Below are positions 1 to 64,000 of a stretch of 64,000 nt of DNA, in pieces. Below the pieces are notes generated by a model. The model made no database searches, was not told where the DNA came from, and worked only from the letters and a program-made list of their open reading frames with translations. Within the stretch, counting starts at the first letter, position 1. The number at the start of each line of letters is the position of its first letter. The stretch comes from a phage: the sequence record PX667085.1, one strand, 5' to 3'. The position numbers were made by a program, and so were the translations under genes.

Positions 1-1
1 A

Positions 2-283
2 CTTCAATGTTTTGATGATATTCCTCTTTTTGTTTTCCGTTTAATCTATGTGAAAGAAGAAGATTTGCGAATGGTTTGTAAATTGTGCAACTCTATTCTT
101 GCTTATGCAGACAAGCAAGGTATATCTTTTGAAGAAGCGAAAGCTGAAAAAGAAGCGATAGCTTTGTGCAGAGCTAAGAAAGATAAAGCATGGCTGAAGA
201 AGCGTAAAATAGAACCTGAAAGCACAGTAGCGAAACGCCGCAAACAAATAGTCAAAATCCTATTGCAGGAAATTGAAAGTTAG
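2..283 (+). CDS. hypothetical protein, 3' portion (reading frame open to window start)
   Basis: Frame has no stop between base 2 and 283; ORF table entry 50..283 starts at an internal GTG. Confidence 0.4.
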   Translation, partial: LQCFDDIPLFVFRLIYVKEEDLRMVCKLCNSILAYADKQGISFEEAKAEKEAIALCRAKKDKAWLKKRKIEPESTVAKRRKQIVKILLQEIES

Positions 284-319
284 TATAAGATAACTATACT
301 AAAAGAGAGAGGAGGTTTT

Positions 320-928
320 ATGCAGATAGTATGTGATTGGGATTTAGTTGTGGCTCCATTAGATGTTGCTTGGTTAGAATGGTTGAATAAGATTAGTGGA
401 CTTGGTGTTAAGATAGACACATTCACAAAAAATGCAGACTATGATCTTACCAACTACTTTCCTGGTTTCAGGGAGGAGTTCAATATAAATCCTTACGGAT
501 TTCTGGATAATCCTCATCTCTATGATACAATGGGTTTTGTTCCAGGTATGCCAGATTTCTTAAAGTATGTTTCAAGGAAAGGTAGCAATCTTTTGATCGC
601 AAGTGTGACAAAAGGTGGTCACTTAAGTTCTAAACATAAGCATGTTTTAAGAACATTAGATACGATTGATTTTAGCAAAGGATCTGGCAACGGCTTTTTT
701 GCTACGAAAGAAAAATACTTATTGCCTTGTGATATAGCAATAGATGACAGGGCTGATAACCTACTATATTTTCCAGATGAAGTGGTTAAAATATATTTTA
801 ATACGCCTTATAAAGATAACCATCTAGAAGAACTAAAGAAAAAACCAAATGTTGTGATCACAGGTTTAGAAGATCAGTGGCTAACATGTTTGGATGTTTT
901 TAACACTTTGAACAATTTTAAAAACTAA
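320..928 (+). CDS. HAD-superfamily hydrolase, putative 5'(3')-deoxyribonucleotidase
   Basis: N-terminal DWD (HAD motif I-like), C-terminal IDDRADN (motif IV-like); RBS GAGAGGAGG upstream. Confidence 0.5.
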   Translation: MQIVCDWDLVVAPLDVAWLEWLNKISGLGVKIDTFTKNADYDLTNYFPGFREEFNINPYGFLDNPHLYDTMGFVPGMPDFLKYVSRKGSNLLIASVTKGGHLSSKHKHVLRTLDTIDFSKGSGNGFFATKEKYLLPCDIAIDDRADNLLYFPDEVVKIYFNTPYKDNHLEELKKKPNVVITGLEDQWLTCLDVFNTLNNFKN

Positions 929-937
929 GGAGAAAAA

Positions 938-1936
938 ATGACAAAACAGATTTCGGCTAGTATTATTGCGCATTCCATCACTGAAGACGGAAAAGAGATT
1001 GTAACTTTTGAACTAGAATATCCACGTATTATTCATTCAGAATTGATGACTCACCGCCTGTTCAGTCGTAATGCTGCTTCTAGCCGTGCTATACCTGTTA
1101 AAACACTGATTGAAATGGTGCGAAATCAACCTGCTCGTCCTTATCGTTTTGGGGCTAACCAACCTGGTATGCAGGATAAAGGTGTTGATCACGATGCTCT
1201 TATTGATGCAGGTTATACTGCTCAAGAGTGGTGGGATCTTGCCGCGCTTAGTGCAGCACGTTTTGCAGAAGAATTCTCTTTGGCAGGGTACCACAAACAA
1301 GTTGCAAACCGTCTTCTGGAACCTTTCCAACGAATTAAAACAGTTCTGACAGCAACAGAATATGAAAATTTCTGGTGGCTACGTGATGACAAAGAAGCCG
1401 ATCCTACTATCGAAGCTTTGGCTAAAGAGATGCACAAAGAGTATGAAGGATCTACACCAGAAGTGCTGAAACCAGGGCAATGGCACACACCTTATGTAGA
1501 CCATTTCTATGATACTATTGGCACAGAAGGTGACGATCATTTTGTTTTTGGTGGATACTATGTTCAAGATGAATCTGGAGAAGTTGTTGTGCTTACTTTG
1601 GAAGAAGCCAAAGCTATTTCAGCTTCGTGTTGTGCACAGGTTAGTTATCGTCGTTTAAATGCAACTAAAGATAAAGCTTTAGATATCTATGGTCGCTTGC
1701 TGACTGGGCGCAAGGTTCATGCTTCTCCGTTTGAACATCAAGCCACTCCAATGCAAGAAACATACGAACAATATGGAGAGAACTGTTTTGAAGATTTGTT
1801 TATCAATGCTCCTTGGGATTTTAACTCTTGGGAACCAGGTATTACCCATGTAGATCGTAATGGTAAGTTTTGGTCTGGCAATTTCAAAGGTTGGATTCAA
1901 CATCGTCAACTTTTAACAAATCATACTAAATGGTGA
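938..1936 (+). CDS. thyX: flavin-dependent thymidylate synthase ThyX-like
   Basis: HRLFSRNAASSR resembles ThyX RHR-x7-8-S signature; sits immediately upstream of nrdA where T4 has td. Confidence 0.55.
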   Translation: MTKQISASIIAHSITEDGKEIVTFELEYPRIIHSELMTHRLFSRNAASSRAIPVKTLIEMVRNQPARPYRFGANQPGMQDKGVDHDALIDAGYTAQEWWDLAALSAARFAEEFSLAGYHKQVANRLLEPFQRIKTVLTATEYENFWWLRDDKEADPTIEALAKEMHKEYEGSTPEVLKPGQWHTPYVDHFYDTIGTEGDDHFVFGGYYVQDESGEVVVLTLEEAKAISASCCAQVSYRRLNATKDKALDIYGRLLTGRKVHASPFEHQATPMQETYEQYGENCFEDLFINAPWDFNSWEPGITHVDRNGKFWSGNFKGWIQHRQLLTNHTKW

Positions 1937-1952
1937 TCTGTTTAAATAGTTA

Positions 1953-1980
1953 TTGACTTTAGTATTAGTTTTAGTATAAT
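1953..1980 (+). promoter_or_regulatory. sigma70-type promoter TTGACT-16-TATAAT
   Basis: Near-consensus -35 and -10 hexamers read directly. Confidence 0.6.
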
Positions 1981-2034
1981 ATAGCACAATACTGGGAGGA
2001 GGTGAGTCCTCCCATTCAAAATGAAGGAGAAAAT

Positions 2035-2445
2035 ATGTCATTAGTAAATACTACAACTTGGGCTACCGTAAGCATGTCTACTGTAATGTCTACCCCTATC
2101 TGGAAACTAGAATCAAATAAACACAATGGCAATATCCCACACGAGAAACAAAATGCTGTTATTAGAGCGTCGCTTGTAATGCTGGGTATGGCTGAAGATT
2201 CACACTATTCTGTTGAGCGTAATGTGAATATCCGAAGCAATAACGATAAGCGAGTAGTGTTTGCAAATACAACGCTTTTCACTTTCCCTGTTTCACCTAA
2301 TTGTGGTTTTAAACGAATCTATCAAGAAAATGATATTTTTCATTTTGGTGATGAAGAATTTACAGGTTGGGGTGCGTCACATATTAAGATGGATGATTTC
2401 GGTAACTCTTATGATCCTGCGAAAGCAGATGATACTAATCAATGA
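2035..2445 (+). CDS. hypothetical protein
   Basis: ORF; ATG at 2035 preceded by GAAGGAG (table start 2002 is GTG). Confidence 0.5.
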   Translation: MSLVNTTTWATVSMSTVMSTPIWKLESNKHNGNIPHEKQNAVIRASLVMLGMAEDSHYSVERNVNIRSNNDKRVVFANTTLFTFPVSPNCGFKRIYQENDIFHFGDEEFTGWGASHIKMDDFGNSYDPAKADDTNQ

Positions 2446-2453
2446 GAGGGACA

Positions 2454-2696
2454 ATGACTGATAATAAATATGAAGGCTGTGAAATCGAAGTCTATTTTGA
2501 TGAAACTGTTGGTTGTAATGTAACTGTAATTCTAGACACTTCAAAACGTTTATCTCCTAAAAGACAAGAAGCAGACCGTCGAGCAAAAGCAAAAGGGTTT
2601 GATGACATAACTCATTTTGAAGGTTTTCTATATGCTAATGGACTTTTTAATGAAATGAAGTTCGGTTATGATGTAGATGTTTTGAATATGCATTAA
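2454..2696 (+). CDS. hypothetical protein
   Basis: ORF; second ATG has RBS GAGAGGGA. Confidence 0.45.
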   Translation: MTDNKYEGCEIEVYFDETVGCNVTVILDTSKRLSPKRQEADRRAKAKGFDDITHFEGFLYANGLFNEMKFGYDVDVLNMH

Positions 2697-2712
2697 TAAT
2701 AGGGAGGAGAAG

Positions 2713-4959
2713 TTGATTCGTTTTGTAACTAAATCTAACGGTAAGACAGAGGAGTTTAATCCAGAAAAACTTCGCAAGTGGTCTGAATTTGCAGCAGGTA
2801 AACTAAACTGGTCTGAAATTGAATTAGAAGCTGTGAAGCGGTGTTATGACGGTGTGTCTACACGTGATCTGCATAAAGCAATGATTGCAGCGTGTATTGA
2901 CAAGAAAACACAAGCTTACAGTGATATGGCAGGAAGACTTCTTCTGGGTATGATTTACAAACAGGCTCATGGGGGATACCACAGTATCCCTTCACTGAAT
3001 ACCTTTTATCATGATATGGTAGAACGTGGACATTGGGCTAAAATGGATTATACTGATGAAGAGATCAAAGAAATCGGTAAGATTGTAAAGCATAATAAAA
3101 ATCTAACTTATGGTTATTCTGTTTTACGTCAGATGGTAGATAAATATCTTATTCGAGATGCAGTAAACGATGTTGTGCATGAGTCTCCACAGTTTCTTTT
3201 CATTGGTATCGCAATGAAGGTTATGGAGATCCAACCAAAAGAACGCCGTATAGAAGATATTAAAAAACTTTATACTTATGTTAGCGATCTTAAGATTAAT
3301 CTGCCATCGCCGTATCTGACAACTCTACGAACTCCAATCAAAGGAAGTGCGTCTTGTTGTTTATTCCGTGCAGACGATACGGCAGAGTCTTTAGCCATTG
3401 CTAACTACTTAGCTCATGAGTATACGTTGAATAACGCAGGTATTGGTGTTAATCTTCAAACCCGTGCCACAGGTCAAGGTGTTAAGAATAATCGTATTAT
3501 TCATGGTGGTCTTCTTCCGTATCTGAAATGGATGGAAGATAGTGTTGGAGCTTCGAAGCAAGCAAGCCGTGGAGGTAGTGCTACAGTTACCTTTACCATA
3601 CTTGAACCAGATTTCGACGATCTGATTCGACTGAAGAATCCAACAACACCTATAGATAAACGAGTAGACAAACTGGATTATTCTATTGTTGTTAACCGTT
3701 CATTCTTGCGTCGAGCAGCAAAAAACGAAGATTGGATGTTAGTTAGTTGTGATGATGCTCCTGAACTTTATGAAGCTTTGTATAAAAGTGAAGAAGAGTT
3801 TGATGCAGTTTATGACAAAGTAAGCCGTCGTCGCATTAAGAAAAAATTTGTTAAGGCTCGTGATCTTCTGACAGAGATTATTGTTCAACGTGCAGAAACA
3901 GGACGTATTTACATGTTCTTTGCTGACAACGTTAACAACCATACACCTTTCCTGGATACGGTGTATCAATCAAACCTGTGTCAAGAGATTTTCTTACCGA
4001 CTAAAGCTTTCCACAATATGCCGGATCTCTTTACTGGTGAGAATACTGAAGATCAAGAATTGGCTTTATGTTTCTTATCTTCTATTGTTGCTGGTCGTGT
4101 ATTACCTGAAGAATATGAAGATGTTGCATACTACACTGTATTGACAATTGACAACGTTATTGAAACAATGGATTATCCATTTAAACATAACGAAATAACT
4201 GCTAAAGCACGTAGATCTATTGGTGTAGGCATTACAAACTTAGCGCATTACTTGGCAAGTAATTTTGTAAATTATTCAGATGCTTATGCTAAAAAATTAA
4301 TGCATGAACTTGCAGAACGTCATTACTTTTGGTTGGCAAAAGCCTCTCTGCGTCTGGCTAAGGAAAAAGGTAATGCGGAGTGGATCGATAAGACCAAATG
4401 GCCTCAAGGTTGGCTACCAATTGACACTTATGCTAAAACAGTAGATAGTATCGGTAATTTTGATCTTAAAATGGACTGGGAAGGCTTACGTGCTGAAATC
4501 ATTGAACAAGGTGGTATTCGTAACAGTGTCTTGGCTGCTATTGCACCTAATGAGTCCAGCAGTTTGGTAAGCAATACTACTAACTCTCTGTATCCTGTTC
4601 GTGATACCATTATGTATAAACAAAGTCAGAAAGGCAGTGTATTATTTATTGTTCCAGACTATGAAAAACTGAAAATGTTCTACCAATCTGCCTGGGATAC
4701 TCCGGCTAAAGATCTTGCAGAAATGTATGGTATTTTTACCAAGTTTACGGACCAAGGAATTTCTTGTGATTCTTGGTTAGATTATTCTAAATTGGTAGGG
4801 GGACGTTTATCAGTTAAAGAAGAGATGAAATTTATTTTGAACTTTGCTAGACTGGGTGGTAAGTCATTGTATTACCTTAATAGTAGAACAAAATCAGCAG
4901 ACTCTTTAGCACAAGAAGATAACCTGAAAGAGTCTGGATGTGAGGGTTGCAGCATGTAG
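2713..4959 (+). CDS. nrdA: ribonucleotide reductase class Ia large subunit
   Basis: 748 aa; N-terminal ATP-cone-like VTKSNGKTEEFNPEKL; C-terminal Cys pair CEGC; TTG start after GGGAGGAG. Confidence 0.9.
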   Translation: MIRFVTKSNGKTEEFNPEKLRKWSEFAAGKLNWSEIELEAVKRCYDGVSTRDLHKAMIAACIDKKTQAYSDMAGRLLLGMIYKQAHGGYHSIPSLNTFYHDMVERGHWAKMDYTDEEIKEIGKIVKHNKNLTYGYSVLRQMVDKYLIRDAVNDVVHESPQFLFIGIAMKVMEIQPKERRIEDIKKLYTYVSDLKINLPSPYLTTLRTPIKGSASCCLFRADDTAESLAIANYLAHEYTLNNAGIGVNLQTRATGQGVKNNRIIHGGLLPYLKWMEDSVGASKQASRGGSATVTFTILEPDFDDLIRLKNPTTPIDKRVDKLDYSIVVNRSFLRRAAKNEDWMLVSCDDAPELYEALYKSEEEFDAVYDKVSRRRIKKKFVKARDLLTEIIVQRAETGRIYMFFADNVNNHTPFLDTVYQSNLCQEIFLPTKAFHNMPDLFTGENTEDQELALCFLSSIVAGRVLPEEYEDVAYYTVLTIDNVIETMDYPFKHNEITAKARRSIGVGITNLAHYLASNFVNYSDAYAKKLMHELAERHYFWLAKASLRLAKEKGNAEWIDKTKWPQGWLPIDTYAKTVDSIGNFDLKMDWEGLRAEIIEQGGIRNSVLAAIAPNESSSLVSNTTNSLYPVRDTIMYKQSQKGSVLFIVPDYEKLKMFYQSAWDTPAKDLAEMYGIFTKFTDQGISCDSWLDYSKLVGGRLSVKEEMKFILNFARLGGKSLYYLNSRTKSADSLAQEDNLKESGCEGCSM

Positions 4960-5600
4960 GAGGTCAAATGCTCAAAGGTAAACGTGCAGTGACCGTTACT
5001 ACCGAAAGGGGAGAAATCCCCTTAGTAGTTGATGTAGAAAGACGATTATTTGTAGACGGGAAGCCCGACCCGTCTTACAAAGCTTGGAAAAACATGTTCG
5101 AAAGAGCCTATAAAATGGAACAAGCAAGACCTGGGTATACAGGTGTGACGGTTTGTGACGAGTGGTTTATGTTTTCAAACTTCGACATGTGGTATCAAGA
5201 AAACTTTGTAGCAAACTTTGTTCTGGACAAAGACCTTGTACTTGAAGGTAATACGGTCTATTGTCCAGCGTATTGTAGGTTTGTTCCAGCATATGTGAAT
5301 ACTCTGTTAAGTTACTCAAAAAGGACGGAAAGAAAATCCCTTTTAGGGGTAACTGTAAGAAAATCCGATGGTAAGATTTCTTCTAAATCATCTGGACACA
5401 AAGGAAAGCATTTAGGTTACTTCGCTACAGAGGAAGAGGCACACTTCGCTTGGCTAAAAGATAAAGCTAAGTCAATCAGGGAAACAGCGGATCGTTACAA
5501 AGAGGAAGAACATTTTTATCCAGAGGTGTACAACACTCTTGTAAACAAGGCGGATTTCTATTGGCACCTGGCGGAAACAAAAACAGTATTTCGAGGCTAA
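4947..5600 (+). CDS. homing endonuclease-like protein with AP2-type DNA-binding domain (mobE-like position)
   Basis: C-terminal GVTVRKSDGK...HLGYFATEEEAHFAW resembles AP2 domain; inserted between nrdA and nrdB as mobE is in T4. Confidence 0.5.
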   Translation: MQHVGGQMLKGKRAVTVTTERGEIPLVVDVERRLFVDGKPDPSYKAWKNMFERAYKMEQARPGYTGVTVCDEWFMFSNFDMWYQENFVANFVLDKDLVLEGNTVYCPAYCRFVPAYVNTLLSYSKRTERKSLLGVTVRKSDGKISSKSSGHKGKHLGYFATEEEAHFAWLKDKAKSIRETADRYKEEEHFYPEVYNTLVNKADFYWHLAETKTVFRG

Positions 5601-5604
5601 ATAT

Positions 5605-5626
5605 AAAGGGGCTTCGGCCCCCTTTT
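5605..5626 (+). terminator. intrinsic terminator
   Basis: AAAGGGGCTTCGGCCCCC hairpin followed by TTTTATT. Confidence 0.7.
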
Positions 5627-5643
5627 ATTAAGGAGAATTTTAA

Positions 5644-6729
5644 ATGGCAGCAATTAATTTACACAATGAAGTTTACAAAACAGGAAAATATCCAGTATTT
5701 TTGGGGGAGCAATTAGGGATCTTTGATTCTGTTAACGTAACTTATCCAGAAATGCACAAACTCTACAAACTTCAAAAAGCACAAGATTGGGATGAAAACG
5801 AAGTTAATCTGGATCAGACACGTAAAGATTTCGTAGCTTGTTCTAAAAACAACTATGATGTTATGATTAAAAACTTATCGTTCCAATGGGAAAATGATTC
5901 TCTTGCAAAATCAATCATCACTTTGTTCTCTCCATTCTTGAGTAACAATGAAGCCTGTGCTATGATGATGAAGCAGAGTGAAATGGAAGTTCTCCATGCG
6001 TTAACGTATTCTGAAATAATCCGTCAATGTACTCCAGATCCAATTGAAGTCATCAATCAGATTATGATTAATGATAAAATTTTCAATCGTATGGGTATCA
6101 TTGCTGATATCATGGGTCAGTTGGAAGAAGCTGGTCATAAGTATGCTCTAGGATTGATTGAAGCTAACGATGAACTTCGCTTGCTGATTCTTAAAGGGAT
6201 GGTAGCCCTGATTGGATTAGAAGGTATTCAGTTTATATCTTCCTTCTCTGCTACTTTTGCTATGGCAGAACAACAACTGTTTGTTGGGGCTTGTAAACTG
6301 ATCCAGAAAATTATGCTAGATGAAATCTTGCATGTTAAGATGGACTATGCTGTAATTGATGCATTGATGCATGACCCAATTTGGCGTAAAATTTACGAAG
6401 ATAATATTGAAGAGTTGACTTTGATCCTCGACACTGTTGTTGAACAAGAGGAACAGTGGTGTGACTACCTGTTTAGTGAAGGTCGTTTTATTGTAGGTCT
6501 TAACGCCGAATTGTCTAAACAGTGGGTTTATTTCAATGCTGCTCCTATTTATCGTCGATTGAAAATGAAAGCCAAGTTTAAAGCACCTAAACATAGTCCT
6601 TTAGCTTGGATGGAAAAATGGTTGAATCCTGATTTGATTCAGTCAGCAGCCCAAGAGATTCAGTTAACTAATTACAAATTGAATTCAGCTAACAAAGATC
6701 TCTCTGATGATGAGGAGCTTGACTTCTAA
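5644..6729 (+). CDS. nrdB: ribonucleotide reductase small subunit
   Basis: 361 aa, position after nrdA, size and context typical of class Ia beta subunit. Confidence 0.8.
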   Translation: MAAINLHNEVYKTGKYPVFLGEQLGIFDSVNVTYPEMHKLYKLQKAQDWDENEVNLDQTRKDFVACSKNNYDVMIKNLSFQWENDSLAKSIITLFSPFLSNNEACAMMMKQSEMEVLHALTYSEIIRQCTPDPIEVINQIMINDKIFNRMGIIADIMGQLEEAGHKYALGLIEANDELRLLILKGMVALIGLEGIQFISSFSATFAMAEQQLFVGACKLIQKIMLDEILHVKMDYAVIDALMHDPIWRKIYEDNIEELTLILDTVVEQEEQWCDYLFSEGRFIVGLNAELSKQWVYFNAAPIYRRLKMKAKFKAPKHSPLAWMEKWLNPDLIQSAAQEIQLTNYKLNSANKDLSDDEELDF

Positions 6730-6938
6730 TGATTTTGAGATGTGTTGGTATAATCGACACATTCAAAGACGTTTTTGACAAAGGGGCTTCTTATGAAGCC
6801 TCCGAAATGAAGAATGGTTTTTGTGATGTATTCGGTAAACGCCTGAAGAAAAACGGCGATCCTTGGCTAGGAGTTATGTCTTGTGGTCATATTATTGTAA
6901 ATGGTGTTGCCAAGTTTGAAATAATTAAGGAGGAATAA
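6729..6938 (+). CDS. hypothetical protein
   Basis: 69-aa ORF abutting nrdB stop. Confidence 0.45.
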   Translation: MILRCVGIIDTFKDVFDKGASYEASEMKNGFCDVFGKRLKKNGDPWLGVMSCGHIIVNGVAKFEIIKEE

Positions 6939-7090
6939 TGGCTGAAAAACTTATTTTTTGTCCTGTGTGTGGTGGGACTGGACAGATGGAAGTGGAAATT
7001 ATGGTAACATTTCCTTGCCTGAATTGTCATGGTGAAGGACGAGTAGTAGTCTTTGAAAAAGAAGGGTTGGAGGTAGAAGATGGAGAGTGA
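6938..7090 (+). CDS. small zinc-ribbon protein (50 aa)
   Basis: CPVCGG...CLNCHG; RBS AAGGAGGAA; below ORF-table size cutoff. Confidence 0.4.
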   Translation: MAEKLIFCPVCGGTGQMEVEIMVTFPCLNCHGEGRVVVFEKEGLEVEDGE

Positions 7091-7244
7091 AAAAGAGTAT
7101 GTCCGAATTCCACGAGAATTAACAGATCACATTGCAGAAGCAATAGCTTTCGAAGCTAGATGTTGTGGAGGCATTGCTTACGATATTTATGAAGCAATTA
7201 TTAAAGCTGCTCAAGAAGAGGAGGAGATGAAAAATGGGTATTGA
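7080..7244 (+). CDS. hypothetical small protein (54 aa)
   Basis: Short ORF in compact array, overlapping neighbours. Confidence 0.3.
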   Translation: MESEKEYVRIPRELTDHIAEAIAFEARCCGGIAYDIYEAIIKAAQEEEEMKNGY

Positions 7245-7560
7245 TATCGAATGGCGTATGTTACAGGGTGCACCTTTTAATAAGTGGGAAGAGGTTGTAG
7301 GAGAAGATCCTAGAATTGAAGAAGAATTTGATGGAGATTTTAACTGGTTCTTACAAGAAGGTCTTGACTTAAGTCGCATCTCTCCTTTCTACGATGCTGA
7401 TGAGTCTTATTGCATATATGGTATTTATTTAGAAGGCGGAGAAGGAAGCGTAGCTGTAGATCTTGAGCAAGTAAATGAGAATGCAAAAGAAGCCTATGCA
7501 GAGCTACTTGAAAAATATAACATTAAAACGGAAACTATTATTTCTCAACATGTCTGGTAA
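7234..7560 (+). CDS. hypothetical protein
   Basis: 108-aa acidic ORF. Confidence 0.5.
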   Translation: MGIDIEWRMLQGAPFNKWEEVVGEDPRIEEEFDGDFNWFLQEGLDLSRISPFYDADESYCIYGIYLEGGEGSVAVDLEQVNENAKEAYAELLEKYNIKTETIISQHVW

Positions 7561-7569
7561 GGAGAGAAA

Positions 7570-8136
7570 ATGAAAGTAGAAAAAACAAAAATTGAAGGTG
7601 CGGTAATTATCAAACCAGACGTTTATAAAGATGATCGTGGTTTCTTTTTAGAAACATACAATGAACAAAAATACGAAGATATCATTGGTAAACAAACTTT
7701 CGTTCAAGATAATATGTCTAAATCAAACTTCGGTGTTTTGCGAGGAATGCACTTTCAAACAAATAATCCGCAAGGTAAGCTTGTTCGTTGTGTAAGTGGA
7801 GAAGTATTGGATTTCGCTGTAGATTTACGTAAAGATAGTCCAACTTACGGTGCTTGGGACGGTGTTGTTCTTCGTGCACGACACCATACGCAGTTTTGGC
7901 TTCCCCCTGGTTTGGCACATGGTTTTATAGTTTTGAGTATGGACGCTATCTTTGAATACAAATGCACAACTCCATACGACCCTTCTAGCGAACAAAGTTT
8001 ACGTTGGGATGATCCTGACATAGGGATCGATTGGGGCTTCGATATGATTTTTGACGAAGGTTTTAAACCTATCTTATCAACAAAAGATGCAATGGCTAAA
8101 TCTTTTCAACAGTTGCGTAGTGAGGGTGTATGCTAA
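7570..8136 (+). CDS. rmlC: dTDP-4-dehydrorhamnose 3,5-epimerase
   Basis: DDRGFFLETY and RGMHFQ motifs typical of RmlC cupin. Confidence 0.8.
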   Translation: MKVEKTKIEGAVIIKPDVYKDDRGFFLETYNEQKYEDIIGKQTFVQDNMSKSNFGVLRGMHFQTNNPQGKLVRCVSGEVLDFAVDLRKDSPTYGAWDGVVLRARHHTQFWLPPGLAHGFIVLSMDAIFEYKCTTPYDPSSEQSLRWDDPDIGIDWGFDMIFDEGFKPILSTKDAMAKSFQQLRSEGVC

Positions 8137-8972
8137 CATATCTGGTATTGGGTGGTAATGGACAACTGGGACAAGCTTTACGTAAAGTGGTTCCTTCTAA
8201 TGTATCTTTAATTTATCCTAAAGAACGTGTAGATATTACAAATTTTGAAGCTGTGCGAAACGCTATTGTTGAAGATTATGTAGACGGTGTTATTAACTGC
8301 GCTGCTTATACGGCTGTAGATAAAGCAGAACATGATTTTGCTACTGCTTTGGCTGTTAATGCGTATGGACCTGCAAATATTGCAGCAGTGTGCAGCAAAC
8401 TTAAAATTGATTTTGTGCATATTTCTACAGACTATATTTTTAATTACTCTCACCCTATTTTTGAAGATACTACACCTAACCCAATAAACAATTATGGGTA
8501 TACGAAAGAACTTGGTGAAAAAATGGTGCGAGGAGTTAACCCAAATGCATATATTATTCGAACAGCCTCGGTATATAGCGAATTTGGAAATAACTTTCTA
8601 AAAACGATGTTGTCTCGCTATAATGATGGACAACGTGATTTTATTATTGTTGCTGATCAGTTCTCTTGTCCAACATATGCTCCAGATTTAGCAGAAGCTA
8701 TTTTTGAAGTATTAAAAACAGGTTGGTCAAGGTCTGTTAAGACTTACCATTTTGCAGGAAGCCATTTTATTTCTTGGGCGGAGTTTGCGGAAAAGATCTT
8801 GACACAGATGCCAGAACCTGTTAAGATATCGGCGGTATCAGCTTCAACCTATAATGCTCCAGCAGCACGTCCGGTGAAGTCACAACTAGTAACCAGTCAC
8901 TACCTTACAAAATCAGATTTAAATAAAGGTATTGAACAGTCTTTAGCAGTATTACTTAATAAGGAGAGGTAA
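8130..8972 (+). CDS. rmlD: dTDP-4-dehydrorhamnose reductase
   Basis: N-terminal Rossmann LVLGGNGQLGQAL; length 280 aa; follows rmlC. Confidence 0.75.
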   Translation: MLTYLVLGGNGQLGQALRKVVPSNVSLIYPKERVDITNFEAVRNAIVEDYVDGVINCAAYTAVDKAEHDFATALAVNAYGPANIAAVCSKLKIDFVHISTDYIFNYSHPIFEDTTPNPINNYGYTKELGEKMVRGVNPNAYIIRTASVYSEFGNNFLKTMLSRYNDGQRDFIIVADQFSCPTYAPDLAEAIFEVLKTGWSRSVKTYHFAGSHFISWAEFAEKILTQMPEPVKISAVSASTYNAPAARPVKSQLVTSHYLTKSDLNKGIEQSLAVLLNKER

Positions 8973-9232
8973 TGGAATTTGTAATTTTTGGTAAACCTAA
9001 CTGTCAATTTTGCGAAATGTCAAAACAACTATTAACCATGCGCAATAAACAGTTTGAATATTTAAGTCTTGATCAAGACTATGATTTAGAATCAATGACT
9101 AAAACAGTTGTTGATCTTACCGGAGTTCCTCCACGCACATTTCCACAAATTCTATCTGAAGTGAACGGGGAGGTAACATACGTAGGCGGTTTTACCGAAC
9201 TGCGTGATCTCATGGCTCAAATTGCGGAGTAA
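8972..9232 (+). CDS. glutaredoxin/thioredoxin-like protein (NrdC/NrdH-like)
   Basis: FGKPNCQFCEMSK CxxC active-site motif, 86 aa. Confidence 0.7.
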   Translation: MEFVIFGKPNCQFCEMSKQLLTMRNKQFEYLSLDQDYDLESMTKTVVDLTGVPPRTFPQILSEVNGEVTYVGGFTELRDLMAQIAE

Positions 9233-9237
9233 CAATT

Positions 9238-9387
9238 ATGAAAAGTAAACAGAAACGTAAGATCTTTTCTCGTGCTTTGGCAAATGAGCTGAAGTCCAAC
9301 ATAAAGAAAACGAAACCAAAACGTGAAACTTCTCCAGAACATCTGTTGTTTAACGAGTTGGATCACGGAGTAGGAGACGACGAATAG
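9238..9387 (+). CDS. hypothetical basic small protein (49 aa)
   Basis: Short ORF filling gap between glutaredoxin and endolysin. Confidence 0.35.
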   Translation: MKSKQKRKIFSRALANELKSNIKKTKPKRETSPEHLLFNELDHGVGDDE

Positions 9388-9394
9388 GAAGTAA

Positions 9395-9895
9395 ATGGCT
9401 AAAGTAGTAGATGAGTTTGATATGCTACGAGTCGATGAAGGACTGAAGCTTACTGTTTATCAAGACCATCTTGGTTATTGGACAGTCGGCATAGGACACC
9501 TTCTGACTAAAATAAAAGATAAAGCAAAGGCTATTCAAATCTTAGATAATCTTCTTGGTCGTAAGACTAATGGGGTTATCACAGAAAAAGAAGCCCGTCA
9601 AATCTTTGCTGATGATGTTGCAAAAGTGAAGAGAGACATAAAAAACAGTACTATCTTATCACCAATCTATGATAAGGTTAGTGATACTCGTAAATTGGGA
9701 ATAATCAACATGGTTTTCCAGTTGGGGTTAAAAGGTGCTGAAGGGTTTCAAAATAGCTTGACTTTAATCAGCAATGCATATTATACTCAAGCAGGTAAAA
9801 ACATGCGTAAAAGCCGATGGTATAGCCAGACGCCAAACCGTGCTGAACGAGTAATTAAAGTTCTGACTTCTGGAACTTTAGATGCTTACAACTAA
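9395..9895 (+). CDS. e: endolysin, T4 lysozyme family (muramidase)
   Basis: EMLRVDEGLKLTVYQD..YWTVGIGHLLTK...INMVFQ...KSRWYSQTPNRAERVI aligns by eye with T4 gene e lysozyme along its length. Confidence 0.9.
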   Translation: MAKVVDEFDMLRVDEGLKLTVYQDHLGYWTVGIGHLLTKIKDKAKAIQILDNLLGRKTNGVITEKEARQIFADDVAKVKRDIKNSTILSPIYDKVSDTRKLGIINMVFQLGLKGAEGFQNSLTLISNAYYTQAGKNMRKSRWYSQTPNRAERVIKVLTSGTLDAYN

Positions 9896-9896
9896 T

Positions 9897-9915
9897 AAAG
9901 GGGCTTCGGCCCCTT
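9897..9915 (+). terminator. intrinsic terminator
   Basis: AAAGGGGCTTCGGCCCCTT hairpin. Confidence 0.6.
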
Positions 9916-9932
9916 CTAAAAGGAGTGCTACT

Positions 9933-10691
9933 ATGGGAAATAAAACCGCAGCTAAAACACAACGGCAGAAACTGGCTAATTCAGCAAAGATTGAAAGCCG
10001 TTATGCAGCAAAAGCGGTAGGTAATGACGATTACCGTTTAGATGAATTTATGCCTGAAGGGGACCAAAATAAGATTGTTCAAAGCATGATTTGGAATGAT
10101 CTGACTGTTGTAAATGCTCCGGCAGGGACTGGTAAAACCTCTGTTGCTTTATGGAAAGCTTTGCAGATGCTTCGTTCAGGAGACTTCCGTAAACTACTTT
10201 TTATCAAGAACCCTACTGAAGTCGGAGATGATCAGATTGGTTTCTTGTCGGGGGATAAAACAGATAAACTAGCAGCACACTATGAATCTACAAAACGTAT
10301 TTTCCAGCAATTCATGACAGCCAACAAATTGGAAAACGATATTGGATCAGGTAAGATCGAATTGAATATTCCTAACTATTTGTTAGGGGCTACCCTGGAT
10401 AATACAATCGTCATTATTGACGAAGCACAACTTATGTCAACAGAAACACTTAAACTTCTTATTGAACGTGCAGGTATTAATACGCATGTTATTGTATTAG
10501 GCGATGTTCGCCAGACATATGCAATTAAAAAACGTAGCAATGGTCTGCATCAAATTTTAGAACTTTTATATCCAGAAAATGAAGAAGGTGTTCGTGAGCC
10601 AATTGTAGATTTTATTGGATACGTTGAACTGACAACGGACGATAATAAACGTGGACGTTTGTCTAAACTGATTACTGAAGTGTTTATTTAA
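9933..10691 (+). CDS. phoH: PhoH-like ATPase
   Basis: Walker A NAPAGTGKTSVAL; start moved to ATG after the terminator hairpin. Confidence 0.85.
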   Translation: MGNKTAAKTQRQKLANSAKIESRYAAKAVGNDDYRLDEFMPEGDQNKIVQSMIWNDLTVVNAPAGTGKTSVALWKALQMLRSGDFRKLLFIKNPTEVGDDQIGFLSGDKTDKLAAHYESTKRIFQQFMTANKLENDIGSGKIELNIPNYLLGATLDNTIVIIDEAQLMSTETLKLLIERAGINTHVIVLGDVRQTYAIKKRSNGLHQILELLYPENEEGVREPIVDFIGYVELTTDDNKRGRLSKLITEVFI

Positions 10692-10726
10692 TAACATGGC
10701 AGGGAAGCCATTTATAAGGAGGATTG

Positions 10727-11227
10727 ATGGGTGTAGCAACAATAGCTATCGGAAGAAGCGGTATAGATGAGTGCTATCAAACGGGACTCGTAAAACCTAA
10801 CGAATTTCGTCAAATTTGTGTAAACCATATTGAAAAAGAGATTGCTCTTACTTTAGAGAATATGACCCTCCGAGATAAACTGGAAATGTTTAAATGTTGG
10901 TGTCTAGGAGAAGATTGGCTTTTAAACCATTTTCAAGAACTTTCTGATAGTAAAGAAAGCTTGTTTGATTGTATAATAGGAATAGCTGGCTCCGATCCTA
11001 GCCTTCTGCACATAACAGAAGAAGAGGCGAAGTTACTGTTCTTAAGTAATTTGTTTAATAAGAAAGCACTGCTTGTTCGTGATTGCAGTGATCTTCTTAA
11101 TAACCCGCTCGCAACGTCTGATCAAATTTTTGTTGACAAAGAGACACTACGTGCGATAGAATACATCTGCAAATACGTGAATGGCGGGAAAGCGGTTCTT
11201 AAAACATTAACAGAGGAGGAAGAATAG
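10727..11227 (+). CDS. hypothetical protein
   Basis: ORF with RBS AAGGAGGA. Confidence 0.55.
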   Translation: MGVATIAIGRSGIDECYQTGLVKPNEFRQICVNHIEKEIALTLENMTLRDKLEMFKCWCLGEDWLLNHFQELSDSKESLFDCIIGIAGSDPSLLHITEEEAKLLFLSNLFNKKALLVRDCSDLLNNPLATSDQIFVDKETLRAIEYICKYVNGGKAVLKTLTEEEE

Positions 11228-11919
11228 TGACGACAATTATTGCAACCAAAAATAAGATTTTGAGTGACGGTAAGGTAACTTTTGGTGGACGTGTAGATTC
11301 TATTAATTTCAAAAAGGTCCGAAAAATTGGAGATTACCTTGTAGGTGGTGCTGGTCGTCTGACATCCGTGCTTTCTTTCTTTCAATGGTTTGAACAAAAT
11401 CTACAGTGCGAAGCAGCACGTGATGCTGTCCCTGGTTTGATGATTCACTCTGATCCAGATAAAGAAGATGAAGAGTTTATTGCACTTGTTGTTCATCCAG
11501 ACGGACGTATTTTCCTGCACGAAGGTAACAACCCAACACGTGCATATCCGATTGATGAAGAATATTATGCAGTAGGGAGTGGGTCAGATTTTGCTTTAGC
11601 TGCTCTTGATGCAGGGGCAACACCAGAACAGGCTATGGAAGTAGCTAAAAAGCGAGATGCTTTTTCTGGTGGTGAAACATTTATTGAAGAACAAGACGAG
11701 ATTATTGAATTAACAGATGATGATTTAGAAAACTTCTCCAAAGAAGAATTGATCAATCTTTTGAAATTCGGTAATCCCTACGGTGAAGAAGAACCTCGTA
11801 ACGTGGCAGGTAACGAGGCGGATACTGAAGAAAAATCTGTTGCAGAAAACAACTTGACTTCTAAATCTGAAAATATTAATCTCGTAAATGTGGCGGATTT
11901 CGAAGAAACCGCTATTTAA
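11227..11919 (+). CDS. HslV/proteasome-like Ntn-hydrolase with acidic C-terminal tail
   Basis: Begins M-TTIIATKN (Thr right after Met), GGAGR and YAVGSGSDFALAAL resemble HslV; GTG start after GGAGGAAGAA. Confidence 0.5.
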   Translation: MTTIIATKNKILSDGKVTFGGRVDSINFKKVRKIGDYLVGGAGRLTSVLSFFQWFEQNLQCEAARDAVPGLMIHSDPDKEDEEFIALVVHPDGRIFLHEGNNPTRAYPIDEEYYAVGSGSDFALAALDAGATPEQAMEVAKKRDAFSGGETFIEEQDEIIELTDDDLENFSKEELINLLKFGNPYGEEEPRNVAGNEADTEEKSVAENNLTSKSENINLVNVADFEETAI

Positions 11920-11925
11920 CAAACT

Positions 11926-11946
11926 GCCCCTTCGGGGGCATTTCTT
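11926..11946 (+). terminator. intrinsic terminator
   Basis: GCCCCTTCGGGGGC hairpin then ATTTCTT. Confidence 0.6.
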
Positions 11947-11964
11947 AAACATAGGAGATTAATA

Positions 11965-12399
11965 ATGTTACAAGTTCCTGCTAAGTTTGTTGAAGGCGCT
12001 ATCCACTCTTACCGTCAAACATGTAAGAGAGCAAGAAACTGTTTAGATGGTCTGGTGGCAAAAACCTATACTGTTGAAAAGAAAAAACGTTGGTTTGGCA
12101 AAGATGTTTACGAAGTTAATATTTTTGGTGAACATAAACTAAACCACGATACTCCTGAAAACATGTTAGAAATATTTCTAAGAGATGATAAAATATCTCC
12201 TATGGATTACCAACTTTTAAAATTTTATGATTCTTCTTTGGCTATTGATAAGTTTGTTGAAGATATTCTGTCTAGAAAAACAGATAAAAACACTTATCCT
12301 CTAGAGGCTGATCAAATAGGATTATTAAACGAGATTTCATCTTTTAAAGAGTTGGATAATATTACAAAAGAGGAGATTTTAGATGGCATTAGATTATGA
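11965..12399 (+). CDS. hypothetical protein
   Basis: 144-aa ORF. Confidence 0.55.
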   Translation: MLQVPAKFVEGAIHSYRQTCKRARNCLDGLVAKTYTVEKKKRWFGKDVYEVNIFGEHKLNHDTPENMLEIFLRDDKISPMDYQLLKFYDSSLAIDKFVEDILSRKTDKNTYPLEADQIGLLNEISSFKELDNITKEEILDGIRL

Positions 12400-12892
12400 T
12401 CGCCCAACGAGCGATTATTATCCGACACCGCAAAAAGCAATCAATAGTTTGTTTAGTGTTATAGATTTCAAAAATCTAAAGGAAGAAGGTTGGGTTTTTG
12501 CAGAACCTTGCAGAGGTGAAGCTGAAGCGATTTATCGCCATTTTCCTGAAGGTTCAGAATATTGCGAACTTGAAGAAGGTAAAGATTATTTTAGTCATGA
12601 ATGGGAAAATCGTCCCGACATTATAATTACAAACCCTCCATTTAAGTTAGCAATGGAGTTCTTGGAAAAGAGCTTAAAAGAGGCGGATGTTTGTATTTAT
12701 CTTCTTCGGTTGGGCTTCTTGGAGTCAAAGAAACGACGAGAGTTCCATCAAAAGAATCCACCAACAAACCTTATAGTCCTTTCAGAACGGCCTTCGTTTG
12801 TTGCAGGTGGAACAGATAAGACAGCATACGCTTGGTATGTATACGACCCAAAGAATCGTTTGGGCCTCTCTCAACCATTTTATTTTGTTTAA
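12383..12892 (+). CDS. putative DNA N6-adenine methyltransferase (small, NPPF motif)
   Basis: IIITNPPF catalytic motif IV of amino-methyltransferases. Confidence 0.55.
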   Translation: MALDYDRPTSDYYPTPQKAINSLFSVIDFKNLKEEGWVFAEPCRGEAEAIYRHFPEGSEYCELEEGKDYFSHEWENRPDIIITNPPFKLAMEFLEKSLKEADVCIYLLRLGFLESKKRREFHQKNPPTNLIVLSERPSFVAGGTDKTAYAWYVYDPKNRLGLSQPFYFV

Positions 12893-12904
12893 GGAGTGTG
12901 AACT

Positions 12905-13141
12905 ATGGGTAAACTAATTATGACAGTGGCTATTGATTTTGATGAAGTAGATGAAAGCCTCAACCTTTCACTTTCTACTGACGTAGATGGCGAAATGGAT
13001 AATATTGAAGCAGCTACTGCTCTTTTCTTCAAAAAAGCCATTGAAGTTTATGCCGAACATGCTGCAAATCAGGCAGTAGATTACGGTGGTATCGTGCGAG
13101 CTTTAGTTCACTCTACCGAGGGCAATGACTGGGAAGATTAA
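12905..13141 (+). CDS. hypothetical protein
   Basis: 78-aa acidic ORF. Confidence 0.45.
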   Translation: MGKLIMTVAIDFDEVDESLNLSLSTDVDGEMDNIEAATALFFKKAIEVYAEHAANQAVDYGGIVRALVHSTEGNDWED

Positions 13142-13344
13142 TGGCTTACAATTATTACTGCATTTATGCACATGAAAAGAAAAAAGGTGACACTGGGACT
13201 AACGTTTATGCGGAGTCCGAATCTCATGCAAAAGAGATTGGTGCTATCCTTTTATCACGCTGGACTGGAAATAATTACAGTGCAGAAGATATGTTTGCAG
13301 AAGTGGATTCTAGTATCCAAGAAGACAACATAACAACTACGTGA
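13141..13344 (+). CDS. hypothetical protein
   Basis: 67-aa ORF. Confidence 0.45.
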   Translation: MAYNYYCIYAHEKKKGDTGTNVYAESESHAKEIGAILLSRWTGNNYSAEDMFAEVDSSIQEDNITTT

Positions 13345-13353
13345 TATACTTAT

Positions 13354-13377
13354 ACTCCCTTTTCGGAGGGAGTATTT
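13354..13377 (+). terminator. intrinsic terminator
   Basis: ACTCCCTTTTCGGAGGGAGT hairpin then ATTTT. Confidence 0.65.
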
Positions 13378-13389
13378 TAAGGAGGGATT

Positions 13390-13584
13390 ATGCAGAGCGG
13401 AGAAGAACTTTTAGAGAAACAATTCTCAACGCGTCAACAAGCTTTAAGTTATATGGTTTTTCTAAGCAATCTTGATGTGAATGAGATACTTTTACGGCGC
13501 GAAGGTAATTTCTGGAGCGTTAAATATCATGCAACAAGGTCTGTAATCTACCTGGAAGAGGCGGAATTCTCTTTGGTAGAATGA
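13390..13584 (+). CDS. hypothetical protein
   Basis: 64-aa ORF, RBS AAGGAGGG. Confidence 0.5.
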   Translation: MQSGEELLEKQFSTRQQALSYMVFLSNLDVNEILLRREGNFWSVKYHATRSVIYLEEAEFSLVE

Positions 13585-13598
13585 TCCGAGGAGTAGTT

Positions 13599-14171
13599 AT
13601 GCGTTCAACTTTCACTGGCAAAATAAATGCTGGTTTGATTTTTACAGCAGTAAGCATTCTTAGCAAAAAGTTTAAAGTTGTTAACTTACCTGTGTGTGTC
13701 GATTTCGATCATGTTTTTGATCCTTCGAACCCCACTCGTTGCATAGTAAGGAGTAATGTTGAAAACCCAACAGAAAATCTTTTTTATGTAACAAAACCAT
13801 CTCAAAGCATACTTAACCAGGTTGAGGCGAAATTGATACCTAACGGTAAATATTACTCCTTTTTACCTTGTAAGTCGGTTGAAGTAGAGAATAGCAATAC
13901 TTTCGCTAATAACTTGTCTGTATTCGTTTTCTTTGTTTCACAGGAAGACGAAACAGATGAAATGGTAGCAACAGTGAGATCACTTTATGACTCTTTAGGG
14001 GTTGTTTATAGTCAACAAGTGTGCGAAAATAATAAAGCCTGTGTAGATTTCATTATCAACGGTATTTGTGTTTGTAGAGTAGAATCTTTTTGGCTGCACG
14101 ATACATATGTGACTGTAGCAGAGGTTATATCTGAACCAAGATTTAGTCATGCGGTTTCGTTAATAATTTGA
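13599..14171 (+). CDS. hypothetical protein
   Basis: ORF; internal ATG with RBS GAGGAG chosen. Confidence 0.5.
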   Translation: MRSTFTGKINAGLIFTAVSILSKKFKVVNLPVCVDFDHVFDPSNPTRCIVRSNVENPTENLFYVTKPSQSILNQVEAKLIPNGKYYSFLPCKSVEVENSNTFANNLSVFVFFVSQEDETDEMVATVRSLYDSLGVVYSQQVCENNKACVDFIINGICVCRVESFWLHDTYVTVAEVISEPRFSHAVSLII

Positions 14172-14181
14172 GGAGGAAGGA

Positions 14182-14511
14182 ATGGAAATTACTACAGAAC
14201 AAGCCCTTATCGACGAGGGTCGTAAAATCTTAGAAAAGTATTTAGGGGAGATTCATAAAACCCCTGGCTATTTGGGTTGGAGAATTGTTGAAGCTGTAGA
14301 TTTCCTTCCTCGTAACAGTAAAAACGTCGAAATGCGATCTCTTTTCTTATTAGTAAAGGTGGATGGGGATACACCTTTTAAAGATGCCGCAGAACATATT
14401 GAAAAAGTTGAAGAGAAAGCTTATGCAGAATTTGCCGATCTTGTTTTAGAACAAGAGATTGAAGGAAAGGTGAATATTTTTATTTTCTTAGATTTTGAGG
14501 AGGATAAGTGA
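14182..14511 (+). CDS. hypothetical protein
   Basis: 109-aa ORF, RBS GAGGAGGAAGG. Confidence 0.5.
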   Translation: MEITTEQALIDEGRKILEKYLGEIHKTPGYLGWRIVEAVDFLPRNSKNVEMRSLFLLVKVDGDTPFKDAAEHIEKVEEKAYAEFADLVLEQEIEGKVNIFIFLDFEEDK

Positions 14512-15251
14512 TCATACACAAAGAAATTACTGTTAAAAGCGATCAAGATCTTTTTATAATTGGAGATCTACACGGTTGTTATAATTTGTATGAAAAAGGA
14601 AAGGCAAAGTTAGGTATCCGAGATACAGATGTGGTTGTATCTCTAGGAGATCTTACTGACCGTGGAAAGCAAAACTTTCGTTGTGTTTTAGAATTTACTC
14701 GTAAACACAATCGCTACGCTATTCGTGGCAATCATGAAGACATGATGATTAAAGGTATGCTGGAAGGAGATCGTAGCTACTACGAGTGTTGGTATCAAAA
14801 TGGAGGATATACGGTCTTTGAAGAATGTGGTGAAGAAGGAGCTACAGCCTTAGCAATGATGACAGAAGATTTACCTGTTGTTCTCATTGTTAACTACAGA
14901 GGCATGAAACTTGCGTTTATTCATGGTGGGTATCCATCTTCTTTGGAATATCTCCCTGTAACAGATATTCCAGAATACATTTCGAAGATGACAAAAACAC
15001 AGGAAAACCGTTTTGCTGAAGCACTTATGTGGGACAGAGATATGGTAGACTGTGCTAAAGAGGGAATGAAACTTCCTGTTGTGATGGGTGTGGATTATGT
15101 GTTTCATGGACACTCTTATGTAAAAACACCTATTATCAATGCGAATCGTGTTTATATGGATACTGGATCTGTGTTCAATAATAACTTAACATTTGCTTAT
15201 TTCGATATGGACGGTGGTCTTCAATTTTATTCAACTCTTGAGGAGGATTAA
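14508..15251 (+). CDS. Ser/Thr protein phosphatase (calcineurin-like metallophosphoesterase)
   Basis: GDLHG, GDLTDRG and GNHE motifs in order. Confidence 0.85.
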   Translation: MIIHKEITVKSDQDLFIIGDLHGCYNLYEKGKAKLGIRDTDVVVSLGDLTDRGKQNFRCVLEFTRKHNRYAIRGNHEDMMIKGMLEGDRSYYECWYQNGGYTVFEECGEEGATALAMMTEDLPVVLIVNYRGMKLAFIHGGYPSSLEYLPVTDIPEYISKMTKTQENRFAEALMWDRDMVDCAKEGMKLPVVMGVDYVFHGHSYVKTPIINANRVYMDTGSVFNNNLTFAYFDMDGGLQFYSTLEED

Positions 15252-15559
15252 TGTATAAGATTACAATTATTCAAAGTGTAGGTAATATCCGTAAAGAAGT
15301 TATCTTAGAAACAGAAGATGTTAATCTTGTTCGTGAGATTGTTCTTAAGGAAGATAACCTGCAAGCTGTAGAATCAGATGCACCGAATCTTATGGTGGAT
15401 CAAGAATATTCTGAACTTCGTCGTATTTTTGAAGAGATTCAGAAGAAAGAAACACAACCGACCATAAAACCTTTTGGTCCTTATGATCCGAGCAATCCTA
15501 GCAGTCCTTGGATCATGAGAAATACGGAACCGTATACACCTTTTGAAATTACTTGTTGA
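15251..15559 (+). CDS. hypothetical protein
   Basis: 102-aa ORF. Confidence 0.5.
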   Translation: MYKITIIQSVGNIRKEVILETEDVNLVREIVLKEDNLQAVESDAPNLMVDQEYSELRRIFEEIQKKETQPTIKPFGPYDPSNPSSPWIMRNTEPYTPFEITC

Positions 15560-15566
15560 GGTGATT

Positions 15567-16148
15567 ATGGCAGAACTGTTCTACACGGGAGTTGGAAGTA
15601 GAGACATATCCGAAGAAGAGTGGGCTTTGATGGTAGGCATAGGGAAATGGCTTTCAAACCTTGGGTTTAAATTAAGGTCTGGGAAGGCAGAGGGTAGTGA
15701 TTCTGCTTTTGAAACAGGTGTCCAAGAGTCTGAAAATCCTACTAACAAGGAGATTTATGTTCCTTGGGAAAATTTCAAAGGTAATCAGATTCCAGGGGAT
15801 GTTATTGTTCTTGCAAAACCAGATACAATGAACTATGCTATCTCTGTGCAATGGATCAAAGATGTTCACCCAGCCTATGAAAAGCTTAAGCAGGGTGCTA
15901 GAAAATTGCACCAACGTAATGTGCATCAAGTGTTAGGTAGAGATTTGGAGAATCCTGCTCCATCATGTTTCTTGTTGGCTTGTGCTAATACTGATAAACA
16001 TGGAGATGCAAAAGGTGGAACAGCTACGGCTTGGAAGATAGCTAAAGCCAATAATGTTCCTTGTTTAAACATTCGTGGGAAAACAAAACAAGAGATTTAC
16101 GATTTTCTACGACCTTTGGTAATGAGGGCAATAACAAGTGATTCCTAA
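15567..16148 (+). CDS. DprA/Smf-like (SLOG Rossmann-fold) protein
   Basis: YTGVGSRDIS ... LRSGKAEGSDSAFETG pattern resembles DprA core; tentative. Confidence 0.4.
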   Translation: MAELFYTGVGSRDISEEEWALMVGIGKWLSNLGFKLRSGKAEGSDSAFETGVQESENPTNKEIYVPWENFKGNQIPGDVIVLAKPDTMNYAISVQWIKDVHPAYEKLKQGARKLHQRNVHQVLGRDLENPAPSCFLLACANTDKHGDAKGGTATAWKIAKANNVPCLNIRGKTKQEIYDFLRPLVMRAITSDS

Positions 16149-16650
16149 ACGTAAACGTGGTGAACAAAGAACAAACTTGGCAGAAATCTTAGATTACAAC
16201 ATGGTTAATGATGTGACAAAAGAAATTCTGCCTGTTGTAGAAGATATTCTTCAAAGAGGGTTACGATTCTGCTCGGATCGGGTGCATTTCATGTGGACAC
16301 ATAAAAGTGACTCCGCTTTGAATTTCTATCCTTTGGATTATACTCTAAACAATACAGAGATGAAAGATATCAACAAATACTTAATGGGATATAAAGATAT
16401 AACCGAAACCGTTCTTGGAGAATTGGCAGAAATCTTGGCTAACGATATCCTTAGAAATATTAATAAGGCTCTTGACAGAAGCCCAGCAGGAGTAGTAGTA
16501 TCTTTTGCTGTGCCAGATATGGTTAAATATGAGTCTACAATACCTAATAAAGCTTATGCCTTTCTTCGGAGAGACGTTCGTGGAAATGTGTTGGAGATGG
16601 AGTCAAACTACAAGATTGAGGAGGTTTTATGGCAGAGTTCGGATCAGTAA
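16138..16650 (+). CDS. hypothetical protein
   Basis: 170-aa ORF. Confidence 0.5.
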   Translation: MIPKRKRGEQRTNLAEILDYNMVNDVTKEILPVVEDILQRGLRFCSDRVHFMWTHKSDSALNFYPLDYTLNNTEMKDINKYLMGYKDITETVLGELAEILANDILRNINKALDRSPAGVVVSFAVPDMVKYESTIPNKAYAFLRRDVRGNVLEMESNYKIEEVLWQSSDQ

Positions 16651-16919
16651 CAAGTTTTGAAAGTAACTTCGTTACCGCTTGGGAAGCTTGGGATGAAATG
16701 GGTGTTGGGGAACTTTATTTTTACAATGTAACACTACGTCCAGAGTATGCTTACCTGGTACCAGAAGGAACAGTTCAAATTGGCATGTATTTGTCTTCTC
16801 AAGACGGTGTTGTTCAATTTGAGTTTTATTCTAACACAACGGACAACGAATTTACATATCGTGCATTTCATGTCAACATGTCTTTAGGAGAGGAGAAATT
16901 TTATGACGACCAAGTTTAA
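16629..16919 (+). CDS. hypothetical protein
   Basis: 96-aa ORF. Confidence 0.5.
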   Translation: MAEFGSVTSFESNFVTAWEAWDEMGVGELYFYNVTLRPEYAYLVPEGTVQIGMYLSSQDGVVQFEFYSNTTDNEFTYRAFHVNMSLGEEKFYDDQV

Positions 16920-17100
16920 AACAGTAGAAGAAGCCGTAAAAGCAGCTTATGAGGCTTTAGCGGAAGCAGAGCAGTTAGCAGATGAGACTGGTAAAGGTTT
17001 CCGTTTCTCCCCTGAATATGGGATGGGTGGCTATTATGATCCAGAAGATGAAAATGAGAATACTGGAACAAATTGGCATCCATCTTCTTTAAGTTGTTAA
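16903..17100 (+). CDS. small acidic protein, C-terminal NWHPSSLSC
   Basis: 65-aa ORF; member of WxSSSC C-terminal motif group. Confidence 0.5.
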   Translation: MTTKFKTVEEAVKAAYEALAEAEQLADETGKGFRFSPEYGMGGYYDPEDENENTGTNWHPSSLSC

Positions 17101-17111
17101 TAGGAGGTAAA

Positions 17112-17387
17112 GTGGGAATCGAAGATATCAAAGGTTATAAGGCGCATACTGACGATAAGATTGGCAAGGTTAACGCTATTAAAGATGCAGAAGAGCGTTT
17201 AGGTTTAATCTTCAAAGCTTTAGAGGAAGAGTATTGTGAAGCATATCATGGGTCTTTTGACGGCACAGAAAAAGAATTAGATCTTGCATACGAACGTATT
17301 GATCAAATCCGTTGTGCTATTAAACATTTAAAAGAAGCTAGTATGTGGGCTTGTCGTTCAGTTTTCCAACCAGAGGAGAAATACTAA
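17112..17387 (+). CDS. hypothetical protein
   Basis: ORF; GTG start after AGGAGGT chosen over table start. Confidence 0.4.
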   Translation: MGIEDIKGYKAHTDDKIGKVNAIKDAEERLGLIFKALEEEYCEAYHGSFDGTEKELDLAYERIDQIRCAIKHLKEASMWACRSVFQPEEKY

Positions 17388-17605
17388 TGAGTGATCGTAA
17401 TGTTGAAGAATTAACTGAAAAAGCCCAAGCTATTATGGCTTTAGTGGACGAACTTACAAAAGAAGCTGAAGATGCTGGTTTTGGTCTTAGTTTAGAAAAT
17501 GACGCAATCTGTTTTGAAGATTGGCAATCCTCTTCTTGTTATGGTGAAGGTGATGATGGTTTCGTCGTTAATTCTCAAGGCGTTTGGCACAGTAGTAGCT
17601 GTTAA
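17387..17605 (+). CDS. small acidic protein with WQSSSC and C-terminal WHSSSC
   Basis: ORF starting MSDRNVEEL; repeated WxSSSC motif. Confidence 0.5.
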   Translation: MSDRNVEELTEKAQAIMALVDELTKEAEDAGFGLSLENDAICFEDWQSSSCYGEGDDGFVVNSQGVWHSSSC

Positions 17606-17614
17606 GGAGAGATT

Positions 17615-17887
17615 GTGGAGTCTGAAGGCGAACTGCTGATAAAAAAGAAAGTTAAAGAGATGGAACAAGCACAAAGAAAGTTCCGTAAGGAGATTGAAGA
17701 ACTTTGTGAACAGTTTCAGGAACAAGCTTGGATAGGTGACTACGGTAACGGAGAAACTTATTACCCTACAGGAACGCCAGCCGCAGATCACTATATTGAT
17801 TTCATTTGTGAAGATTATGGTGTAGAGTTGGATGAAAATGGTTTAACCACAAGAGGTGTTTGGATCTCTTCTTCCTCAATGTGTTAG
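17615..17887 (+). CDS. small protein, C-terminal WISSSSMC
   Basis: 90-aa ORF, GTG start after AGGAGAG. Confidence 0.5.
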   Translation: MESEGELLIKKKVKEMEQAQRKFRKEIEELCEQFQEQAWIGDYGNGETYYPTGTPAADHYIDFICEDYGVELDENGLTTRGVWISSSSMC

Positions 17888-17895
17888 TAAATAAT

Positions 17896-17918
17896 AACCC
17901 GCTTCGGCGGGTTTTTTA
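17896..17918 (+). terminator. intrinsic terminator
   Basis: AACCCGCTTCGGCGGGTT hairpin plus TTTTTT. Confidence 0.75.
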
Positions 17919-17947
17919 TTGACAGGAATCTGGAAGCTTGATAAACT
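17919..17947 (+). promoter_or_regulatory. sigma70-type promoter TTGACA-17-TAAACT
   Basis: Hexamers read directly, immediately after terminator. Confidence 0.55.
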
Positions 17948-17977
17948 TAACCTATCAACCAATAGAGGAGAAATATT

Positions 17978-18919
17978 ATGGTGTTAATTGGTAGCCGTGC
18001 ATTGCAAATTCATGCTATGGACATGGGAAAAGACTTGTATCGCCCTTGTGTAGATTTAGATTACCTGTGTACAGAACAAGAGTGGGAAGAATTATCAAAA
18101 ATGTTCTCTCAAGAGGAGTTTGTTGAACTTGTAGAACGTAAAGGAAACAAAGGCCATGTCAAAATGATAGCTGGTGCACATTTGGAATACGATATTGCTT
18201 CTCAAGGAGATAGCACAGAAGCTTTGATTAGTTATTGTGAAGATTCTGATGATGTTCGTCGAACTTACGCTGGACATGTTGTTGCTCCTTTAGATGTGCT
18301 CTACCTTCTTAAAATGAGTCATCGTTTTAAAAAGGATAGTCCTCACTTCTTTAAAACTATGAAAGATATTCATTTCATGCGGTCACTGGGCGCAAAGATC
18401 CCAGAAAATCTTAAGAGTATTTATGAGTTGCGTGAGAAAGAAACATACACTTACTCTCATCCGAACTTAAACGTAAAAAGTAAAGACTTTTTTAAAGGTG
18501 ATGAGGTTCCGTATGTTTATGATCATGATTCTATCCATGAAGCAATCGCGGTAATGGATGCTCCGGCATATAAATCTTATATGAAAGATGGAAGTGAAGT
18601 TATGACCAGCAAAGAAAAGTTTTTTGCTCAACCAAAACATGTGCGCCTGTTAGGTGTTTATGAAGAAGCGTGTGTTTTGGCTTTGGAACGTTCACAAATT
18701 CCTTTCGGTGGAGAGATCGGAGGTCCAACCCCTAAGCAAAGTTTTATAATGGCTTTATCTAAAGTCTGCACATCCATCACTAGTGGTTGGTTTAGGGAAT
18801 ATGCTTGGGAAAACTTTTATGTTGTTATTAAGCTATATGAAAACATGGGCGAAAACGACTATGTTGAACGTTTTAAAGCTAATCAACATGTAGTAAAGCC
18901 TTTTGAAGGAGGTTATTAA
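17978..18919 (+). CDS. hypothetical protein (313 aa)
   Basis: Long ORF with RBS GAGGAG; no family recognised. Confidence 0.6.
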   Translation: MVLIGSRALQIHAMDMGKDLYRPCVDLDYLCTEQEWEELSKMFSQEEFVELVERKGNKGHVKMIAGAHLEYDIASQGDSTEALISYCEDSDDVRRTYAGHVVAPLDVLYLLKMSHRFKKDSPHFFKTMKDIHFMRSLGAKIPENLKSIYELREKETYTYSHPNLNVKSKDFFKGDEVPYVYDHDSIHEAIAVMDAPAYKSYMKDGSEVMTSKEKFFAQPKHVRLLGVYEEACVLALERSQIPFGGEIGGPTPKQSFIMALSKVCTSITSGWFREYAWENFYVVIKLYENMGENDYVERFKANQHVVKPFEGGY

Positions 18920-18920
18920 T

Positions 18921-19316
18921 ATGTGTGGATATCTTTCAGAAAGTTATTTCAAAGTGACGCATGAGGATTTAGAAAAAGCACGATTGAAACTGACAGCTAT
19001 TATTGAATACTCTAATACTGTTGATCACAGATTAAAGACTACTAAAGTATCTGTTCCTTGTTGGTTAGGTTTACGGCATAAAATAATGTCTCAACATGAC
19101 CATGTTGTTCGAGAGATGCATGGTTGGTGTTGGTTTCACGATGTGGCTCTGCATTTTGGTTATATTACAGAAGAAGAGCATAGATTCTGTGAACTAACAT
19201 ATCGTATTCCAACCCTTCACGATTTAGATTTGTGGAAGAAAGCAAACGAGATTTTTCTTACAGAAAGTGATTGGCGTAAAGTTATGGCTTGTCTTGAATG
19301 GAGGGGTAATGAGTAA
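18921..19316 (+). CDS. hypothetical protein
   Basis: ORF; ATG after AGGAGGT. Confidence 0.5.
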   Translation: MCGYLSESYFKVTHEDLEKARLKLTAIIEYSNTVDHRLKTTKVSVPCWLGLRHKIMSQHDHVVREMHGWCWFHDVALHFGYITEEEHRFCELTYRIPTLHDLDLWKKANEIFLTESDWRKVMACLEWRGNE

Positions 19317-19992
19317 AACAGTTTTGTCTATGTTTGACGGATCTGGAATCATGGTGTTACGTTATGCCGAAGCAGGTCACAAGTGTTTTTGTGTAAACGC
19401 TGATGAAGGGGATCACGGTAAATACGAGGTTAGGATGGAGCACCCAAACATAACCTATGTGAATGCCTGGATAGATTCTACATTCAACCCTGAAGATCAT
19501 GGGATACCTAAACCCGATATTATTTTTGGATTTCCACCTTGTACTATGTTAGCAGGTAGTGGTAGCAAACACGAACGTAGCACAGAGGAATTAGATGAAG
19601 CTTTAGCTAATATTCGTGTAGTGGAAGCTTTGGGTAACAAATATAATGTTCCTTGGATGATTGAAAACCCAGTAGGTAAACTTTCAACCTTATGGCGTAA
19701 ACCCGATTTTTACTTTGATCCTTATGAGTATGGTGGGTATTTGTTTGAAGAGGAAGGAAGCTTTCATCCTAAAATGCCTACCCGTGATGGGTATACAAAG
19801 AAAACTTGTATTTGGCACGGCAATGGTTTTGTTCAACCAGTGAAGAAACCAGTAGATCATATAGGCTGCTTCTGGGGTTGGAAAAGCTTAGGCGGAGCTA
19901 GTGCAAAAACAAAACAACTTAGATCCCTAACCGCACGTGGTTTTGCTCGTGCCGTGTTTTTGTCTAACAATCTTCTAGATAAGGAGAAATAA
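19309..19992 (+). CDS. compact DNA cytosine-5 methyltransferase-like protein
   Basis: FDGSG (motif I-like), GFPPCT (PC catalytic motif-like), ENPVG (ENV-like); shorter than typical C5-MTases. Confidence 0.45.
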   Translation: MSKTVLSMFDGSGIMVLRYAEAGHKCFCVNADEGDHGKYEVRMEHPNITYVNAWIDSTFNPEDHGIPKPDIIFGFPPCTMLAGSGSKHERSTEELDEALANIRVVEALGNKYNVPWMIENPVGKLSTLWRKPDFYFDPYEYGGYLFEEEGSFHPKMPTRDGYTKKTCIWHGNGFVQPVKKPVDHIGCFWGWKSLGGASAKTKQLRSLTARGFARAVFLSNNLLDKEK

Positions 19993-20645
19993 TGTCAAAT
20001 TCAAAACCAGTAGTTGCTTATCAAGTAGATCGTAATGATGGTGAAGGAAGTGTTGTTATTTTCAGTACACACGGTCTTGAGGCTCGTCGAAAAGGTGCAT
20101 ATCGTTTAGAATGTGAGTTTGAAGACTGCACAAGCCACCGTGTCAAACAATTCGATCAATATGCTGATAAAGGCTTCGTCCCTATCAAAGCCTTACTGGA
20201 AGATGGTTGGTGGGTATATTCTGCTTTTGATTACTCAAGACTGGAGGAGTCAGCCTCGTGCGCCTCCGAGATCGAATATGATGATTACTATGACACTCTC
20301 TACCTTCCAGAATGGCTTGTCTTTTCTCCTGATGAAAGAAGTGTCTGGAAAACGTGGGAAGAAATGGAGAGACATGCATATAGCATCAATGAAGCTTTAG
20401 ATCGTAAAGCTTGGTTTATTGAGGCAGTAAAGGCGGCATACCCCCAATTCTCATTTTGTGATTTCACTGGTGGCCCAGGATACATTACACATACAGCCTC
20501 TTTTGAGTTTCCTGGTTCACGTTATAAGGGTAATGTTTATTGGGACTGGGATGAAAATAAACAACCTTCGGCTCAAGACTTCCGTTGCTATGTTTGTCAA
20601 GGCGATCAAGAAGCCCTTGACAAATACCTACAAAGTCTGGTATAG
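19992..20645 (+). CDS. hypothetical protein
   Basis: 217-aa ORF. Confidence 0.55.
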   Translation: MSNSKPVVAYQVDRNDGEGSVVIFSTHGLEARRKGAYRLECEFEDCTSHRVKQFDQYADKGFVPIKALLEDGWWVYSAFDYSRLEESASCASEIEYDDYYDTLYLPEWLVFSPDERSVWKTWEEMERHAYSINEALDRKAWFIEAVKAAYPQFSFCDFTGGPGYITHTASFEFPGSRYKGNVYWDWDENKQPSAQDFRCYVCQGDQEALDKYLQSLV

Positions 20646-20661
20646 TGCCAGCATCTGAACA

Positions 20662-20692
20662 AAGCCTCCTGTTTCAGGGGGCTTTTCTTTTA
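20662..20692 (+). terminator. intrinsic terminator
   Basis: GCCTCC-TGTTTCA-GGGGGC hairpin then TTTTCTTTT. Confidence 0.6.
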
Positions 20693-20703
20693 TAGGAGGG
20701 AAT

Positions 20704-21189
20704 ATGTTTCAAGTAAATGTCAATGTGCATAATAGTTACTCTGATTGTGAAACGTGTGGCTATAATTCATCTAATGTTGTTCGTATTAGTGGCGATTTAG
20801 GAGAAGCTTCTTTTGGAGAAGAAGCAAGTTGCTTTAGTGGTATGGATGCAGAATGGAATGATATTGCACATTGGTTAGTGAGCAAACTAAAAGAAAAAGA
20901 GAAACCATTTCCTACTCTGCTTGATCGTTCTCTTGTGGAAGATGCAGGTAAAGCATATGCAGACTATGCGTATGCAGACGGGAAATATTTGGAAGATGAT
21001 AAGGCTAACCATTTGCTTTATGTTTACTATGAAGCTGAATCTGCCTACGATAATTATTACAGCATGTCTAACATCCTACGTCTGTTTGCAGAGTTTGATA
21101 TTTATTTCGAAGTAGAATTTTCAGAAGATGATACTTACGAGTACAATTCTTATGATCCATTTGAGGAGGAAGAATGCCAAGACGAGTGA
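20704..21189 (+). CDS. hypothetical acidic protein, translationally coupled to Sir2
   Basis: 161-aa ORF overlapping the Sir2 start by 16 bp. Confidence 0.55.
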   Translation: MFQVNVNVHNSYSDCETCGYNSSNVVRISGDLGEASFGEEASCFSGMDAEWNDIAHWLVSKLKEKEKPFPTLLDRSLVEDAGKAYADYAYADGKYLEDDKANHLLYVYYEAESAYDNYYSMSNILRLFAEFDIYFEVEFSEDDTYEYNSYDPFEEEECQDE

Positions 21190-21989
21190 TTTTTGTAAGC
21201 GGTGCAGGTTTAAGTGCAGACAGTGGGATTCGAACATTTAGAACAGACACAGATAGTGGTCGTGCTTTATGGGAAGAATATGATTTAGAAGAGGTCTGCG
21301 ATATTGGAGCTTTCCAAGCAGGTTATCGTGTTAGAACATCTCCAGATCTTCCAGTGGTCGGTGGTGTAGACGAGAACGGTATGGATTTGTATGCCAAAAC
21401 ACACGAATTTTATAACAAAAGACGTGTTGAGCTTAAAGATGTACAACCTAATGCTGCACATATTCAAATAGCAAAGTGGTTTAAGGAATATCCTAACCAA
21501 ATAGTAAACTTGACAACAAACGTTGATGATCTACTAGAGCGAGCAGGTGTAGACAGAGATTCTGTTATTCACGTACACGGCTATCTTCCTGAAGTAGTTT
21601 ACCGTATGCATCCTGGAGATTACAAAACACTGGTAGATATTGGTTACAATAGTATAAACATAGATGATTATAACTGGGTGAAGCCTAATGTTGTATTTTT
21701 TGGTGAGGCTGCACCTTTGTATGCAGATATGGCTCACTTGTTCGATACTTTGACCATGCAAGATTTGGTTGTAGTAGTAGGATGTTCAAACCAAGTTATC
21801 AATTTTAATTGGGAATTATTTCCTGCACTTAGTATGGGTACAAAAATGGTTGTAGTTAACCCTGGAGTTAATTACGAAGAAACACTTCTCTATGAAGATC
21901 GTGGAGTTTTTGTTTACCGAGAAAAAGCTGCAACAGCCTTCAGCAATGAAGGTTTCATTAAAATGGTCGAAGACCACTTAAACAAATAA
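21174..21989 (+). CDS. Sir2-family NAD-dependent deacylase/NADase-like protein
   Basis: GAGLSADSGIRTFR nucleotide-binding motif, TTNVDDL and HVHG motifs. Confidence 0.75.
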   Translation: MPRRVIFVSGAGLSADSGIRTFRTDTDSGRALWEEYDLEEVCDIGAFQAGYRVRTSPDLPVVGGVDENGMDLYAKTHEFYNKRRVELKDVQPNAAHIQIAKWFKEYPNQIVNLTTNVDDLLERAGVDRDSVIHVHGYLPEVVYRMHPGDYKTLVDIGYNSINIDDYNWVKPNVVFFGEAAPLYADMAHLFDTLTMQDLVVVVGCSNQVINFNWELFPALSMGTKMVVVNPGVNYEETLLYEDRGVFVYREKAATAFSNEGFIKMVEDHLNK

Positions 21990-21996
21990 ACCACTC

Positions 21997-22017
21997 AAGG
22001 GGCTTCGGCCCCTTTCT
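21997..22017 (+). terminator. intrinsic terminator
   Basis: AAGGGGCTTCGGCCCCTTT hairpin. Confidence 0.7.
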
Positions 22018-22032
22018 TATTAGGAGAATAAA

Positions 22033-22305
22033 ATGACTGAAGAAATCCGTGATTACTACCTTGCACATTACGTTTACTACTTTGCCAATGCTACACAAAA
22101 AGGGGAAGGTAATCTTTACTTGGCAACAGGACATGGAACAGGCGTTAGGAAATCAAATATTGATAATGCCTTGGCTCAAGTGGCTGCGGGGCTAGAAGAT
22201 AAACTTCAAACACCTGTAGTTGTAGTGATGCAAAATATAAGTTACTTAGCAAGTTGTACTGAAACCGAATTTAACGCGTCTGAGACGCAATCTAACGAAG
22301 AATAA
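22033..22305 (+). CDS. hypothetical protein
   Basis: 90-aa ORF, last plus-strand gene before strand switch. Confidence 0.5.
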   Translation: MTEEIRDYYLAHYVYYFANATQKGEGNLYLATGHGTGVRKSNIDNALAQVAAGLEDKLQTPVVVVMQNISYLASCTETEFNASETQSNEE

Positions 22306-22307
22306 AA

Positions 22308-22332
22308 CAAAGGCACCCAAGTGGGTGCCTTT
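22308..22332. terminator. bidirectional terminator between convergent genes
   Basis: AAAGGCACCCAAGTGGGTGCCTTTT, T/A tracts on both sides. Confidence 0.7.
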
Positions 22333-22374
22333 TCTATTTTAGAGCGTCTCTGTTCGATTTAGGTGGGTTCTAGC

Positions 22375-22605
22375 TTACTTGTGTAGTGCTCTCTCGTATA
22401 ACTCAATGATCAATTCATCCTCTACTGTAATACGCGCCATTTGATCCGTCTTAAGTATTGTTGGTTGGTAGTGGTGCATTTCACTATTGATACTACAATC
22501 CCATTCGTCATAACCTAAATACTCTCCTACATGGACCTTAACCATAAAGGGAAACGGGTTATCTACCAAAAATGCCATACAACCTTCTTCGATTTTATTT
22601 AACAC
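22375..22605 (-). CDS. hypothetical protein
   Basis: 76-aa ORF, start of minus-strand small-gene block. Confidence 0.5.
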   Translation of the reverse strand: MLNKIEEGCMAFLVDNPFPFMVKVHVGEYLGYDEWDCSINSEMHHYQPTILKTDQMARITVEDELIIELYERALHK

Positions 22606-22629
22606 ACGACCTCCTATTGCTACAGATAT

Positions 22630-22652
22630 GAAAAAACCCGCCGAAGCGGGTT
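22630..22652 (-). terminator. intrinsic terminator (minus strand)
   Basis: AACCCGCCGAAGCGGGTT hairpin with U-tract on minus strand. Confidence 0.6.
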
Positions 22653-22696
22653 CTATTGCTACGATAGGATCACTATCCTATAGTATTGTTTCTGTG

Positions 22697-22978
22697 TCAA
22701 GCCTTAGCGTAGAAAAACTTCTCATATTCAGATTTTGTTACGATTGTGGGGCAATCTTTTGTTCCATCCTCGATAACAGGGGCTTCTACCATTCTGGTGT
22801 TGAATAAGCAATAAGTTCCACGCATGTAAATACCCAGTTTTGTTTCTACGATGTGCTCTTTACTTACGCTTGAAAACTTAATCTCACCATCGGAGTCTCT
22901 TATAGCAATAAGCGCATGTTCGGGCCAATCTTTTCCTTTTGCTCCTAAAGCATTATACAATTCTTGAACGAGTTCCAT
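22697..22978 (-). CDS. hypothetical protein
   Basis: 93-aa ORF. Confidence 0.5.
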   Translation of the reverse strand: MELVQELYNALGAKGKDWPEHALIAIRDSDGEIKFSSVSKEHIVETKLGIYMRGTYCLFNTRMVEAPVIEDGTKDCPTIVTKSEYEKFFYAKA

Positions 22979-22990
22979 ATGACCTCCTTA

Positions 22991-23191
22991 TTAAATAACA
23001 AATTTTTCTTCTTCTGGCTTATCGTAATCTGGAGAATAAACATGTGCGGGATTAAAACCTTTAAAATTTCCGCGACCTTTACGTGGACAGTTGAATGTGC
23101 GAGCTTGATGATCCCCAAAAGATTTCCCACAATGCATACATTTAAAATCAGTGCGTTTAGTCATGCCATATCTCCTTTTAAAAGGCTGCAC
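22991..23191 (-). CDS. hypothetical small Cys-rich protein
   Basis: 66 aa, CMHCGKSF...H...CPRKG. Confidence 0.45.
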   Translation of the reverse strand: MQPFKRRYGMTKRTDFKCMHCGKSFGDHQARTFNCPRKGRGNFKGFNPAHVYSPDYDKPEEEKFVI

Positions 23192-23327
23192 CTATTGAAG
23201 ATGCAGCTTTGATAGATTATTTAGATGAGTCTAAAATGTCTTTTACTTTTGCCGTGATAACGTCTTGATATTTGTTAATAAGATAGCCTACAACTACACC
23301 TACGATAAATGAAACCATTATTTCTCC

Positions 23328-23936
23328 TTATTTAAGTGGTGAGAGAACAATCTCTCGGTTTTTTAAGAACCAAAGCACGTCATCTTGATCATAGTCTGAT
23401 CCCTCTGTAGTAGAATTTTTGATAGAATCAAAAAACCAACGAGGTATACCAAAACAACTTCCAGATGACTGCATGTCTTTCTGCGACATTTTAAATGTGA
23501 TTGGAAAATCACAATTATCAATCTCTCGGATATCTGCTGAAGATAAGATTGTAACTTCAACCAGTTCGTCGTTAGATGTAGTATCGTTGTCTTCCTGAAT
23601 AATGTCAAATGCTTTTTGCACATCTTTTGCATCTAATGTTAAACCTGTGGCTTTCTGAAAAGCCGAAACAAAAATTAGAGCTTCTTCAGAGCAAGGGGCT
23701 TCCAGCAAATGAGCCATAATAGGTGACAAGCAAATGTTAAGATCTTTGTCATACCAACGAACAATCCACACAGGCGTTGCTCCGTTTTGTTTGTCACGAG
23801 CCAAAATTGTAACGTGCTGACCTTCTTCTGGTATATGATACAAACCAGAAAAACCAGGACCTGTAGTAGATTTTTTGACACGCACTACGTGTCCAACTTC
23901 TAAAGGATCTTTACCATCCCAAATCTTCTCTTCCAT
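23328..23936 (-). CDS. hypothetical protein
   Basis: 202-aa ORF. Confidence 0.55.
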   Translation of the reverse strand: MEEKIWDGKDPLEVGHVVRVKKSTTGPGFSGLYHIPEEGQHVTILARDKQNGATPVWIVRWYDKDLNICLSPIMAHLLEAPCSEEALIFVSAFQKATGLTLDAKDVQKAFDIIQEDNDTTSNDELVEVTILSSADIREIDNCDFPITFKMSQKDMQSSGSCFGIPRWFFDSIKNSTTEGSDYDQDDVLWFLKNREIVLSPLK

Positions 23937-23944
23937 ATAACCTC

Positions 23945-24208
23945 CTAAATAACATCTTTGAAATAGTGAATCACTTCAATATTATGGTACAAAGTGCTTC
24001 GCTCTTTTGTGTACTCTGTTTTAGTAACAAACACTTTTGCAATACCGTACTTATGCACTGGTAGGCTTGGATTGGTTTGCATAATTTCTTTCACTACACT
24101 TATAGTTTCGTGCTCGGATTCCCAATAAGTGAAGTAACCCTCACTATCAACGATTAAAGACTCGTTTTCAAGATCTACAAAACAGAAAAATATTGACGGA
24201 TGGCTCAT
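23945..24208 (-). CDS. hypothetical protein
   Basis: 87-aa ORF. Confidence 0.5.
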   Translation of the reverse strand: MSHPSIFFCFVDLENESLIVDSEGYFTYWESEHETISVVKEIMQTNPSLPVHKYGIAKVFVTKTEYTKERSTLYHNIEVIHYFKDVI

Positions 24209-24368
24209 TCTTTTTCTTCAACCTTCCTCAAAGCTTTTTGATCGAATATGGCGTGTTGCAATTCCCCGTTTTCATCGAACCAAGTTACTTTACAAGATTC
24301 ACCATAACTTTCTATTACTGTCATTTGTTTGTTTGCACCTTTAAGGCAAACCACATCACCTACTTGCA

Positions 24369-24818
24369 TCATGATTGAGTTCCTTTTTGTTTTTCAATAG
24401 CTGCACGAATTTCTGCTAAAGGTTCTGCTACCAAGTCTTCAACTTCTTGGATTTGTTCATTCATCACATCACGAACCATTTGAATACGCTCTTCAAGGGA
24501 AACAGCAAGTTCATCTGCATAAGCCATATTAAGAACGTGGTAGAAATTTTCTTGTGCACTTAAAGCACCAGATAACAAATAATCCTGATCTTCCTCTGGT
24601 AAAAGCATGTGTTGCTCATATTCAGCAAAAGTGTTTTTGTTAATCTCAAGCAAAGCACCCATCATAACATCATACTGATAATCTTTATGACCAGGGTTGT
24701 TTAAAATAACATCTTCAAAGATATTAAGAAGAATCTTAGTAACAAAAGCATTGTTTTCGGCACCTTCCATCTGACGGATTACCGTGATTACTTCTTTTTC
24801 TTTAGCGTTTTGGCTCAT
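24369..24818 (-). CDS. hypothetical protein
   Basis: 149-aa acidic ORF. Confidence 0.55.
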   Translation of the reverse strand: MSQNAKEKEVITVIRQMEGAENNAFVTKILLNIFEDVILNNPGHKDYQYDVMMGALLEINKNTFAEYEQHMLLPEEDQDYLLSGALSAQENFYHVLNMAYADELAVSLEERIQMVRDVMNEQIQEVEDLVAEPLAEIRAAIEKQKGTQS

Positions 24819-25008
24819 AGTGTTTCTCCTCTGATTCTATTTGGATATAACCTGTGGTTTTGCACGGGTTACACTCGTAAATTTGACCTACGTCCGCCAT
24901 AACATATCCTGCACCACCACAATAGGGGCAAGGCATAGGAGGACAAGGTATGGACGTAGTGATTGTTACGACATTATCAATTTCCAACATTTTCGCCATT
25001 ACTACCAT
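24802..25008 (-). CDS. small zinc-ribbon protein
   Basis: CPYCGG...CNPCKTTG. Confidence 0.5.
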   Translation of the reverse strand: MVVMAKMLEIDNVVTITTSIPCPPMPCPYCGGAGYVMADVGQIYECNPCKTTGYIQIESEEKHYEPKR

Positions 25009-25250
25009 TCCGCTATTAACGTCAAACCAAGTGCATCGTTAAAACGCTCAACATTTGAGTATAGGTATGGAGGGGTTATTTGCTCTAAAATTTGTGCTGC
25101 TTCCACTTGGTGTTCTATGTTTTGAGAAGTTCGGGCATAAACTAAGACACCCATTTTATTCAAAATAAAAACAGAATCAGACCCATCCAGCTTATCAACG
25201 GCTGCATACATTTTAGTCATATCTTCTCCTGGATTACCATTCAGCAACAA
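25002..25250 (-). CDS. hypothetical protein
   Basis: 82-aa ORF. Confidence 0.5.
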   Translation of the reverse strand: MLLNGNPGEDMTKMYAAVDKLDGSDSVFILNKMGVLVYARTSQNIEHQVEAAQILEQITPPYLYSNVERFNDALGLTLIAEW

Positions 25251-25449
25251 GACTAGGATTCATAGCAAAAGCTTTGAAAGTTGTTATGTCATGACTAATA
25301 TTAAAACTAACACCTTTTACTTTCTCTAGTATTTGAACTTTTGTCTCTCCGTCCCACGGTAGTATGATAACACCATCTCCTGTGATCAACCACCAATGGT
25401 TCTCTCCATCTCGTGAATCTTTTGCTTTGTATAGAAAATTGGAACTCAT
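25234..25449 (-). CDS. hypothetical protein
   Basis: 71-aa ORF with RBS AGGAGGA. Confidence 0.5.
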   Translation of the reverse strand: MSSNFLYKAKDSRDGENHWWLITGDGVIILPWDGETKVQILEKVKGVSFNISHDITTFKAFAMNPSLVAEW

Positions 25450-25650
25450 TCTTCCTCCTGTTCGGTATTATTCACCTGTGAGACACAATGTAACACAAGC
25501 TTTGTGAGTTTGTCAAGGATCTAATTACATTCTACAGAAGAAGAGGGTTAATAACTATAGGAATAGTCTTACTATAGGTGCAATACTAGTTAAGACTTAG
25601 ATTGATAGGTAAGACTTATCTTAAACAGATAATTGATAGGTGAATCAGCA

Positions 25651-25679
25651 TTGACTTTTTCAAAAAAATATGGTACCCT
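25651..25679 (+). promoter_or_regulatory. promoter-like module TTGACT-17-TACCCT, copy 1 of a duplicated ~65-bp element
   Basis: Same element recurs at 63724-63752; followed by short palindrome and conserved CGAGCGATAGCGAGTA. Confidence 0.45.
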
Positions 25680-25809
25680 AAACATATGTTTACGAGCGAT
25701 AGCGAGTAGTAGATTTCTATATAATAATGTTTCATGTTACTCACGATAGTTAGGTATGAAACGTAAGTGAAGGTAGATAAACTATGATCATCTATCTACC
25801 ATCTATTAA

Positions 25810-26019
25810 TCAATATAGATCTAATGTTAGACTAACAGTTATCCAACAAACAATAGCAGTCCATATAACAAGTAATGATCTACAAACTACATCCCATTCA
25901 AATACATTGTATGTTAACCATTCTCCCATCACAACAGAAGAACCCAACCAACATCCAACAACAACTATAATCCAATAAAAGAATCCTACAGTAGAGTATA
26001 CAGCAAAAGCTTTTAACAT
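25810..26019 (-). CDS. small hydrophobic membrane protein
   Basis: 69 aa, mostly hydrophobic; RBS GGAGGAAAG. Confidence 0.5.
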   Translation of the reverse strand: MLKAFAVYSTVGFFYWIIVVVGCWLGSSVVMGEWLTYNVFEWDVVCRSLLVIWTAIVCWITVSLTLDLY

Positions 26020-26432
26020 CTTTCCTCCAGAAGTTGTTCAACAGTTTGACGAGTATGATTGTCCCAGTAAACCTTAGTGAAGTCAAGAGTTCCTTGTTCG
26101 TTTCTCTTAGTTTCGAAGAAGTATCCGCCTTCTCTTTCTACTCTGTCTCTAATGTGCTCTATAAGGTGCTTTTTACAAGATGCTGATAAACAATAGTCAT
26201 ACTCCCCACGAAGCAATGCTATAGCTGCAAGTCTGTTATCACCAACTTGAGATATTGTCCAAGAAAGCATACTACCTTCTATACCTAAAGGTGTTTGTCG
26301 AATGGAATATCCACCATGCCGACTGATAGAAATTATGGCAAGTGGTTCTCCTGTTAGGGATCTTCCTAATGCACCTTCTGTTGGACTTCCTTCAATAACA
26401 CGTTTGAAAAAAGCTTTGATCTTACCTAACAT
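26013..26432 (-). CDS. hypothetical protein
   Basis: 139-aa ORF. Confidence 0.5.
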   Translation of the reverse strand: MLGKIKAFFKRVIEGSPTEGALGRSLTGEPLAIISISRHGGYSIRQTPLGIEGSMLSWTISQVGDNRLAAIALLRGEYDYCLSASCKKHLIEHIRDRVEREGGYFFETKRNEQGTLDFTKVYWDNHTRQTVEQLLEERC

Positions 26433-26576
26433 AAGTCCCCCTTAAAAACTTACTTGTTTAAAGTATCTCTTACTTGTTCTGCTTGACGTTTAGTAATAAA
26501 AGTCCCAACCGAAACGTTAAATTCATTGACTACAGAGAACGATCCATCACGATTCTCACGAATATTAAACAATTTC

Positions 26577-26780
26577 TTACTCATTTCTACCTCCTTCGAT
26601 GCTTTGTGCCGTACCATCCCAAGCCATTAGAATATTTGCCAATAGTTCACGAGGCTCTTTAAACCAAACTTCCATTTCATCAAGAATCTCGTCCGTGTCG
26701 TAAGTATAACCTGGAACACCAAGTTCGCATTTCTTAAGATAGCTTTCTAACCAGCGGTGATAATTCTTAACCCCATTCAT
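26577..26780 (-). CDS. hypothetical protein
   Basis: 67-aa ORF. Confidence 0.4.
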   Translation of the reverse strand: MNGVKNYHRWLESYLKKCELGVPGYTYDTDEILDEMEVWFKEPRELLANILMAWDGTAQSIEGGRNE

Positions 26781-27107
26781 ACTGTGCTACCTTTTCTTTT
26801 ACCCAATCTACACGATCTTTATCATAATGTTGAGTGCCAAGGAAAAGACCATTGTGGAAACTTTCCTCACCGAAAGGATAAATTGGATCTAAACCATCTT
26901 CTTCAAACAACATTTTTAATCGATTTGATGTAGATTTCTTAGTTTCTGAGTTGTAGTTTGTGGTTATAAGCCAATCTTCCAAACAACGACACAAACCTTG
27001 ACGAGAATCCCAAGGAAAAACACAATCTCCGACAGGAGCTTGTTCCGCCCATTTCAACCAGCCTTTAAAAAAGTTATACAGTATATAGTCTTCAGTGTAA
27101 TACATTA
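26767..27107 (-). CDS. paralog-family protein A (GLC / PFx / WVKEK motifs)
   Basis: Shares FxxW...GLCxCL...YPF...DRVDWVKEKV with six other ORFs; start at ATG after AAGGAGGAG. Confidence 0.55.
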
Positions 27108-27156
27108 TCTCCTCCTTTACGTATACAATAACACCCCGAAGAACGGGGTGCAACTG

Positions 27157-27768
27157 TTATTTAATCTGTTTAAAAATTTCGTTTGGAACGGTACCGTTTA
27201 AAATACCTTCTACGATCTCTTGTGCAGACGTGTAAGAGAGTCCAAAAGAAGCTACGCCTAAAATTGCCTCCTTCAAAGGATCTGGCAGGGGTTCAAAATT
27301 ACCTGCAACAAAGCCACCTGCACAAGCAGCACCTTCATCATCCCAGAAAACAACTGCTACATCGTTACCATGCGAAGTTGTGCGATGTGCAATAACTTCA
27401 ACTTCGGTGCCTTCTTTAGGAACAGAATAAGAACTGTCCCAAGAATATCTTTCCAAGTCAGGAACAAAGATAACCTTTTCGCCTACTGGCGGCAGTTCAC
27501 AACGATAATACCAAGAATTTTTTTCGTTCATTGTTTTATTTTCCTCCGCGTCTTCAAAAGTAACGATCCAATCGTAGCCGTAAGAAAACGGATATTTTAG
27601 ATCTAAAGAATAAGTTTGACCTAGATCATCCTCAACAAGAACCATCCTGTCAAAGTTTGCGATGTTAGGATTATGTTTAATGATAGGGTATGTTTCCCCT
27701 ACAGTAAATTGTCCCAAATGGTAAAGTTCATCTCTCCAAGTAATTTGGATATGAGTGCATTGAATCAT
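27157..27768 (-). CDS. hypothetical protein
   Basis: 203-aa ORF. Confidence 0.55.
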   Translation of the reverse strand: MIQCTHIQITWRDELYHLGQFTVGETYPIIKHNPNIANFDRMVLVEDDLGQTYSLDLKYPFSYGYDWIVTFEDAEENKTMNEKNSWYYRCELPPVGEKVIFVPDLERYSWDSSYSVPKEGTEVEVIAHRTTSHGNDVAVVFWDDEGAACAGGFVAGNFEPLPDPLKEAILGVASFGLSYTSAQEIVEGILNGTVPNEIFKQIK

Positions 27769-27772
27769 AAAA

Positions 27773-28045
27773 TCACCCCCAAGAAATATTTATATATCTT
27801 ACAATGTTTGCACTGTCTAAAGCCATGTTTGCACCACACCCACGCTCGCGCCAGTAACTAACAATACCTTCACAGATGCTCTCTTGTATCTTCTTATCAC
27901 TTGGCATTTCTAGTATAAGACTTGGGTTGTGGATGTTTATGTTATAATATCCTTCCTCTGCGGCTTGAGCTACCAATTTACTTACTTTTTCAAAGTACGG
28001 GGAATTAGTGGCATCTGCCATTGTTTTTAAGGTTTGTCTATCCAT
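27773..28045 (-). CDS. hypothetical protein
   Basis: 90-aa ORF. Confidence 0.5.
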   Translation of the reverse strand: MDRQTLKTMADATNSPYFEKVSKLVAQAAEEGYYNINIHNPSLILEMPSDKKIQESICEGIVSYWRERGCGANMALDSANIVRYINISWG

Positions 28046-28410
28046 TATTCTGCCTCATCATAGAAGAAATCCAACTCTTGTTCCAGTTGTTTAACTCGAT
28101 CCTTAACCCACTGTACACGTTTTTCATTAAACATGCAACGTTTTTCCTTACACTCTTGCTCAAAAGATTTTGCTGTGTTAAATGGGAAAGTTGTATCTAA
28201 GCCAGCGTTTTCAAAACTGGCTAATTGCATACCATAAACAGAATATGCTAGAGAATGCTCTGCCCGAAATTCATCACTTATATACATACGCAGACCTCGG
28301 CATAAGCCAACATCAGCGTAACCACTTTCTCTTGGAAAGAGACGGAGGTGTTCTAACCAATTATTATAGAAATCTAAAAGAATCCTCTTACACTTCAAAT
28401 CGATTGTCAT
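28045..28410 (-). CDS. paralog-family protein B (GLC / PFN / WVKDR motifs)
   Basis: LLDFYNNWL...VGLCRGL...FPFN...KRVQWVKDRV; start at ATG after AGGAG. Confidence 0.55.
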   Translation of the reverse strand: MTIDLKCKRILLDFYNNWLEHLRLFPRESGYADVGLCRGLRMYISDEFRAEHSLAYSVYGMQLASFENAGLDTTFPFNTAKSFEQECKEKRCMFNEKRVQWVKDRVKQLEQELDFFYDEAE

Positions 28411-28810
28411 AAAAAGTTTCTCCTTCATCAAACAAGTTGGCAAGATTGTTCACGGCAATCTGGGTGGAAAGAAGACAACTGTTTGCAGACACATAAGCAC
28501 GAGCTATTTTGTAAACATAAACTTTCGTATTACAATTGTCTAGGATCGGAAGACTTTCGTCGATAGCATCTATAACACTAAACATCACATCTAAAACTTT
28601 AATGGTGAGTGTTGTATTTGTATCTTCGTAACCTTTTTCAATCAGACCTGAATAGAAGGTATAGTCCTCAACAGTTCGTCGTTTAAATTGGCGCATAAAA
28701 TCGGAACCATCTGTAGCAGAATTGAACAAATTTTCAAAAAATACGTCCCATCCTGCAAAAAGGGCTGATAGCATGATTAAGTGATCTATAGATTCATTTT
28801 CTTGTTTCAT
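28388..28810 (-). CDS. hypothetical protein
   Basis: 140-aa ORF. Confidence 0.5.
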   Translation of the reverse strand: MKQENESIDHLIMLSALFAGWDVFFENLFNSATDGSDFMRQFKRRTVEDYTFYSGLIEKGYEDTNTTLTIKVLDVMFSVIDAIDESLPILDNCNTKVYVYKIARAYVSANSCLLSTQIAVNNLANLFDEGETFYDNRFEV

Positions 28811-28818
28811 ATCCTCTC

Positions 28819-29490
28819 CTATTTAATGTTCAGTCTGGCACACAAACGAGAAACAGTCTTAGCATCCCATTTACCACCACGTGCTGTTGCTATTTTCTTA
28901 CTATTGAATTTTTCAGCAATAGTTTTGTAAGGTGTATTTAAATCTCTAAGGATCTCCAAACGTTCACGAAATGTCTCTGCAAAAGCGTCTGCTTTAACAG
29001 AGTTGTATTCCATTTTTCCTTTTCTACGTGCAGCGGCAGTTTTAGGATTAGCACTGCCTAATAAAACACCTTTGCTTTTTGCTACAGCAAGACCCTTTTT
29101 AATACGATCAGCAATACCTCTAACTTCTTGTTCAGCCAGAACAGATAGAAGCTGTATAACCATTTTATCTGCGTCTGGCATGATGGCTATCTTAACATCG
29201 ATCATCTCCAGAAGAGTTGCTACGGAGGCGTTGTTACGACCCAAGCGGTCAACTTTAGCTACCAATAAAGTTGCTCCGGTAGCTTTACACATTTCAACCG
29301 CTTTGACCAGTTCTTTACGTTGCTTCCAATCGCCCTTACCCGAATAGTATTCAGAAAATTGACCAATAACTTCAGCATCAGGCACAGAGTCTAAGAAGTA
29401 ACGGATATCGTTCTCTTGGCTCTCCATACCATATTGTGCCTCACCTTTTTTCTGTTTAGAAAGACGACTGTAAACAACAAACTTTTTCAT
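28819..29490 (-). CDS. small serine recombinase (resolvase/invertase family) with C-terminal HTH
   Basis: VYSRLSKQ (catalytic Ser region), LLVAKVDRLGRN, C-terminal basic HTH-like segment; ATG after GGAGTGG. Confidence 0.7.
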   Translation of the reverse strand: MKKFVVYSRLSKQKKGEAQYGMESQENDIRYFLDSVPDAEVIGQFSEYYSGKGDWKQRKELVKAVEMCKATGATLLVAKVDRLGRNNASVATLLEMIDVKIAIMPDADKMVIQLLSVLAEQEVRGIADRIKKGLAVAKSKGVLLGSANPKTAAARRKGKMEYNSVKADAFAETFRERLEILRDLNTPYKTIAEKFNSKKIATARGGKWDAKTVSRLCARLNIK

Positions 29491-29519
29491 AACCACTCCT
29501 AAACTATTACTGTATTCTC

Positions 29520-29548
29520 ACTTTACAAAACGAATAAACACTTGTCAA
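29520..29548 (-). promoter_or_regulatory. sigma70-type promoter TTGACA-17-TAAAGT for recombinase gene
   Basis: Hexamers read on minus strand; no hairpin cassette here. Confidence 0.5.
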
Positions 29549-29560
29549 GGTATTTATTAT

Positions 29561-29773
29561 TTACAGCCATTCTACTCTTAAGCAGTATTCCTCGACATGT
29601 TGTTTACGCTTGTTTTTGTCTATGTAAGTGTATTCAACAAATGTCCCAAGATAGTCCTTGTCTACATTGTGTGGGCTATTGATTGGACATTTAGTACGAC
29701 AAACCCGTTGCCACTGACGAAGAATTACGGCTTTGTTTTTAGGATCAAAGGGATGAGGGTAATGTGCCTTCAT
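29561..29773 (-). CDS. hypothetical protein
   Basis: 70-aa ORF. Confidence 0.45.
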   Translation of the reverse strand: MKAHYPHPFDPKNKAVILRQWQRVCRTKCPINSPHNVDKDYLGTFVEYTYIDKNKRKQHVEEYCLRVEWL

Positions 29774-30097
29774 TCACGACTCCTGTTTTAGTCGAAAAAT
29801 ATTTTGAATAACGAGAGATGTATAGTTATCACCTAGTCCCATAAGTTCTACTTCCAAGTTTCGAATATCTTCCACCGTAGGAGGATATGTTGGTAAAAAT
29901 GCTTGAGCGTTACCAGACCCCACCTCATTGCTGTAAGCAGTTGTAAAATTGTAAGATACAAAACATGAAACACCTTTTTGTCGGTACCCGATTAATCGAC
30001 GAATACACCAGATAAGAGCCAAACCTATGAGGACACCTCCTAAACCAGCTAACAAGAAGGATAAGTTCATAATAGCTTCGTTAACAACTGCTTGCAT
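29774..30097 (-). CDS. membrane protein (one predicted TM helix)
   Basis: LSFLLAGLGGVLIGLALIWCI hydrophobic segment. Confidence 0.5.
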   Translation of the reverse strand: MQAVVNEAIMNLSFLLAGLGGVLIGLALIWCIRRLIGYRQKGVSCFVSYNFTTAYSNEVGSGNAQAFLPTYPPTVEDIRNLEVELMGLGDNYTSLVIQNIFRLKQES

Positions 30098-30107
30098 TCT
30101 TTTCTCC

Positions 30108-30455
30108 TTAGTTATGTAAACCCAAATGTGCTACAACTTCTCTACGATAAGATAACTGCATAGCGATTTTATAGCCAGGATGAAAACCATTTACATCAAT
30201 GTCATCAAACCAAACCTCAAACGAACCGTGCTTAAGAGTCATTAAGTTGATATACCATTCAATAGTATAATGATCGTTAGCGATACCTTCGATGTAAAAT
30301 TCTCGACAACAGTGAGATAAATCTTCACTTGTTTCACGTTTCCAGTCTTTGATAGCACCCTTCTCTTTGGCTTTATTCAGAATGTGGATCAGGTCTTCAA
30401 CTTGCATATTCTCTCCTTTAGTTCCAACTAATAACGATGTGTTTGATAATCCCAA
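30108..30455 (-). CDS. hypothetical protein
   Basis: 115-aa ORF. Confidence 0.5.
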   Translation of the reverse strand: MGLSNTSLLVGTKGENMQVEDLIHILNKAKEKGAIKDWKRETSEDLSHCCREFYIEGIANDHYTIEWYINLMTLKHGSFEVWFDDIDVNGFHPGYKIAMQLSYRREVVAHLGLHN

Positions 30456-30972
30456 AAATACTGTGCTCTGCGGTTGCCAATGTTACATCCAAACCTTTTG
30501 CACGTAGTATTGTAGCTACAACATTTGCCCCTCTTTTCTGTTCACTTATCTGTTCATAAGAAGAAGGGTTATTGCACAAACCAAAACTGGAAGGTTCAAA
30601 GTATTTTTCAAACTTCCCTTGTTCCGCACAATCTTCAATCTCTAACAGAACGGCGTCTACCATTTCAGTAAAATGGGAATTTGCTTGCAGTGCTTTATTA
30701 CGCAGTTTATCACGTAAACTTCCCGTAGATTCTTCCTGCTCTTCTGTCTGTCCATCTTCACAGAAAGGATGAAGTTCAGCCCAATCCCAAGCATCTCCTT
30801 CTAAAGCAAATGGAGTGTTGTAATTGAAGAAAGTGCAGCGCGGATATTCCCCGTTGAAAGAATCTTTCAGCAGAATATATTTCTTACCGTTTGCATGGAA
30901 GAGTTCTCCTTTGATAACCTTACCTACAAGGATATCACTGTTAGTGGAACGGGTGCAAATAAACTTTTTCAT
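30418..30972 (-). CDS. hypothetical protein
   Basis: 184-aa ORF. Confidence 0.5.
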   Translation of the reverse strand: MKKFICTRSTNSDILVGKVIKGELFHANGKKYILLKDSFNGEYPRCTFFNYNTPFALEGDAWDWAELHPFCEDGQTEEQEESTGSLRDKLRNKALQANSHFTEMVDAVLLEIEDCAEQGKFEKYFEPSSFGLCNNPSSYEQISEQKRGANVVATILRAKGLDVTLATAEHSIFGIIKHIVISWN

Positions 30973-31026
30973 GATTTTCTCCTCTCTGTTTCGATGAGAT
31001 GATTATGACAAAGACAAATCCTTCTG

Positions 31027-31353
31027 TCAACCCATTATTTCTTCTGCTACACGTTCTTTTACCCAGTTCACACGATCCACATTCAAATGACAACGGCTTT
31101 TTTCCGCTTCTAAGGTGTACTTTCCAAAATTACTGTTGAAAGGCAACACCATAACCAAACCTTTGAGGTAGAACTGCTCATGCATTTCATCCAGTACAGG
31201 TTCGTATCGTTCGCTTTCTCCCATGTCGTAAAAATCATAGAGGTTCGTGCACAAACCTGTGCAACGGGTGAACGGTTCACCTTCAGGAGCACCAGCTTCC
31301 AACCATGCCAAATACGTGCGGTAAAATGTTAATAGTTCTTCGCTCATTTCCAC
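31027..31353 (-). CDS. paralog-family protein C
   Basis: FYRTYLAWL...GLCTNL...LPFN...CHLNVDRVNWVKERV. Confidence 0.6.
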   Translation of the reverse strand: MEMSEELLTFYRTYLAWLEAGAPEGEPFTRCTGLCTNLYDFYDMGESERYEPVLDEMHEQFYLKGLVMVLPFNSNFGKYTLEAEKSRCHLNVDRVNWVKERVAEEIMG

Positions 31354-31556
31354 TCTCCTTCGTGATAGTAAACCTCAAAAGAATAGTAAGTGAACATGCT
31401 CATTGTAACACCTGCCATTTCTGGATCAAAGGGGGTGTTGTTATACATGTCAACTACTGCCTGACCCGCTGCTTTGGCATGTGCTGCTGAATCACAGGCA
31501 CAAACATCTTTCTCCCACGGAAACTTGCCATCATACTTAAGACGGACAATCCACAT
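31344..31556 (-). CDS. hypothetical protein
   Basis: 70-aa ORF. Confidence 0.45.
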   Translation of the reverse strand: MWIVRLKYDGKFPWEKDVCACDSAAHAKAAGQAVVDMYNNTPFDPEMAGVTMSMFTYYSFEVYYHEGEWK

Positions 31557-31558
31557 GC

Positions 31559-31786
31559 TTATTCCTCCATCTCAAACCATTCAGGGAACACTTTATGGAA
31601 TACACGGGTTGTTTCCAAAAGGAATTCCAATTCTTTTTCCAGATTTGCGTTCCAATCGTGCACTTTAACATTGATTGCCAATGCACTTGCACGGCGACTT
31701 AATTCTTGACAGATTGGATCACGCAGAACTATTGAGTCGTAAAACTGACAAACAGCCTCAAGTTCATACCAGTTATAATCCGACAT
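31559..31786 (-). CDS. hypothetical protein
   Basis: 75-aa ORF. Confidence 0.45.
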   Translation of the reverse strand: MSDYNWYELEAVCQFYDSIVLRDPICQELSRRASALAINVKVHDWNANLEKELEFLLETTRVFHKVFPEWFEMEE

Positions 31787-32112
31787 TATTCATCCTCCTC
31801 TGCAATACGATCTCTTACCCAATTAATCCTGTCCACGTTCAGGTGACATACCTCTGCATCTGATTCTAAGACATATGCATCGTAGTTCTCATTGAAAGGG
31901 AGTTCTTGACTCAACCCTTTGTAGTAAAACTGTGAGTGCATTTCGTCTGACAAGGTTGTTATAAGGAGATTGTAGCCATCTGCGTGCACATAATCGAACA
32001 AGTTGGCACACAAACCGCAATCTCGCCGAAAAGGTTTACCATCAGGAGCACCAACATCAATCCATGCTAGATAAATTTTATAAAACTCCATCAACCCTGT
32101 GCTTGTTTTCAT
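31786..32112 (-). CDS. paralog-family protein D
   Basis: FYKIYLAWI...GLCANL...LPFN...CHLNVDRINWVRDRI; closest to C. Confidence 0.6.
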   Translation of the reverse strand: MKTSTGLMEFYKIYLAWIDVGAPDGKPFRRDCGLCANLFDYVHADGYNLLITTLSDEMHSQFYYKGLSQELPFNENYDAYVLESDAEVCHLNVDRINWVRDRIAEEDE

Positions 32113-32350
32113 TTAGCCACCTCGTTAGTTTTTCTTGCTCTTTGTTTGCGCGTTCTAAGCTTCTAAACTTTAAACAAAGGGAACGAGAATCCCTACCCAT
32201 GCACAAGCTTTCATCTAAGCTGTGCTCCCCAACCAACCAAAGAGAATATGTTTGAACATCTAACCCATAGTTTCTGTCTTTCCATAATCTCACCCCAAGA
32301 ACATCAAAAGGCGCTTCCGCGACTAAAGAAAGAAACCGATCTTTATTCAT
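32078..32350 (-). CDS. hypothetical protein
   Basis: 90-aa ORF. Confidence 0.45.
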   Translation of the reverse strand: MNKDRFLSLVAEAPFDVLGVRLWKDRNYGLDVQTYSLWLVGEHSLDESLCMGRDSRSLCLKFRSLERANKEQEKLTRWLNENKHRVDGVL

Positions 32351-32412
32351 ATTACACCACCTTGCTCACGTTGATAATGTATGTATACCATACATAAAAT
32401 AAATGTCAAGGC

Positions 32413-32613
32413 TTATCGACACAGATAGTTGTAACGATCTGCTTTATCCTCTGCTTCAGCAAAGTCAGCAATCAAGGAAGTTTTGAGTTCTTCCAACTCT
32501 TTCACCCAAGAGTCGTAATCGTCCTGTGTTTCTCCAATAGTTTGGAGAAAACAATCGTCGTAGCCAATAGACATGGCTAACTCGATAATACGTTCCAGTT
32601 TTTCTTCCATCAT
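32413..32613 (-). CDS. hypothetical protein
   Basis: 66-aa acidic ORF. Confidence 0.45.
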   Translation of the reverse strand: MMEEKLERIIELAMSIGYDDCFLQTIGETQDDYDSWVKELEELKTSLIADFAEAEDKADRYNYLCR

Positions 32614-32972
32614 TTCTCTCCTTCTACAGGCTTCTGTTTAACATAAAAGTAAGCACCACGAGCAAGATACAAATCATGTTCAATATCGCTCACAGGAAAA
32701 CCATCTGGATTTTTAAAACCATCTTCTACAGCCAAAATGAGAGATCGTAAACTGATAGCTAACAACTCCATTTGATCTTGTAGTTTTCTATTTTCTGCGT
32801 AAAGGTTTTTGCATTTTTGTTCTGCATTTTTCCATTGTTCTAATGCATGATCATAGCGGTGCATAAGAATAGCTTTTTCTTGTTCACGCTTAAAAGTTTC
32901 TTCGCAAATGAAACCTGTGCCTAAACCAGTTTCTTCGTCTTTGACAAACACTTCAACAAAATCTTTAGACAT
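32610..32972 (-). CDS. hypothetical protein
   Basis: ORF; internal ATG with RBS GGAGATAAT chosen, removing overlap with upstream gene. Confidence 0.45.
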   Translation of the reverse strand: MSKDFVEVFVKDEETGLGTGFICEETFKREQEKAILMHRYDHALEQWKNAEQKCKNLYAENRKLQDQMELLAISLRSLILAVEDGFKNPDGFPVSDIEHDLYLARGAYFYVKQKPVEGEK

Positions 32973-32973
32973 A

Positions 32974-33237
32974 TTATCTCCTATTTGCTTTCGGATACTC
33001 CCAACCCTCTGGGAGATCTTCTTTACACATCCACTCAAAAGGCCAGCGACAATAACTGTGCCACTTTCCATTGAGATACAAACAATCTTCATCTACTGGT
33101 CCACAAGGGTTGATAACTACAACACACCCTTTTGCTCGCCAATATTGAACTATTTCAGGGTAAAAACAAGAAACGTCGGTCCACTCCCAAATACGTTCAT
33201 CATTCAAACGGTATGCTGCTGGCAATGTCTCTTTCAT
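32974..33237 (-). CDS. hypothetical protein
   Basis: 87-aa ORF. Confidence 0.45.
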   Translation of the reverse strand: MKETLPAAYRLNDERIWEWTDVSCFYPEIVQYWRAKGCVVVINPCGPVDEDCLYLNGKWHSYCRWPFEWMCKEDLPEGWEYPKANRR

Positions 33238-33241
33238 ATTA

Positions 33242-33688
33242 TTAAACCTCTGTCAAAGAGAAACGCCAATCCTTACTACTACCTACGCCAAGGAAGATAT
33301 AGTCTCCGGTACTAACGGAAATACGCCAAGCGGGAATCCAATCAGGAATCTCTGGCTTATGGCTGTAACCATAACGATCACCATCCGAGTCTGTTGCAAT
33401 ATAATTAACAAATTCAGGAACATCTAAAGTTTCACCTTGATACTCTACACGCTTGAAGCCATCTTTCACTTCTTTCTCACCTTCTACCAGACAAGCAAGA
33501 AGTTTGATGTGAGGGCAAGTGAAATCTTGTCCTGGATAACGTGAACGGATATCAGTTAACAATGCGATCACAGCATCCGATAACTCTTTATAATCCTCAT
33601 ATCTTACAAATGTGCCTTCTGTCGGATCATCAGGACACAAACGCCAAGCATCGTTGCAGTTTACAGCATAATGTCGCACTTTAGTCAT
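33242..33688 (-). CDS. hypothetical protein
   Basis: 148-aa ORF. Confidence 0.5.
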   Translation of the reverse strand: MTKVRHYAVNCNDAWRLCPDDPTEGTFVRYEDYKELSDAVIALLTDIRSRYPGQDFTCPHIKLLACLVEGEKEVKDGFKRVEYQGETLDVPEFVNYIATDSDGDRYGYSHKPEIPDWIPAWRISVSTGDYIFLGVGSSKDWRFSLTEV

Positions 33689-33698
33689 AAATACCCCC

Positions 33699-34097
33699 TT
33701 ATCGTTGCGTACAATCGGCTTCTAGAGTAAGAACATTCGTTATTGTTTTATCATTTTTTAGAAATGCAAACCAAGCTAAAGTGTCTCGATACTCTGTGCG
33801 CATCATCACAACTTCAGTAGTGCCAATAAATTGTTGTGAACCGTACATAGCACTACCATCTTTACTTTTTTCTCCTGTGTGTTGCAGAATGCCACTCATC
33901 AAAGCACCACCTGAATTTTTAAGGATAAAGGAGTTATCTTTATTAATGACAACAGAAGCCATTTTCTTAGGACCAGAAATCACTTCACCTTTCAGATTTT
34001 TAACAACCACATCTGACACACACTCATAAACTTGAGACGCATTTGCTGTTCCAAGTGATGCAATGAGTAACAAGAAACCTACAATGATCTTTTTCAT
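33699..34097 (-). CDS. secreted/periplasmic protein (signal peptide)
   Basis: MKKIIVGFLLLIASLGTANA signal-peptide-like N-terminus. Confidence 0.55.
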   Translation of the reverse strand: MKKIIVGFLLLIASLGTANASQVYECVSDVVVKNLKGEVISGPKKMASVVINKDNSFILKNSGGALMSGILQHTGEKSKDGSAMYGSQQFIGTTEVVMMRTEYRDTLAWFAFLKNDKTITNVLTLEADCTQR

Positions 34098-34193
34098 ATA
34101 AACTCTCCTCTTTATTTACCCGACGCGCCCCCTGTTGGGCGGAAAGGGTTGTACGCAAAATTTTTAGCTCCAATCGTCGGGTGTCCCGACTCC

Positions 34194-34400
34194 TTACGCT
34201 TTTAATGTTTTAACAGAATGACAAGCTTTGCAAACCATAACCGGAACAAGTTCATCTCCATTATCCGCATAAATCACTGTTTTCTTCATTCTGCCACCAC
34301 ATGAACAATACTCTGTATGATCCACTGGAATATTAAATATTCCGTAATCACTTTCATACTGTTTCTTACATATGGACACTGCTTTTGTAAAACAAGACAT
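34194..34400 (-). CDS. small zinc-ribbon protein
   Basis: CKKQ...CSCGG...CKACH. Confidence 0.45.
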   Translation of the reverse strand: MSCFTKAVSICKKQYESDYGIFNIPVDHTEYCSCGGRMKKTVIYADNGDELVPVMVCKACHSVKTLKA

Positions 34401-34402
34401 AC

Positions 34403-34624
34403 CTACTCCGAAAGAACATTCACTTCATCAGAGAAAAATACGTAATCACAACCTTCCCAAACATCTTCTTCAAACCACTCCCATCCCTCAACTTTGGACA
34501 TTTCTTCTATCGTAACAAAGAATGTTGTCATGTCATCGCTAACAAGATGTGCTTCAACAACAAAAGGAATCTGAACATTCTCAAAACCAACATAACCCAA
34601 TACATCACAAACTCTAATTTTCAT
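34403..34624 (-). CDS. hypothetical protein
   Basis: 73-aa ORF. Confidence 0.45.
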   Translation of the reverse strand: MKIRVCDVLGYVGFENVQIPFVVEAHLVSDDMTTFFVTIEEMSKVEGWEWFEEDVWEGCDYVFFSDEVNVLSE

Positions 34625-34625
34625 A

Positions 34626-34826
34626 TTATGCTCCTTTGTAGATTATGTTGGTGCGTTCACACTCTGCTACCAGCAAGCGATTAGCGATGTTGTCCATAGG
34701 AACATCAATCTCTACGCTCCAGGCGTTGATATACACTTCTTCAATCTTTGCTCCAAGCGTTTGTGCGATCAGGGCAACAGCCCCAGCATATTCAAGTTTA
34801 ATCTCAATTACCATTTTGCACCTCAA
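34626..34826 (-). CDS. hypothetical protein
   Basis: 66-aa ORF. Confidence 0.45.
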   Translation of the reverse strand: MRCKMVIEIKLEYAGAVALIAQTLGAKIEEVYINAWSVEIDVPMDNIANRLLVAECERTNIIYKGA

Positions 34827-34828
34827 GG

Positions 34829-35029
34829 TTATTTATCTTGCTTGTATCTTACAAGACGATCACACTCTAGGTCAAGAAATTTCTCCGCATTTCGTTCATG
34901 TTTGAGCACAATACATTGTTCTTTCCAGTCTGTAGCTCTTTGCTGCGCTGCTCCTGGGTCAAAATCCCAAAGCCATGCCGCGAAAAGAACAACCATAACA
35001 ATTACTAAGAAACTAAACACTATTGGCAT
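34829..35029 (-). CDS. small membrane protein
   Basis: MPIVFSFLVIVMVVLFAAWLW; ATG after AGGAGGA. Confidence 0.45.
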   Translation of the reverse strand: MPIVFSFLVIVMVVLFAAWLWDFDPGAAQQRATDWKEQCIVLKHERNAEKFLDLECDRLVRYKQDK

Positions 35030-35334
35030 TGCACATCCTCCTGTGTAGCATGGTCTTTTACCCATTTTATACGGGCAGCATTCAAATGCAATAGCCCGTT
35101 TCTTTGTGCAAAATCATATTTAAACCAGTCTCCGTCATCAAACGGGTATTCTTCAGACAATCCTGCCTCACGGAATTGCATTTGCATTTCATAATTTAGA
35201 TCATCATAACCTCCAGTCCAAAGGTAGAGGCAACTACATAATCCTTTATCATGCCAGAAAGGATTATTATCTGGAGCACCAGCTAATAGCCAGTTATGAT
35301 ATGCCTGATAAAATTCTTTAAGTTCTTCTGACAT
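35020..35334 (-). CDS. paralog-family protein E
   Basis: FYQAYHNWL...GLCSCL...YPF...LHLNAARIKWVKDH. Confidence 0.55.
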   Translation of the reverse strand: MSEELKEFYQAYHNWLLAGAPDNNPFWHDKGLCSCLYLWTGGYDDLNYEMQMQFREAGLSEEYPFDDGDWFKYDFAQRNGLLHLNAARIKWVKDHATQEDVQCQ

Positions 35335-35511
35335 TTAACCTCCTGTATACAGTGTTGAAAGATACACAGCAAAAGCATTCTCGGCTGTTTTCACCTCCTC
35401 TTCAAGATCTTCACGCTCTGCTGGCGTTAATGCATTCCGCACAGCAGCGTCTGCTTCTCGGATTTTTCTTACTAAACGTGAAACATCTTTCAATTGTTGA
35501 AAAGTAGCCAT
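35335..35511 (-). CDS. hypothetical small protein (58 aa)
   Basis: Short ORF translated by hand; abuts paralog E start. Confidence 0.3.
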   Translation of the reverse strand: MATFQQLKDVSRLVRKIREADAAVRNALTPAEREDLEEEVKTAENAFAVYLSTLYTGG

Positions 35512-35526
35512 AATCTTTCTCCTGTT

Positions 35527-35886
35527 TTAGTTAGTGTCACGCCATTCGGCAATCTCTTCGGCTAAACGATCACAAGAATCGAAAGCCACTTTACCTTCAC
35601 TAGGGTAGTTCCAGAAGACACCCCGTGAATCTGTAATATTTATATGATACTTGTCCCACATCTCTTTTGCAAGTGGTCGATCAACATATCCTTCAAAATA
35701 TACTTCAGTTTCTGCTGAATACGGAGTGTAATCGCTTGCAGCAAAAACGTCCTGGAAGATGACCATCACGTTACGTGTTGTGCTTGGGTACATCAATTGG
35801 TGAAATTTCAACAACCTTCCGTTGATCCTAACAACATCTCCTTCAAACAAGGAGATATCTTTTACTTTACGAAATTCTCCGCTCAT
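35527..35886 (-). CDS. hypothetical protein
   Basis: 119-aa ORF. Confidence 0.5.
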   Translation of the reverse strand: MSGEFRKVKDISLFEGDVVRINGRLLKFHQLMYPSTTRNVMVIFQDVFAASDYTPYSAETEVYFEGYVDRPLAKEMWDKYHINITDSRGVFWNYPSEGKVAFDSCDRLAEEIAEWRDTN

Positions 35887-35895
35887 TTTACCCCC

Positions 35896-36087
35896 TTAAT
35901 ACACATCTCCTACAAACCAGATTTCTGGATCGCCATACTGATCCTTCTCGTAAGATTTATAGACACTACAGCAATATTTCAAAACACCATCGACAAGGAT
36001 TGTTGATCTTTCCTCTGGAATCTCTGTGATTTCACCTTTACGGGTTTCGAAGATGGTATCACCCTTTTCAATTAGTCTGATTTTCAT
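35896..36087 (-). CDS. hypothetical protein
   Basis: 63-aa ORF. Confidence 0.45.
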   Translation of the reverse strand: MKIRLIEKGDTIFETRKGEITEIPEERSTILVDGVLKYCCSVYKSYEKDQYGDPEIWFVGDVY

Positions 36088-36286
36088 ATCGTCCTTCCTT
36101 CAATGCGAGTAATGCATTCACCAGATTATCAACACCTTGATCATCCAGTGCAATAACATCAAAGTTAAACCCTGTATCAGTTGGGACTTTACGTTTTATA
36201 GTGTAATAGTCTCCTTCATGACGTTCAACATCCGCGTATGGGTAACTGCTGTTTGGATCATGTTTTACGCGAATAGATGTTTTCAT
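36068..36286 (-). CDS. hypothetical protein
   Basis: 72-aa ORF. Confidence 0.45.
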   Translation of the reverse strand: MKTSIRVKHDPNSSYPYADVERHEGDYYTIKRKVPTDTGFNFDVIALDDQGVDNLVNALLALKEGRYENQTN

Positions 36287-36756
36287 GTTTTGTTCTCCTC
36301 TTTAATTGCAACACGGAACTTATTAGCTTCTCTCACCTGGTGCATGAAGTCTTTCTTCTTCATAATCCCGATGGACATTTCATCCAGTTCTTCTGGGTGA
36401 ATCTGAAGATTACGGCGATCAGACAGGAACCAAGTTTTCTCCCACCAGAAGCGTTGATCCTCCTCTTCGTGATATTTATATGTCTCTTTTTCTTCTTCTG
36501 TGAGAAGTTTGAATCGGTTTTTCGCTTCGTACCTCATTGGGGTATGAAAAGGAATGCCATTATCACCATTATACACCGCAGACGTACCTAGACAATAACC
36601 AGTTTCTGCGTCGATCATTTGGTAGTGAAACTCACACTCCAGTTCAACATACTCTAAATCCCCATAAAAATCACTAATCAAGAAAGCAATGTAAGTTTCA
36701 CCGTGTTCGGGAACAAATTCTTGCTTTGTCAACATCTCCAGTTTCAAACCTGCCAT
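36283..36756 (-). CDS. hypothetical protein
   Basis: 157-aa ORF. Confidence 0.5.
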   Translation of the reverse strand: MAGLKLEMLTKQEFVPEHGETYIAFLISDFYGDLEYVELECEFHYQMIDAETGYCLGTSAVYNGDNGIPFHTPMRYEAKNRFKLLTEEEKETYKYHEEEDQRFWWEKTWFLSDRRNLQIHPEELDEMSIGIMKKKDFMHQVREANKFRVAIKEENKT

Positions 36757-36768
36757 TGCTTTCTCCTT

Positions 36769-37020
36769 TTAGTCAAACCAGTTGTATTCAGAAGGGTAAC
36801 GAGCGTAGTTTGGCTTGTACCCCAGCCTTTTCATCTTGACAGACATACGAGTGAAGCCAAAGGTTGTTTTGCCCTTAGACATAAACTTCTTCCCACTCTT
36901 CATTGGCTTCTTAGGGTCTTTGATCGTCTGGTGTAACGCTCGCGCAAGCCATAAAGTGTATGCGCTCGGCACTTGATTAACTTTCATCTTGTTACCTTTC
37001 ATCATTTCACCTCGGACCAA
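36769..37020 (-). CDS. hypothetical basic protein
   Basis: 83 aa, Lys-rich. Confidence 0.45.
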   Translation of the reverse strand: MVRGEMMKGNKMKVNQVPSAYTLWLARALHQTIKDPKKPMKSGKKFMSKGKTTFGFTRMSVKMKRLGYKPNYARYPSEYNWFD

Positions 37021-37301
37021 TCAATAGTGATCCACTCGTATGCCCCGTTCAGATCCATTTCTTTATAAACAACAAGCCCACGCTCACGAAGAATTGCTAC
37101 TGCTTCATCCATCCATTTCACCTGATTGTAGATTTCCCCTGGGTGAGTAGGAGAATTATCCAAACCAAAATCAGATGGTGTGAAATTTCTTGAAGAGTTC
37201 CCCGCTCGTGCTTCAGCAAAACATGTCTCGATCACTTCTTCAACAGGGAAGTTGAAGGAAGCTTCTTTTGCAATACGGCGTAACTGTTCAGTCAGATTCA
37301 T
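37002..37301 (-). CDS. hypothetical protein
   Basis: 99-aa ORF. Confidence 0.5.
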   Translation of the reverse strand: MNLTEQLRRIAKEASFNFPVEEVIETCFAEARAGNSSRNFTPSDFGLDNSPTHPGEIYNQVKWMDEAVAILRERGLVVYKEMDLNGAYEWITIDWSEVK

Positions 37302-37328
37302 CTTATTCTCCTTTCGTTGTGTGAAACA

Positions 37329-37766
37329 TTACAGCAGATCTAATGCTTTCAACTCTTCTTTCAATGATTCAGGCAGGTCACATTCAATGTCAATCAGAGA
37401 TAACAAGTGACCAACAATGCCTTCCAGATGTTGATACTCACTATAACTTATAAATTCAGAATTGTAAACAGAAACATCCTTAGTTTCTTTCACAACTTCC
37501 CCCGCAGACACGCACATAAAAAAGTTACGCTCTCCGCGAGCTAACAATATCTCCCAACTCCTGAACGGATACTGTCCAGCTTCAATAATATCCCCGCTGT
37601 CCAATAAAGTCAATGAGCAAACAGACCCTGATTCACTAACATCTTCGACGCGGAAACAAGACCCTTCAATCAAAGCTGCCATTTTGAAATTTTCATCAGA
37701 GATCATAGAGAAAGCTTCACATGCAGCTTTACTTTTGAAACAGTAAACAGCATTAACTTTAAACAT
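37329..37766 (-). CDS. MFK-paralog 1
   Basis: Starts MFKVNAVYCFKS; related N-terminus to next two ORFs. Confidence 0.5.
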   Translation of the reverse strand: MFKVNAVYCFKSKAACEAFSMISDENFKMAALIEGSCFRVEDVSESGSVCSLTLLDSGDIIEAGQYPFRSWEILLARGERNFFMCVSAGEVVKETKDVSVYNSEFISYSEYQHLEGIVGHLLSLIDIECDLPESLKEELKALDLL

Positions 37767-37778
37767 AACATTCCCCTT

Positions 37779-38234
37779 TTAAACAAAAGATACGCCGATG
37801 GTAGCAACAACCAAACGTTTATAAACTTCAACCTCTTCTGTAGGATTAGCCATTTTATGCTCTGCTGCTTCTTTCAAAGCTTCTTCATAACTTTCAAATC
37901 CAGAAATACAGGTGTCATCAGTCATTACAACATACCACTCTTCTTTTGTTGTATCAACAGGTTCTTCTTGGGGTTTTCCACGACCACCACGAATACCACC
38001 GTCAACAAAATAATCTATATGAGCAGAATTGATTATGTAACGATCCCCATCACTAGCAGTGATAACACCGTCTCTCCCTATCACAACAATTGACAAGATA
38101 TTACCATTTGCATCAGTGCTCAACACCTCGAAAAAATTCTCTCCAATGATAGAAGCAATACTGTTATCAAAGGTAGAATATAGTCGCATATAATCTTCAT
38201 CCTGGAAACGGTAGACATGACCTTCTTTGAACAT
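37779..38234 (-). CDS. MFK-paralog 2
   Basis: MFKEGHVYRF...IGENFFEV...W.VV...VE.Y.R.VVA shared with 38240..38695. Confidence 0.55.
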   Translation of the reverse strand: MFKEGHVYRFQDEDYMRLYSTFDNSIASIIGENFFEVLSTDANGNILSIVVIGRDGVITASDGDRYIINSAHIDYFVDGGIRGGRGKPQEEPVDTTKEEWYVVMTDDTCISGFESYEEALKEAAEHKMANPTEEVEVYKRLVVATIGVSFV

Positions 38235-38239
38235 TGGCT

Positions 38240-38695
38240 TTACTCCTTATCAATAGTGATTGTGGCGTTTGCTACTGCAACACGAGCGTAAATCTCAACC
38301 GTCTTCGACGGATAATCCTTCTTAGCTTTTGTAGCGACTTCAGAAGCTTTTTCAAAACTAGAACAAACATCTACACACTCTGATCCTACGATCACAACAT
38401 GCCATTGTGGTTCTGCTTTACCCATTGTTTCCTCCTTTACTTCTTCAAAATATTTAAATTCTTCGTTATCAATCAAATAAGTATATGAATTAAACCCTGG
38501 GGTAACACCTGCTGTATAAAGGGTACCATTGATATAAAACTCAAGAACATGACCATACTTATCATCTGTATTCATAACTTTGAAAACTTCGTTTCCAATC
38601 GCTTGGCAAACAGCAATATTTGCTTTGTCATGTGTTGCCATATCTCCTTGGTCAGCAACGCTTTTGAATTTATAAGTAAACCCTACTTTAAACAT
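38240..38695 (-). CDS. MFK-paralog 3
   Basis: MFKVGFTYKF...IGNEVFKV...; start at ATG after AAGGAG. Confidence 0.55.
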   Translation of the reverse strand: MFKVGFTYKFKSVADQGDMATHDKANIAVCQAIGNEVFKVMNTDDKYGHVLEFYINGTLYTAGVTPGFNSYTYLIDNEEFKYFEEVKEETMGKAEPQWHVVIVGSECVDVCSSFEKASEVATKAKKDYPSKTVEIYARVAVANATITIDKE

Positions 38696-38882
38696 GATGT
38701 GCTCCTTCTTGTTCAAGAGTAAAAGGAATGATCTCACCATAGCTGTATTGCATGGCATCCACTTCTGCTTCTGCACGTTGTGCTAGTTCTAATGTTGCAC
38801 AGATCTTGTAAGGAACAGTGCTGCATTGGCTCCAACCTGGGGTGTTCTTAGTCACTAAATATACAGTAGTTCCTTTATTCAT
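38688..38882 (-). CDS. hypothetical protein
   Basis: 64-aa ORF. Confidence 0.4.
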   Translation of the reverse strand: MNKGTTVYLVTKNTPGWSQCSTVPYKICATLELAQRAEAEVDAMQYSYGEIIPFTLEQEGAHHV

Positions 38883-39336
38883 AACTTTCTCCTCCTAGTT
38901 CATCATACCATTTCAAAGCGTCTTTTGGAAGCATACCAAAATCTTCTTTCAGTTCTTTTTCAATCTCTTCTTGCATTTCCATTAGCATTTTCAATTGACG
39001 GACTTTTTTGTGCATAGCCACATTCCTTTCATTAAGGTTTGTCACTACATTATTTGCACGACTCGGTGGAAATGACAAAGGTTTCACGGGAAGATAATCT
39101 TCGATATTATCTAATGCGTTACGAAAATTATGATCCAAGAAACGCACATCTACACGATTGTAATCGGCAGCTACAACAGTGAACACTTTAAACGGCACGT
39201 TGGATAAAGTATGTTGCACACAGACAGTACCCATATTACCTTCAATTTTACTGGTAACTTCCAGCAAACCTGTATGAGCACTAACATAATCGTGAACACA
39301 TTGCACATAAGCTGCCAGTATAGTGAATTGTCTCAT
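38875..39336 (-). CDS. hypothetical protein
   Basis: 153-aa ORF. Confidence 0.5.
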   Translation of the reverse strand: MRQFTILAAYVQCVHDYVSAHTGLLEVTSKIEGNMGTVCVQHTLSNVPFKVFTVVAADYNRVDVRFLDHNFRNALDNIEDYLPVKPLSFPPSRANNVVTNLNERNVAMHKKVRQLKMLMEMQEEIEKELKEDFGMLPKDALKWYDELGGESYE

Positions 39337-39572
39337 TTTCTACCTCCCCATAATGCTAACATTTTATTGAAAATAGAAACGCGTCGTGCGCGAGATGCTA
39401 ATGTTATATTATCTTCCTCGGCACGTTGCAAGTAGCGATCACACTTAATCAAAGCTTGCGTCTTCTCTTTTAGAGTTTGCGTGTTCATCCACTCTGTCTC
39501 AGAGTAGTGATTGTAGAAGTATTCTGTATCCAGAACATTCATAGCTATCTCATTATCTACTGGAAGGATCAT
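39333..39572 (-). CDS. hypothetical protein
   Basis: 79-aa ORF. Confidence 0.45.
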   Translation of the reverse strand: MILPVDNEIAMNVLDTEYFYNHYSETEWMNTQTLKEKTQALIKCDRYLQRAEEDNITLASRARRVSIFNKMLALWGGRK

Positions 39573-39790
39573 TGTACCTGCTCCGCATCCTTCAAGTTTT
39601 TAATGAAGTAACGACCAACCGGATTCCCTCGGAAGTATTCGTTAATGAAATCGATAACACACGTTTCACTGCCTGTCACAACGGACGGCTTAAAGTTTTG
39701 GAATTCTACAGCTACACGGCTGGCTTTAGCCAGTGCTTGCACACGTGTAGGATCAGTCAAGAACATTGTGACAGTTTTCAAATTCTTCAT
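39569..39790 (-). CDS. hypothetical protein
   Basis: 73-aa ORF. Confidence 0.45.
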   Translation of the reverse strand: MKNLKTVTMFLTDPTRVQALAKASRVAVEFQNFKPSVVTGSETCVIDFINEYFRGNPVGRYFIKNLKDAEQVQ

Positions 39791-39834
39791 CTCCTCATTG
39801 GCTATCTGTTATGCCATCCATTATACAGACATTT

Positions 39835-40203
39835 TTATTCAATGCAAGCATTATTTGCATCTTCAATTCTGTCTTTCACCCACTGAAGACGTAACGTGTT
39901 GGTATGACACGCCAAGTTTATACACTCTGAAAGGTAATCCATGCAATCCGCATTGAACGGAAGATTATAGTCCAGCCCTGCACATGTAAATTGTTTCCTC
40001 ATTTCATATTTCAAACGGTCCAACAAACTATCCCGCCATCTTCTATCTTCTTCTCTAGTTGTCTCACCAACAAAATCATTTACATAATCTACCAGACAAC
40101 CACATAAGCCACTCGTTGTGCGATTCATTGCAGGATAGTTGGCAATCCATGCTTTATAGAAGCGAAGCAATGTTGCACTGCTCAACGGAATACTATTTGT
40201 CAT
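39835..40203 (-). CDS. paralog-family protein F
   Basis: FYKAWIANY...SGLCGCL...LPFN...CH...LRLQWVKDRI. Confidence 0.6.
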   Translation of the reverse strand: MTNSIPLSSATLLRFYKAWIANYPAMNRTTSGLCGCLVDYVNDFVGETTREEDRRWRDSLLDRLKYEMRKQFTCAGLDYNLPFNADCMDYLSECINLACHTNTLRLQWVKDRIEDANNACIE

Positions 40204-40537
40204 TTTTCTCTCCTTCGTAATCCTGAATTCTATCTAGCACCCATTGTATACGATGTTTGTTTTTATGGCAAATAAGTTTTTTATGTTCGAAGGTGTATTC
40301 TTCATAACCACCTTCATTGAACGGGAAATTGTAATCTAATCCTGCACCAATAAACTGGGATTTCATCTCTTGTTGTAGACGAGGTAACAGTTCATCAGGG
40401 TATGTTCCCTCTACATACTTAATCAAACATATGCACAAACCACTCGTTGTGTGACCTTCTACCTCACCAGCAAACCAAGCTTTGTAAAACTTCATTAGAC
40501 GTAAGCTACTCAAGGGAACATTTTTACTCTCTTGCAT
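40193..40537 (-). CDS. paralog-family protein G
   Basis: FYKAWFAGE...SGLCICL...FPFN...CH...HRIQWVLDRI; tandem with F. Confidence 0.6.
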   Translation of the reverse strand: MQESKNVPLSSLRLMKFYKAWFAGEVEGHTTSGLCICLIKYVEGTYPDELLPRLQQEMKSQFIGAGLDYNFPFNEGGYEEYTFEHKKLICHKNKHRIQWVLDRIQDYEGEKNDK

Positions 40538-40559
40538 GACAATCTCCTCTCATCGTTAG

Positions 40560-42030
40560 CCATCTTTCATGGCAATCATCAATCACCAACATCATACGAT
40601 CAATCTTCGGCAATTACAATCGAATTATCATAGGGGATTCCTATCAATTATCCTATATATACCGATTATTTTTGACACCCCATTCTTGTATAAAAAGTAA
40701 CCCAAAATATCTACGGGGAGAGATTATTTCGACACACCCTGTTTCATGGCAATCACGGCAAGAATATCTAATAGAATCAATATGATATGGCAAAAATCAT
40801 GGCGTATACGTAAGAAGTGCTTAACGCGAATTTTCGGGCCGTCAGGTCCACGCAGCGACAATTCCCAAATATCATGCGAATGAGAATAATTATCATTCGT
40901 ATTCAATGACTTATGCAAGGCTCATGCCAACGTAGCGACAAGGTGGGCCACTCGATTATAAATCACACAAACACTTATTTATCAATGGCTTGGCAACTTC
41001 ATCATATGACGGAACAATGTCAACTAATCCCGCTCATGACAAGCAGACTATTATTTATATGAGAATGATTATTATTTAAACGTTTATTAACATAAAAACT
41101 AAAATAAATCAAGATTATTCTGATTTTATTTACGTTTAAGAGAAGATGCTCAACATCCTACCGGATCGCCGTTGGCAATCCTCGGATATTTACGCCCCCA
41201 TGATTAAGGTTTATCTCTTTCTTAGTGCTCAACATTCCCGCCCGTGGCGGTAACATTTCGCCCCCAAAATTATTGACTTTTATTCTATTATGTGCATAGT
41301 GTGCAATGTATCGGAATGATGATAATCATCCTCCCATTGCCCCCAATAATTATTGCCATGCTAATGATTTCATATTGTAACCATTACAATGATTATTGTT
41401 ATTGCGCTAATGTTATGATCTTGGTAATTACATATAATGCTAATAATAAGCCAGCGCAATAAGTGTAAGCGTCATTACGCTTGCAATTATTGCAAGCTAC
41501 GCAGTAACAAGAAATAACCATCACCGATGGTTATGATTGTTGGGGTGTAGTTGGCTTATTATTAGCTCGCTATGTGTCCGGCATAGCGTGCTAATGATGA
41601 TCCTGGGAATGATTCGTTTTGTAATGATTTCATTCAGTCACTATTATGGCAATAGTTATTATTTTAATGGTTTCGTTTGTTATTGTTCGTTAGTTGGTTG
41701 TTTTGTCGTGTTATCGTTATCTTGCTTAGTATTCATCATGGTTTGATTGTTTGTCGTTATCAATCATCTTGCTATTATTCCTTTGATTATGATTAGTTTG
41801 CTTATTGTTTTAGGTTGTTGGTTAGTTAGTTGTTGCGAACTGTTATCAACATTATAGTTATGCGCTTATATTGCATATATAATCATGTATAGATGATAAT
41901 GGTTATCATTGCACTAGAAAGGAGGTAAAAGGGTGTTTTTGATGGTTTGTTGTTGGTTGTTGATCGATTTTAACCGCTATAAATGGCTCTCTAACAGCCT
42001 GTTACCCTGGGAGGTATGGTTATTCGTTTA
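40560..42030. repeat. 1.4-kb non-coding palindrome- and repeat-rich region (candidate origin/regulatory hub)
   Basis: No convincing ORF; GAGAATrATTATyATT at 40882 and 41061, ATGATAATCAT-type palindromes, T/G-rich short repeats. Confidence 0.5.
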
Positions 42031-42111
42031 ATGGTTGATTAGCTCGATACCGCGATTTATTCAATTTTGTTCTGTGTCGGTTTTTCATAGGGGAAAGCTA
42101 TCAACATTGTT

Positions 42112-42154
42112 CGGGCAAAAAGAAAGGGCGCTTGGTGCGCCCCTTGTTTTGTTG
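42112..42154. terminator. bidirectional intrinsic terminator
   Basis: GGGCGCTTGGTGCGCCCC hairpin flanked by A- and T-tracts. Confidence 0.65.
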
Positions 42155-42158
42155 TCAA

Positions 42159-42578
42159 TTATAACGCTTCATAGATTGAGTAGATCCGGTTTGCCAGGTC
42201 ATTACGAAAGCGGAATTTTTCATCACGTTTGATCATCAGATCCTTAAAACCGCATTCTTTCAGTGCTTCATTAACTTTATGGCGGCAAACGTTCATATTA
42301 TCCTGCGCGTCACCAATAAACTTATTGCTGTGATGCATTGCTTTGATCTCTTCCTCTAATACCAGGGCAACTACACGGATCGGATCAAGCTGATATGCGG
42401 TAACATCCATGCGGCATTGTAAACGGCTTTTAACATCGTTTACCGGATATACTGCAACCTCTTCCCCGTCAACGTTCACGATAACCAATTTACCATCGAT
42501 TTCGAAGCCTTTGGCGGCGCTACCGTGACAAAAAGCGTTATCGAAGGAGTAAGCTGGATTATTTGATTTAATGTTCAT
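42159..42578 (-). CDS. hypothetical protein
   Basis: 139-aa ORF; promoter TTGACA within CCCCTATTGACAGGGG upstream. Confidence 0.55.
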   Translation of the reverse strand: MNIKSNNPAYSFDNAFCHGSAAKGFEIDGKLVIVNVDGEEVAVYPVNDVKSRLQCRMDVTAYQLDPIRVVALVLEEEIKAMHHSNKFIGDAQDNMNVCRHKVNEALKECGFKDLMIKRDEKFRFRNDLANRIYSIYEAL

Positions 42579-42688
42579 GGTGTTGTCCTTTGTTTCGTTT
42601 CGTTGTTTGCTGCCAGTGAGTTAAATATAATATAACGCCGATCCCCTGTCAATAGGGGATAGCGCATTATTTACATTTCTTTACGTTA

Positions 42689-42709
42689 AAGGGCGCTTGG
42701 TGCGCCCTT
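42689..42709 (-). terminator. terminator-like hairpin
   Basis: AAGGGCGCTTGGTGCGCCCTT, same hairpin as 42126-42143. Confidence 0.45.
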
Positions 42710-42717
42710 GTATAATC

Positions 42718-43086
42718 TTACTTTGTGCTGTTGTAAACGTTATCGCGTTCAACCATCACGGCAAGGCGGATCAGTTGATCAGTTGTATCGCGTAAATTGT
42801 CGGGCCATGTTTTACTGTTCCAGCTATCCAGGTTTGACTGTATATAGGTTTCAATGGCTTGATCCATATTATCAAACAAGTTTTCCTCCAGGCTCTCGGC
42901 TGTTTCACACTGGAAAGCATTAGCGACACTATTAATCAATAAGCAAGCCAGTAAATCAGCATTACGCCAATTTTTACGGATAGTTTCATCTGTCAAATAA
43001 CCAACGAGATTAACCTTTGCGCCAGTGGTTGACGTTGCGATCACTTCTTGTGCTTTTTCAAGTGCTTTAATTGCTGATTTGCTCAT
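42718..43086 (-). CDS. hypothetical protein
   Basis: ORF; start at internal ATG (MSKSAIK) after AGAGGAAAAG. Confidence 0.5.
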   Translation of the reverse strand: MSKSAIKALEKAQEVIATSTTGAKVNLVGYLTDETIRKNWRNADLLACLLINSVANAFQCETAESLEENLFDNMDQAIETYIQSNLDSWNSKTWPDNLRDTTDQLIRLAVMVERDNVYNSTK

Positions 43087-43164
43087 CTTCTTTTCCTCTT
43101 TGTGGGCTTGCTGTATTGCTCGCCCTACGCAATAACTATAAATTAACAGGAGAAACAAAGCAAG

Positions 43165-43398
43165 CTATTTTTTATAAAATTTTTCTGCTGTGATATTCTT
43201 CCCAGTAGGCTTAACCACTTGCAAGATCTTATCATGTGCCGAACGTCCAAAAGAGTAAGATCCGTACACGGTAAACCAATAATCCCCGTTCGGTTGAACG
43301 GTTACGGCGGCGTACGGTGTACCTCTTTCATTATCCCCGATAAAGTGAGAAACATTACCGTTAACATTTGGTTTAGTGCTTTTAATTTGTTCGATCAT
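43165..43398 (-). CDS. hypothetical protein
   Basis: 77-aa ORF preceded by PeSL-like cassette. Confidence 0.5.
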   Translation of the reverse strand: MIEQIKSTKPNVNGNVSHFIGDNERGTPYAAVTVQPNGDYWFTVYGSYSFGRSAHDKILQVVKPTGKNITAEKFYKK

Positions 43399-43416
43399 GA
43401 TATGACTCCTAAATCA

Positions 43417-43475
43417 GGCGGGAAACATTCCCGCCCTACGTGATAAATGATAATGTAAGCGTGATCCGGTGTCAA
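43417..43475 (-). promoter_or_regulatory. PeSL-like cassette: TTGACA-17-TATCAT promoter plus 5' stem-loop GGCGGGAA-ACA-TTCCCGCC
   Basis: -35 at 43470-43475, -10 at 43447-43452, hairpin at 43417-43435, RBS and ATG at 43398. Confidence 0.6.
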
Positions 43476-43787
43476 TAGGTAGGATTGTAAAGATTTGATA
43501 GTTTATCTCTTTGATGTTTTGTTGTTTGATAGATGTTAGCTATCAATATATAGCGGGGTCGTCCGGTGATTATCTTCCCCTGCTCCCAGGTGCCGCCCGT
43601 TCAATAAGTATAACAAAAAACAGGACAAAAACAAGCCCTGTTTATTTATCTTAAAACCAGTTGCCAACCGTTTCCAATAGGTCACTGACTACCAGGACAA
43701 CATTAATCAGCACATATTCGACCAGGAAGGGAATAAGCGCCAGCGTTGCTACTACGATCCCCATTGTGATGATTACCTTTCTCATGG

Positions 43788-44072
43788 TTAGCGGCTTACG
43801 TAAGCTTTACCGTTTACGGTCATCGGTATGGCCTCAAGGTCTGGATCTTCCTTAAGGTCGCGTGCAAGCTCACCGCAGCGGATACCCTCGAATCCGTAGT
43901 ACTCTGTTGTGCCGTCCTGGAAAGTTTTAGCGGCAAGGCATAGGCGATAATTAACGCCGATCCGGTTTATTGCGTTGATATCGGTTAACGTGATGGATTC
44001 AGGCAAATCATTAGCCATTACAGGCGTGTTAATACCAACAACCAGGGCAACTACTGCGATCATCTTTTTCAT
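43788..44072 (-). CDS. secreted/periplasmic protein (signal peptide)
   Basis: MKKMIAVVALVVGINTPVMA N-terminus. Confidence 0.5.
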   Translation of the reverse strand: MKKMIAVVALVVGINTPVMANDLPESITLTDINAINRIGVNYRLCLAAKTFQDGTTEYYGFEGIRCGELARDLKEDPDLEAIPMTVNGKAYVSR

Positions 44073-44127
44073 GTGTCTATCCTCTTCCTATTGCGTTTAA
44101 TGGGGGCGTTACCGCCCTGCTTATGGT

Positions 44128-44364
44128 TTATTGATTGATGTTATAATGAAAATTATTTTCTTCAATAGCTTTTAAAATAAAAGCCGTGATCGCTTTCGTG
44201 TCTACTTGTTCGAACGTATCAGAATAGCACCAATAATAATCATCCCCTACTTTCGGCGGGTAAACCTGGACAAGGAGATCGCCACCTGGTTGATCTATAA
44301 GCTCAACATGCAAGCCGGATGATTCAGCGGTTTTAACGGCGTTTAATACTGTTGCAATACTCAT
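44128..44364 (-). CDS. hypothetical protein
   Basis: 78-aa ORF; hairpin GGGGCG-TTG-CCGCCCC upstream. Confidence 0.5.
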   Translation of the reverse strand: MSIATVLNAVKTAESSGLHVELIDQPGGDLLVQVYPPKVGDDYYWCYSDTFEQVDTKAITAFILKAIEENNFHYNINQ

Positions 44365-44408
44365 AATCTTTCCCTTTCTGATGTGGGGCGTTGCCGCCCC
44401 TTTGTTGA

Positions 44409-44708
44409 TTAGATCGCTGTTTCCAGTAGTTCGGCTAACGTCTTACCGCCTGATAGTTGGTCTAACGTTTGCTCTTCTGGCAAGAAATTAGCTGATATCA
44501 AACCGACTTGATTCCCTTTGTGCCAATTAGCTTGACGGATGATTCCATCCTTTAAGGATTTTACCGCCATTGTGCAACCGTCGCCAAATGATTCATTTTT
44601 ATGATCCATCACTTCGTAAGCGCCCAGTTTGCTGCTGTTAGGCACCATTAACGCGAATACATCACCAACAACCAGTTTTTCTACGGTAACAATAGCGATA
44701 GTTTCCAT
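44409..44708 (-). CDS. hypothetical protein
   Basis: 99-aa ORF preceded by PeSL-like cassette. Confidence 0.5.
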   Translation of the reverse strand: METIAIVTVEKLVVGDVFALMVPNSSKLGAYEVMDHKNESFGDGCTMAVKSLKDGIIRQANWHKGNQVGLISANFLPEEQTLDQLSGGKTLAELLETAI

Positions 44709-44726
44709 TTTACTTTCCTCATTATT

Positions 44727-44783
44727 GGCGGCACCATTGCCGCCCTACGTGGTAAATATTAGCACACTGGCGATCTGTGTCAA
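44727..44783 (-). promoter_or_regulatory. PeSL-like cassette (TTGACA-16-TAATAT, hairpin GGCGGCA-CCAT-TGCCGCC)
   Basis: Hairpin at 44727-44744, -35 at 44778-44783. Confidence 0.6.
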
Positions 44784-44789
44784 TACTTT

Positions 44790-45176
44790 TTATTCAATAT
44801 AAATCAAATTATCTTCACCAATGTAAGCCGACACGTTCGGCATAAACTTAGCTGCATTGGTTAGGCGGTTGGCTGTGTTAGTGGTGTATATTTCAGGGCG
44901 ATCCCAAAAGCCTACGCCGTGACCGTTACGGGTAAAATGTAAATCATTCCCGATCTGGTTGGCTGTTGCGCCGTCGCTCATTGCCTCAGAGATAGCGGCA
45001 AGATTAGCATTAATAAAGGCTGTTACATCCTGGGCGATCCGTTCGTCCGCGCTAGGAGAAAAATCATAATCGTCTAAGTTATCAATAAAATTACCTTCAT
45101 GATCCCTTGCTGATTCAGCAAAAATAAAGGCTTCTTTATAGCCGTTGATGATTTCAATAATGATTTCTGTTTTCAT
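44790..45176 (-). CDS. hypothetical protein
   Basis: 128-aa ORF. Confidence 0.5.
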   Translation of the reverse strand: MKTEIIIEIINGYKEAFIFAESARDHEGNFIDNLDDYDFSPSADERIAQDVTAFINANLAAISEAMSDGATANQIGNDLHFTRNGHGVGFWDRPEIYTTNTANRLTNAAKFMPNVSAYIGEDNLIYIE

Positions 45177-45397
45177 GCTGTACGCTCGACAATAATAATA
45201 GTTTGCGGGATCTCGTTTTCTACTACTAACAAGGCTTTTTTCTGTGTGATAGATATTTTAACACGTTGTAAAGTAGCGGTAAAATCTTTCATTTCATTAT
45301 GCGCGGATTTAGTACAATGCCAGATCTCAGGCTTACCAACTTGTAAGCCGCGTAAAAATTCCGTTTTGCCTGTTTTGTTCGTGATCATTTGTTTCAC
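45173..45397 (-). CDS. hypothetical protein
   Basis: 74-aa ORF. Confidence 0.45.
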   Translation of the reverse strand: MKQMITNKTGKTEFLRGLQVGKPEIWHCTKSAHNEMKDFTATLQRVKISITQKKALLVVENEIPQTIIIVERTA

Positions 45398-45768
45398 CTT
45401 AACCGATACCGTGGGAAGATAGGATCATATTAGCCATAGTTGCAACTACTCCAACCGATAACGCCAGGCCAACCACTGCAACCGTGAAAATTTTCTCTAA
45501 CATGATTCTACCCTCATTAATGGGCGTTGCACCATTGCCCCGCCCTACGTAATACACTTTACTAGATAACAAATTATTGTCAAGCTTTATTTTACTTCCC
45601 AAACGGAAAATTCGCTGCCTGTTGGGATCATTTTTTTAATCTTGTTTGCTGCCGCTACCAGGTCAACGGCTTGTACTGTAATAATATAACCAATTGTCGA
45701 GGCTGTTGCGTTGAAAGTTTTCATTATATTGCCCTTTAATACAGGCGGGATTAATCCCGCCTTTTTGA

Positions 45769-45939
45769 TTACTCTTCATTATCGCCGTTATAGTATTCAA
45801 TGCCGTTTTCATCGGTTACGGTGATGTTAACGCCACCGATAGCAACACGATCACGGGCAAACGTCATAGCTTCATTTAAATCTTCAGACCAAAAAATATT
45901 GTGACCTTTGCGCGATACATAAAACATAGTCGGGATCAT
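45769..45939 (-). CDS. hypothetical small protein (57 aa)
   Basis: Table ORF 45769..46023 trimmed to ATG downstream of hairpin 45963-45983. Confidence 0.45.
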   Translation of the reverse strand: MIPTMFYVSRKGHNIFWSEDLNEAMTFARDRVAIGGVNITVTDENGIEYYNGDNEE

Positions 45940-46024
45940 GATTTGTTTCTCTTCTGTTATGAGCGGTGGACCATTCCGCCGCCCTATGTGGTAAACTTTA
46001 CTACGTTGTTTGCCTGCTGTCAAA

Positions 46025-46309
46025 CTATTTTTTAATGTTTTGCCCTACAAAATCGATCACTTCCTTAAGCTGTCTCTCTGTCATGATCGTACCTGGTAAC
46101 TCTTCTTTAATTTCTTCCGGTAAATAGATATTACCGCGCCAGGTTAACAAACAACCGTTTTGATCTTCGCAGATAGAATAAGAAAACATCCACTCGCAAT
46201 CATTTTCAAGCTCCCAAAAACACAAAAAGTCTTCTTTCCCTAAGTTTTCAACGGTTAAACATAATCCGCGACGTGCTGCATAATTAGTTAGGCTTTTTGT
46301 GATTTTCAT
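46025..46309 (-). CDS. hypothetical protein
   Basis: Table ORF trimmed to MKITKSL start below hairpin at 46331-46346. Confidence 0.5.
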   Translation of the reverse strand: MKITKSLTNYAARRGLCLTVENLGKEDFLCFWELENDCEWMFSYSICEDQNGCLLTWRGNIYLPEEIKEELPGTIMTERQLKEVIDFVGQNIKK

Positions 46310-46507
46310 GATTTTTCTCTCTTCTTGTGAGCGGCACCATTGCCGCCCTACAAGATACATATTACCAGATTAAGCGGACTTGTCAAACTATTTTTTCTTT
46401 TTCTTTGCTTTCAATCGTCTAAGGTTACGGCTGGACTTATTGCGCAAGGCGCTTAGATCGTCGTACCCTTTCCATGCTTGCATATCTTTCGGATTCATGT
46501 TATCCCC

Positions 46508-46669
46508 TTACTTGTTAGCCGGATCATATACCAGGACCGCGCCGCTTGCTTTCACGCTTTCCGCTTCATAGTTGCGCAGATCGTTTTCTGTAAGATTGAG
46601 CGCGATCACTTCCTCGATCTCAACGCCAGCGGCAAGGGCGATCTCTTTGATAATATCTGTTGTTTTCAT
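46508..46669 (-). CDS. hypothetical small protein
   Basis: ATG (MKTTDII) after AAGGTG; table start lies in upstream gene. Confidence 0.4.
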   Translation of the reverse strand: MKTTDIIKEIALAAGVEIEEVIALNLTENDLRNYEAESVKASGAVLVYDPANK

Positions 46670-46897
46670 GGTGTGCACCTTATAAGATGATTGATAAGAT
46701 AGTGACAACGAAAGCGATTATACTGATGGCAAATGTCATCTTTTTACCTTCGGATACTGCCGGATTTTCTACCGTGTATTCTACTGTGTACTTGCTCATC
46801 GTGTAATCCTCTCGTTTGCTTTGGGAACTATTCCCGCCGCCCTATGAATTAAATATACACTATCTCAAAATGATTGCAAGCCTTTTTCTAAATTACT

Positions 46898-47182
46898 TTA
46901 TTCAGTAAACAAACCATCATTTACAACGGCGGCGATGATCTCCCGTGCCATTGATTCAGGGAAAGGGGCGCTATAGTCCTGGCTTGTCTCATCGGTATCG
47001 GTGATCCAATGATAAGCTAACGAGTAAAAGCCTTTACTAACTGTTTTCAGTGAGATGATGATCACTCGGTCAAGCTTATTGGTGAATGTTGCCGTTAATG
47101 TGTTACCCTCCTGCGTCATGTTGGACAAGTAAGCGAGATCATTAATCAGGGAAAACATTAGCACGGTGTTAGCTTTACTCAT
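46898..47182 (-). CDS. hypothetical protein
   Basis: Trimmed to MSKANTV start below hairpin 47203-47218. Confidence 0.5.
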   Translation of the reverse strand: MSKANTVLMFSLINDLAYLSNMTQEGNTLTATFTNKLDRVIIISLKTVSKGFYSLAYHWITDTDETSQDYSAPFPESMAREIIAAVVNDGLFTE

Positions 47183-47253
47183 GATTGCATCCTCAAAGGG
47201 GCGCGGCACTATTGCCGCCCTACACGATAACTATAACACAATGTAAAACAGGG

Positions 47254-47460
47254 TCAACCTTTATTTTTCCACGGTGTCAGCTTGTTAATCATTGGTGATA
47301 AATAGCGTTTACCAACGTAAAACAGTACGCCAACTGATGCAACGGCGGCGACCTCATGCATAGCCGACGGGAAACGGGTATCATAATAAGATCCAATAAT
47401 AGCAATAGCGGCAACGGCTGCAACGTCGATAATGATTTTCTCTTGTTTTGCGGTGATCAT
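47254..47460 (-). CDS. small membrane protein
   Basis: IIIDVAAVAAIAIIGSYY hydrophobic segment; hairpin 47483-47497 upstream. Confidence 0.5.
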   Translation of the reverse strand: MITAKQEKIIIDVAAVAAIAIIGSYYDTRFPSAMHEVAAVASVGVLFYVGKRYLSPMINKLTPWKNKG

Positions 47461-47545
47461 AGTATTTACCTTTTTGTATGGTGGGGAACTATTCCCCGCC
47501 TGATGTAATACAGTTTAACAGGTCCGGTTATGGTGTCAACCACTT

Positions 47546-47731
47546 TTAAAGATATTTTATGCTAATGACGTTTTCAGGTTTTACCTTGTTATGATGTGCA
47601 TCAACATAGATCAAACCATCGTCAGAAAAGCCCAGGATCACGCCCTGCGCGATAAAACCGTACTCGTCACGGTAACGCACGGCTATTTTTAATGTTGCGT
47701 TGTAGGCTGTTTTAAGCTCGTTTAAAGTCAT
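47546..47731 (-). CDS. hypothetical protein
   Basis: 61-aa ORF. Confidence 0.45.
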   Translation of the reverse strand: MTLNELKTAYNATLKIAVRYRDEYGFIAQGVILGFSDDGLIYVDAHHNKVKPENVISIKYL

Positions 47732-47758
47732 TTTTGTTTATCCTCTACATGTAAAAAG

Positions 47759-47781
47759 AAAGGGCGCTTGATGCGCCCTTG
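47759..47781 (-). terminator. intrinsic terminator (minus strand)
   Basis: AAGGGCGCATCAAGCGCCCTT hairpin followed by TTTCTTTTT on minus strand. Confidence 0.55.
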
Positions 47782-48012
47782 TTATGTTAATCCTCTAAAT
47801 CCATCCAATTATATTTGTCACTCTTCCCGCGCTTTGTTTTATTACGCTTGTCACCTTTGCGGATCACTTCCTCGTTCCAGGCCTTGCGGATCTTGGAAGA
47901 TTGAATTTTTTCTGCGCGATTAGATGTATTCATTTTGTTTCCTCTTTATATGAGCGGCACCATTGCCGCTATATTGTTAATTTAAACTGTTTTGTAAAAT
48001 TGTCAAGGTTTA

Positions 48013-48366
48013 TCATTCATAAGAGCAAGCAAGGATCACGCCTGCAATATAAAGCCAATAATTTTCCCTTTCTCGTTGGATTTTATCATCGCTGCTATTC
48101 TCTTTAATGTATCCCCAGGATGTTAACAAGCGATCAATTTCCCAATATTCGAAAGCTATATTAATATCTGATGGCAAACCTTGTAACCATGATGCAAGTG
48201 CTTTAACAATACTATAATTAAAACGTGATTGATTATCAGGGTACCAGTACTCGGAATTAAAACGGCGCATCAATTCCGCGATCTTCTCTTTTTCGGTTGT
48301 AATACCGTAATCATTAAAATCGATAGCGGCAAGGATGTACTCTTTAATTGCATTTTGTGCTTTCAT
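48013..48366 (-). CDS. hypothetical protein
   Basis: 117-aa ORF; hairpin 48385-48401 upstream. Confidence 0.5.
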   Translation of the reverse strand: MKAQNAIKEYILAAIDFNDYGITTEKEKIAELMRRFNSEYWYPDNQSRFNYSIVKALASWLQGLPSDINIAFEYWEIDRLLTSWGYIKENSSDDKIQRERENYWLYIAGVILACSYE

Positions 48367-48444
48367 GGTCTTTCTCTCTTTTTAGCGGGAACTATTCCCG
48401 CCCTACGTGTAACAGTTTACTGAAAATTAAATCCGTGTCAAGCT

Positions 48445-48666
48445 TTATTTTGTTACTACCATTTGGTACCCTGTTTCAATGTTAGTAAATACTGTTATCC
48501 CGTCCTGGCGTTCACTCATTAGCATACAAGGCGCTAACATCCTTTCTACTGCCTTGCACTCATTGTAAACGGCGGTTATGTCTCCTGCGGCCTTGTCTTC
48601 TGTGGTGAATGTATCGTTTATGTAAACTTGACTAGCGACAACGGCGACAATAGCGAAAGTGATCAT
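48445..48666 (-). CDS. hypothetical protein
   Basis: 73-aa ORF. Confidence 0.45.
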   Translation of the reverse strand: MITFAIVAVVASQVYINDTFTTEDKAAGDITAVYNECKAVERMLAPCMLMSERQDGITVFTNIETGYQMVVTK

Positions 48667-48739
48667 GATATTTTTCTCTTTATGTGTTTCTATTAGTTGA
48701 TATTACAGCAATTCGCAGATTATTTTTTAGCAATTCGTG

Positions 48740-48958
48740 CTATTTACTCATAACAGTATCGAAAACAAATTTTTCTTTGTTGTCAAAGCTCACGTATCCG
48801 ATTCTACCACGCAAGCCGCAAGTAGTGCCGTATTCGTAACCGTCAAGACCTTTAACCTTCCAATCCACGCCCATTAAAACCGCATTATATTTCTGACCAA
48901 CTACAAACGCGCCACCAGTTGATTCAATGCAAACAACTTTAATTTTACGGATTGCCAT
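48740..48958 (-). CDS. hypothetical protein
   Basis: 72-aa ORF. Confidence 0.45.
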   Translation of the reverse strand: MAIRKIKVVCIESTGGAFVVGQKYNAVLMGVDWKVKGLDGYEYGTTCGLRGRIGYVSFDNKEKFVFDTVMSK

Positions 48959-49296
48959 TTTCTTTCTCTCTTTCTGGTGATTGGTTTCTCTTCTCTATAG
49001 CGCCCATTGTAAGGCGCTATAACGAAAAGTCAACGATTATTTTTTAAGGCTTAAAGTACCTAACTTGTCAGCATGACGCAGACCAGGGAAGATCCATTTG
49101 CCTGACTCATCTTTCACCGGGGCTTTAAGCGTAGCGCCCAGGTTGGCGGCGTTAACTTTACGTGCAACGTTGCGAGCGGCTTCACGGGTAGCGAAAGTGA
49201 TCATGGTGTTTTCCTCTTCTCTTTGTTAGGCGGTGGACCATTCCGCCGCCTTGATGTAATACAGTTTACTTTATTTTATTAAGATTGCAAGCGGTT

Positions 49297-49512
49297 TTAT
49301 GAAATAATTGTCAAAGTAAAATCATAAGACTGATTTAATTTATATTGTACTTTATTGCCGTAGTAGTCACCTTTACGTAAAGATCCGCGAATACCTATCA
49401 CATCCTTTACATCTTTAAGATTTTTTACGCCTGTAATGTCTTTATTGAAATACTCGTCATCTGAAAATAAAACTTGACTTGCATTTTTTAACAGTGTACG
49501 GATATTAGCCAT
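49297..49512 (-). CDS. hypothetical protein
   Basis: 71-aa ORF preceded by PeSL-like cassette. Confidence 0.5.
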   Translation of the reverse strand: MANIRTLLKNASQVLFSDDEYFNKDITGVKNLKDVKDVIGIRGSLRKGDYYGNKVQYKLNQSYDFTLTIIS

Positions 49513-49537
49513 CGTGATAATCTCTCTTCTGTTGTGA

Positions 49538-49593
49538 GCGGCACTATTGCCGCCCTACGTAATACAGTTTACTCTTTTTCTTTCCGGTGTCAA
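49538..49593 (-). promoter_or_regulatory. PeSL-like cassette (TTGACA-16-TAAACT, hairpin GCGGCA-CTAT-TGCCGC)
   Basis: Hairpin 49538-49553, -35 at 49588-49593. Confidence 0.6.
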
Positions 49594-49602
49594 CAATCTT
49601 TT

Positions 49603-49830
49603 TCAGATTAATTCATCCAGGCATAACAGGCGATCAACGTTGAGATCGGTTAGGCTGATGGTTGGCACCTGGTAGGATTCGATGTACTCAACGCTTGTAT
49701 ATTCCCCAAAATTAGCAATAGCCCATTTATTCAAGATCTCACATACATCATTAATCTTTTTGTTTGTTACAACTGCAATGACCTGGGAACTGCCAACGGT
49801 GCCGGATACGCGAACAATATTGATAGCCAT
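49603..49830 (-). CDS. hypothetical protein
   Basis: 75-aa ORF; hairpin 49852-49872 upstream. Confidence 0.5.
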   Translation of the reverse strand: MAINIVRVSGTVGSSQVIAVVTNKKINDVCEILNKWAIANFGEYTSVEYIESYQVPTISLTDLNVDRLLCLDELI

Positions 49831-49920
49831 AATCTTTAATCTCTCTGTTTTGGCGGGAAACCACTTCCCGCCCTATGTGATACATCTTACACTAATTTTA
49901 AACGTTGTCAACTGTTTTTA

Positions 49921-50160
49921 TTACATTCCAACCATCGCGGCACGGATCGCAGTAGTGCTATATTTGAAACCGTCTGGCGTTTTATCTTGTCCAGTTTGTT
50001 CCAGAAAAAGCATCATATCCCGCGCCGCATCATTACGATTAGCATTAGCGTTAATAAAATCTTGGGCCAACCGGTATAACGATTCATCGTTATTAATCCA
50101 AAGGCTTACATTCCAATGAGTTTTGTTTTTGTGACCGTTGTACATTTTAGATTTAGCCAT
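49921..50160 (-). CDS. hypothetical protein
   Basis: 79-aa ORF; hairpin 50185-50201 upstream. Confidence 0.5.
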   Translation of the reverse strand: MAKSKMYNGHKNKTHWNVSLWINNDESLYRLAQDFINANANRNDAARDMMLFLEQTGQDKTPDGFKYSTTAIRAAMVGM

Positions 50161-50249
50161 GATTTTTCTCTCTTTTTCAGTGAGGCGGGAAGTGTTCCCG
50201 CTCTCTATGTAATACAGTTTACTCTTTTTATTCGTGCTGTCAATGCTTT

Positions 50250-50615
50250 TTATAAATCTTTTTTACGTTTTACATCGCTCGCATGACTGTATACAGTGAT
50301 CCCATTGTCACGGCAAAAACGGGAAAGATACGCGCCGCGTGAAAACTCTTTACCTTCCATATTAATAACCTTGCTAAATTCTTCCAGGGCGACGGTATCA
50401 AAATGATCACCATAGCCATATTGAAACGGAACGTTAACCACCTCGATCAGTTTACCGCCGATCTCAACGTCAACCATTAAAGAAAAATATGTGTTACCGT
50501 AGGACTGTTGAAACCAGCGACGGGCGCTAATGTGCACCGCTTCAATGCTGGATAATTCAATTTTAGCCGTGTTAGCCAGGGTAGCATAAGCGGAAACATT
50601 GATATTAATAGCCAT
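50250..50615 (-). CDS. hypothetical protein
   Basis: 121-aa ORF; hairpin 50643-50655 upstream. Confidence 0.5.
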   Translation of the reverse strand: MAININVSAYATLANTAKIELSSIEAVHISARRWFQQSYGNTYFSLMVDVEIGGKLIEVVNVPFQYGYGDHFDTVALEEFSKVINMEGKEFSRGAYLSRFCRDNGITVYSHASDVKRKKDL

Positions 50616-50912
50616 GATGATAATCTCTCTTTTTGGTTAGTGGGAAGTATTCCCGATAAAAGTTATTATGCTTATACTATCACTCATTGTCAATAGTATA
50701 AGACTAAAACTTTTAACGATAATCGTTATAGGCTTTATTGACCTGGCGAATGTAACATTCGAAAGCAAGATCAATGTATTCGTATTCACGCACATAATCA
50801 CCATAGGTCACTACATACATTTTTAAAGTTTCCTCATAAGCCAGGAGGATCGAATCTAAACCTATAATCTCAGTTTTTGCAATGATAGCCATGATGTTAA
50901 CCTTTTATTGTT

Positions 50913-50969
50913 GGCGGCACCATTGCCGCCCTACGTGATAAACTATACCAGAAGTTTAAACAGTGTCAA
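50913..50969 (-). promoter_or_regulatory. PeSL-like cassette (hairpin GGCGGCA-CCAT-TGCCGCC, -35 TTGACA)
   Basis: Hairpin 50913-50930, -35 at 50964-50969; precedes short ORF about 50700-50893. Confidence 0.55.
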
Positions 50970-50975
50970 CCGTTT

Positions 50976-51338
50976 TTATTCGTAAATTTTACCGCTTTCG
51001 GCCCATACCATAACGCGGCGCATACTATCCCAAGTGTTTTGATCCAGGTTTAATCCGTGCAATTCTTCGGTACTTCCCAGACCAGGTACCGCCTTGTTGT
51101 AAGTTGCATATAAGCGCCCTTGATACTCATACGCCAGGGTGAGATCCGTTTGAATCATCTTTTTAAGCATAGCATTAAGCATCATATTAGCGGCATGTTG
51201 ATCACGTTTTAGCGGTAACATATCAATAAGGGCGCGATAAGCTGAAACATGAATATCAACCGTTTCACGTGGTAAATTTTTCATCTCATCGCGGAAAGAT
51301 ACCAGATTAAACATGATAGTATTGATTTGCTTGCTCAT
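50976..51338 (-). CDS. hypothetical protein
   Basis: 120-aa ORF; hairpin 51360-51381 upstream. Confidence 0.5.
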   Translation of the reverse strand: MSKQINTIMFNLVSFRDEMKNLPRETVDIHVSAYRALIDMLPLKRDQHAANMMLNAMLKKMIQTDLTLAYEYQGRLYATYNKAVPGLGSTEELHGLNLDQNTWDSMRRVMVWAESGKIYE

Positions 51339-51607
51339 TGTGTTACCCTTTTTTGTTTTGGCGGGGAAGTATTCCGCCGCCCTATGTGATACATCTTATC
51401 AGATTAAAAAACGTTGTCAAGAATATTTTTTAGAAAATAATAGCCGCTACTACAACCCAAAATGGAACGGCGAAAATGAGAGCGTTAATCGTTCCAACCG
51501 TCAAGCTATTTTCTTTATTAATCATTGTAAGCCTCTTGCATAATTTCACTATGAGCGGCACCATTGCCGCCCTACGTGGTAAATATTATGCCAGTGGCGG
51601 CGATATG

Positions 51608-52174
51608 TCAAAGACTATTTTCAAAGTTTTCTAGTGCGATCCTTTTTTCTTCCTCTGTCGGCTGATAATCAGGAAAAGCATCAACACACAACAACGGCGG
51701 GATCTCTTCGTACTCTTCCTCTTCCGTTGTCTCCTCGTCTTCCTCCTGGGCTATGGCTGCAATTTTGGCTAATTTTCTTTCGGCTTGAATCAATTTACCA
51801 TCAAGTACGTTTTTTGCCATGTTGTAAGCGGTCCAGGTGATGCGCTTACTTTCCAGGGCCTGATCGAGCGCCGCTATCTTGCTGGGGTATTCATCCAGGA
51901 CACGAAAAGCCGGATCAATTTTGTACAAAGGATTATCTTTCGCGCCGTCGCTCGCATCTTCCGCACTGGATAAATCAGCGTTACCATTTGCCAGCCAGCC
52001 AGGGCGCACATAACGCGCTTTTACGTTGCCGTTACTACGTGCTAACCTGTTACCTATTTGCTCACCGCTATATCCCGTGGATTCATCGATAAGATGATCG
52101 GGAATGATGCGCGGATCATCTGCTTCATGTTTTACCCAAGACTGGATCACATATTCGCGGCCCATATTAACCAC
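51608..52174 (-). CDS. hypothetical protein with acidic C-terminal region
   Basis: 188-aa ORF. Confidence 0.55.
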   Translation of the reverse strand: MVNMGREYVIQSWVKHEADDPRIIPDHLIDESTGYSGEQIGNRLARSNGNVKARYVRPGWLANGNADLSSAEDASDGAKDNPLYKIDPAFRVLDEYPSKIAALDQALESKRITWTAYNMAKNVLDGKLIQAERKLAKIAAIAQEEDEETTEEEEYEEIPPLLCVDAFPDYQPTEEEKRIALENFENSL

Positions 52175-52424
52175 CTTTTTTCAACAATTGGCATACTTTG
52201 AAAAGACTTGCTGAATCCTTGCAAGGGTAGAAAGATGTACGATAATCACGTACGCCAACCTTGCGGATCTCGATGTTTTCGCATGTTGTTTGATCAAAGA
52301 TATTTATTTCATCACGCCCCCTTATATAAACATAGTGGGGATGTATTAACGCATATTTTGCTAATCTGTAAAAAGCGTTATCTTTGAACGCGATCACGTG
52401 ACCTTTTAATTTGATGTAAAACAT
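52167..52424 (-). CDS. hypothetical protein
   Basis: 85-aa ORF; hairpin 52443-52459 upstream. Confidence 0.5.
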   Translation of the reverse strand: MFYIKLKGHVIAFKDNAFYRLAKYALIHPHYVYIRGRDEINIFDQTTCENIEIRKVGVRDYRTSFYPCKDSASLFKVCQLLKKGG

Positions 52425-52500
52425 TCTACCACCTTACAAATAGCGGGAACTATTCCCGCTTTATGTAACATATTAACAAATTATTCGTTAATGTCAAGCT

Positions 52501-52773
52501 TTAAAGCAAAAACGCTACATCTTGCGCTTTTAGTGTAGTATCAACCATTTTTGGGCTTTTATAATCAACAAAGCGCGCGGTTTTTTCAATAGCAAAACCG
52601 AGATAATCTTGTTTATTGAATTTACATTCTTTCTTAAATGTTTCCCGCGCCACGGTGATCGCTGCGTCCAGGGATAAACGCCCGTCAATGTTGATATTTG
52701 CGAAAGATCCGCCACCGCTCATAGGTTTACCAGTGGTGCCAGCTACGATCATTGTTGCGCTATATGATGCCAT
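52501..52773 (-). CDS. hypothetical protein
   Basis: Table ORF trimmed to MASYSAT start below hairpin. Confidence 0.5.
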   Translation of the reverse strand: MASYSATMIVAGTTGKPMSGGGSFANINIDGRLSLDAAITVARETFKKECKFNKQDYLGFAIEKTARFVDYKSPKMVDTTLKAQDVAFLL

Positions 52774-52795
52774 GATGATAATCTCTCTGTTGTGA

Positions 52796-52856
52796 GCGGC
52801 TGGACCATTCCGCCGCCCTATGTGGTACATCTTATCAGGTTGTTGTTTGTTGTCAA
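52796..52856 (-). promoter_or_regulatory. PeSL-like cassette (hairpin GCGGCTGGA-CCA-TTCCGCCGC, -35 TTGACA)
   Basis: Hairpin 52796-52816, -35 at 52851-52856. Confidence 0.55.
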
Positions 52857-52862
52857 TACTTT

Positions 52863-53060
52863 TTATTCTATTCCTGCAATTTGATTAACGCGCTTGCATT
52901 TTGTAGCGTGCTGGTCTTCTGTAATGACTCCCATTTCTAACAGGGAATCAATGAAAGATAAAACCGTTTCATGATCATCCTGGGGATGACTGAACTCAGT
53001 AAAACCGTTTACTATTACGTTGATTTGTCCAGCTTTCGCCACAATATGCAATGTTGCCAT
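52863..53060 (-). CDS. hypothetical protein
   Basis: 65-aa ORF, last gene of the array. Confidence 0.5.
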   Translation of the reverse strand: MATLHIVAKAGQINVIVNGFTEFSHPQDDHETVLSFIDSLLEMGVITEDQHATKCKRVNQIAGIE

Positions 53061-53195
53061 GATCTTAACTCCAGGTGATAAATGATGTTTTTTGTTGGTG
53101 GACGGTGGATTATGGAGATCCTCACCTTTGCCCGTCCTGCATTGCGCCCTCCTGTTGTTTATTGTCGTTGTGCCGCGCCCCCCTCGACAAGATGA

Positions 53196-53224
53196 ATACT
53201 ACGCTACCAGGTGAGGAACGTCAA
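53196..53224 (-). promoter_or_regulatory. sigma70-type promoter TTGACG-17-TAGTAT (minus strand)
   Basis: Divergent from the plus-strand promoter at 53258. Confidence 0.45.
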
Positions 53225-53257
53225 CCACTTTTTCAATCTTTTTTATTTTCTTTTTGC

Positions 53258-53286
53258 TTGCTATATATAAAGGAAAGGGCTATCAT
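53258..53286 (+). promoter_or_regulatory. sigma70-type promoter TTGCTA-17-TATCAT
   Basis: Followed by GCGCC-AACCAG-GGCGC leader hairpin and RBS. Confidence 0.5.
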
Positions 53287-53333
53287 CTTTCTACCGCGCC
53301 AACCAGGGCGCACAACAAAGAAAGGGCGACACC

Positions 53334-53501
53334 ATGACAAATACTACATTACACCTTATGCACTCATTGGGCTGGCAAGGCGGCACGGTGCACCAGGTAG
53401 CAAGCGCAACGGGCTTAAAGGTTGAAACAGTTCTCAACCTGGGCGATCATAAGGTGGAAGAGATAGATCATTTTGATACGTTCGCAAATGGTTATCTATA
53501 G
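53334..53501 (+). CDS. small helix-turn-helix DNA-binding protein (55 aa, Cro/XRE-like)
   Basis: TVHQVASATGLKVETVLNL HTH-like segment; own promoter; below ORF-table cutoff. Confidence 0.5.
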   Translation: MTNTTLHLMHSLGWQGGTVHQVASATGLKVETVLNLGDHKVEEIDHFDTFANGYL

Positions 53502-53602
53502 GCTTGCAGTGGCGGCGGGGAAAGCAAGATACCACCAGGGGCGCGGGGCGATATGTATTTTTGGTTAGGTGTCCTATCCTGGCAAGAAAACAAAAAATAA
53601 TC

Positions 53603-53631
53603 TTGACAAGCCCAGGGATCGGGCTTATACT
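53603..53631 (+). promoter_or_regulatory. near-consensus sigma70 promoter TTGACA-17-TATACT with no downstream ORF
   Basis: Hexamers read directly; next 750 bp have no convincing plus-strand ORF. Confidence 0.55.
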
Positions 53632-53850
53632 GTTTTACATACAGAAGAGGAAGCGCCACCCCACGGCGTAAAGGCGGGGCTAACATACCAGGGGCACTGG
53701 TTGGAAGGTTGATCGCCGGTAGGCTGGGCGCTATATATTTGTAAAGAAATGTAAAGATAAAATAATCGCTTGCTTTCCTGGCTGGATCTGTTATTCTTAT
53801 TACATGGCGAGGGGACACGGGAGCGCGAGACAAACACCACCCCTGCGCGT

Positions 53851-53964
53851 CATTCTCTAAATGAGAATGATTATCATTTACCTTATTGAATAAGAATCAA
53901 TCTCATTTATAAACTTAAATGCGAATCATTCTCATTTGCATTTCCACATGAGAACTCTTCTCAT
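53851..53964. promoter_or_regulatory. cluster of operator-like palindromes (Fur-box-like)
   Basis: CATTCTC-TAAAT-GAGAATG, GAGAATGATTATCATT, AATGCGAATCATTCTCATTTGCATT, ATGAGAA-CTC-TTCTCAT. Confidence 0.45.
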
Positions 53965-53980
53965 CCCCACCTGCATAAAT

Positions 53981-54188
53981 TTTTGTAAACTTTAAATTTT
54001 GCTTTTGTACTTTCATTTTTGTAAAAGCAAAAAAACTTTAAATACTGTGGGCGCGCAAAATTTTTAAAATTTTCCTTGACTTTTGAGTTTTGTTTTGTAT
54101 CTAACATTTTAAGATAATTTTCCTAAACTTTAAATTTTGGTTTTCAACTTTCACTTTTGTAAATTCTTAAAAAGTTTAAATAATTTGA
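53981..54188. repeat. two ~65-bp AT-rich direct repeats
   Basis: AAACTTTAAATTTTGsTTTT..ACTTTCAyTTTTGTAAA occurs at about 53981 and 54122. Confidence 0.5.
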
Positions 54189-54405
54189 GGGATTTTTGAG
54201 ATAATAGGTAGTGGAAATTTGAGATAACCTTTAATCTTATTGGTAGACCTTCAGGAACTCACCTAAATCGAATCCTAGTGATGCAAACTGAAAAAGATAA
54301 GTGTTTGTATAAGACAAAATAACAGGCTCTCTACGGTGCTGTAGGAGCCTTATTTCTGTGCTACAAAGTGACACCTTTGTTCTAAAAATGAAAAAAGTTA
54401 AAATA

Positions 54406-54948
54406 TCACAAATATCGTCTTTGCGGTATTTTGTCTGGGAAAAGTATTTCGATCAGTTTGTTATGATATTTGCCTAAAAGATTCTGCCCTTTCCAGGTGG
54501 CAGGGTTTAGCACCCCTGGTTCATACATCCCCATTCCAATTCCGTAAACCTTATCGTAGGGGCTTGCTTCAACAAACGTTTTGTATTGGTAAAGGTGTAA
54601 GTCTGCATACAAATCTGGATTCTGTACATATTTCAAGCATAAACCTCGCATAACAATACGCTCACGGTTCTCTTCCCATACGTTGTTATCAAAATCCGAC
54701 ACTGCCCTACCCATACGTTTGTAATAAGCTTGGATCTTCTCATCTTTCCGTATCAAACTATGAGTCAGAATAGCCTGTGCAGTGTTGTGGTCATTAAAAA
54801 GCAAAGCTTTACGCCACATCATGTATTGTTCGACACAATTAAATGTTTGATTGTAACCTGGTTCGGTTTCTGTAAAGGGTGCAATATACCAATTACTAAA
54901 CACATCTTTATGTGAAAAGAAGAATACATAATCATCAGTTATTCGCAT
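54406..54948 (-). CDS. NADAR-family (YbiA-like, DUF1768) protein
   Basis: VFFFSHKDVFSNWY, EQYMMWRKALLF and YGIGMG motifs. Confidence 0.7.
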   Translation of the reverse strand: MRITDDYVFFFSHKDVFSNWYIAPFTETEPGYNQTFNCVEQYMMWRKALLFNDHNTAQAILTHSLIRKDEKIQAYYKRMGRAVSDFDNNVWEENRERIVMRGLCLKYVQNPDLYADLHLYQYKTFVEASPYDKVYGIGMGMYEPGVLNPATWKGQNLLGKYHNKLIEILFPDKIPQRRYL

Positions 54949-55159
54949 TTTTCATACTCTCCAAAATTTCACGTTGCCCTTGCTGATAGGCTTTCATCAG
55001 AACTACTTTAAGGTTTGTCTCCAAGAGGTCTTCATTGTAATTATACCGCTCCACAACATATGTCAATTCATCATAAAGATCAAGAACGGGGTAGAATACA
55101 GGGTTATCTGCTAAACGTGCCATAGTTTCTCCTTTGTTAATCCATCCACCAGTAGCCAT
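54935..55159 (-). CDS. hypothetical protein
   Basis: 74-aa ORF. Confidence 0.45.
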   Translation of the reverse strand: MATGGWINKGETMARLADNPVFYPVLDLYDELTYVVERYNYNEDLLETNLKVVLMKAYQQGQREILESMKNANN

Positions 55160-55502
55160 AAACTGCGTCTGCGTCGATGAGTTTGTGTTTGTTGTTCCGC
55201 ATGTAGTCTAAGATAAGTAGACGTTTATTGTATCTGGAGAGATTATGACCCTCTTTTCCGCCATAGTCAAAATATTTTGCAAGATCTTTGCACTCAAACA
55301 AAATTAGTTCAGGAGTTTCTTCACACTGGTCTGTCTGGTACACTTGACGAATGATCATGTATACATCGTCGTCTTCCGCTAAATGCTCTACTGGTCCACA
55401 TCCAGCAGGAACAAATTCATAGTCCCATCGAATCAGATGTTTCTCTACTGCTTCAAAGAAATCCATCCTTTCGTTGCGCATAATTTGAACGTCAACTAAC
55501 AT
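55137..55502 (-). CDS. hypothetical protein
   Basis: 121-aa ORF. Confidence 0.5.
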   Translation of the reverse strand: MLVDVQIMRNERMDFFEAVEKHLIRWDYEFVPAGCGPVEHLAEDDDVYMIIRQVYQTDQCEETPELILFECKDLAKYFDYGGKEGHNLSRYNKRLLILDYMRNNKHKLIDADAVYGYWWMD

Positions 55503-56698
55503 GTTTCCTCCTGTAATGTTCCACCATAAAGTTTATAAATGTTTTGTATTGAGGCCATGCAAGATAACTCTACTGTTTCTGTGTAGCCATCTGGCATAGC
55601 ATATTTGCTCACTGCTTCCGTGTGAAGGACACGCTTACAACGCTTCTCTGCATCTTTGCATTGCTTCACAGTAGGGAAGTGCCACACTTGGACCTGTTTC
55701 ATAGTAAACACATTACGACTATTTTGTTTTTTGATACGGCGATCACTATTATTGGCAATTCCAAATTTCAAAGCACAGAGAATACCTTGTTCATCATGAA
55801 TGTGGTTAATGTAACATTGTTGTTGTGTCTGGTTAGCACATTGCGGACAACCAGTGCCATGATTTAACAAACCACTGGCACGTCCTATTTGTACCCCATG
55901 TTTCTTACATCCATATTTAAACTTACCTAATCTTACAGACGGTTTCCCGATCCAACCTACCCAGATATACCCTTTCCTTTCTACTGCCTTTTTTACCCTA
56001 TAGGTAATCTGTGCTTCTGTGTAATGACAGTTAGTTGCACAACGGCAAGGAATCTTCCCTTGTTTAAGGTCATTCCCTGCGACATAAAACTTACCATCAC
56101 ACACCCCAGCTTGCACATACTCATCGTGAGAGCAGGCAGGACACTCTACACACCATAAAGAATCGCGGCCTCGTTTTTTATCTGTTTTAGTGAAGATTGT
56201 ACCCTCTTTAAACTTTCCTGTATTAATGAAGTCTTGTATGTGCTGATCGTCTGGAAGTATTTTAGAATTCCTAGATCTTTTGTTACCGCATTTAGGACAA
56301 CCACTACCACCCTTAAGATTATGAAATGTTAATGTTCGCCATTCCCCGTGCTCAGGACAAAGGTTGATCATCTTTGTATGTACACCTATAAACTCTCCAT
56401 TAATGCCTAAAATCTTGATTCCCTTAGCTTCAGCAATAGGTTTACATTCCGAAAGGTAATAATCTAGGTTTTTACTGTTGTCTTGTCTTGCTTTCTCATT
56501 TTTGCACCTAGGGCAACCAGACTTACCACGTTTAAAATTGGCAAATGTGGATGTTCTCCACTCCCCATGATTAGGGCAGAAGTTGATCATCTTCGTGTGC
56601 ACACCTTTAAATGGCTCTACAATCCCTATAATCTCATATCCTTTAGCTTCCGCTATTGGTTTACATTCTCCTATATACTGTTCTAACGTCTTCGCCAT
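55496..56698 (-). CDS. zinc-ribbon repeat protein with T5orf172/GIY-YIG-like C-terminal module
   Basis: Repeated CPxHGEWRT...GCPxC units; C-terminal GIANNSDRRIKKQ and PDGYTET shared with ORF 61484..62470. Confidence 0.45.
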   Translation of the reverse strand: MAKTLEQYIGECKPIAEAKGYEIIGIVEPFKGVHTKMINFCPNHGEWRTSTFANFKRGKSGCPRCKNEKARQDNSKNLDYYLSECKPIAEAKGIKILGINGEFIGVHTKMINLCPEHGEWRTLTFHNLKGGSGCPKCGNKRSRNSKILPDDQHIQDFINTGKFKEGTIFTKTDKKRGRDSLWCVECPACSHDEYVQAGVCDGKFYVAGNDLKQGKIPCRCATNCHYTEAQITYRVKKAVERKGYIWVGWIGKPSVRLGKFKYGCKKHGVQIGRASGLLNHGTGCPQCANQTQQQCYINHIHDEQGILCALKFGIANNSDRRIKKQNSRNVFTMKQVQVWHFPTVKQCKDAEKRCKRVLHTEAVSKYAMPDGYTETVELSCMASIQNIYKLYGGTLQEETC

Positions 56699-56743
56699 CT
56701 TTATCTATCCTCTCTCCCTATAAGTCTGAAGTCAATATAACAA

Positions 56744-56761
56744 AACCCGCCGAAGCGGGTT
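56744..56761 (-). terminator. intrinsic terminator (minus strand)
   Basis: AACCCGCTTCGGCGGGTT with U-tract on minus strand. Confidence 0.6.
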
Positions 56762-56778
56762 TAGTTATTTGTGCTGTA

Positions 56779-57918
56779 TCAGAACACGCTACCCAGTGTA
56801 GTGGAACGTTGTGTTACAGGCTCCAGCACCACTCGCAGAGTGTTTCCTGGTGTAGTGCTCATCACCAGAATCTTACCACCTTCAATCAGATCACAAGTTA
56901 GACCATCAGCAGTTGCACACAGATCAATATGTGGATCGCCATCTTCATCCAGGATAACATAACTGTTGGTTTCCATTGCTTCCACTTCATCATCTTTCAA
57001 ACTTTGTAGATAGATGTTCAGGGAACAAGCACCCGACAAAAACTTAGTAGGGGTGAAGTCGTGCCAGTTATTGATCCAATTCACCTTCAAGGTTTTGCCA
57101 TTAGCTACGATAGAAGCCACATTCCATTTAGCATCGTTCCCTAAAGAAATACCCATCATTTCAAGACATTCTTTAAAAGTCATTTTTGGATAGAAATTCA
57201 ATTCTTCTACAATGCCTTGAATAACATCGAAAGACAACTCTGTGCTAACATCCCATAAACGTTGGAAGTTATCTACGTGCTTTTTATTTACCAAGTTCTT
57301 ATCCAAGTAATCTAACATAGTTTCACTAGATAGTTTATCGTAATTGAAACTGTAGTAGATACGACTAGGACGGTTTACAAAATATTCCGAGATATAGCCA
57401 CTATTTTTAGTGAGGATGTAAAGTTTATTCCCACTTCCTGTTCCATCCAACAAGGTCAACAGTGCTTCCTGATCTTCTTTCTTAGCGTACACTTTATCAA
57501 ATTCGTCAAATAAAACAACAGCACGATCTGTAATTTTACTCATAAATTCTAAGAAGCCAGCATCTGTGTAAGGCTGTGTAACCAAAATGGTTGGAATACC
57601 TAAACCTTCTGTGGACATTAGAGACATGCTAATCAGTTTAGCTAACATCGTCTTACCACTGCCCTTTGTCCCTGTCAGTAACACCCCAGTATTTTTACCT
57701 TCTTTACTACGACGAGCAAATGTTTTAATAACATGTGCGGCGCGGTCTTTAGTTTCCCCATAAAGAGTGTTCGGAAGAGAGAAACTTTCGCCACGCACTA
57801 AAGAGTAGTTACCGTGCGGATCGCAGTTGACAACCCAAACTCCAGCAGGAAGTTTATTAGCTTCAACACCATATTCCTTATTTACAACAGCCACATCTCC
57901 AAAAATAGTGTATTTCAT
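56779..57918 (-). CDS. AAA+ family ATPase
   Basis: Walker A GTKGSGKT, Walker B VVLFDEFD. Confidence 0.65.
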   Translation of the reverse strand: MKYTIFGDVAVVNKEYGVEANKLPAGVWVVNCDPHGNYSLVRGESFSLPNTLYGETKDRAAHVIKTFARRSKEGKNTGVLLTGTKGSGKTMLAKLISMSLMSTEGLGIPTILVTQPYTDAGFLEFMSKITDRAVVLFDEFDKVYAKKEDQEALLTLLDGTGSGNKLYILTKNSGYISEYFVNRPSRIYYSFNYDKLSSETMLDYLDKNLVNKKHVDNFQRLWDVSTELSFDVIQGIVEELNFYPKMTFKECLEMMGISLGNDAKWNVASIVANGKTLKVNWINNWHDFTPTKFLSGACSLNIYLQSLKDDEVEAMETNSYVILDEDGDPHIDLCATADGLTCDLIEGGKILVMSTTPGNTLRVVLEPVTQRSTTLGSVF

Positions 57919-58274
57919 TAGAACGTTTCTCCTTTTAAAATAATTACTGTAAACTTTGCAGTTTTTTCACTCTTAATATTCTTGACTAATAAGTACTCTC
58001 CTCCAGGGGCATCTTTGTATTGTTTAATAGCTACTATTTCATTTTTGCAAGTAGCTATAATCGAATAAAAATGACGTTCCGTGTTATCTTCTTTTCCTGT
58101 ATATGCCTCAACATCTTGGCACTCTTCCAGAACACCATTTCCAGGTGTATAGTAAAATTTGTTGCCTGTGATCACAACATCTTTACCAATATCTGTTTTA
58201 ACTGCTACAAATTTTTGAGCGTAAGTGGTGAAGCTTACGGTAGCCAGCAATGTGGCTAAGATTAGTTTTTTCAT
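57918..58274 (-). CDS. secreted/periplasmic protein (signal peptide)
   Basis: MKKLILATLLATVSFTTYA; start at ATG after AGGAGGG. Confidence 0.5.
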   Translation of the reverse strand: MKKLILATLLATVSFTTYAQKFVAVKTDIGKDVVITGNKFYYTPGNGVLEECQDVEAYTGKEDNTERHFYSIIATCKNEIVAIKQYKDAPGGEYLLVKNIKSEKTAKFTVIILKGETF

Positions 58275-58459
58275 AAACTTCCCTCCTATTCCCACAACAT
58301 ACAAATCGCAGCGATAAACATATTAGCAATAGCCGCACCAAGAACTATAAACATCGCCAGTTCTGAACAATATTCACCAACCAGAGGAGATACTATTGCA
58401 CAAAGTAGTCCCAATGTCAAACACAAATTGATGATGAAGTTTAAAATCATATTCTCTCC

Positions 58460-58651
58460 TTACAACCAACCCTTTGCCTGGTAGCCTTTAGAAAATCCAT
58501 TTTCCCATTCTTCGAATTCCTTTTTGTGTGTCATTGGACAGTATGGATTTACTTTATTAAACATACCAAACTTGAACCCTGCGGTATACCCTTTCTTAAA
58601 AGCTATTGATTCTAAAGAGATCATATTCTTTCTCCTCTTAGAACTCGACAA
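58460..58651 (-). CDS. hypothetical protein
   Basis: 63-aa ORF. Confidence 0.45.
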   Translation of the reverse strand: MSSSKRRKNMISLESIAFKKGYTAGFKFGMFNKVNPYCPMTHKKEFEEWENGFSKGYQAKGWL

Positions 58652-58889
58652 TGATTTTGTCTAAGTGTTCTGCTTCAACTTGGGATAATGTTAACACCTG
58701 CACCAAACCTCTGTCAATGCCTAATTTGATCACTTGCAAATAATCACCGAAAAGATCAGAGATTTCAATCTGGTGTTCAGTAACCACCACGACCTCGTTA
58801 CCCTTGGTATACTCTCTCCAGATTCGTCCACACTTGTAAATGAAATCTTTCTGGTCTTCACTGATCATCTTAGGCTTAACGCTTAACAT
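58638..58889 (-). CDS. hypothetical protein
   Basis: 83-aa ORF. Confidence 0.45.
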   Translation of the reverse strand: MLSVKPKMISEDQKDFIYKCGRIWREYTKGNEVVVVTEHQIEISDLFGDYLQVIKLGIDRGLVQVLTLSQVEAEHLDKIIVEF

Positions 58890-59245
58890 TACATACTCCC
58901 GTATTCTGGTTCAATATTATGTTTACGACAAATGGTATCCCAACGTTCATTACCAAAACTTCTTCCATGTAGAGCGTTAAATGCGAAATGCTCTGCCAAC
59001 CACAATACTACATCATCAGGATCTGTGTCAAGAGGAATTCTAAACTCTCGATCATAACGCATACGCAGAATAAAATCCTTATCATCTTCAAGGAGATACA
59101 TGTGACTTTTAGCCCGTGATGCCAAATCAAAGAAAGGAGGCTCATCTTTCCAAACGTGACGCTCAACTTCAACACCATGATCAACTACCAGAGTAGCGAT
59201 TACCTCTCTCATTTCTTTACTAAACATATTACCTCCATTAACCAA
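58889..59245 (-). CDS. hypothetical protein
   Basis: 118-aa ORF. Confidence 0.5.
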   Translation of the reverse strand: MVNGGNMFSKEMREVIATLVVDHGVEVERHVWKDEPPFFDLASRAKSHMYLLEDDKDFILRMRYDREFRIPLDTDPDDVVLWLAEHFAFNALHGRSFGNERWDTICRKHNIEPEYGSM

Positions 59246-59426
59246 TTAGTTCAACCGATTTGCAAATGTAAATCCAAACTGGAGTGAGCATAAGAGCTAT
59301 ACCGAATACACAATTCCACTTAATTCCCATTTCCTCTATTAGAGACATGATTAAGCCAACAGCACTAATAATCAGATAGATCCCTAAGAAAGCCATTGTG
59401 AAGAATTCAGACATATTTAGCTCCAA
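59238..59426 (-). CDS. small membrane protein
   Basis: Two hydrophobic segments in 62 aa. Confidence 0.45.
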   Translation of the reverse strand: MELNMSEFFTMAFLGIYLIISAVGLIMSLIEEMGIKWNCVFGIALMLTPVWIYICKSVELIG

Positions 59427-59773
59427 AGATTATCAAAATAACTAGCGAATAAAAGACGGCCCTCTAATCGTGCCTTCCTTTGATCTTCAGCATACACGAT
59501 TTCTGGATTACCACTATCAATAAAAGCATTCTCCATCTTTTCTAAAATATTTAACCACTCTCTTCTACCTGTCTCCTCTTCTTCATCTGTATACGGCGCA
59601 CTTCTATTTGGATACAAAACACGCATCAGTTTAGTGGGGATCATGACAAACGTGCTATTGTTTGCCTTCTCACGGAAGGCTTTAATTCCTGCATAGATTA
59701 CCTTCCCCAAAGCTGCATCCAAATCCATCAGGTCACTTTCTTCTATTTGAATTTCATCGTGTACAATTTTCAT
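59417..59773 (-). CDS. hypothetical protein
   Basis: 118-aa ORF. Confidence 0.5.
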   Translation of the reverse strand: MKIVHDEIQIEESDLMDLDAALGKVIYAGIKAFREKANNSTFVMIPTKLMRVLYPNRSAPYTDEEEETGRREWLNILEKMENAFIDSGNPEIVYAEDQRKARLEGRLLFASYFDNLWS

Positions 59774-60057
59774 CGTGCCTTCTCCCGATCTGCATCTAAT
59801 TTCAACAAGAAAGCTGTATACTCTTCCGAACCTTGGTGTAAAAACATGCGATAAGAGCTTACCAGTTTCTTGGTCGTTGTATAACGTTCCATTTCCCCAA
59901 CAACACCTCCACCTAGTGTGTAGAGCACAATACCTTCAACTCCAACATGGGTTACTACTTCAACCAAGTCTGTGTTATCCCAATGATAGTTAGGTGACAC
60001 AATAAGATCGCCAACTGCCAGTTTAATGTTTGCTACTTCATTTTGTGAATAATACAT
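59770..60057 (-). CDS. hypothetical protein
   Basis: Trimmed to ATG (MYYSQNE) after GAGAGGAGAA. Confidence 0.45.
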   Translation of the reverse strand: MYYSQNEVANIKLAVGDLIVSPNYHWDNTDLVEVVTHVGVEGIVLYTLGGGVVGEMERYTTTKKLVSSYRMFLHQGSEEYTAFLLKLDADREKAR

Positions 60058-60094
60058 TTGGTTCTCCTCTCTTAATTGATGGAAGTAGTATACC

Positions 60095-60586
60095 TTACCA
60101 CATAATCTCGCGCAACTCTTTTTCTTCTTTGAAATTACGTAAGTTTTCCAGTGCACGATTTAGGTCTTCTTCCGTCTCTGCTTTCTGGACTTTTTCCATC
60201 ATTTTCGCAACAATATTTTTCTTAACTTGCAAATCTGGAACAGGCATACGTTTTTCCATTTCATAAGCTTCTCGTTTATGACGTTCCTCCATCTCTGCTT
60301 TTTCTTTCACCCAATCCGCCTCGTCCATTGCACCTTTGCAGACACAAGTGTAACCTTTAATAGTATAATCACCATGTTCAATACCAGGTTGAAGAGCTAA
60401 AGCTTCATTACCACAATACGCGCACAACGGACGACCTGGCATTTTCAAAGTTTTGGTAGCCTTAGCGCCACATTGACTATCCCAGCTTGTTTTATAACTG
60501 GAACCGTTGTCTCCGTGAGAACGACCAACCAAGAAGTTACGGAAGAAACCCATAGCACGTTCGTCAATGTAATCAGGGTAAGCCAT
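60095..60586 (-). CDS. hypothetical protein
   Basis: 163-aa ORF. Confidence 0.5.
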   Translation of the reverse strand: MAYPDYIDERAMGFFRNFLVGRSHGDNGSSYKTSWDSQCGAKATKTLKMPGRPLCAYCGNEALALQPGIEHGDYTIKGYTCVCKGAMDEADWVKEKAEMEERHKREAYEMEKRMPVPDLQVKKNIVAKMMEKVQKAETEEDLNRALENLRNFKEEKELREIMW

Positions 60587-60598
60587 TATATTCTCCTT

Positions 60599-60892
60599 TC
60601 ACATTAAGACACGTTTTGTGTCGATGGGTGCATTATCAAACATGTTAAGAACATTGTCAAGCAGTTTTACTAATTCATTTGTAATTTGTTCTTTTGAACG
60701 GGAGGAAGTGAGCACTTTGCTTTCACCAACGATATGCATAACTTTTATAGGAGCGTCTAAAATGATGTTGTGTTGACGATCCTCTTCAAAAGAAGCCAAC
60801 CATTTCTCATTGTTACCGTGCAAGGCTACAATCACACCAAAACCGTTAATTGTTTCAGAAATATTCTTAGTTGCTAAAGTAATGTTCATCAT
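60599..60892 (-). CDS. hypothetical protein
   Basis: 97-aa ORF, first gene of minus block. Confidence 0.5.
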   Translation of the reverse strand: MMNITLATKNISETINGFGVIVALHGNNEKWLASFEEDRQHNIILDAPIKVMHIVGESKVLTSSRSKEQITNELVKLLDNVLNMFDNAPIDTKRVLM

Positions 60893-60948
60893 CTACCTCT
60901 CTTGTTAATGTTTATACATGATACCTGAAAATAATTTCAGATCAAGTG

Positions 60949-60976
60949 TTGACATGCTTTTTAGTCCTGTTAAGAT
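60949..60976 (+). promoter_or_regulatory. sigma70-type promoter TTGACA-16-TAAGAT
   Basis: In divergent intergenic region before 61007. Confidence 0.5.
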
Positions 60977-61006
60977 CAACTCATACAAAACGAGAGGAGA
61001 AAACAA

Positions 61007-61432
61007 ATGCAAAACATGACTTGGACCGAAGCTAAAGAAGCGATGCAGAATGGCAAACGTGTGAAGCACGAATACTTCTGTAGTGATGAGTGGTTTGAGA
61101 TGCAATACGGTGTTATTCTGGATGAGCATGGCTACAATATGTCAAACTGGTTCAGAGGGGAAGCTTGGCAGGAAGAGGGTTGGTCTGTAATTGAAAAAGA
61201 AGACAGTAAGGAAGAAGGCGTGTTGTCTAATGTAGAACGCGAGATGAGGGAAACAAAGATACCTGCTTTGGATTTTGTATACCTGGAAGAACTTGTGGCA
61301 GCCTCTTTTGTAGCAGGGAATCTTTGGAAGACGCCTGTTAGCCGACTGGAGAATCAAAATAACCCGTCTGCTCGTAATCACAAGCTTTATAAGGGCAAAA
61401 ACCACAACAAACTAAAGAAAAGGAAGAAATAA
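61007..61432 (+). CDS. hypothetical protein
   Basis: 141-aa ORF with basic C-terminus. Confidence 0.5.
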   Translation: MQNMTWTEAKEAMQNGKRVKHEYFCSDEWFEMQYGVILDEHGYNMSNWFRGEAWQEEGWSVIEKEDSKEEGVLSNVEREMRETKIPALDFVYLEELVAASFVAGNLWKTPVSRLENQNNPSARNHKLYKGKNHNKLKKRKK

Positions 61433-61483
61433 TCCATCCTTGTATTAGTGCCATAGAGCGTGATTACATCAAGGAGATTTTTA

Positions 61484-62470
61484 ATGATTAATGAAGAACA
61501 ATTTGTAAAAGTTCCTATGTGGATTCTAAAAATAAGCCAAGTAAACGGGCATAAATTTACAGATAGTGCTAAAAACCTTTACTGCTATTTGAGAGGGTTT
61601 GATCGTGCATTTCCCTCTTACGCTAAGATAGGCGATGTTTTTGGCATAACACCAAGAGCAGCAGAAGAAAGGGTTAAGAAATTGCTCGAAATGGGATTAA
61701 TTATAAAAGATGCACGACCAGGAAGCTCTAACCTTTATCGAGTGCTTGATATTCCAAAAGGAGAATCATCACTACCTGATCCTTCTGAGAAAGAAGAAGC
61801 TATTGTTAAAGCTGTTCAGGAACAGCTTCCCCTTATGGAATGGAAGAACTTTAAAAAATGGTACTCACCATCTGGTAATGAATACACCGCTACACTGCCA
61901 GCCGTTGAAATCTATAGCTATATAGCTGGATTCAATGAACAAGGGCAAGAATGTTACGCTACTCAAAAAACATTAGCTAATATTGGAATGGTTAGTGATC
62001 GTCAGGTACGCAATATTATAAATATGTTTGTTGATATGGGAGTTCTTTCTGTAGAGGCACGCCACGGTCAAACATCACTCTATAAAACCTTACCCTTTAC
62101 AGAGATGAATGTTAAAAAGCAAAAAAGAGTAAAAGAGATTCCGTACACTGAAAACCAACAATCAGATTGGTGTTTTTATATACAAAAATTGGTTTCTCCC
62201 TTTTATACCTGCCTGAAAGCAGGGATTACGGTAAACATTGATCGTAGAATCAAAGAGCAAAGTAAAAACAGCATGTTTAAACATTATCTACTTGACAGTT
62301 TTAGTGGAGATTATGCTACTATTTTCTCTTTGGAGAAAGAAGTTAAAAAAGGTTTTAACCGCTCTTTATGCTTAAAAGAGTGGCTGCCAGATGGTTATAC
62401 CGAAACATATAATCTAGAAGACTATGAAAGTATAAAAAATTTTGTTAGTGAGAAATTGATTAAGGAGTAA
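61484..62470 (+). CDS. winged-HTH repeat protein with T5orf172/GIY-YIG-like C-terminal module
   Basis: Two HTH-like segments; C-terminal GITVNIDRRIKEQ and PDGYTET. Confidence 0.45.
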   Translation: MINEEQFVKVPMWILKISQVNGHKFTDSAKNLYCYLRGFDRAFPSYAKIGDVFGITPRAAEERVKKLLEMGLIIKDARPGSSNLYRVLDIPKGESSLPDPSEKEEAIVKAVQEQLPLMEWKNFKKWYSPSGNEYTATLPAVEIYSYIAGFNEQGQECYATQKTLANIGMVSDRQVRNIINMFVDMGVLSVEARHGQTSLYKTLPFTEMNVKKQKRVKEIPYTENQQSDWCFYIQKLVSPFYTCLKAGITVNIDRRIKEQSKNSMFKHYLLDSFSGDYATIFSLEKEVKKGFNRSLCLKEWLPDGYTETYNLEDYESIKNFVSEKLIKE

Positions 62471-62472
62471 AC

Positions 62473-62622
62473 ATGATTATCTACAAAAACAAGTTCACTG
62501 GTTGTCTCCGTAAATTTATCGATAAGAAAGGGTATGTTTCTCTTGACAACGGGGTTACATGGACAGAGAATGGCACTTCAGAACAGCTGATCAAAGCTTT
62601 GCCTTACTACGAGGAGGTTTAA
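62473..62622 (+). CDS. hypothetical small protein (49 aa)
   Basis: Short ORF tightly packed after previous stop. Confidence 0.35.
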   Translation: MIIYKNKFTGCLRKFIDKKGYVSLDNGVTWTENGTSEQLIKALPYYEEV

Positions 62623-62946
62623 ATGTCAAACAGCCTGTTTAGCGTGTCAATTGCACCACGTGTCAACATCCGTTGTCAGTTTGTTACTTTACCTGGTGTA
62701 ACGCATATCACATTAGAATACGATCCTCGCTCACGAGACAACCCAATCACAGGGAAAATTGATTGTGCTTATGGAGACTTTGTTATGGATCACCAAACCC
62801 TCTTATGCTGTGTGCAACGCTTACAGGCAGGATCTTTATACATCTTTAAGAAAACAGTGTTCCAAGAGATTGCTCAAGCAGTTGAAAGCGGTATGGAGAC
62901 TCTTAACGTTATGATTGAAGCAGCCAACCAGAAGGAGGTTTTATGA
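62623..62946 (+). CDS. hypothetical protein
   Basis: 107-aa ORF. Confidence 0.5.
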   Translation: MSNSLFSVSIAPRVNIRCQFVTLPGVTHITLEYDPRSRDNPITGKIDCAYGDFVMDHQTLLCCVQRLQAGSLYIFKKTVFQEIAQAVESGMETLNVMIEAANQKEVL

Positions 62947-63200
62947 CACTTTATCACGTAACCACTGAAGGCGATACCGAAGGTCGTACTACGAAAGATT
63001 TAGGGTATGTTGAAGCAGATTCCCCTGAACACGCAATTAAGTATTTGCATTCCATCGGTAAATATGCGACTTATGAATATACTATCTACAAGGTTGAAGT
63101 TAGCCCTATACAAGTGGCAACTCCTATGGCAGAGTTGAAACATCTTAAGGCAAAAGTAAGACCTGGTATAGTGTCCGATTACAAAGGGGAAGTAAAGTGA
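62943..63200 (+). CDS. hypothetical protein
   Basis: 85-aa ORF. Confidence 0.5.
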   Translation: MTLYHVTTEGDTEGRTTKDLGYVEADSPEHAIKYLHSIGKYATYEYTIYKVEVSPIQVATPMAELKHLKAKVRPGIVSDYKGEVK

Positions 63201-63409
63201 GTGGATGGATTAAAGTATCTGGTACCGAGGATGTTCCTATCGGAGAATGGCTCGTAATCATGGCAAACGGCAAGAAGGGATTCTGTGAAGTTAACAAAAC
63301 ACGCAATGGCACGATAGCTGTTATCAATGGTCATTTTTATTTTGACTTGGCACCTGTGATCGCATACCATGCACTACCAACATATGAAGAGGAGATTAAC
63401 AATGGCTAA
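63197..63409 (+). CDS. hypothetical protein
   Basis: 70-aa ORF, GTG start. Confidence 0.45.
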   Translation: MSGWIKVSGTEDVPIGEWLVIMANGKKGFCEVNKTRNGTIAVINGHFYFDLAPVIAYHALPTYEEEINNG

Positions 63410-63719
63410 CAAAGAACCACATGTATATACTGCACTGGTAAAGCACTTGAACAAAGAACGTAACAGGATCATTGCAGATTATCGTAAATTTAAACGTAGT
63501 AGTCTAAATCGTAAATACATGCCACATGCAGCTTTTGACGCTACACGTGCAGTATTTCGTGCAAAGATTGCGGAAATGGATAATCTGCTTAAGCTTGCAC
63601 GATTATCTATTCATGCATCCAAAGTAACAGGAGTCACTCACTTCTTTGACTTCGATACTAAAGCACTATATGCACCAGAAGCAGGTGAACAATTGATTTA
63701 TCTACTTACCAAAAAATAA
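63402..63719 (+). CDS. hypothetical protein
   Basis: ATG (MANKEP) after GAGGAG. Confidence 0.5.
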   Translation: MANKEPHVYTALVKHLNKERNRIIADYRKFKRSSLNRKYMPHAAFDATRAVFRAKIAEMDNLLKLARLSIHASKVTGVTHFFDFDTKALYAPEAGEQLIYLLTKK

Positions 63720-63723
63720 GTGT

Positions 63724-63752
63724 TGACTTTTTTCAAAAAATATGCTACCCTA
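63724..63752 (+). promoter_or_regulatory. promoter-like module TTGACT-17-TACCCT, copy 2 of duplicated element
   Basis: Near-identical to 25651-25679; followed by CCC-GAA-GGG hairpin and CGAGCGATAGCGAGTA. Confidence 0.5.
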
Positions 63753-63895
63753 ACCCCGAAGGGTCGAGCGATAGCGAGTATAGATTATGTAATAGATTAA
63801 TCTCTATCGTTAGATGTTCGAAGAACAGAGATTTAAGTACTTGTTCTTATCGGTAGATGATCGTAAGATCAAGAACAATAATAGGAGAGTGTGTT

Positions 63896-64000
63896 ATGTT
63901 AGTCAGTGAAATACTACCTGACTCTAATGGTAATCAGATCACTATTGATTGGTTTCCTGGTACTGGTACACTAGATCTAACTGCTGAATGGTCTGGTGAT
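63896..64000 (+). CDS. hypothetical protein, 5' portion (continues past window end)
   Basis: ATG after AGGAGAG; frame open to window end. Confidence 0.4.
   Translation, partial: MLVSEILPDSNGNQITIDWFPGTGTLDLTAEWSGD

Follow-up and report, generated by a model that had tools for sequence, protein, structure and literature searches.

The rmlC-rmlD gene pair found in the window (the whole stretch of 64,000 nucleotides of phage DNA that was analysed, sequence record PX667085.1) is probably the surviving half of an ancestral rmlB-rmlA-rmlC-rmlD operon, which would have been cut at GGAGA repeats and would now be fed by the host toward dTDP-L-rhamnose. In nucleotides the window is 99.6% identical to Escherichia phage ECO340P1, and every match lies within the Stephanstirmvirinae; by these matches it is assigned to Phapecoctavirus, as DNA of a phAPEC8-like E. 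coli myophage. As a sequence feature the pair is ordinary, and dozens of GenBank records already carry annotations for rmlC and rmlD. Olsen et al. 2020 (PMC7552041) drew attention to the pathway and to its unusual place among the nucleotide-metabolism genes, and it was reported in 2023 that ESCO37 is without rmlA and rmlB (PMC10269720). A literature search on rhamnosylated phage DNA, Stephanstirmvirinae glycosyltransferases and phage rmlC/rmlD found no functional study. The question of how a lytic coliphage uses dTDP-rhamnose is sharpened by the observations presented here, namely an operon that is ancestral, its repeated reduction, a selected half that is the one a host cannot always replace, and a co-distributed cluster of glycosyltransferases.

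Gene neighbourhood of the pair

The genes around the pair, with the annotation of nrdB taken from the syntenic genes in relatives, are the following.

2713-4959, nrdA
5644..6729, + strand, nrdB, class Ia ribonucleotide reductase beta subunit
7234..7560, + strand, conserved 108-aa ORF (phrog_15453), directly upstream of the pair and the left flank of the putative deletion
7561..7565, + strand, single GGAGA Shine-Dalgarno element, the putative deletion scar (from junction alignments)
7570..8136, + strand, rmlC, dTDP-4-dehydrorhamnose 3,5-epimerase, 188 aa (matches to PF00908 and TIGR01221)
8130..8972, + strand, rmlD, dTDP-4-dehydrorhamnose reductase, 280 aa (matches to PF04321 and TIGR01214)
8972..9232, + strand, glutaredoxin gene (PF00462, E 1.8e-09), its start overlapping the rmlD stop, translationally coupled
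9395-9895, lysozyme

An earlier sequence-only reading of the window had placed the pair between the ribonucleotide reductase genes and glutaredoxin/endolysin, and nrdA, nrdB, glutaredoxin and lysozyme are indeed at the expected positions. The close-packed gene run begins with nrdB, continues with four small ORFs and ends with rmlC, rmlD and grx; within it, rmlD shares 7 nt with rmlC and 1 nt with the start of the glutaredoxin gene. The 108-aa ORF is syntenic in ESCO5, phAPEC8, phi92 and phiWec186. A terminator-like hairpin is present at 5608-5621, just upstream of nrdB. Consensus scans of positions 1-12000 found 42 promoter-like sites, compared with 35.7 in shuffled sequence (no excess), and seven terminator-like sites, compared with 7.4, such that the transcription unit is not delimited by these scans. 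The base composition is uniform, at ~38% GC, and rmlC and rmlD match the phage in this respect.

Identity and catalytic residues of RmlC and RmlD

RmlC matches PF00908 with an E-value of 7.8e-67 and the NCBIfam equivalog TIGR01221 with 225.3 bits (cut-off 155.75), in an alignment that spans positions 1-174 of the 176 in the profile. When aligned with Salmonella RmlC (1DZR, E 7.6e-56), its residues H61, K70, Y130 and D173 correspond to H63, K73, Y133 and D170, respectively, being the His-Asp dyad, the tyrosine acid and the lysine. These residues are also kept in the RmlC proteins of phi92 and phiWec186. The mono-epimerase relatives (NovW, EvaD-like and ChmJ) match far more weakly, with E-values of 1e-25 to 1e-29. 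The motifs pointed out in the sequence-only reading were located at residues 21-30 (DDRGFFLETY) and 58-63 (RGMHFQ) of RmlC, and the Rossmann signature proposed for the N terminus of RmlD was found as GGNGQLG at residues 8-14, with the GxxGxxG glycines G8, G11 and G14 all kept.

RmlD matches PF04321 (E 2.8e-73), and its T100, Y122 and K126 are equivalent to T104, Y128 and K132 of E. coli RfbD, which form the SDR Thr/Tyr/Lys triad. Its best solved relatives are the B. anthracis (3SC6, E 1e-44) and C. acetobutylicum (1VL0, E 1e-43) proteins, with which the STDY and YGxxK motifs align, and it is closer to this short Gram-positive type than to Salmonella RmlD. Its score against the equivalog TIGR01214, 239.1 bits, is narrowly above the cut-off of 224.05, and the product could therefore also be the C4-epimeric dTDP-6-deoxy-L-talose. 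Loss of catalytic residues, which would have spoken against a working pair, was looked for in these alignments, and none is lost in either protein. RmlC and RmlD form a genuine couple that appears to be functional. When compared with the bacterial rfb pathway and with rffH/rffG of the enterobacterial common antigen (ECA) pathway, the enzyme families and the catalytic residues are the same, and the same chemistry is expected, but the window encodes only steps 3 and 4, and its genes lie outside any polysaccharide cluster.

Absence of rmlA and rmlB

In tblastn searches of the window and of the whole iGC_PHA_EC001 genome, RmlA gave no match better than E 0.056, and RmlB gave only the generic SDR similarity to RmlD; the sole RmlB match in the window (E 0.001, at 8133-8441) is RmlD itself. 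The two-gene relatives are also missing from the matches to the rmlB-rmlA DNA of ESCO5. This is in agreement with the proposal that the first two genes are absent from the window, and the rest of the genome, judging by a two-gene relative with 98% identity whose genome is complete, also holds neither of them. It had further been considered that the pair could belong to a complete, host-derived rml operon elsewhere. A complete operon does exist in sister phages, but not in this genome, and it is of an old phage lineage rather than a recent capture from a host.

The junction left by the missing genes

The four-gene relatives have two GGAGA elements, one before rmlB and one before rmlC, with a 1876-bp rmlB-rmlA segment between them. 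The junction in the window reads TGGTAAGGAGAGAAAATG, to be compared with TGGTAAGGAGAACTGATG at the rmlB start of phAPEC8 and with GCGGAGAGAAAATG at its rmlC start, 1876 bp further. This junction is identical in the window and in the nine other two-gene phages examined with the same arrangement, and one SNP in the upstream 108-aa ORF is fixed between two-gene and four-gene phages. A variant junction, perhaps from a separate deletion, is found in phage MirsaeidiM_Esher1.

A single recombination event joining the two Shine-Dalgarno repeats of 5 nt would have cut out exactly 1876 bp, and such an excision would leave rmlC with an intact ribosome-binding site and within the same transcription unit. 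The last two steps alone would then remain because this 1.9-kb deletion took out the first two. From the alignments, the rmlC-rmlD pair is best described as a secondary deletion derivative of a complete phage rmlBACD operon and not as a designed minimal module. The opposite direction, with rmlBA as an insertion in the four-gene phages, was rejected, as all four genes occur at this site in the sister genus, and likewise in the divergent phiWec clade. As a separate observation, rmlBA behaves as an exchangeable cassette.

Distribution and origin of the operon

The complete operon occupies the same site in about two thirds of the Phapecoctavirus records and in the phiWec clade, and the whole operon is found in 54 of the 56 records of Justusliebigvirus (phi92-like phages). 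Examples with the four genes at the syntenic site are ESCO5, phAPEC8, UP17, SKA64, 3A1, phi92 and the divergent phiWec186 and PsgM04F. At ≥95% identity, rmlCD is present in 65 Phapecoctavirus records and rmlBA in 42; the contiguous two-gene arrangement occurs in 24, including ESCO37, anhysbys, nepoznato, ZCKP1 and ECO340P1. The locus in the window, between nrdB with four small ORFs and glutaredoxin, is the same as in phAPEC8, ESCO5, other Phapecoctavirus phages and phi92, and it differs from their operons in being without the 1876-bp rmlB-rmlA segment. The nucleotide identity of rmlC and rmlD to other Phapecoctavirus phages is 96-99.8%; to phi92 (Justusliebigvirus), the amino acid identities are 63% for RmlC and 54% for RmlD.

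The operon dates back to the ancestor of the subfamily and has been reduced independently at least three times. Independent damage is seen in DIJ07P2, which has a deletion, and in the Justusliebigvirus phage cardinal, where the rml operon is destroyed. Clearly, the operon is deletion-prone and dispensable. RmlD homologues with >50% identity are, where contigs suffice to judge, all on contigs of ~113-157 kb, and identity to the best cellular homologues is ≤44%. When compared with the K-12 enzymes, RmlC is 50% identical to RfbC and RmlD 31% identical to RfbD. A recent capture of the pair from a host was rejected on these low identities, on the phage-sized contigs of the nearest homologues and on a GC content that matches the phage. 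By the same comparisons, the rml operon is assigned to an old phage lineage. The haplotype with two genes occurs over a wide geographic range and has entered diverse backgrounds by recombination. Two-gene and four-gene phages recombine freely.

Selection on the retained pair

Each of the 17 rmlC and rmlD ORFs examined is intact, and neither frameshift nor stop is seen in any of the 11 two-gene phages. Within the two-gene phages the dN/dS values are 0.03 (rmlC) and 0.13 (rmlD), very similar to the values of 0.02 and 0.11 within the four-gene phages, and the variants private to the two-gene phages comprise 13 nonsynonymous and 30 synonymous changes, the neutral expectation being ~3:1. Both genes are still under purifying selection in the two-gene phages. 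Part of this signal may come from four-gene backgrounds, given the free recombination between the two forms.

These data bear directly on whether rmlCD is a remnant that became functionless once rmlBA was lost and whose decay is yet to come. Such a remnant would fit an operon that is dispensable and deletion-prone, with separate deletions in DIJ07P2 and cardinal, and it would fit the listed hosts, according to which both forms grow on the same K-12 host. The intact genes, the low dN/dS values, the private variants far from the neutral ratio and the spread of the haplotype by recombination argue against it and make it highly improbable.

Supply of the substrate by the host

A phage without steps 1 and 2 must draw on dTDP-4-keto-6-deoxy-D-glucose of the host. 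This intermediate would be made by host RffH and RffG of the ECA pathway, or by RfbA and RfbB if present. Phage RmlC would epimerise it at C3 and C5, and phage RmlD would reduce it at C4 with NAD(P)H, generating dTDP-L-rhamnose. Of 5426 complete E. coli genomes, 5309 carry rffG-rffH, and rfbC is detectable in 2348 (43%, a lower bound at the DNA level). The suggestion of the earlier reading that host dTDP-sugar intermediates are diverted is thus strengthened by the predicted pathway, as the near-universal rffH/rffG would be the source for a pair that is without the first two steps.

Steps 1 and 2 of the phage would be redundant in essentially every E. coli, and steps 3 and 4 would be missing in roughly half of the strains. 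This redundancy of the first two steps, together with the frequent lack of the last two, would explain the repeated loss of rmlBA and the retention of rmlCD. The rml pathway as such may be accessory and not essential. A similar reliance on the host for the rest of a 6-deoxyhexose pathway is seen for the partial sugar-nucleotide pathways of other viruses (cyanophage RmlC/RmlB), and RmlC homologues with 41% identity occur in Synechococcus phages and in Sphingomonas phage PAU (cf. PMC12801897). Those lineages are unrelated, and the partial state described here differs in being traceable to a specific, recent deletion.

A glycosyltransferase cluster as the candidate consumer

The proposal to look for glycosyltransferases elsewhere in the genome proved fruitful, as four such genes are present in the relatives, outside the window. 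They form a cluster of two GT-B paralogues, one GT-A and one small glycosyltransferase, which adjoins the gene for primase/helicase in the vicinity of the DNA polymerase gene, ~22 kb beyond the right end of the window. The GT-A gene has 135 full-length matches, which by organism name are phages of the Stephanstirmvirinae type, and this count is near the number of records with rmlCD (127-133). The AlphaFold model of GT-A (pLDDT 88.9) has the GT-A fold, with a DDD motif. In a Foldseek search the model finds generic GT-A neighbours only (TM 0.5 or less), including TarP, a prophage-encoded transferase acting on wall teichoic acid, and RmlT, a rhamnosyltransferase of Listeria, so that the acceptor cannot be read from the structure. 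Sequence searches of the PDB with three of the glycosyltransferases gave nothing meaningful, and in none of the four is there a hydrophobic stretch at the level typical of a transmembrane helix.

By their distribution, which parallels that of rmlCD, the four soluble glycosyltransferases are likely the consumer of dTDP-rhamnose. The link between rml and these genes is a co-distribution in a single clade, for which shared ancestry alone would give the same pattern. In cardinal, where the rml operon is destroyed, all four glycosyltransferase genes are intact, and therefore the transferases are not strictly dependent on rhamnose made by the phage. It may be that dTDP-rhamnose feeds the cluster and that a cytoplasmic acceptor is glycosylated; the evidence leans toward such an acceptor rather than toward the envelope or DNA.

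Possible uses of dTDP-rhamnose

Alteration of LPS, O-antigen or ECA by the phage dTDP-rhamnose and glycosyltransferases, for example blocking superinfection or adsorption to debris, would be the canonical use of this sugar in bacteria. It would also suit phages with several tail fibres that recognise surface glycans (PMC8594841), and TarP and RmlT are among the structural neighbours of GT-A. Such remodelling is very unlikely when it is considered that these phages are strictly lytic, leaving little time for surface turnover, that the four transferases are without a transmembrane-type hydrophobic stretch, and that a flippase, a polymerase and an initiating transferase are absent from the annotated complete two-gene genome. 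A use without any acceptor can also be envisaged, in which RmlC and RmlD make dTDP-L-rhamnose as an inhibitor of RmlA, closing the flow of dTTP into sugar nucleotides, starving ECA or O-antigen synthesis and sparing dTTP for the replication of phage DNA. For this the two-gene form alone would be enough, since the hosts make the substrate, and in all relatives the operon is placed together, and apparently co-transcribed, with the thymidylate synthase, ribonucleotide reductase and glutaredoxin genes. dTDP-L-rhamnose is a known feedback inhibitor of RmlA-type thymidylyltransferases, the allosteric inhibition of RmlA reportedly going back to Melo and Glaser in 1965 and Blankenfeldt et al. in 2000. 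However, the ancestral and still commonest form of the operon encodes RmlA and RmlB, which consume dTTP and so run counter to its sparing, and the phage RmlA of the relatives is itself in the feedback-sensitive family, being 63% identical to RffH. This metabolic role is considered rather unlikely.

Glycosylation of DNA by this pathway is the hypothesis of Olsen et al. 2020 (PMC7552041), with dTDP-rhamnose as the donor for a rhamnosylated modified base, like the glucosyl-hydroxymethylcytosine of T4. It is in agreement with the location of the operon in a nucleotide-metabolism module by thyX, nrdAB and glutaredoxin, and with that of the glycosyltransferase cluster, next to the gene for primase/helicase and not far from that for DNA polymerase; T-even DNA glucosylation and the arabinosyl-hmC of RB69 also rely on phage glycosyltransferases encoded in a DNA-metabolism region. 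GT-A weakly matches the TET-associated glycosyltransferase family PF20691 (E 1e-3, which is below the cut-off) and, over ~40 residues, the beta-glucosyl-HMC alpha-glucosyltransferase family phrog_842 (E 7.6e-6). This resemblance to DNA glycosyltransferases, including the T2/T6 beta-glucosyl-HMC alpha-glucosyltransferase family, is weak and confined to the nucleotide-binding N terminus. Moreover, PMC8594841 describes the phi92-like phages, in which the operon is complete and the glycosyltransferases are the same, as exceptionally susceptible to restriction-modification 'despite a putative dTDP glycosylation machinery'. In the complete two-gene genome, the annotation lists neither a dCMP/dUMP hydroxymethylase nor TET/JBP nor a 5-hmdU kinase; ThyX is the only entry of this sort among its 279 features, many of the ORFs being hypothetical. 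The differences from the T-even system concern the hydroxymethylase, which is not annotated here, the restriction sensitivity of the relatives and the donor, which would be a dTDP-sugar and not a UDP-sugar. Rhamnosylation of DNA is considered unlikely.

As the sister genus is reported to be highly restriction-sensitive, a protein is favoured over DNA as the acceptor, and we tentatively suggest that the sugar is transferred to a protein, possibly a virion protein. The wider idea that the Stephanstirmvirinae run a rhamnosylation of their own, in which the rml operon and the four glycosyltransferases put a rhamnose-containing glycan on virion or other phage proteins, is more doubtful. If true, it would be the first such rhamnosylation system in phages of Gram-negative bacteria, and the four-, two- and zero-gene rml variants would be a natural allelic series for the outsourcing of precursor supply to the host ECA pathway. 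Glycosylated virions would be relevant to the immunogenicity and host range of these phages, which are widely used therapeutic candidates.

To our knowledge, mycobacteriophages encode no sugar-nucleotide pathway. Virion glycosylation has been described for Cluster F phages such as Che8, according to the account of Freeman et al. 2023 given in PMC11256854. Phage-encoded soluble glycosyltransferases outside the structural module are common to both systems, the Stephanstirmvirinae side being known from genes alone. The similarity of GT-A is weak, with tblastn matches to many Cluster F mycobacteriophage glycosyltransferases at E-values of 1e-7 to 1e-8 and 25-27% identity over ~130-180 residues.

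Family assignment and catalytic residues

The rmlC and rmlD open reading frames lie exactly where the sequence-only reading had placed them, and the identities that it gave them are borne out by Pfam and NCBIfam matches. Both scores are above the NCBIfam equivalog cut-offs (155.75 bits for TIGR01221 and 224.05 bits for TIGR01214), that of RmlD narrowly.

7570-8136, plus strand: rmlC, 188 aa; PF00908, E 7.8e-67; TIGR01221, 225.3 bits
8130-8972, plus strand: rmlD, 280 aa; PF04321, E 2.8e-73; TIGR01214, 239.1 bits

The alignment of RmlC with its Salmonella counterpart (1DZR, E 7.6e-56) spans the full length, and the catalytic residues His63, Lys73, Tyr133 and Asp170 of 1DZR correspond in it to His61, Lys70, Tyr130 and Asp173. 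Among solved structures, the nearest relatives of RmlD are those from Bacillus anthracis and Clostridium acetobutylicum (E about 1e-44), Salmonella RmlD being more distant (1e-28), and RmlD retains the G8xxG11xxG14 motif and the Thr100/Tyr122/Lys126 triad. The loss of catalytic residues, named earlier as evidence against the assignment, is not the case for either protein; as judged by score and catalytic residues, both genuinely belong to their assigned families, RmlC and RmlD.

Deletion of the rmlB-rmlA half

In the relative ESCO5, the syntenic site contains a 108-aa ORF, rmlB, rmlA, rmlC, rmlD and glutaredoxin, and the four-gene order is also found at this site in phAPEC8, UP17, SKA64 and 3A1, in the divergent phages phiWec186 and PsgM04F, and in phi92, the type phage of the sister genus Justusliebigvirus, in which 54 of 56 records have the whole rml operon. 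This shared site in Phapecoctavirus, phiWec186/PsgM04F and Justusliebigvirus marks the four-gene operon as the ancestral state of the Stephanstirmvirinae. Among Phapecoctavirus records, rmlCD is found at 95% identity or more in 65, of which 42 also have rmlBA at 95% or more, and the contiguous two-gene arrangement of the window is found in 24, each count including GenBank/RefSeq duplicates.

When the starts of rmlB (TGGTAAGGAGAACTGATG) and rmlC (GCGGAGAGAAAATG) of the four-gene phages are compared with the junction of the window (TGGTAAGGAGAGAAAATG), exactly 1876 bp are found to be absent, between two GGAGA Shine-Dalgarno repeats. The junction is clean, and rmlC is left with a ribosome-binding site at unchanged spacing. 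By this alignment, the missing rmlB-rmlA half is a deletion. The junction is common to the window and nine other two-gene phages of this type compared, and two-gene phages have been isolated in Denmark, France, Egypt, Indonesia and other places. One linked SNP, within the 108-aa ORF upstream, consistently separates two-gene from four-gene phages, while sites farther from the junction have been shuffled by recombination between them; a single old deletion, later spread into many backgrounds, fits this pattern.

The absence of steps 1 and 2, reported previously for the window, also holds beyond it, as checked in a relative. With phage RmlA/RmlB and K-12 RffH/RffG/RfbA as tblastn queries, the window and the complete iGC_PHA_EC001 genome (two-gene, 98% identical) yield no rmlA or rmlB, the sole match being the generic SDR similarity of RmlB to RmlD. 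The complete RmlABCD pathway is not encoded by this phage.

MirsaeidiM_Esher1 (PQ438048.1, positions 1480-1600 of its compared locus, L009) has a two-gene arrangement with another junction (TGGTAATTAATAAGGGGGGAGAGATG), a divergent allele of the upstream ORF and an rmlC that is only 92.8% identical; this junction may stem from a deletion of its own or from a recombinant that has since diverged. In phiWec186 (locus L004:4125-7400) and PsgM04F (locus L021:2591-5866), rmlB and rmlA have 88-96% nucleotide identity to ESCO5 (locus L001), and rmlC, rmlD, the 108-aa ORF and glutaredoxin only 67-76%. The boundary of this mosaic is sharp and lies at the rmlA/rmlC junction, as does that of the window deletion; given this identity step, the rmlBA segment behaves as a recently exchanged cassette.

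Recent capture of rmlCD from a host was also considered and is rejected, RmlC and RmlD being 50% and 31% identical, respectively, to the K-12 enzymes. RmlD homologues above about 50% identity are, where the contig is long enough to judge, all on phage-sized contigs (roughly 113-157 kb), and the best cellular homologues have at most 44% identity. Among the records that match the rml region in nucleotide sequence are phages labelled Campylobacter (B15, A150, C3 and others), Acinetobacter (ABPW7), Klebsiella (ZCKP1), Pseudomonas (PsgM04F) and Serratia (KKP_3264). In the region compared, most of them share 96-99% identity with Phapecoctavirus or Justusliebigvirus phages of E. coli (PsgM04F in rmlBA only); contamination, wrong labelling or a host range of unusual breadth may lie behind these host names.

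Other lesions and continued selection on rmlCD

The Phapecoctavirus DIJ07P2 (OZ035771.1, locus L008:1571-2640) has independently lost about 811 bp inside the operon, via the microhomology GTGCA(A/G)ACT, so that nt 917 of rmlB is joined to nt 717 of rmlA. RmlB is truncated (it ends ELGWSANY before a stop) and little of RmlA remains, while rmlCD is intact. In the Justusliebigvirus cardinal (PQ567651.1, 53305-54213; locus L024:2501-3409), residues 1-126 of RmlB run in frame into the C-terminal two thirds of RmlD. The recombination point is HISTD, an SDR motif common to both proteins (about 14 nt are identical), and rmlA and rmlC are deleted, which makes cardinal a natural rml-null phage. Given these independent lesions, the rml pathway is accessory.

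The operon is deletion-prone, yet rmlCD is kept, both genes being uninterrupted in 17 of the 17 Phapecoctavirus loci examined. The dN/dS values (Nei-Gojobori) are the same in the two-gene phages (0.03 for rmlC, 0.13 for rmlD) as in the four-gene phages (0.02 and 0.11), and the nonsynonymous:synonymous ratios of private codon variants (13:30 and 9:42, respectively) are both far from the roughly 3:1 expected of a dead gene. This is evidence that rmlCD is still under selection in the two-gene phages, although, since the two forms recombine, part of it may have arisen in four-gene phages.

Host supply and the glycosyltransferase cluster

In K-12, steps 1 and 2 are encoded twice, by rfbA/rfbB among the O-antigen genes and by rffH/rffG among those for the enterobacterial common antigen (ECA). 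Of 5426 complete E. coli genomes, 5309 carry the rffG-rffH segment, so that dTDP-4-keto-6-deoxy-D-glucose, the substrate of RmlC, should be available in nearly every host, whereas an rfbC homologue is detectable by blastn in only 2348 of the 5426, a lower bound. We infer that completion of the pathway (steps 3 and 4) is missing from roughly half of E. coli hosts. For a phage needing dTDP-rhamnose, loss of rmlBA would then be cost-free, and loss of rmlCD would not. The earlier proposal that the pair diverts host dTDP-sugar intermediates gains support from these counts.

Glycosyltransferases, which the sequence-only reading had proposed to seek beyond the window, are found in iGC_PHA_EC001, the annotated complete two-gene genome, as four adjacent genes at 87.4-90.5 kb. 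In the coordinates of this genome, the window runs from 22073 down to 1 and from 148445 down to 112338; the cluster, which adjoins a primase/helicase gene and is near the DNA polymerase gene, is about 22 kb past the right end of the window.

iGC_PHA_EC001 87378-90522 (locus L006:37378-40522), minus strand: glycosyltransferase cluster, by annotation; outside the window
In the cluster: two GT-B-like paralogues, 41% mutual identity; weak Pfam Glyco_trans_1 matches; phrog_7162
In the cluster: 227-aa protein; phrog_2456
In the cluster: 187-aa protein; phrog_14179

The four transferases are divergent and soluble; no typical hydrophobic stretch suggesting a transmembrane helix is present in any of them. 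In the 227-aa protein a DDD motif is invariant, and the AlphaFold model (pLDDT 88.9) is of the GT-A type. Among solved structures it comes nearest to A197 of STIV, a minimal viral glycosyltransferase (E 1e-5), followed by TarP, RmlT and other GT-A proteins, all with TM of at most 0.5. The 135 full-length tblastn matches of the 227-aa protein are, by organism name, Stephanstirmvirinae-type phages, and this number is close to that of the records with rmlCD (127-133). The cluster is the likely consumer of the phage dTDP-rhamnose; the link is circumstantial, being one of co-distribution within one clade, and cardinal keeps all four transferase genes intact (locus L025:5067-8243) despite its destroyed rml operon.

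Possible acceptors of the rhamnose

Glycosylation of DNA is the published suggestion (PMC7552041). However, phi92-like phages, with the full operon and the same transferases, are 'exceptionally susceptible' to restriction-modification systems in the BASEL study (PMC8594841), no base-hydroxymethylating enzyme is among the annotations of the complete iGC_PHA_EC001 genome, and the sole likeness to DNA glycosyltransferases is a weak, sub-threshold match over about 40 N-terminal residues. In the features that could be checked, this phage appears to differ from a T4-like DNA glycosylation system. Given these points, a protein acceptor, possibly a virion protein, is tentatively ranked first, as a possibility with clearly less than an even chance. 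Ranked below it are a purely metabolic role, in which RmlA-type enzymes would be feedback-inhibited or the ECA precursor diverted, then DNA, and then remodelling of the envelope. Annotated glycosyltransferases of Cluster F mycobacteriophages distantly match the 227-aa protein (25-27% identity, E about 1e-7 to 1e-8, tblastn), and a passage of PMC11256854, citing Freeman et al. 2023, describes glycosylated capsid proteins in the Cluster F1 phages Che8 and Rita.

The feature itself is already public, as dTDP-4-dehydrorhamnose epimerase and reductase annotations in many GenBank entries, and the absence of rmlA/rmlB has been noted for ESCO37 (PMC10269720). Added here are the structure and polarity of the deletion, which is found in about one third of Phapecoctavirus records, the signs that selection on rmlCD has continued, the argument from host complementation and the glycosyltransferase cluster as likely consumer. 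The significance rises only if the glycosylation target is the virion.

Gene neighborhood in the window

The GC content of the window is uniform, at about 38%. In the rml region, identity is 99.6% to Escherichia phage ECO340P1 and 98-99% to many further phages of the same genus, Phapecoctavirus, which comprises phAPEC8-like myophages of about 150 kb in the subfamily Stephanstirmvirinae. The neighbors are as first described, with the RNR genes on one side and glutaredoxin/endolysin on the other: thyX, nrdA, an HNH-like ORF, nrdB and four small ORFs are upstream of rmlC, and glutaredoxin, lysozyme and phoH are downstream of rmlD. The end of rmlC shares 7 nt with rmlD, whose stop codon in turn overlaps the start of the glutaredoxin gene; these genes are thus packed as one string.

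4947-5600, plus strand: 217-aa ORF between nrdA and nrdB, without a Pfam match; HNH endonuclease annotation in relatives
6938-7090, plus strand: 50-aa ORF with two CxxCxGxG motifs (CPVCGGTG, CLNCHGEG), DnaJ zinc-finger-like; conserved in all relatives at this place, between nrdB and rml
9882-10691, plus strand: PhoH-like ATPase, 3' of the lysozyme gene
11227-11919, plus strand: HslV-like peptidase homologue, 3' of the lysozyme gene; 'peptidase HslV family' or '20S proteasome' in relatives
12383-12892: ORF whose counterpart in relatives is annotated as a small DNA methyltransferase

The window shares the 217-aa ORF with ESCO5, iGC_PHA_EC001 and phi92, while anhysbys and 3A1 lack it; it looks like a mobile homing-endonuclease insertion polymorphism within the RNR operon.

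Follow-up and report, generated by a model that had tools for sequence, protein, structure and literature searches.

A compact proteasome-like threonine peptidase of probable PPH type with a two-part C-terminal tail in a Phapecoctavirus genome

Introduction

Proteasome homologues of phages were catalogued by Fuchs et al. (2021), who described the family PPH (proteasome homologue of phages and their hosts), with members of about 140 residues in tailed phages and prophages. The lack of both helix H2 and a propeptide is a trait of PPH and of a second family of the same survey, RPC, which is reported only from Proteobacteria and whose C-terminal addition is without a match among known structures. 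No co-occurring AAA+ protein was found in that work (Fuchs et al. 2021). The Betaproteobacteria proteasome homologue (BPH; PDB 5ovs/5ovt) forms a tetradecamer, has an acidic pore loop and no unfoldase partner, and showed no activity on standard substrates (Fuchs et al. 2017, JBC). In HslV, the pocket for the C-terminal tail of the unfoldase HslU is formed by Phe54, Phe57, Ala79, Lys80 and Gln114 (PMC6429459), and a basic pore cluster, Arg86/Arg89/Lys90, follows helix H2 (PMC5777263). In the literature searched, we found neither a report assigning a function to phage proteasome homologues nor biochemical data on PPH-type proteins.

The gene described here lies in record PX667085.1, of which a stretch of 64,000 nucleotides (hereafter the window) was analysed, and whose source is a Phapecoctavirus, a phAPEC8-type phage of E. 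coli. Its family is already known, and the same gene has been annotated as 'peptidase HslV family' in several deposited Phapecoctavirus genomes. The name 'ATP-dependent protease subunit HslV' used in databases claims more than is known for this PPH-type homologue; nothing found here points to ATP dependence.

Results

The gene (Table 1) is placed in the early/middle nucleotide-metabolism block of the phage, about 28 kb away from the genes for head and tail, these being on the opposite strand. Its GTG start shares one base with the TAG stop of the upstream frame up167 (TAGTG). The promoter match within the 3′ end of up167 is a match to the consensus only, in a region that holds no more such sites than shuffled sequence would lead one to expect. 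In the Schickermooser phage, a 'terminator' feature is annotated somewhere within the matching 3.5-kb stretch. E. coli K-12 MG1655 was the isolation host of two close relatives, phages nieznany and alia.

Table 1. Features of the peptidase gene and its upstream neighbours, in window positions.
Feature	Positions	Strand	Remarks
PhoH-like P-loop ATPase	9882..10691	+	PF02562, E 1.2e-36; phrog_170; first gene of an apparent PhoH-up167-peptidase unit
up167	10724..11227	+	phrog_14834, function unknown; all-helical; stop overlaps the peptidase GTG
Sigma-70-like promoter match TTGACA-18-TAGAAT (11/12)	11133..11162	+	65 nt 5′ of the GTG, within the 3′-terminal part of up167
Shine-Dalgarno GAGGAGG	11213..11219	+	7 nt 5′ of the GTG; direct sequence reading
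CDS, proteasome-like (PPH-type) Thr peptidase	11227..11919	+	230 aa; GTG start, TAA stop
Thr2 codon	11230..11232	+	predicted N-terminal nucleophile (Thr1) once Met is removed, a presumed step
Catalytic core domain, residues 1-155	11227..11691	+	AF2 pLDDT >90, Foldseek, invariant columns
Acidic loop VPGLMIHSDPDKEDEE, residues 68-83	11428..11475	+	in place of HslV helix H2 and basic pore cluster
Conserved start of the extension, residues 150-182	11674..11772	+	strand exit ETFIEE and two-helix motif LTDDDLENFSKEELINLLKFG
Distal tail, residues 183-230	11773..11916	+	predicted disordered; acidic, hypervariable
Terminator-like hairpin TGCCCC-TTCG-GGGGCA, then TTTCTT	11925..11947	+	right after the stop; consensus match only

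The product belongs to the proteasome/HslV superfamily of Ntn hydrolases, MEROPS T1. Its matches to phrog_1040, 'peptidase HslV family' (residues 1-229, E 4.5e-63), to Pfam PF00227 (25.6 bits, above the gathering score of 22.4) and to the HslV of T. maritima (1m4y, E 4.9e-9) are all far above chance, and HslV chains are its best sequence matches among solved structures. The AlphaFold (AF2) model contains an alpha-beta-beta-alpha sandwich core with pLDDT above 90, whose first strand spans residues 3-6, and Foldseek matches this model to HslV, BPH and 20S beta subunits at a probability of 1.0. HslV 6kui gives an E-value of 1.7e-10, and BPH 5ovt, the second-best fold match, one of 3.4e-10, although the similarity to BPH in sequence is insignificant (5ovs, E ~1). 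The structure prediction called for when the gene was first noted thus agrees with a fold of this superfamily. However, the protein scores 32.2 and 31.4 bits against the NCBIfam HslV equivalog models NF003964 and TIGR03692, whose cutoffs are 137 and 157.75, and for this reason it is not an HslV orthologue: from the original prediction of an HslV/proteasome-like Ntn hydrolase, the superfamily holds, through PF00227 and the fold, but not HslV in the strict sense.

The core motifs of the protein are Asp14, Lys30, GGAG (40-43), GSG (117-119) and RDxFSGG (143-149), the last of which may resemble Asp166/Ser169 of 20S beta subunits. Met1-Thr2-Thr3-Ile4, Asp14, Lys30 and Gly117-Ser118-Gly119 are invariant in all of the 61 relatives aligned, down to 25% identity, and Thr2, Asp14, Lys30 and Ser118 align with Thr1, Asp17, Lys33 and Ser124 of HslV. 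Gly40 and Gly43, at the positions of HslV Gly45 and Gly48, are kept in 57 and 60 of these relatives, respectively. The MTTIIATKNK start, the GGAGR segment (residues 40-44) and the segment YAVGSGSDFALAAL (114-127), from which the protein had been recognised, are all present as described. Their reading as an Ntn hydrolase with an N-terminal threonine nucleophile, exposed after Met removal, is sustained by the invariance of this threonine and its alignment with HslV Thr1, Met removal itself being presumed; the same alignment, where a loss of the Ntn catalytic residues was looked for, keeps them unchanged in the 61 relatives. The absence of a propeptide follows from the M-T start of 133 of the best 150 library representatives. 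In all, the active site is predicted to be catalytically competent.

In the AF2 model, DSSP assigns a single helix H1 (45-67) and the next helix only from residue 120, leaving residues 68-83 as a loop where helix H2 would be expected. Nothing corresponds to HslV Arg86/Arg89/Lys90, and this stretch is acidic instead (DPDKEDEEF): among 52 tail-bearing relatives, Asp81 is present in all, position 82 is Glu or Asp in all, and position 83 in 51; D81-E82-E83-F84 is essentially invariant. Beyond the tail-bearing relatives, the closest sequences in the library are proteins of 128-155 residues, the size of PPH. With its acidic loop and its lack of a propeptide and of helix H2, the protein has a PPH-type build, an assignment made from described traits. 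No second proteasome-family subunit, such as some Aeromonas phages have, was found within the window, and the PADLOC models of anti-phage defence gave no match.

It had also been suggested that the phage peptidase hijacks HslU, its rings docking on the unfoldase of the host to give an ATP-dependent protease with a specificity chosen by the phage. The E. coli host does have HslU, the N-terminus MTTII is close to the MTTIV of E. coli HslV, and HslV chains lead the sequence matches among solved structures. Some of the HslV surface is retained as well, with the MTTI N-terminus, Arg35/Arg36 as R32/K33 and the pocket residue Phe57 as a conserved F52. Against this stand the score far under the HslV equivalog cutoffs and the loss of H2, the source of pocket residues Ala79 and Lys80, whose positions are variable when mapped by sequence. 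Moreover, Phe54 maps to L49, Gln114 to Asp, Asn or Lys, and Lys28, which we take to be another HslU pocket residue, to Ser, Gln or Thr, whereas acidic residues take the place of the basic cluster at the pore, which is remodelled when HslU binds. The residues for HslU docking thus appear mostly not conserved, and the subfamily, present in phages of Vibrio, Aeromonas and Shewanella, gives no sign of tracking the HslU of its hosts.

A phage-encoded unfoldase was searched for in the complete 151-kb genome NC_052662, where no Clp/HslU-type protein is annotated and where the domain scan covered the three proteins labelled ATPase or ATP-binding. The only AAA protein, gp041 (window 56782-57918, minus strand; PF00004, 29.9 bits), lies 45 kb from the peptidase gene and weakly resembles Rix7 and VCP (E ~1e-3). 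Its relatives occur in phages of Enterococcus, Bacillus, Staphylococcus and Lactobacillus, with a clamp loader label in 2 among the 40 matches listed, and none was found in the peptidase-carrying phages of Vibrio, Caulobacter and Rhizobium; gp041 was set aside as a partner because its distribution across phages differs from that of the peptidase. No unfoldase co-distributed with the peptidase gene was found and, since the docking residues also appear mostly not conserved, the hijacking of HslU is unlikely.

The extension after the core, residues 156-230, contains 21 Asp/Glu against 5 Lys/Arg in 75 residues (net charge -16), and E. coli HslV ends at about residue 160 of the query in the alignment. 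The acidic tail absent from HslV that had been noted at the outset is therefore real, but it is not simply acidic, as its first 30 or so residues make up a conserved two-helix element, with helices at 164-169 and 172-181 in the AF2 model (pLDDT 86-90). The consensus of this motif is LTxExLxxFSKEELinLL. In a set of 15,393 ORFs, a motif HMM matched all HslV-like genes of more than 200 aa, at about residues 157-202, and no other ORF; of the best 150 library representatives, 49 have the motif, which appears to be confined to a phage-restricted subfamily. The idea of a portable docking module was dropped, given that the HMM matched only peptidase genes among those ORFs. A Pfam search with the tail alone gave nothing significant (best DUF7167, E 0.1).

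The distal part of the tail shows pLDDT values below 50 at residues 194-214 and a mean pairwise identity of 0.10, against 0.70-0.73 for the core. Its charge is better kept: the whole extension is net negative in every relative with a tail of more than 28 residues, and the part C-terminal to the motif in 46 of the 49 library representatives that have the motif. The C-terminus was also considered as a cis copy of the activating peptide of HslU (NVADFEETAI in the query, LVADEDLSRFIL at the end of E. coli HslU), a likeness that can be put down to chance, because relatives at 82-86% identity end in DEATSN and FENPAS.

Such a long acidic and disordered tail could mimic nucleic acid, and the protein might serve as a decoy that sequesters HslU or, through this tail, a DNA-binding protein, or might carry out ligation or amide hydrolysis in the manner of connectase, a ligase of the same superfamily (Fuchs et al. 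2021). The lack of measurable protease activity of BPH in vitro would also suit a non-proteolytic role. However, strict invariance extends to all catalytic residues, the oxyanion Gly and the GSG among them, which argues for catalysis, and the distal tail is not conserved in sequence, which is atypical of a specific mimic. The signature of connectase, an insertion between strands S3 and S4 (Fuchs et al. 2021), has no equivalent in the model, where only a short turn joins the third strand to the fourth. Uses of this kind seem quite unlikely to us.

A further candidate for a motor is found next to the gene: in a new ATP-dependent protease made from three co-transcribed genes, the PhoH ATPase could replace the AAA+ unfoldase, with up167 as an adaptor of the peptidase. 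The three genes are flanked by a promoter-like site at 9758-9787 and by the terminator-like hairpin proper (11925-11940), the sole site of its kind on the plus strand around them, and the stop of up167 overlaps the peptidase start. In every locus with an HslV-like gene longer than 190 aa, PhoH is at most 8 kb away, and none was detected near shorter ones; in one locus (L030) the order of PhoH and peptidase is reversed and the genes are still close. The up167 gene stays adjacent to the tail-bearing peptidase gene in relatives down to about 46% identity. In phage VEcB, a single in-frame deletion fused PhoH residues 18-133 to the peptidase from residue 63 onward, with loss of sequence across all three genes at once. 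The finding of no co-distributed unfoldase would also leave room for such a motor. However, the whole phage group has in common an extended run of collinear genes (NrdAB, glutaredoxin, lysozyme, PhoH, X, peptidase, methylase or phosphatase, resolvase), so the adjacency of PhoH and peptidase is explained as inherited synteny. PhoH relatives are linked to RNA metabolism rather than to protein unfolding, and up167, for which no recognisable fold relative was found, is missing from the Shewanella, Vibrio and Aeromonas lineages. PhoH was set aside as a specific partner, its proximity being part of that collinear run, which is seen in four further lineages, and we regard a PhoH-coupled machine as very unlikely.

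Relatives of the peptidase occur in 236 deposited phage genomes and 291 viral contigs, and the proteasome-like fold is shared by at least 46 viral structure representatives. From these 46 representatives and 236 genomes, phage proteasome homologues can be regarded as a common accessory of large phages. The tail-bearing subfamily has members in phages of Vibrio, Aeromonas and Shewanella, and its sequences come from phage or viral contigs only. A scan of 185,579 species genomes with one narrow peptide pattern, and thus of limited recall, returned only tailless BPH-like matches and one 425-bp contaminant contig. VEcB, of the genus Justusliebigvirus, which is related to Phapecoctavirus, is viable although the catalytic N-terminus is gone, and the gene is therefore dispensable, an accessory not required for plaque formation. 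A role as prohead protease in virion maturation is scarcely credible. In its favour, the peptidase is phage-encoded, no prohead protease is annotated in the head module, and the gene of 371 aa that separates the portal gene from the head-decoration genes there belongs to phrog_2970, a family without assigned function. However, a viable phage lacks the catalytic N-terminus, the peptidase gene lies among early/middle metabolic genes, some 28 kb from the head genes and on the other strand, and the prohead proteases known to us have folds other than the proteasome-like one.

Discussion

The reading that we favour, with moderate confidence, is that of a compact phage proteasome-like threonine peptidase of the PPH type that is not an HslV orthologue, works independently of HslU and carries a two-part tail. 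Regarding ring assembly, activity, HslU independence, substrate class and the role of the tail, we infer the following. The methionine aminopeptidase of the host would strip Met1 and bare the threonine nucleophile, with Asp14, Lys30 and Ser118 completing a site of the proteasome type. Judging from HslV, a dodecamer of two hexameric rings, and from BPH, the subunits would most likely assemble into a double ring that encloses the active sites. Neither HslU nor a dedicated AAA+ partner would most likely be needed, given the loss of H2 and a conserved acidic loop like that of BPH, itself a putative unfoldase-independent protease, and the substrates would be unfolded or basic peptides or proteins. 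The two-helix element would be an integral extra part of the core that is peculiar to this subfamily, with a probably structural or gating role, whereas the disordered and almost always acidic arm could plausibly act as an electrostatic filter or recruitment arm, considering that other lineages carry extra domains at this place.

A bolder version, which we hold to be improbable, would make the helices and the acidic arm a built-in regulator that replaces the unfoldase or, in its most radical form, would see in PhoH and up167 a non-AAA+ motor. The helices would then fill the inter-subunit groove, the site of the C-terminal helix of HslU in HslVU, vacated by the loss of H2. If so, the ring would be held active, the acidic arms and the pore would select basic, unfolded host proteins, and the phage would gain an ATP-independent means of destroying host proteins during takeover. 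In any case, the compact HslU-independent peptidase that we favour offers a convenient test case, with a tail-bearing subfamily suited to truncations and VEcB as a natural knockout.

Compared with the known systems, the protein shares with HslV (ClpQ) the fold, the Thr1/Asp17/Lys33/Ser124 set, the GxAG oxyanion loop and a near-identical N-terminus, and differs from it in a core about 20 residues shorter, the lack of H2, the acidic residues at the pore position, the absence of an adjacent hslU and the C-terminal extension. With BPH, which is of HslV descent, it has in common the acidic segment at the pore position and the lack of a partner unfoldase, whereas BPH keeps H2, has a long pore loop, ends without a C-terminal tail and is encoded on bacterial chromosomes. 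Like RPC (published representative WP_140207863), it combines a PPH-like core devoid of H2 with a C-terminal extension of unknown fold; unlike RPC, known only from Proteobacteria, its tail-bearing form comes from phage and viral contigs, in a comparison made by published description. The closest likeness in build is to PPH (published representative WP_042125023.1), with which it shares the phage location, the M-T-T start, the lack of H2, the full Thr/Asp/Lys site and the lack of an associated AAA+ gene, a likeness judged from published traits and size. It departs from PPH, with its roughly 140 residues and no C-terminal addition, in having a 155-residue core followed by a 75-residue extension with a two-helix motif.

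Identity of the peptidase

The gene is real, and the original prediction of an HslV-like Ntn hydrolase reads it correctly: the MTTII start (MTTIIATKNK), the GGAGR (residues 40-44) and YAVGSGSDFALAAL (residues 114-127) segments and the acidic extension are all present in the translated ORF. The peptidase passes the cutoff of the Pfam 'Proteasome' model (PF00227; 25.6 bits vs 22.4), matches phrog_1040 over its whole length (E 4.5e-63) and has HslV chains as its closest solved relatives by sequence (1m4y, E 4.9e-9), in agreement with membership of the proteasome/HslV superfamily. In an alignment of 61 sequences, with identities down to 25%, the Ntn catalytic residues are conserved: M1, T2, T3, I4, D14, K30, G117, S118 and G119 are among the invariant columns, and the peptidase's invariant residues align with Thr1, Thr2, Asp17, Lys33 and Ser124-Gly125 of E. 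coli HslV. Such invariance of the entire catalytic set argues, from sequence, for an active enzyme. When 1.84 billion proteins were searched exhaustively, 133 of the 150 best representatives had an M-T start, which indicates that the family has no propeptide and would expose its Thr nucleophile through Met removal; E. coli HslV itself has a similar N-terminus, MTTIV.

The likeness to HslV holds for the superfamily, but not as orthology. Two NCBIfam HslV equivalog models give 32.2 and 31.4 bits, against cutoffs of 137 and 157.75. The AlphaFold model (mean pLDDT 84.9; core > 90) has a single long helix (45-67), and a loop (68-83) takes the position of HslV helix H2. Absence of H2 separates the PPH and RPC families from every other proteasome homologue, and the non-HslV, non-beta families share the lack of a propeptide (Fuchs, Alva and Lupas 2021, PMC8665760). 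After the tail-bearing relatives, the exhaustive search ranks mostly proteins of 128-155 aa, the size of PPH, while Foldseek retrieves HslV (6kui, 1.7e-10), BPH (5ovt, 3.4e-10) and archaeal/eukaryotic beta subunits on roughly equal footing. From these scores and neighbours, and from the lack of both H2 and propeptide, as in PPH, we conclude that the peptidase is not HslV but a PPH-type proteasome homologue, an assignment made by described traits and by the size of its neighbours.

Coordinates of the peptidase gene, its local signals and related loci
Feature	Location	Strand	Remarks
Promoter-like site	9758-9787		consensus match only
PhoH-like ATPase	9882-10691		upstream of up167
up167	10724-11227	+	phrog_14834
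Promoter-like site	11133-11162	+	consensus match only
Ribosome-binding site GAGGAGG	7 nt 5' of peptidase GTG	+	read from sequence
Peptidase ORF	11227-11919	+	230 aa, GTG start
Terminator-like GC hairpin and T-rich tail	11925-11940	+	3' of peptidase
phrog_4806 match	13581-14171	+	196 aa
gp041 counterpart	56782-57918	-	identical to gp041 of NC_052662
Copy-like gene of the phrog_4806 match	NC_052662 28535-29089		
VEcB fusion CDS vecB_055	L086:2165-2968		MT932211; natural in-frame deletion
Tandem proteasome-family genes	L025:7432-7983, L025:8001-8882		IMG/VR UViG_2974586258
Small ORFs 5' of peptidase	L003:3326-3523, L028:7328-7522, L029:3789-4013		Vibrio-type loci

Occurrence in phages

Phapecoctavirus genomes (phAPEC8-like, subfamily Stephanstirmvirinae) match the 3.5 kb around the gene at 99.3-99.5% identity. 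Several of them label the gene as 'peptidase HslV family', 'HslV family peptidase' or 'ATP-dependent protease subunit', and others as 'hypothetical protein'. It is a member of a catalogued family (phrog_1040; the 2021 PPH-type homologues), and public genomes already carry it with a label. The present analysis adds that it is not HslV, that it most likely works without HslU, that its tail starts with a phage-specific two-helix element, and that it is dispensable. Relatives occur in 236 deposited phage genomes by tblastn, including phages of Escherichia, Vibrio, Caulobacter, Aeromonas, Klebsiella, Rhizobium and Shewanella, and a pattern scan of IMG/VR confirmed 291 viral contigs. A 425-bp contig assigned to 'Lysobacteraceae bacterium JHOS43' (JAPMLR010000072.1) encodes residues 68-208 at 100% amino-acid identity, and is most likely a phage contamination of the bacterial assembly.

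Two proteasome-family genes stand in tandem in an Aeromonas-type phage contig (L025), where a 183-aa BPH-like protein (MTCIIALRDK...; PDB BPH 5ovu, E 4.1e-5, residues 2-169) directly precedes a 294-aa tail-bearing homologue. Another contig, L027, is arranged alike, a hint that the assembly may have two subunits in some phages. In the window, by contrast, the gene is single and no second member of the family was found.

Genomic context and dispensability

The peptidase lies in a series formed by a glutaredoxin-like ORF, a T4-type lysozyme, the PhoH-like ATPase, up167, the peptidase, the terminator-like hairpin, an unknown ORF and a DNA methyltransferase. Its GTG shares one base with the TAG stop of up167 (TAGTG), and both ORFs are translationally coupled. 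The promoter-like site located 65 nt before the peptidase start, in the 3'-terminal part of up167, is near-consensus (TTGACA, 18 nt, TAGAAT; 11/12 match to sigma-70), which suggests that the peptidase may also be transcribed alone. The up167 protein has a confident all-helical model (AF2 pLDDT 92), with Cys14, Cys118 and a KPNE motif invariant; no sequence or structural relatives were detected, and the homologues found are all of similar size and from similar phage contigs. Downstream, a small ORF matches phrog_4806, 'histidyl tRNA synthetase', a label also carried by a copy-like gene in NC_052662, and which looks doubtful for such small proteins.

PhoH is found within 8 kb in every locus with an HslV-like gene longer than 190 aa, and tblastn detected it near none of those of 190 aa or less. 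However, this linkage is explained by inherited synteny and is not taken as evidence of partnership, an improbable reading, since a NrdA-to-resolvase block is common to divergent lineages. The three with upstream flank carry NrdA, NrdB, glutaredoxin, lysozyme (or another glycoside hydrolase), PhoH, one or two unknown ORFs, the peptidase, a methylase or phosphatase, and a resolvase, in an order identical in Shewanella phage 1/4; the contig of a fourth begins shortly before the gene and shows only the phosphatase and resolvase that follow it.

Escherichia phage VEcB (Justusliebigvirus), an isolated viable phage, has a single 267-aa CDS ('hypothetical protein' in the record; PhoH-domain-containing in UniRef) in which PhoH residues 18-133 are fused to the peptidase from residue 63 on. 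Half of PhoH, the whole of up167 and the part of the peptidase with Thr1, Asp14 and Lys30 are lost in the deletion, and therefore the PhoH-up167-peptidase cassette is accessory and the peptidase dispensable. This deletion rules out that the peptidase is essential, for example in head maturation, and so does the location of the gene, which is separated from the head and tail module by about 28 kb and lies on the opposite strand. The PADLOC defence models gave no match, and a literature search turned up no experiments on phage members of the family.

The C-terminal extension

The acidic tail absent from HslV was borne out in its charge (21 acidic vs 5 basic residues in 156-230; net -16), but the extension is not uniformly acidic, as its proximal part is a conserved two-helix element. 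In all relatives with the extension, the last core strand exits as ETF(V/I)EE, followed by a rough motif, (L/I)(T/S)xExxxx(F/L/M)(S/T)(K/R)E(Q/E)L(L/I)x(L/I)(L/I)xxG, modelled by AlphaFold as short helices (164-169 and 172-181; pLDDT 86-90) before a disordered stretch (pLDDT < 50 at 194-214). Among 15,393 ORFs, taken from about 90 phage loci and the window, a motif HMM matches only HslV-like genes: all those above 200 aa, always around residues 157-202. Among the top 150 library representatives, 49 carry the motif (177-350 aa, median 259), whereas the median of the remainder is 151 aa; the extension is wholly absent from short PPH-type forms. Small ORFs of 64-74 aa preceding the peptidase in Vibrio-type loci share a pattern, YSRExLEYS...G...L..S.EELF..L., faintly resembling the motif; the HMM gave no significant match to them (E 0.64).

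Across 47 close relatives, sequence conservation falls from the core (mean pairwise identity 0.70-0.73) through the motif region (0.44) to the distal tail (0.10). Net charge of the extension is -2 to -32 in every relative with a tail longer than 28 residues, and the post-motif part is net negative in 46 of the 49 representatives; other lineages add distal domains (Cys-rich segments, a conserved KWRLHNA end, a helical HNIGIEKLR end). The helical element, fixed in position and family-specific, reads as an integral addition to the core, and the distal arm as selected for charge and flexibility, not sequence. In the scans run, the tail-bearing form is restricted to phages, since 185,579 bacterial/archaeal species genomes yielded only tailless BPH-like proteins and the phage-identical 425-bp contig. 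C-termini of the superfamily point away from the rings, and a fifth C-terminal helix stabilises ring stacking in proteasomes and Anbu (Fuchs et al. 2021, PMC8665760); by analogy, the extension could either face outwards or stabilise stacking.

Unfoldases and comparison with known systems

That the peptidase hijacks host HslU, as suggested, looks unlikely. [quoted passage not shown] In the phage family, Phe57 is retained (F52), Phe54 is replaced by Leu, Lys28, Ala79, Lys80 and Gln114 vary, and the basic cluster has no counterpart. In its place, the segment DPDKEDEEF precedes strand 84-89, with D81 (52/52), E82 (E/D, 52/52), E83 (E/D, 51/52) and F84 (52/52) conserved in tail-bearing relatives. 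Judging from sequence and the monomer model, canonical docking of HslU looks unlikely, and the peptidase most likely makes no use of it.

The annotation of the complete relative NC_052662 lists no gene of the Clp, Lon, FtsH or HslU type. Its gp041, a 379-aa AAA-domain ATPase (PF00004, 29.9 bits; phrog_2376) adjoining an HNH-type endonuclease, was rejected as the unfoldase: it lies 45 kb away, resembles Rix7/VCP/Afg2 ATPase domains weakly (Rix7 and VCP at E about 1e-3) and does not track the peptidase. Its relatives, among the matches listed, are mainly in Firmicutes phages (Enterococcus, Bacillus, Staphylococcus, Lactobacillus), some labelled clamp loader, and none in peptidase-carrying Vibrio, Caulobacter or Rhizobium phages.

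A co-occurring AAA+ protein was likewise not found for PPH-type families (Fuchs et al. 2021, PMC8665760). BPH also has no unfoldase, and its pore loop is acidic (PMC5777263), a feature that the conserved acidic segment of the peptidase shares, in contrast to the basic cluster of HslV. By analogy with BPH, the phage enzyme would be a self-compartmentalised, unfoldase-independent Thr peptidase, whose acidic pore and arms would favour basic or unfolded substrates.

Follow-up and report, generated by a model that had tools for sequence, protein, structure and literature searches.

A CobB/SIRT5-like phage sirtuin without the Cys4 zinc site, encoded next to a lineage-specific acidic protein in a probable three-gene early transcript

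Introduction

Does a Sir2-like gene in a virulent coliphage encode a genuine sirtuin, which reaction would its product catalyse, and is the acidic protein encoded immediately upstream its partner? The locus that raises these questions lies in a 64,000-nucleotide stretch of DNA (record PX667085.1; hereafter the window), the source of which is a Phapecoctavirus, i.e. a phAPEC8-like coliphage. A preliminary description, made from the sequence alone, had read the locus as a two-gene cassette bounded by terminators, in which a Sir2-family protein with a dedicated partner could modify host proteins, manipulate NAD pools or counter NAD-depleting defences.

The sirtuin is not new: GenBank already contains an annotated protein that is 100% identical to it, hundreds of phage genomes carry the annotation, and phage sirtuins have been described computationally as a distinct viral clade with a predicted role in RNA repair (Iyer, Burroughs, Anantharaman and Aravind 2022, section 3.7.3; PMC9503650), a survey in which the gene context of the window sirtuin goes unmentioned. 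The family is represented in about a thousand sequenced phages of enterobacteria and Vibrio, among them T5, jumbo phages and rV5-like candidates for therapy, and our literature search found no experimental or biochemical work on any of these sirtuins.

Results

The two open reading frames, their 16-nt overlap on the plus strand and the three Sir2 motifs are all located where the preliminary description had placed them (Table 1), with GAGLSADSGIRTFR at aa 10-23, TTNVDDL at aa 114-120 and HVHG at aa 133-136 of the 271-aa protein. This protein matched the Pfam SIR2 family (PF02146) with E = 1.9e-22 and 80.5 bits, and since this score is well above the cut-off (24), the motifs are not a product of chance. 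Among solved structures, sequence searches identified E. coli CobB as the closest relative (7.6e-19), followed by Sir2Af and SIRT5, with an identity to CobB of only ~28%. An AF2 model (pLDDT 89.4, pTM 0.86) revealed the Rossmann domain and the small domain of the sirtuin fold, and Foldseek comparisons yielded TM scores of 0.82 to 1s5p and of 0.75-0.82 to CobB and Sir2Af1. The 271-aa gene is a genuine sirtuin gene. It resembles the CobB/SIRT5 (class III) type rather than the ThsA- or DSR-like clades that had been named as other possible placements, because PADLOC models at E <= 0.01 matched neither the sirtuin nor the 161-aa protein, because PF02146 alone was recognized, and because all top 50 PDB fold matches are classical sirtuins, with no defence SIR2 NADase among them. 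The NCBIfam deacylase models scored far under their cut-offs (106 versus 243 for the subfamily model and 86 versus 320 for the CobB equivalog), and the window sirtuin passes no NCBIfam CobB or deacylase equivalog cut-off.

Table 1. Coordinates of the features at the sirtuin locus (window numbering)
Feature	Position	Strand	Remarks
Sigma-70-type promoter	20617..20646	+	TTGACA, 18 nt, TGgTATAGT; inside 3' end of 217-aa ORF
GC-rich hairpin and T-tract	20661..20695	+	11-bp stem, then TCTTTTAT
Very acidic 161-aa protein	20704..21189	+	PHROG 9509
Recombination module, Sir2 core (approximate limits)	21150..21850	+	sliding identity
Sir2 Shine-Dalgarno (SD) GAGGAGG	21163..21169	+	inside 3' end of 161-aa ORF
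Sirtuin ORF, 271 aa	21174..21989	+	PHROG 2162; zinc-free, class-III-like
NAD loop G10-A11-G12...F22-R23	21201-21242	+	
Sirtuin Y80/R83	21411-21422	+	
Sirtuin T114-D119	21513-21530	+	
Catalytic H135	21576-21578	+	
Cys-free counterpart of zinc module, aa 137-170	21582-21683	+	
Intrinsic-terminator-like hairpin after Sir2	21997..22014	+	
90-aa protein	22033..22305	+	PHROG 15991; syntenic in both genera
Bidirectional terminator	22309..22332	.	plus-strand block meets convergent minus-strand genes; scored on both strands

We then compared residue conservation across 25 family members that are 56-94% identical to the window protein. In the alignment with CobB, GAGxSxxSGIRTFR, FYNxRR, T-x-N-[IV]-D, H-x-HG and FGE are all in register, and these positions, among them G10-A11-G12, S14, S17-G18, F22-R23, N116, D118 and H135-G136, are invariant in the 25 homologues. 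The preliminary description had proposed to check the catalytic His and the zinc-binding Cys: H135, N116/D118 and the NAD-binding loop are intact, but none of the 25 family members has the zinc-binding cysteines. In the window protein aa 137-170 are free of Cys, and the 25 members have at most one Cys in the zinc-module stretch and never the four zinc ligands. Judged from these alignments, the Cys4 zinc site is gone throughout the members examined, and the phage family does without a site that classical sirtuins need. In the AF2 model the Cys-free small-domain segment forms three predicted strands (136-144, 152-155 and 168-173). Because this segment is retained at full length, we set aside the idea that the 161-aa protein provides a zinc ribbon in trans.

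The Q of TQNxD is replaced by T115, and this T is invariant in the 25 homologues; together with the missing zinc site, this replacement may alter substrate binding. F79-Y80-N-K-R83-R84 corresponds to FYNARR of CobB, and its Y-x-x-R pair is likewise invariant in the 25 homologues; the sirtuin of the jumbo phage 7t3 reads FYNTLR at this position and has lost the Y-x-x-R spacing. In class III sirtuins the Y-x-x-R pair binds the carboxylate of acidic acyl-lysines. The window sirtuin is apparently active despite having no zinc site. That it is instead a pseudo-enzyme or a decaying gene with no catalytic role could be argued from the loss of this site and from DT57C, a T5-like phage in which the match is limited to sirtuin aa 194-229; we consider this extremely unlikely, as all catalytic and NAD-binding positions are invariant in the family, hundreds of genomes carry a full-length ORF, the structure model is confident and the gene has repeatedly moved intact between lineages (see below).

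How is the sirtuin gene transcribed? Both hairpins by which the preliminary description had set the gene pair off as a unit are present. The upstream terminator-like hairpin, at 20661-20685, folds with -18.9 kcal/mol (z = -2.0), both flanking hairpins are annotated as ARNOLD terminators in phage Schickermooser (-13.9 for the one after Sir2), and hairpins occur at equivalent positions in Justusliebigvirus, including that after Sir2 in alia; over 7 kb we found 10 terminator-like hairpins versus 4.4 ± 2.2 in shuffles. The notion of a sealed two-gene unit, however, did not hold up. The upstream hairpin lies 15 nt downstream of a sigma-70 promoter with 11/12 matches and an extended -10 TG, the site of which reaches 12/12 in Justusliebigvirus alia and is conserved in phAPEC8. 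This promoter is predicted to start an early transcript carrying the acidic protein and Sir2, and the hairpin can terminate incoming transcripts as well as form the 5'-UTR stem-loop of this transcript. Five further strong promoters of the window have the same promoter-hairpin-SD layout. At the other end, no plus-strand promoter was detected between the post-Sir2 hairpin and the 90-aa gene; the terminator after Sir2 is probably leaky and the 90-aa gene probably the final gene of the sirtuin transcript, ahead of a bidirectional terminator that is annotated in Schickermooser and phAPEC8. On the basis that a promoter precedes the upstream hairpin and that the gene after the downstream terminator has none, the unit is probably a three-gene early transcript. 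Some records name the 90-aa protein 'Sir2-like protein', despite the absence of a SIR2 domain in Pfam searches. As to the translational coupling proposed earlier, the overlap and the strong internal SD are compatible with it.

The 161-aa protein is acidic, as had been noted (net charge -27, computed pI 4.05), and neither Pfam, NCBIfam nor PADLOC assigns it to a family, nor does the PDB contain a fold relative. Its N-terminal beta domain precedes a helical bundle, and the acidic tail is disordered. C15, C18 and C43 in the beta domain are invariant, which suggests a metal or disulfide site, and the charge ranges from -16 to -34 in 19 of 20 homologues. The C-terminus, EEECQD, is also conserved, because the SD of Sir2 is encoded there. 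The family is present in 131 phage records and comprises about 15 sequence clusters; with three sub-alignments, the locus search gave only three loci. When the family profile was run against PDB sequences, only weak eL21 matches (E ~0.03) appeared; we rejected these, as well as the two long matches P0016 and P0018 from an exhaustive profile search, which are repetitive adhesin-type proteins and spurious. For the 217-aa protein upstream, a PDB search likewise returned no relative. Fast-evolving, highly charged proteins are typical of many phage mimics and inhibitors, for example Ocr/ArdA, and the 161-aa protein is a reasonable candidate for an early host-interference protein.

Is this protein the dedicated partner of the sirtuin? 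If the two genes did function together, the sirtuin would have in the acidic Cys3 protein its regulator, its inhibitor, a mimic of its substrate or a targeting subunit, or else both would make up an anti-defence module. The two genes are adjacent in both Stephanstirmvirinae genera, usually with an overlap of 13-16 nt, even though the acidic protein falls to 37% identity between these genera; a shared promoter is predicted, and the acidic family is consistently highly charged and fast-evolving. On the other hand, adjacency holds only within Stephanstirmvirinae, and AV123 has both genes without overlap. The acidic protein is missing from ~860 of the 990 Sir2-bearing phage records, and the genes upstream of Sir2 in T5, rV5-like phages and Mydo are not homologous to it. 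Conversely, no Sir2 lies within 6-8 kb of distant homologues of the acidic protein, which occur in GAP32-type jumbo phages, on a T4-like contig and elsewhere. These distant PHROG 9509-like genes represent five independent contexts, all lacking Sir2, and in GAP32 we found none between 4 kb upstream and 54 kb downstream of the homologue.

The identities of the two proteins are also discordant, a Sir2 allele that is 96% identical accompanying acidic proteins that are only 37% identical and, vice versa, an 86% identical acidic protein accompanying a Sir2 that is 71% identical. By sliding identity, the Sir2 core of the window is 93-100% identical to that of alia with flanks at about 50%, whereas in comparison with phAPEC8 the core drops to 53-73% between flanks of 97-100%. 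The Sir2 core has been swapped between phage lineages independently of its flanks. Because of the record counts (131 versus 990), the Sir2-less distant homologues and this independent exchange of Sir2 alleles, a dedicated partnership is unsupported and, in our judgement, improbable; the acidic protein rather appears to be a lineage-specific neighbour of the sirtuin than a proven partner.

The window sirtuin matches PHROG 2162 at 2.8e-104 over aa 2-271. This family was found in ~990 phage records (T5 'cobB', rV5, Mydo and 121Q among them), comprises 1801 protein clusters and is acidic (median pI 4.95, net charge -14). The window protein is 52% identical to the T5 protein, 47% to that of WalterGehring (rV5-like) and 56% to that of Mydo. 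In WalterGehring and Mydo the sirtuin lies in a run of RNA ligase, cREC, kinase, Sir2 and DNA ligase genes, and in T5 it is followed by a gene for a HAD-type phosphatase with a DIDGVLN motif. It is on such placements in related phages that the RNA-repair prediction (PMC9503650) is founded. In this role, the sirtuin would use NAD+ in the manner of Tpt1/KptA. When a 2',3'-cyclic phosphate end is healed, a 2'-phosphate stays behind on the RNA; its transfer to ADP-ribose would yield ADP-ribose 1''-2'' cyclic phosphate and leave an unmodified 2'-OH. RNA ligase, cREC, kinase and phosphoesterase of the phage would act alongside the sirtuin in the repair of tRNAs cut by host anticodon nucleases. The similarity of the window protein to the sirtuins of T5, the rV5-like phage and Mydo is consistent with this role. 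A phosphate could be accommodated by the invariant anion-binding pair Y80/R83, and the absence of the zinc site is a hint that the substrate cleft has changed. The Phapecoctavirus genome moreover retains the entire cluster of phosphoesterase, RNA ligase, kinase, cREC, DNA ligase and MazG. Against it, this cluster is ~25-31 kb from the sirtuin, beyond the window and in a separate early unit, such that the window locus demonstrates that the sirtuin is separable from the RNA-repair genes. The immediate neighbours are a Dcm-like methyltransferase and the 217-aa, 161-aa acidic and 90-aa proteins, and no RNA ligase, cREC, kinase, MazG or HAD phosphatase gene adjoins the sirtuin. Pfam scans of ten upstream proteins matched only a calcineurin-like phosphoesterase ~6 kb upstream, and Rfam and tRNA scans over the whole window found nothing. 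A strongly acidic family would be unusual for an RNA-binding enzyme, the neighbourhood support comes from few lineages that inherit their gene order by descent, and no supporting experiment was found in the literature. We regard RNA repair as possible, though not the likeliest role of the window sirtuin.

A third role, that of a NADase or protein ADP-ribosyltransferase draining or re-routing host NAD+ or excluding superinfecting phages as defence-associated SIR2 proteins or SirTM do, would be in line with the NAD-related activities proposed in the preliminary description, for which we found no evidence. Sirtuin folds are capable of such activity (PMC9503650), and in 7t3 a gene for nicotinamide phosphoribosyltransferase lies ~1.4 kb upstream of the sirtuin homologue. 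Yet the window protein bears no likeness to defence SIR2 models and has deacylases as its closest relatives in sequence and fold; two residues in support of deacylation chemistry, H135 and F22, are invariant, and a virulent phage needs NAD+ for its own replication. No HerA, TIR, SLOG or pAgo gene is near the sirtuin, no macrodomain partner as in the SirTM operon was found beside it, and the scans of the ten upstream proteins gave no macro, Nudix, SLOG or NADAR domain. We hold this role to be very unlikely.

Discussion

Our tentative preference is that the locus encodes a zinc-free deacylase sirtuin of the CobB/SIRT5 type, expressed early, with an acidic protein that is co-transcribed but not an obligate subunit, and we favour NAD-dependent lysine deacylation over the published RNA-repair prediction. 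Our analysis establishes to which family the sirtuin belongs, that its catalytic residues are intact and its zinc site lost, and how the genes are arranged, distributed and recombined as mosaics; which substrate is used, when the genes are expressed and whether the acidic neighbour is independent are matters of inference. In the scenario we prefer, host RNA polymerase would express the sirtuin early in Phapecoctavirus infection from a transcript that runs from the promoter through the 5' hairpin, the acidic protein, the sirtuin and the leaky terminator to the 90-aa protein, with the sirtuin translated via its overlapping start and its own strong SD. The enzyme would bind NAD+, the acyl-lysine oxygen would attack C1' of the nicotinamide ribose to release nicotinamide, and H135 would then promote attack by the ribose 2'-OH, giving free lysine and O-acyl-ADP-ribose. 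Y80-x-x-R83 would confer a preference for negatively charged acyl groups (succinyl/malonyl type), as in CobB and SIRT5, and the likely substrates would be host or phage proteins in early infection. As the phage family is acidic, basic protein substrates fit better than RNA. The acidic Cys3 protein, which is lineage-restricted, would probably have a separate early function. As T4 and lambda are restricted by host CobB (PMC4271551), a simple CobB mimic is not obviously useful to a phage.

A combination of these elements is also conceivable but doubtful: a zinc-free phage sirtuin that is no protein deacetylase but acts on an anionic non-protein substrate (an RNA 2'-phosphate, as with Tpt1, or another nucleic-acid end), with the Stephanstirmvirinae copy uncoupled from the RNA-repair cluster and the fast-evolving acidic Cys3 protein as a co-worker of new fold, be it nucleic-acid mimic, regulator or anti-defence protein. 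If the family deacylates, it would provide for a phage-driven reset of host lysine acylation; if it performs Tpt1-type RNA repair, this would be a new reaction for the sirtuin fold.

Among known systems, E. coli CobB (1s5p, 6rxj) and SIRT5 share with the window sirtuin the NAD loop, the FYNxRR acyl-carboxylate pair, the N/D of TQNxD, the catalytic HG and FGE. The window sirtuin differs from them in that it is without the Cys4 zinc site, has T for Q in TQNxD, is strongly acidic and contains a ~20-aa extra segment at about aa 49-70. The PHROG 2162 prototypes (T5, WalterGehring bas51_0216, Mydo gp165 and the Sir2 of 121Q/PBECO4) have the same invariant residues and likewise no zinc ligands, but the window sirtuin follows a lineage-specific acidic protein and has none of the RNA ligase, cREC, kinase or HAD genes beside it. 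With the defence SIR2 NADases (ThsA, DSR1/DSR2, SIR2-HerA and SPARSA) it has the superfamily fold and the NAD+ substrate in common, whereas it is without their sensor or partner domains and its carrier is a virulent phage. SirTM-macrodomain pairs, in which an ADP-ribosylating sirtuin has a dedicated partner gene for a macrodomain that reverses the modification, resemble the locus in that a small gene adjoins that of a sirtuin. Tpt1/KptA is a functional analogy only, which derives from the genes around the sirtuins of other phages. Its chemistry (attack of an oxyanion on C1'' of NAD+, then attack of the 2''-OH in turn) would be shared should the RNA-repair prediction prove correct, although the folds are unrelated. 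Finally, Ocr and ArdA are acidic phage mimic proteins that are small, early, of very high negative charge density and rapidly diverging. The 161-aa protein invites a functional analogy through its charge density and fast divergence, with no fold or sequence similarity to them detected, and differs by three invariant Cys that suggest a metal or disulfide site those proteins lack.

A publicly annotated sirtuin in a phAPEC8-like coliphage

The window derives from a phAPEC8-like coliphage (Phapecoctavirus, Stephanstirmvirinae), and over bases 19900-22400 it shares 99.3-99.6% identity with phages that include ECO340P1, anhysbys, Schickermooser and ESCO13. Both open reading frames with their 16-nt overlap, the three named Sir2 motifs (residues 10-23, 114-120 and 133-136 of the 271-aa protein) and both terminator-like hairpins, annotated as terminators in Schickermooser, lie where the preliminary description had put them, and Pfam supports the Sir2 identity, so that the observation is confirmed. 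As a discovery it is real yet ordinary: the gene is publicly annotated (a 'putative NAD-dependent protein deacetylase' of Schickermooser is 100% identical to the window Sir2) and the family already described. Several 'Campylobacter phage' records (MG065639, MG065650, MG065654 and MG065689) hold near-identical copies of this coliphage region and are probably mislabelled or contaminated entries. Our analysis adds that the zinc site is missing throughout the family, that its members bear a class-III signature and that in Stephanstirmvirinae the gene stands apart from the RNA-repair cluster; it also adds the exchange of alleles, the arrangement around the early promoter and an orphan acidic Cys3 protein.

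Features of the sirtuin region and promoters of like layout
Feature	Coordinates	Strand	Remark
313-aa protein	17978-18919	+	DUF7277 + DUF7275 (7.5e-76)
241-aa Dcm-like methyltransferase	19267-19992		
Sigma-70-type promoter	20617-20646	+	TTGACA, 18 nt, TGgTATAGT; last codons of 217-aa ORF
Terminator-like hairpin	20661-20685		starts 15 nt after promoter
161-aa protein ORF	20704-21189	+	
271-aa Sir2 ORF	21174-21989	+	Pfam SIR2, 1.9e-22
Terminator-like hairpin	21997-22014	+	3' of Sir2
90-aa gene	22033-22305	+	19 nt after hairpin
Bidirectional terminator	22309-22332		end of + strand block
Strong sigma-70-like promoter	1953-1980	+	hairpin layout
Strong sigma-70-like promoter	43475-43447	-	hairpin layout
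Strong sigma-70-like promoter	50693-50665	-	hairpin layout
Strong sigma-70-like promoter	50969-50942	-	hairpin layout
Strong sigma-70-like promoter	60660-60632	-	hairpin layout

The two genes probably belong to a larger transcription unit

The local order is Dcm-like methyltransferase, 217-aa protein, 161-aa protein, Sir2 and 90-aa protein, and Justusliebigvirus keeps it from the 217-aa protein onward with a different cytosine methyltransferase in first place (in Justusliebigvirus alia a 330-aa enzyme, L011 3159-4148). The 313-aa protein heads the plus-strand block that ends with Sir2. The promoter at the end of the 217-aa frame matches the consensus at 12/12 positions at the equivalent place in alia and is kept in phAPEC8. 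As the upstream hairpin begins so soon past this promoter, it would also form the 5'-UTR stem-loop of the resulting transcript. Of the proposed two-gene cassette bounded by terminators, the hairpins stand but the sealed unit probably does not, since a promoter precedes the upstream hairpin and past the downstream one lies the 90-aa gene, in front of which no promoter was detected; the most economical reading would be one early transcript that spans three genes and has a leaky terminator within it. The records of ESCO13 and Ro121lw call the product of the 90-aa gene a 'Sir2-like protein', probably an annotation slip, as it is without a SIR2 domain.

Scanning the window for strong sigma-70-like promoters (at least 11/12 matches) recovered the promoter-hairpin-Shine-Dalgarno layout at five other sites; at all six a GC-rich hairpin within ~10-40 nt is followed by a Shine-Dalgarno sequence and ATG. 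The phage thus seems to build the 5'-UTRs of its early transcripts on a common plan, in which case hairpins scored as terminators may double as 5' stabilising stem-loops.

The acidic 161-aa protein is probably not an obligate partner

The preliminary description suggested a phage Sir2 that, with a dedicated partner, could manipulate NAD; this reading finds only partial support, the Sir2 being confirmed and the dedicated partner unsupported. The two genes stay side by side behind a common predicted promoter across the whole of Stephanstirmvirinae, which favours a link, but a true two-protein system is improbable in view of record counts (131 phage records for the 161-aa protein versus 990 for Sir2), Sir2-free contexts of its homologues, independently shuffled alleles and phage AV123, where the two genes do not overlap. 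No Sir2 was found within 6-8 kb of distant 161-aa homologues in the contexts checked (GAP32-type jumbo phages, one viral contig, a T4-like contig and another metagenomic context) or, in GAP32, in the next 50 kb beyond the homologue, and what precedes Sir2 in T5, in Mydo and in rV5-like phages bears no relation to the 161-aa gene. Identity to alia is 96% for Sir2, 37% for the 161-aa, 67% for the 217-aa and 46% for the 90-aa protein, versus 71% for Sir2, 86% for the 161-aa protein and 99-100% for the flanks in phAPEC8. A sliding-identity scan delimited the same exchanged core (~21150-21850) in both comparisons, 93-100% identical to alia of the other genus (flanks ~50%) and 53-73% identical to phAPEC8 of its own genus (flanks 97-100%); judged by sequence, this core is a recombination module. 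The evidence thus speaks against obligate pairing.

Pfam, NCBIfam and PADLOC returned no family for the 161-aa protein, and PHROG 9509 was its sole match; an exhaustive profile search (1.84 billion representatives) yielded 17 matches, two of which, repetitive adhesins, were dropped as spurious. C15, C18, G38, A41 and C43 are kept in 21/21 aligned members, 20 of which are very acidic (net charge -15 to -34; -27 for the window protein), and the EEECQD C-terminus is conserved because the Shine-Dalgarno sequence and the initiation codon that Sir2 uses are embedded there. The first ~40 codons (20700-20830), which encode the beta domain with the cysteines, are a distinct patch divergent from phAPEC8 (68-72% DNA identity), with the middle of the gene 100% identical, which suggests mosaic or diversifying evolution. 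In Cronobacter phage GAP32 (L010 4001-4531 and L021 504-1769) the homologue GAP32_166 precedes an RNA ligase gene by ~4 kb, and tRNA nucleotidyltransferase, Nudix hydrolase and macro-domain genes follow within ~14 kb, a stretch that yielded no Sir2.

The sirtuin is detached from the RNA-repair cluster

The Sir2 matches PHROG 2162, 'Sir2 (NAD-dependent deacetylase)', at 2.8e-104, and its family (1801 clusters in the protein database; 990 phage records by tblastn) extends over T5-like, rV5-like Vequintavirinae, Mydo, Klebsiella, Salmonella, Vibrio and 121Q-type jumbo phages. In Salmonella jumbo phage 7t3 (L020 1-736, 2965-3726) the homologue, with class-III motif FYNTLR versus FYNKRR, lies ~2.2 kb downstream of a gene for nicotinamide phosphoribosyltransferase, which recycles the sirtuin by-product nicotinamide. 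The annotated sir2 of T5-like DT57C (NC_027356.1, 46526-46636) matched only query residues 194-229, so it may be truncated or highly divergent.

A survey by Iyer et al. 2022 (PMC9503650) described this family as a distinct viral sirtuin clade and predicted from gene neighbourhoods a KptA/Tpt1-like role in RNA repair, i.e. NAD+-dependent removal of RNA 2'-phosphate; our literature searches turned up no experiments on any of the family's proteins. The published neighbourhoods are borne out in WalterGehring and Mydo (RNA ligase, cREC, (kinase), Sir2, DNA ligase) and in T5, where a HAD-type phosphatase gene comes next after Sir2. These contexts in other lineages, together with an altered small domain, argue for RNA repair, but the acidic charge of the protein and the position of its gene weaken the case, which makes this role somewhat less likely than lysine deacylation: Phapecoctavirus keeps its whole cluster (phosphoesterase, RNA ligase, kinase, cREC, DNA ligase, MazG) ~25-31 kb from the sirtuin, outside the window, and this cluster contains no sirtuin gene. 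The anhysbys cREC homologue (104654-105010; L015 9155-9511), 54-59% identical to rV5-like and Mydo cREC, is labelled 'putative RNA ligase and tail attachment protein'.

An intact active site without a zinc site

The Sir2 is an acidic protein with an intact sirtuin active site and a class-III anion-binding pair but without a zinc site. Across 25 homologues (56-94% identity to the window protein), G10-A11-G12, S14, S17-G18, F22-R23, Y80, R83, N116, D118 and H135-G136 are invariant, as is a T replacing the Q of TQN; with catalytic and NAD-binding positions so conserved, the pseudo-enzyme that the preliminary description had considered is most improbable. The zinc-binding cysteines, whose conservation it had proposed to check, fared otherwise, the Cys4 site being absent in 25/25, although the zinc-module counterpart (residues 137-170) keeps its full length with three predicted strands.

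The enzyme would consume NAD+ to take a group off a substrate. We tentatively favour NAD+-dependent lysine deacylation, with acidic acyl groups as the preferred targets, because every residue that this chemistry needs is invariant, as is the Y-x-x-R pair, because the close structural relatives are all deacylases and because basic protein substrates would suit an enzyme that is itself acidic. A caveat to deacylation is that host CobB reportedly restricts T4 and lambda (PMC4271551), so that a plain CobB mimic would bring no obvious benefit to a phage. Activity as an NADase or ADP-ribosyltransferase appears very unlikely.

Placement among SIR2 clades gave a CobB/SIRT5-like protein: PADLOC had no match for it, no defence-type SIR2 was among the top 50 structure matches, the nearest solved relative was E. 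coli CobB (7.6e-19), then Sir2Af and SIRT5, and the AlphaFold model (pLDDT 89.4) superposed best on CobB (TM 0.82), Sir2Af1 and SIRT5. With CobB the Sir2 shares the NAD loop, the class-III Y-x-x-R pair (FYNxRR), the N and D of TQNxD, the catalytic HG and FGE, but it matches all NCBIfam deacylase models far under their cut-offs (106 vs 243; 86 vs 320), scores that mark it as no CobB orthologue and as a distant class-III-like sirtuin.
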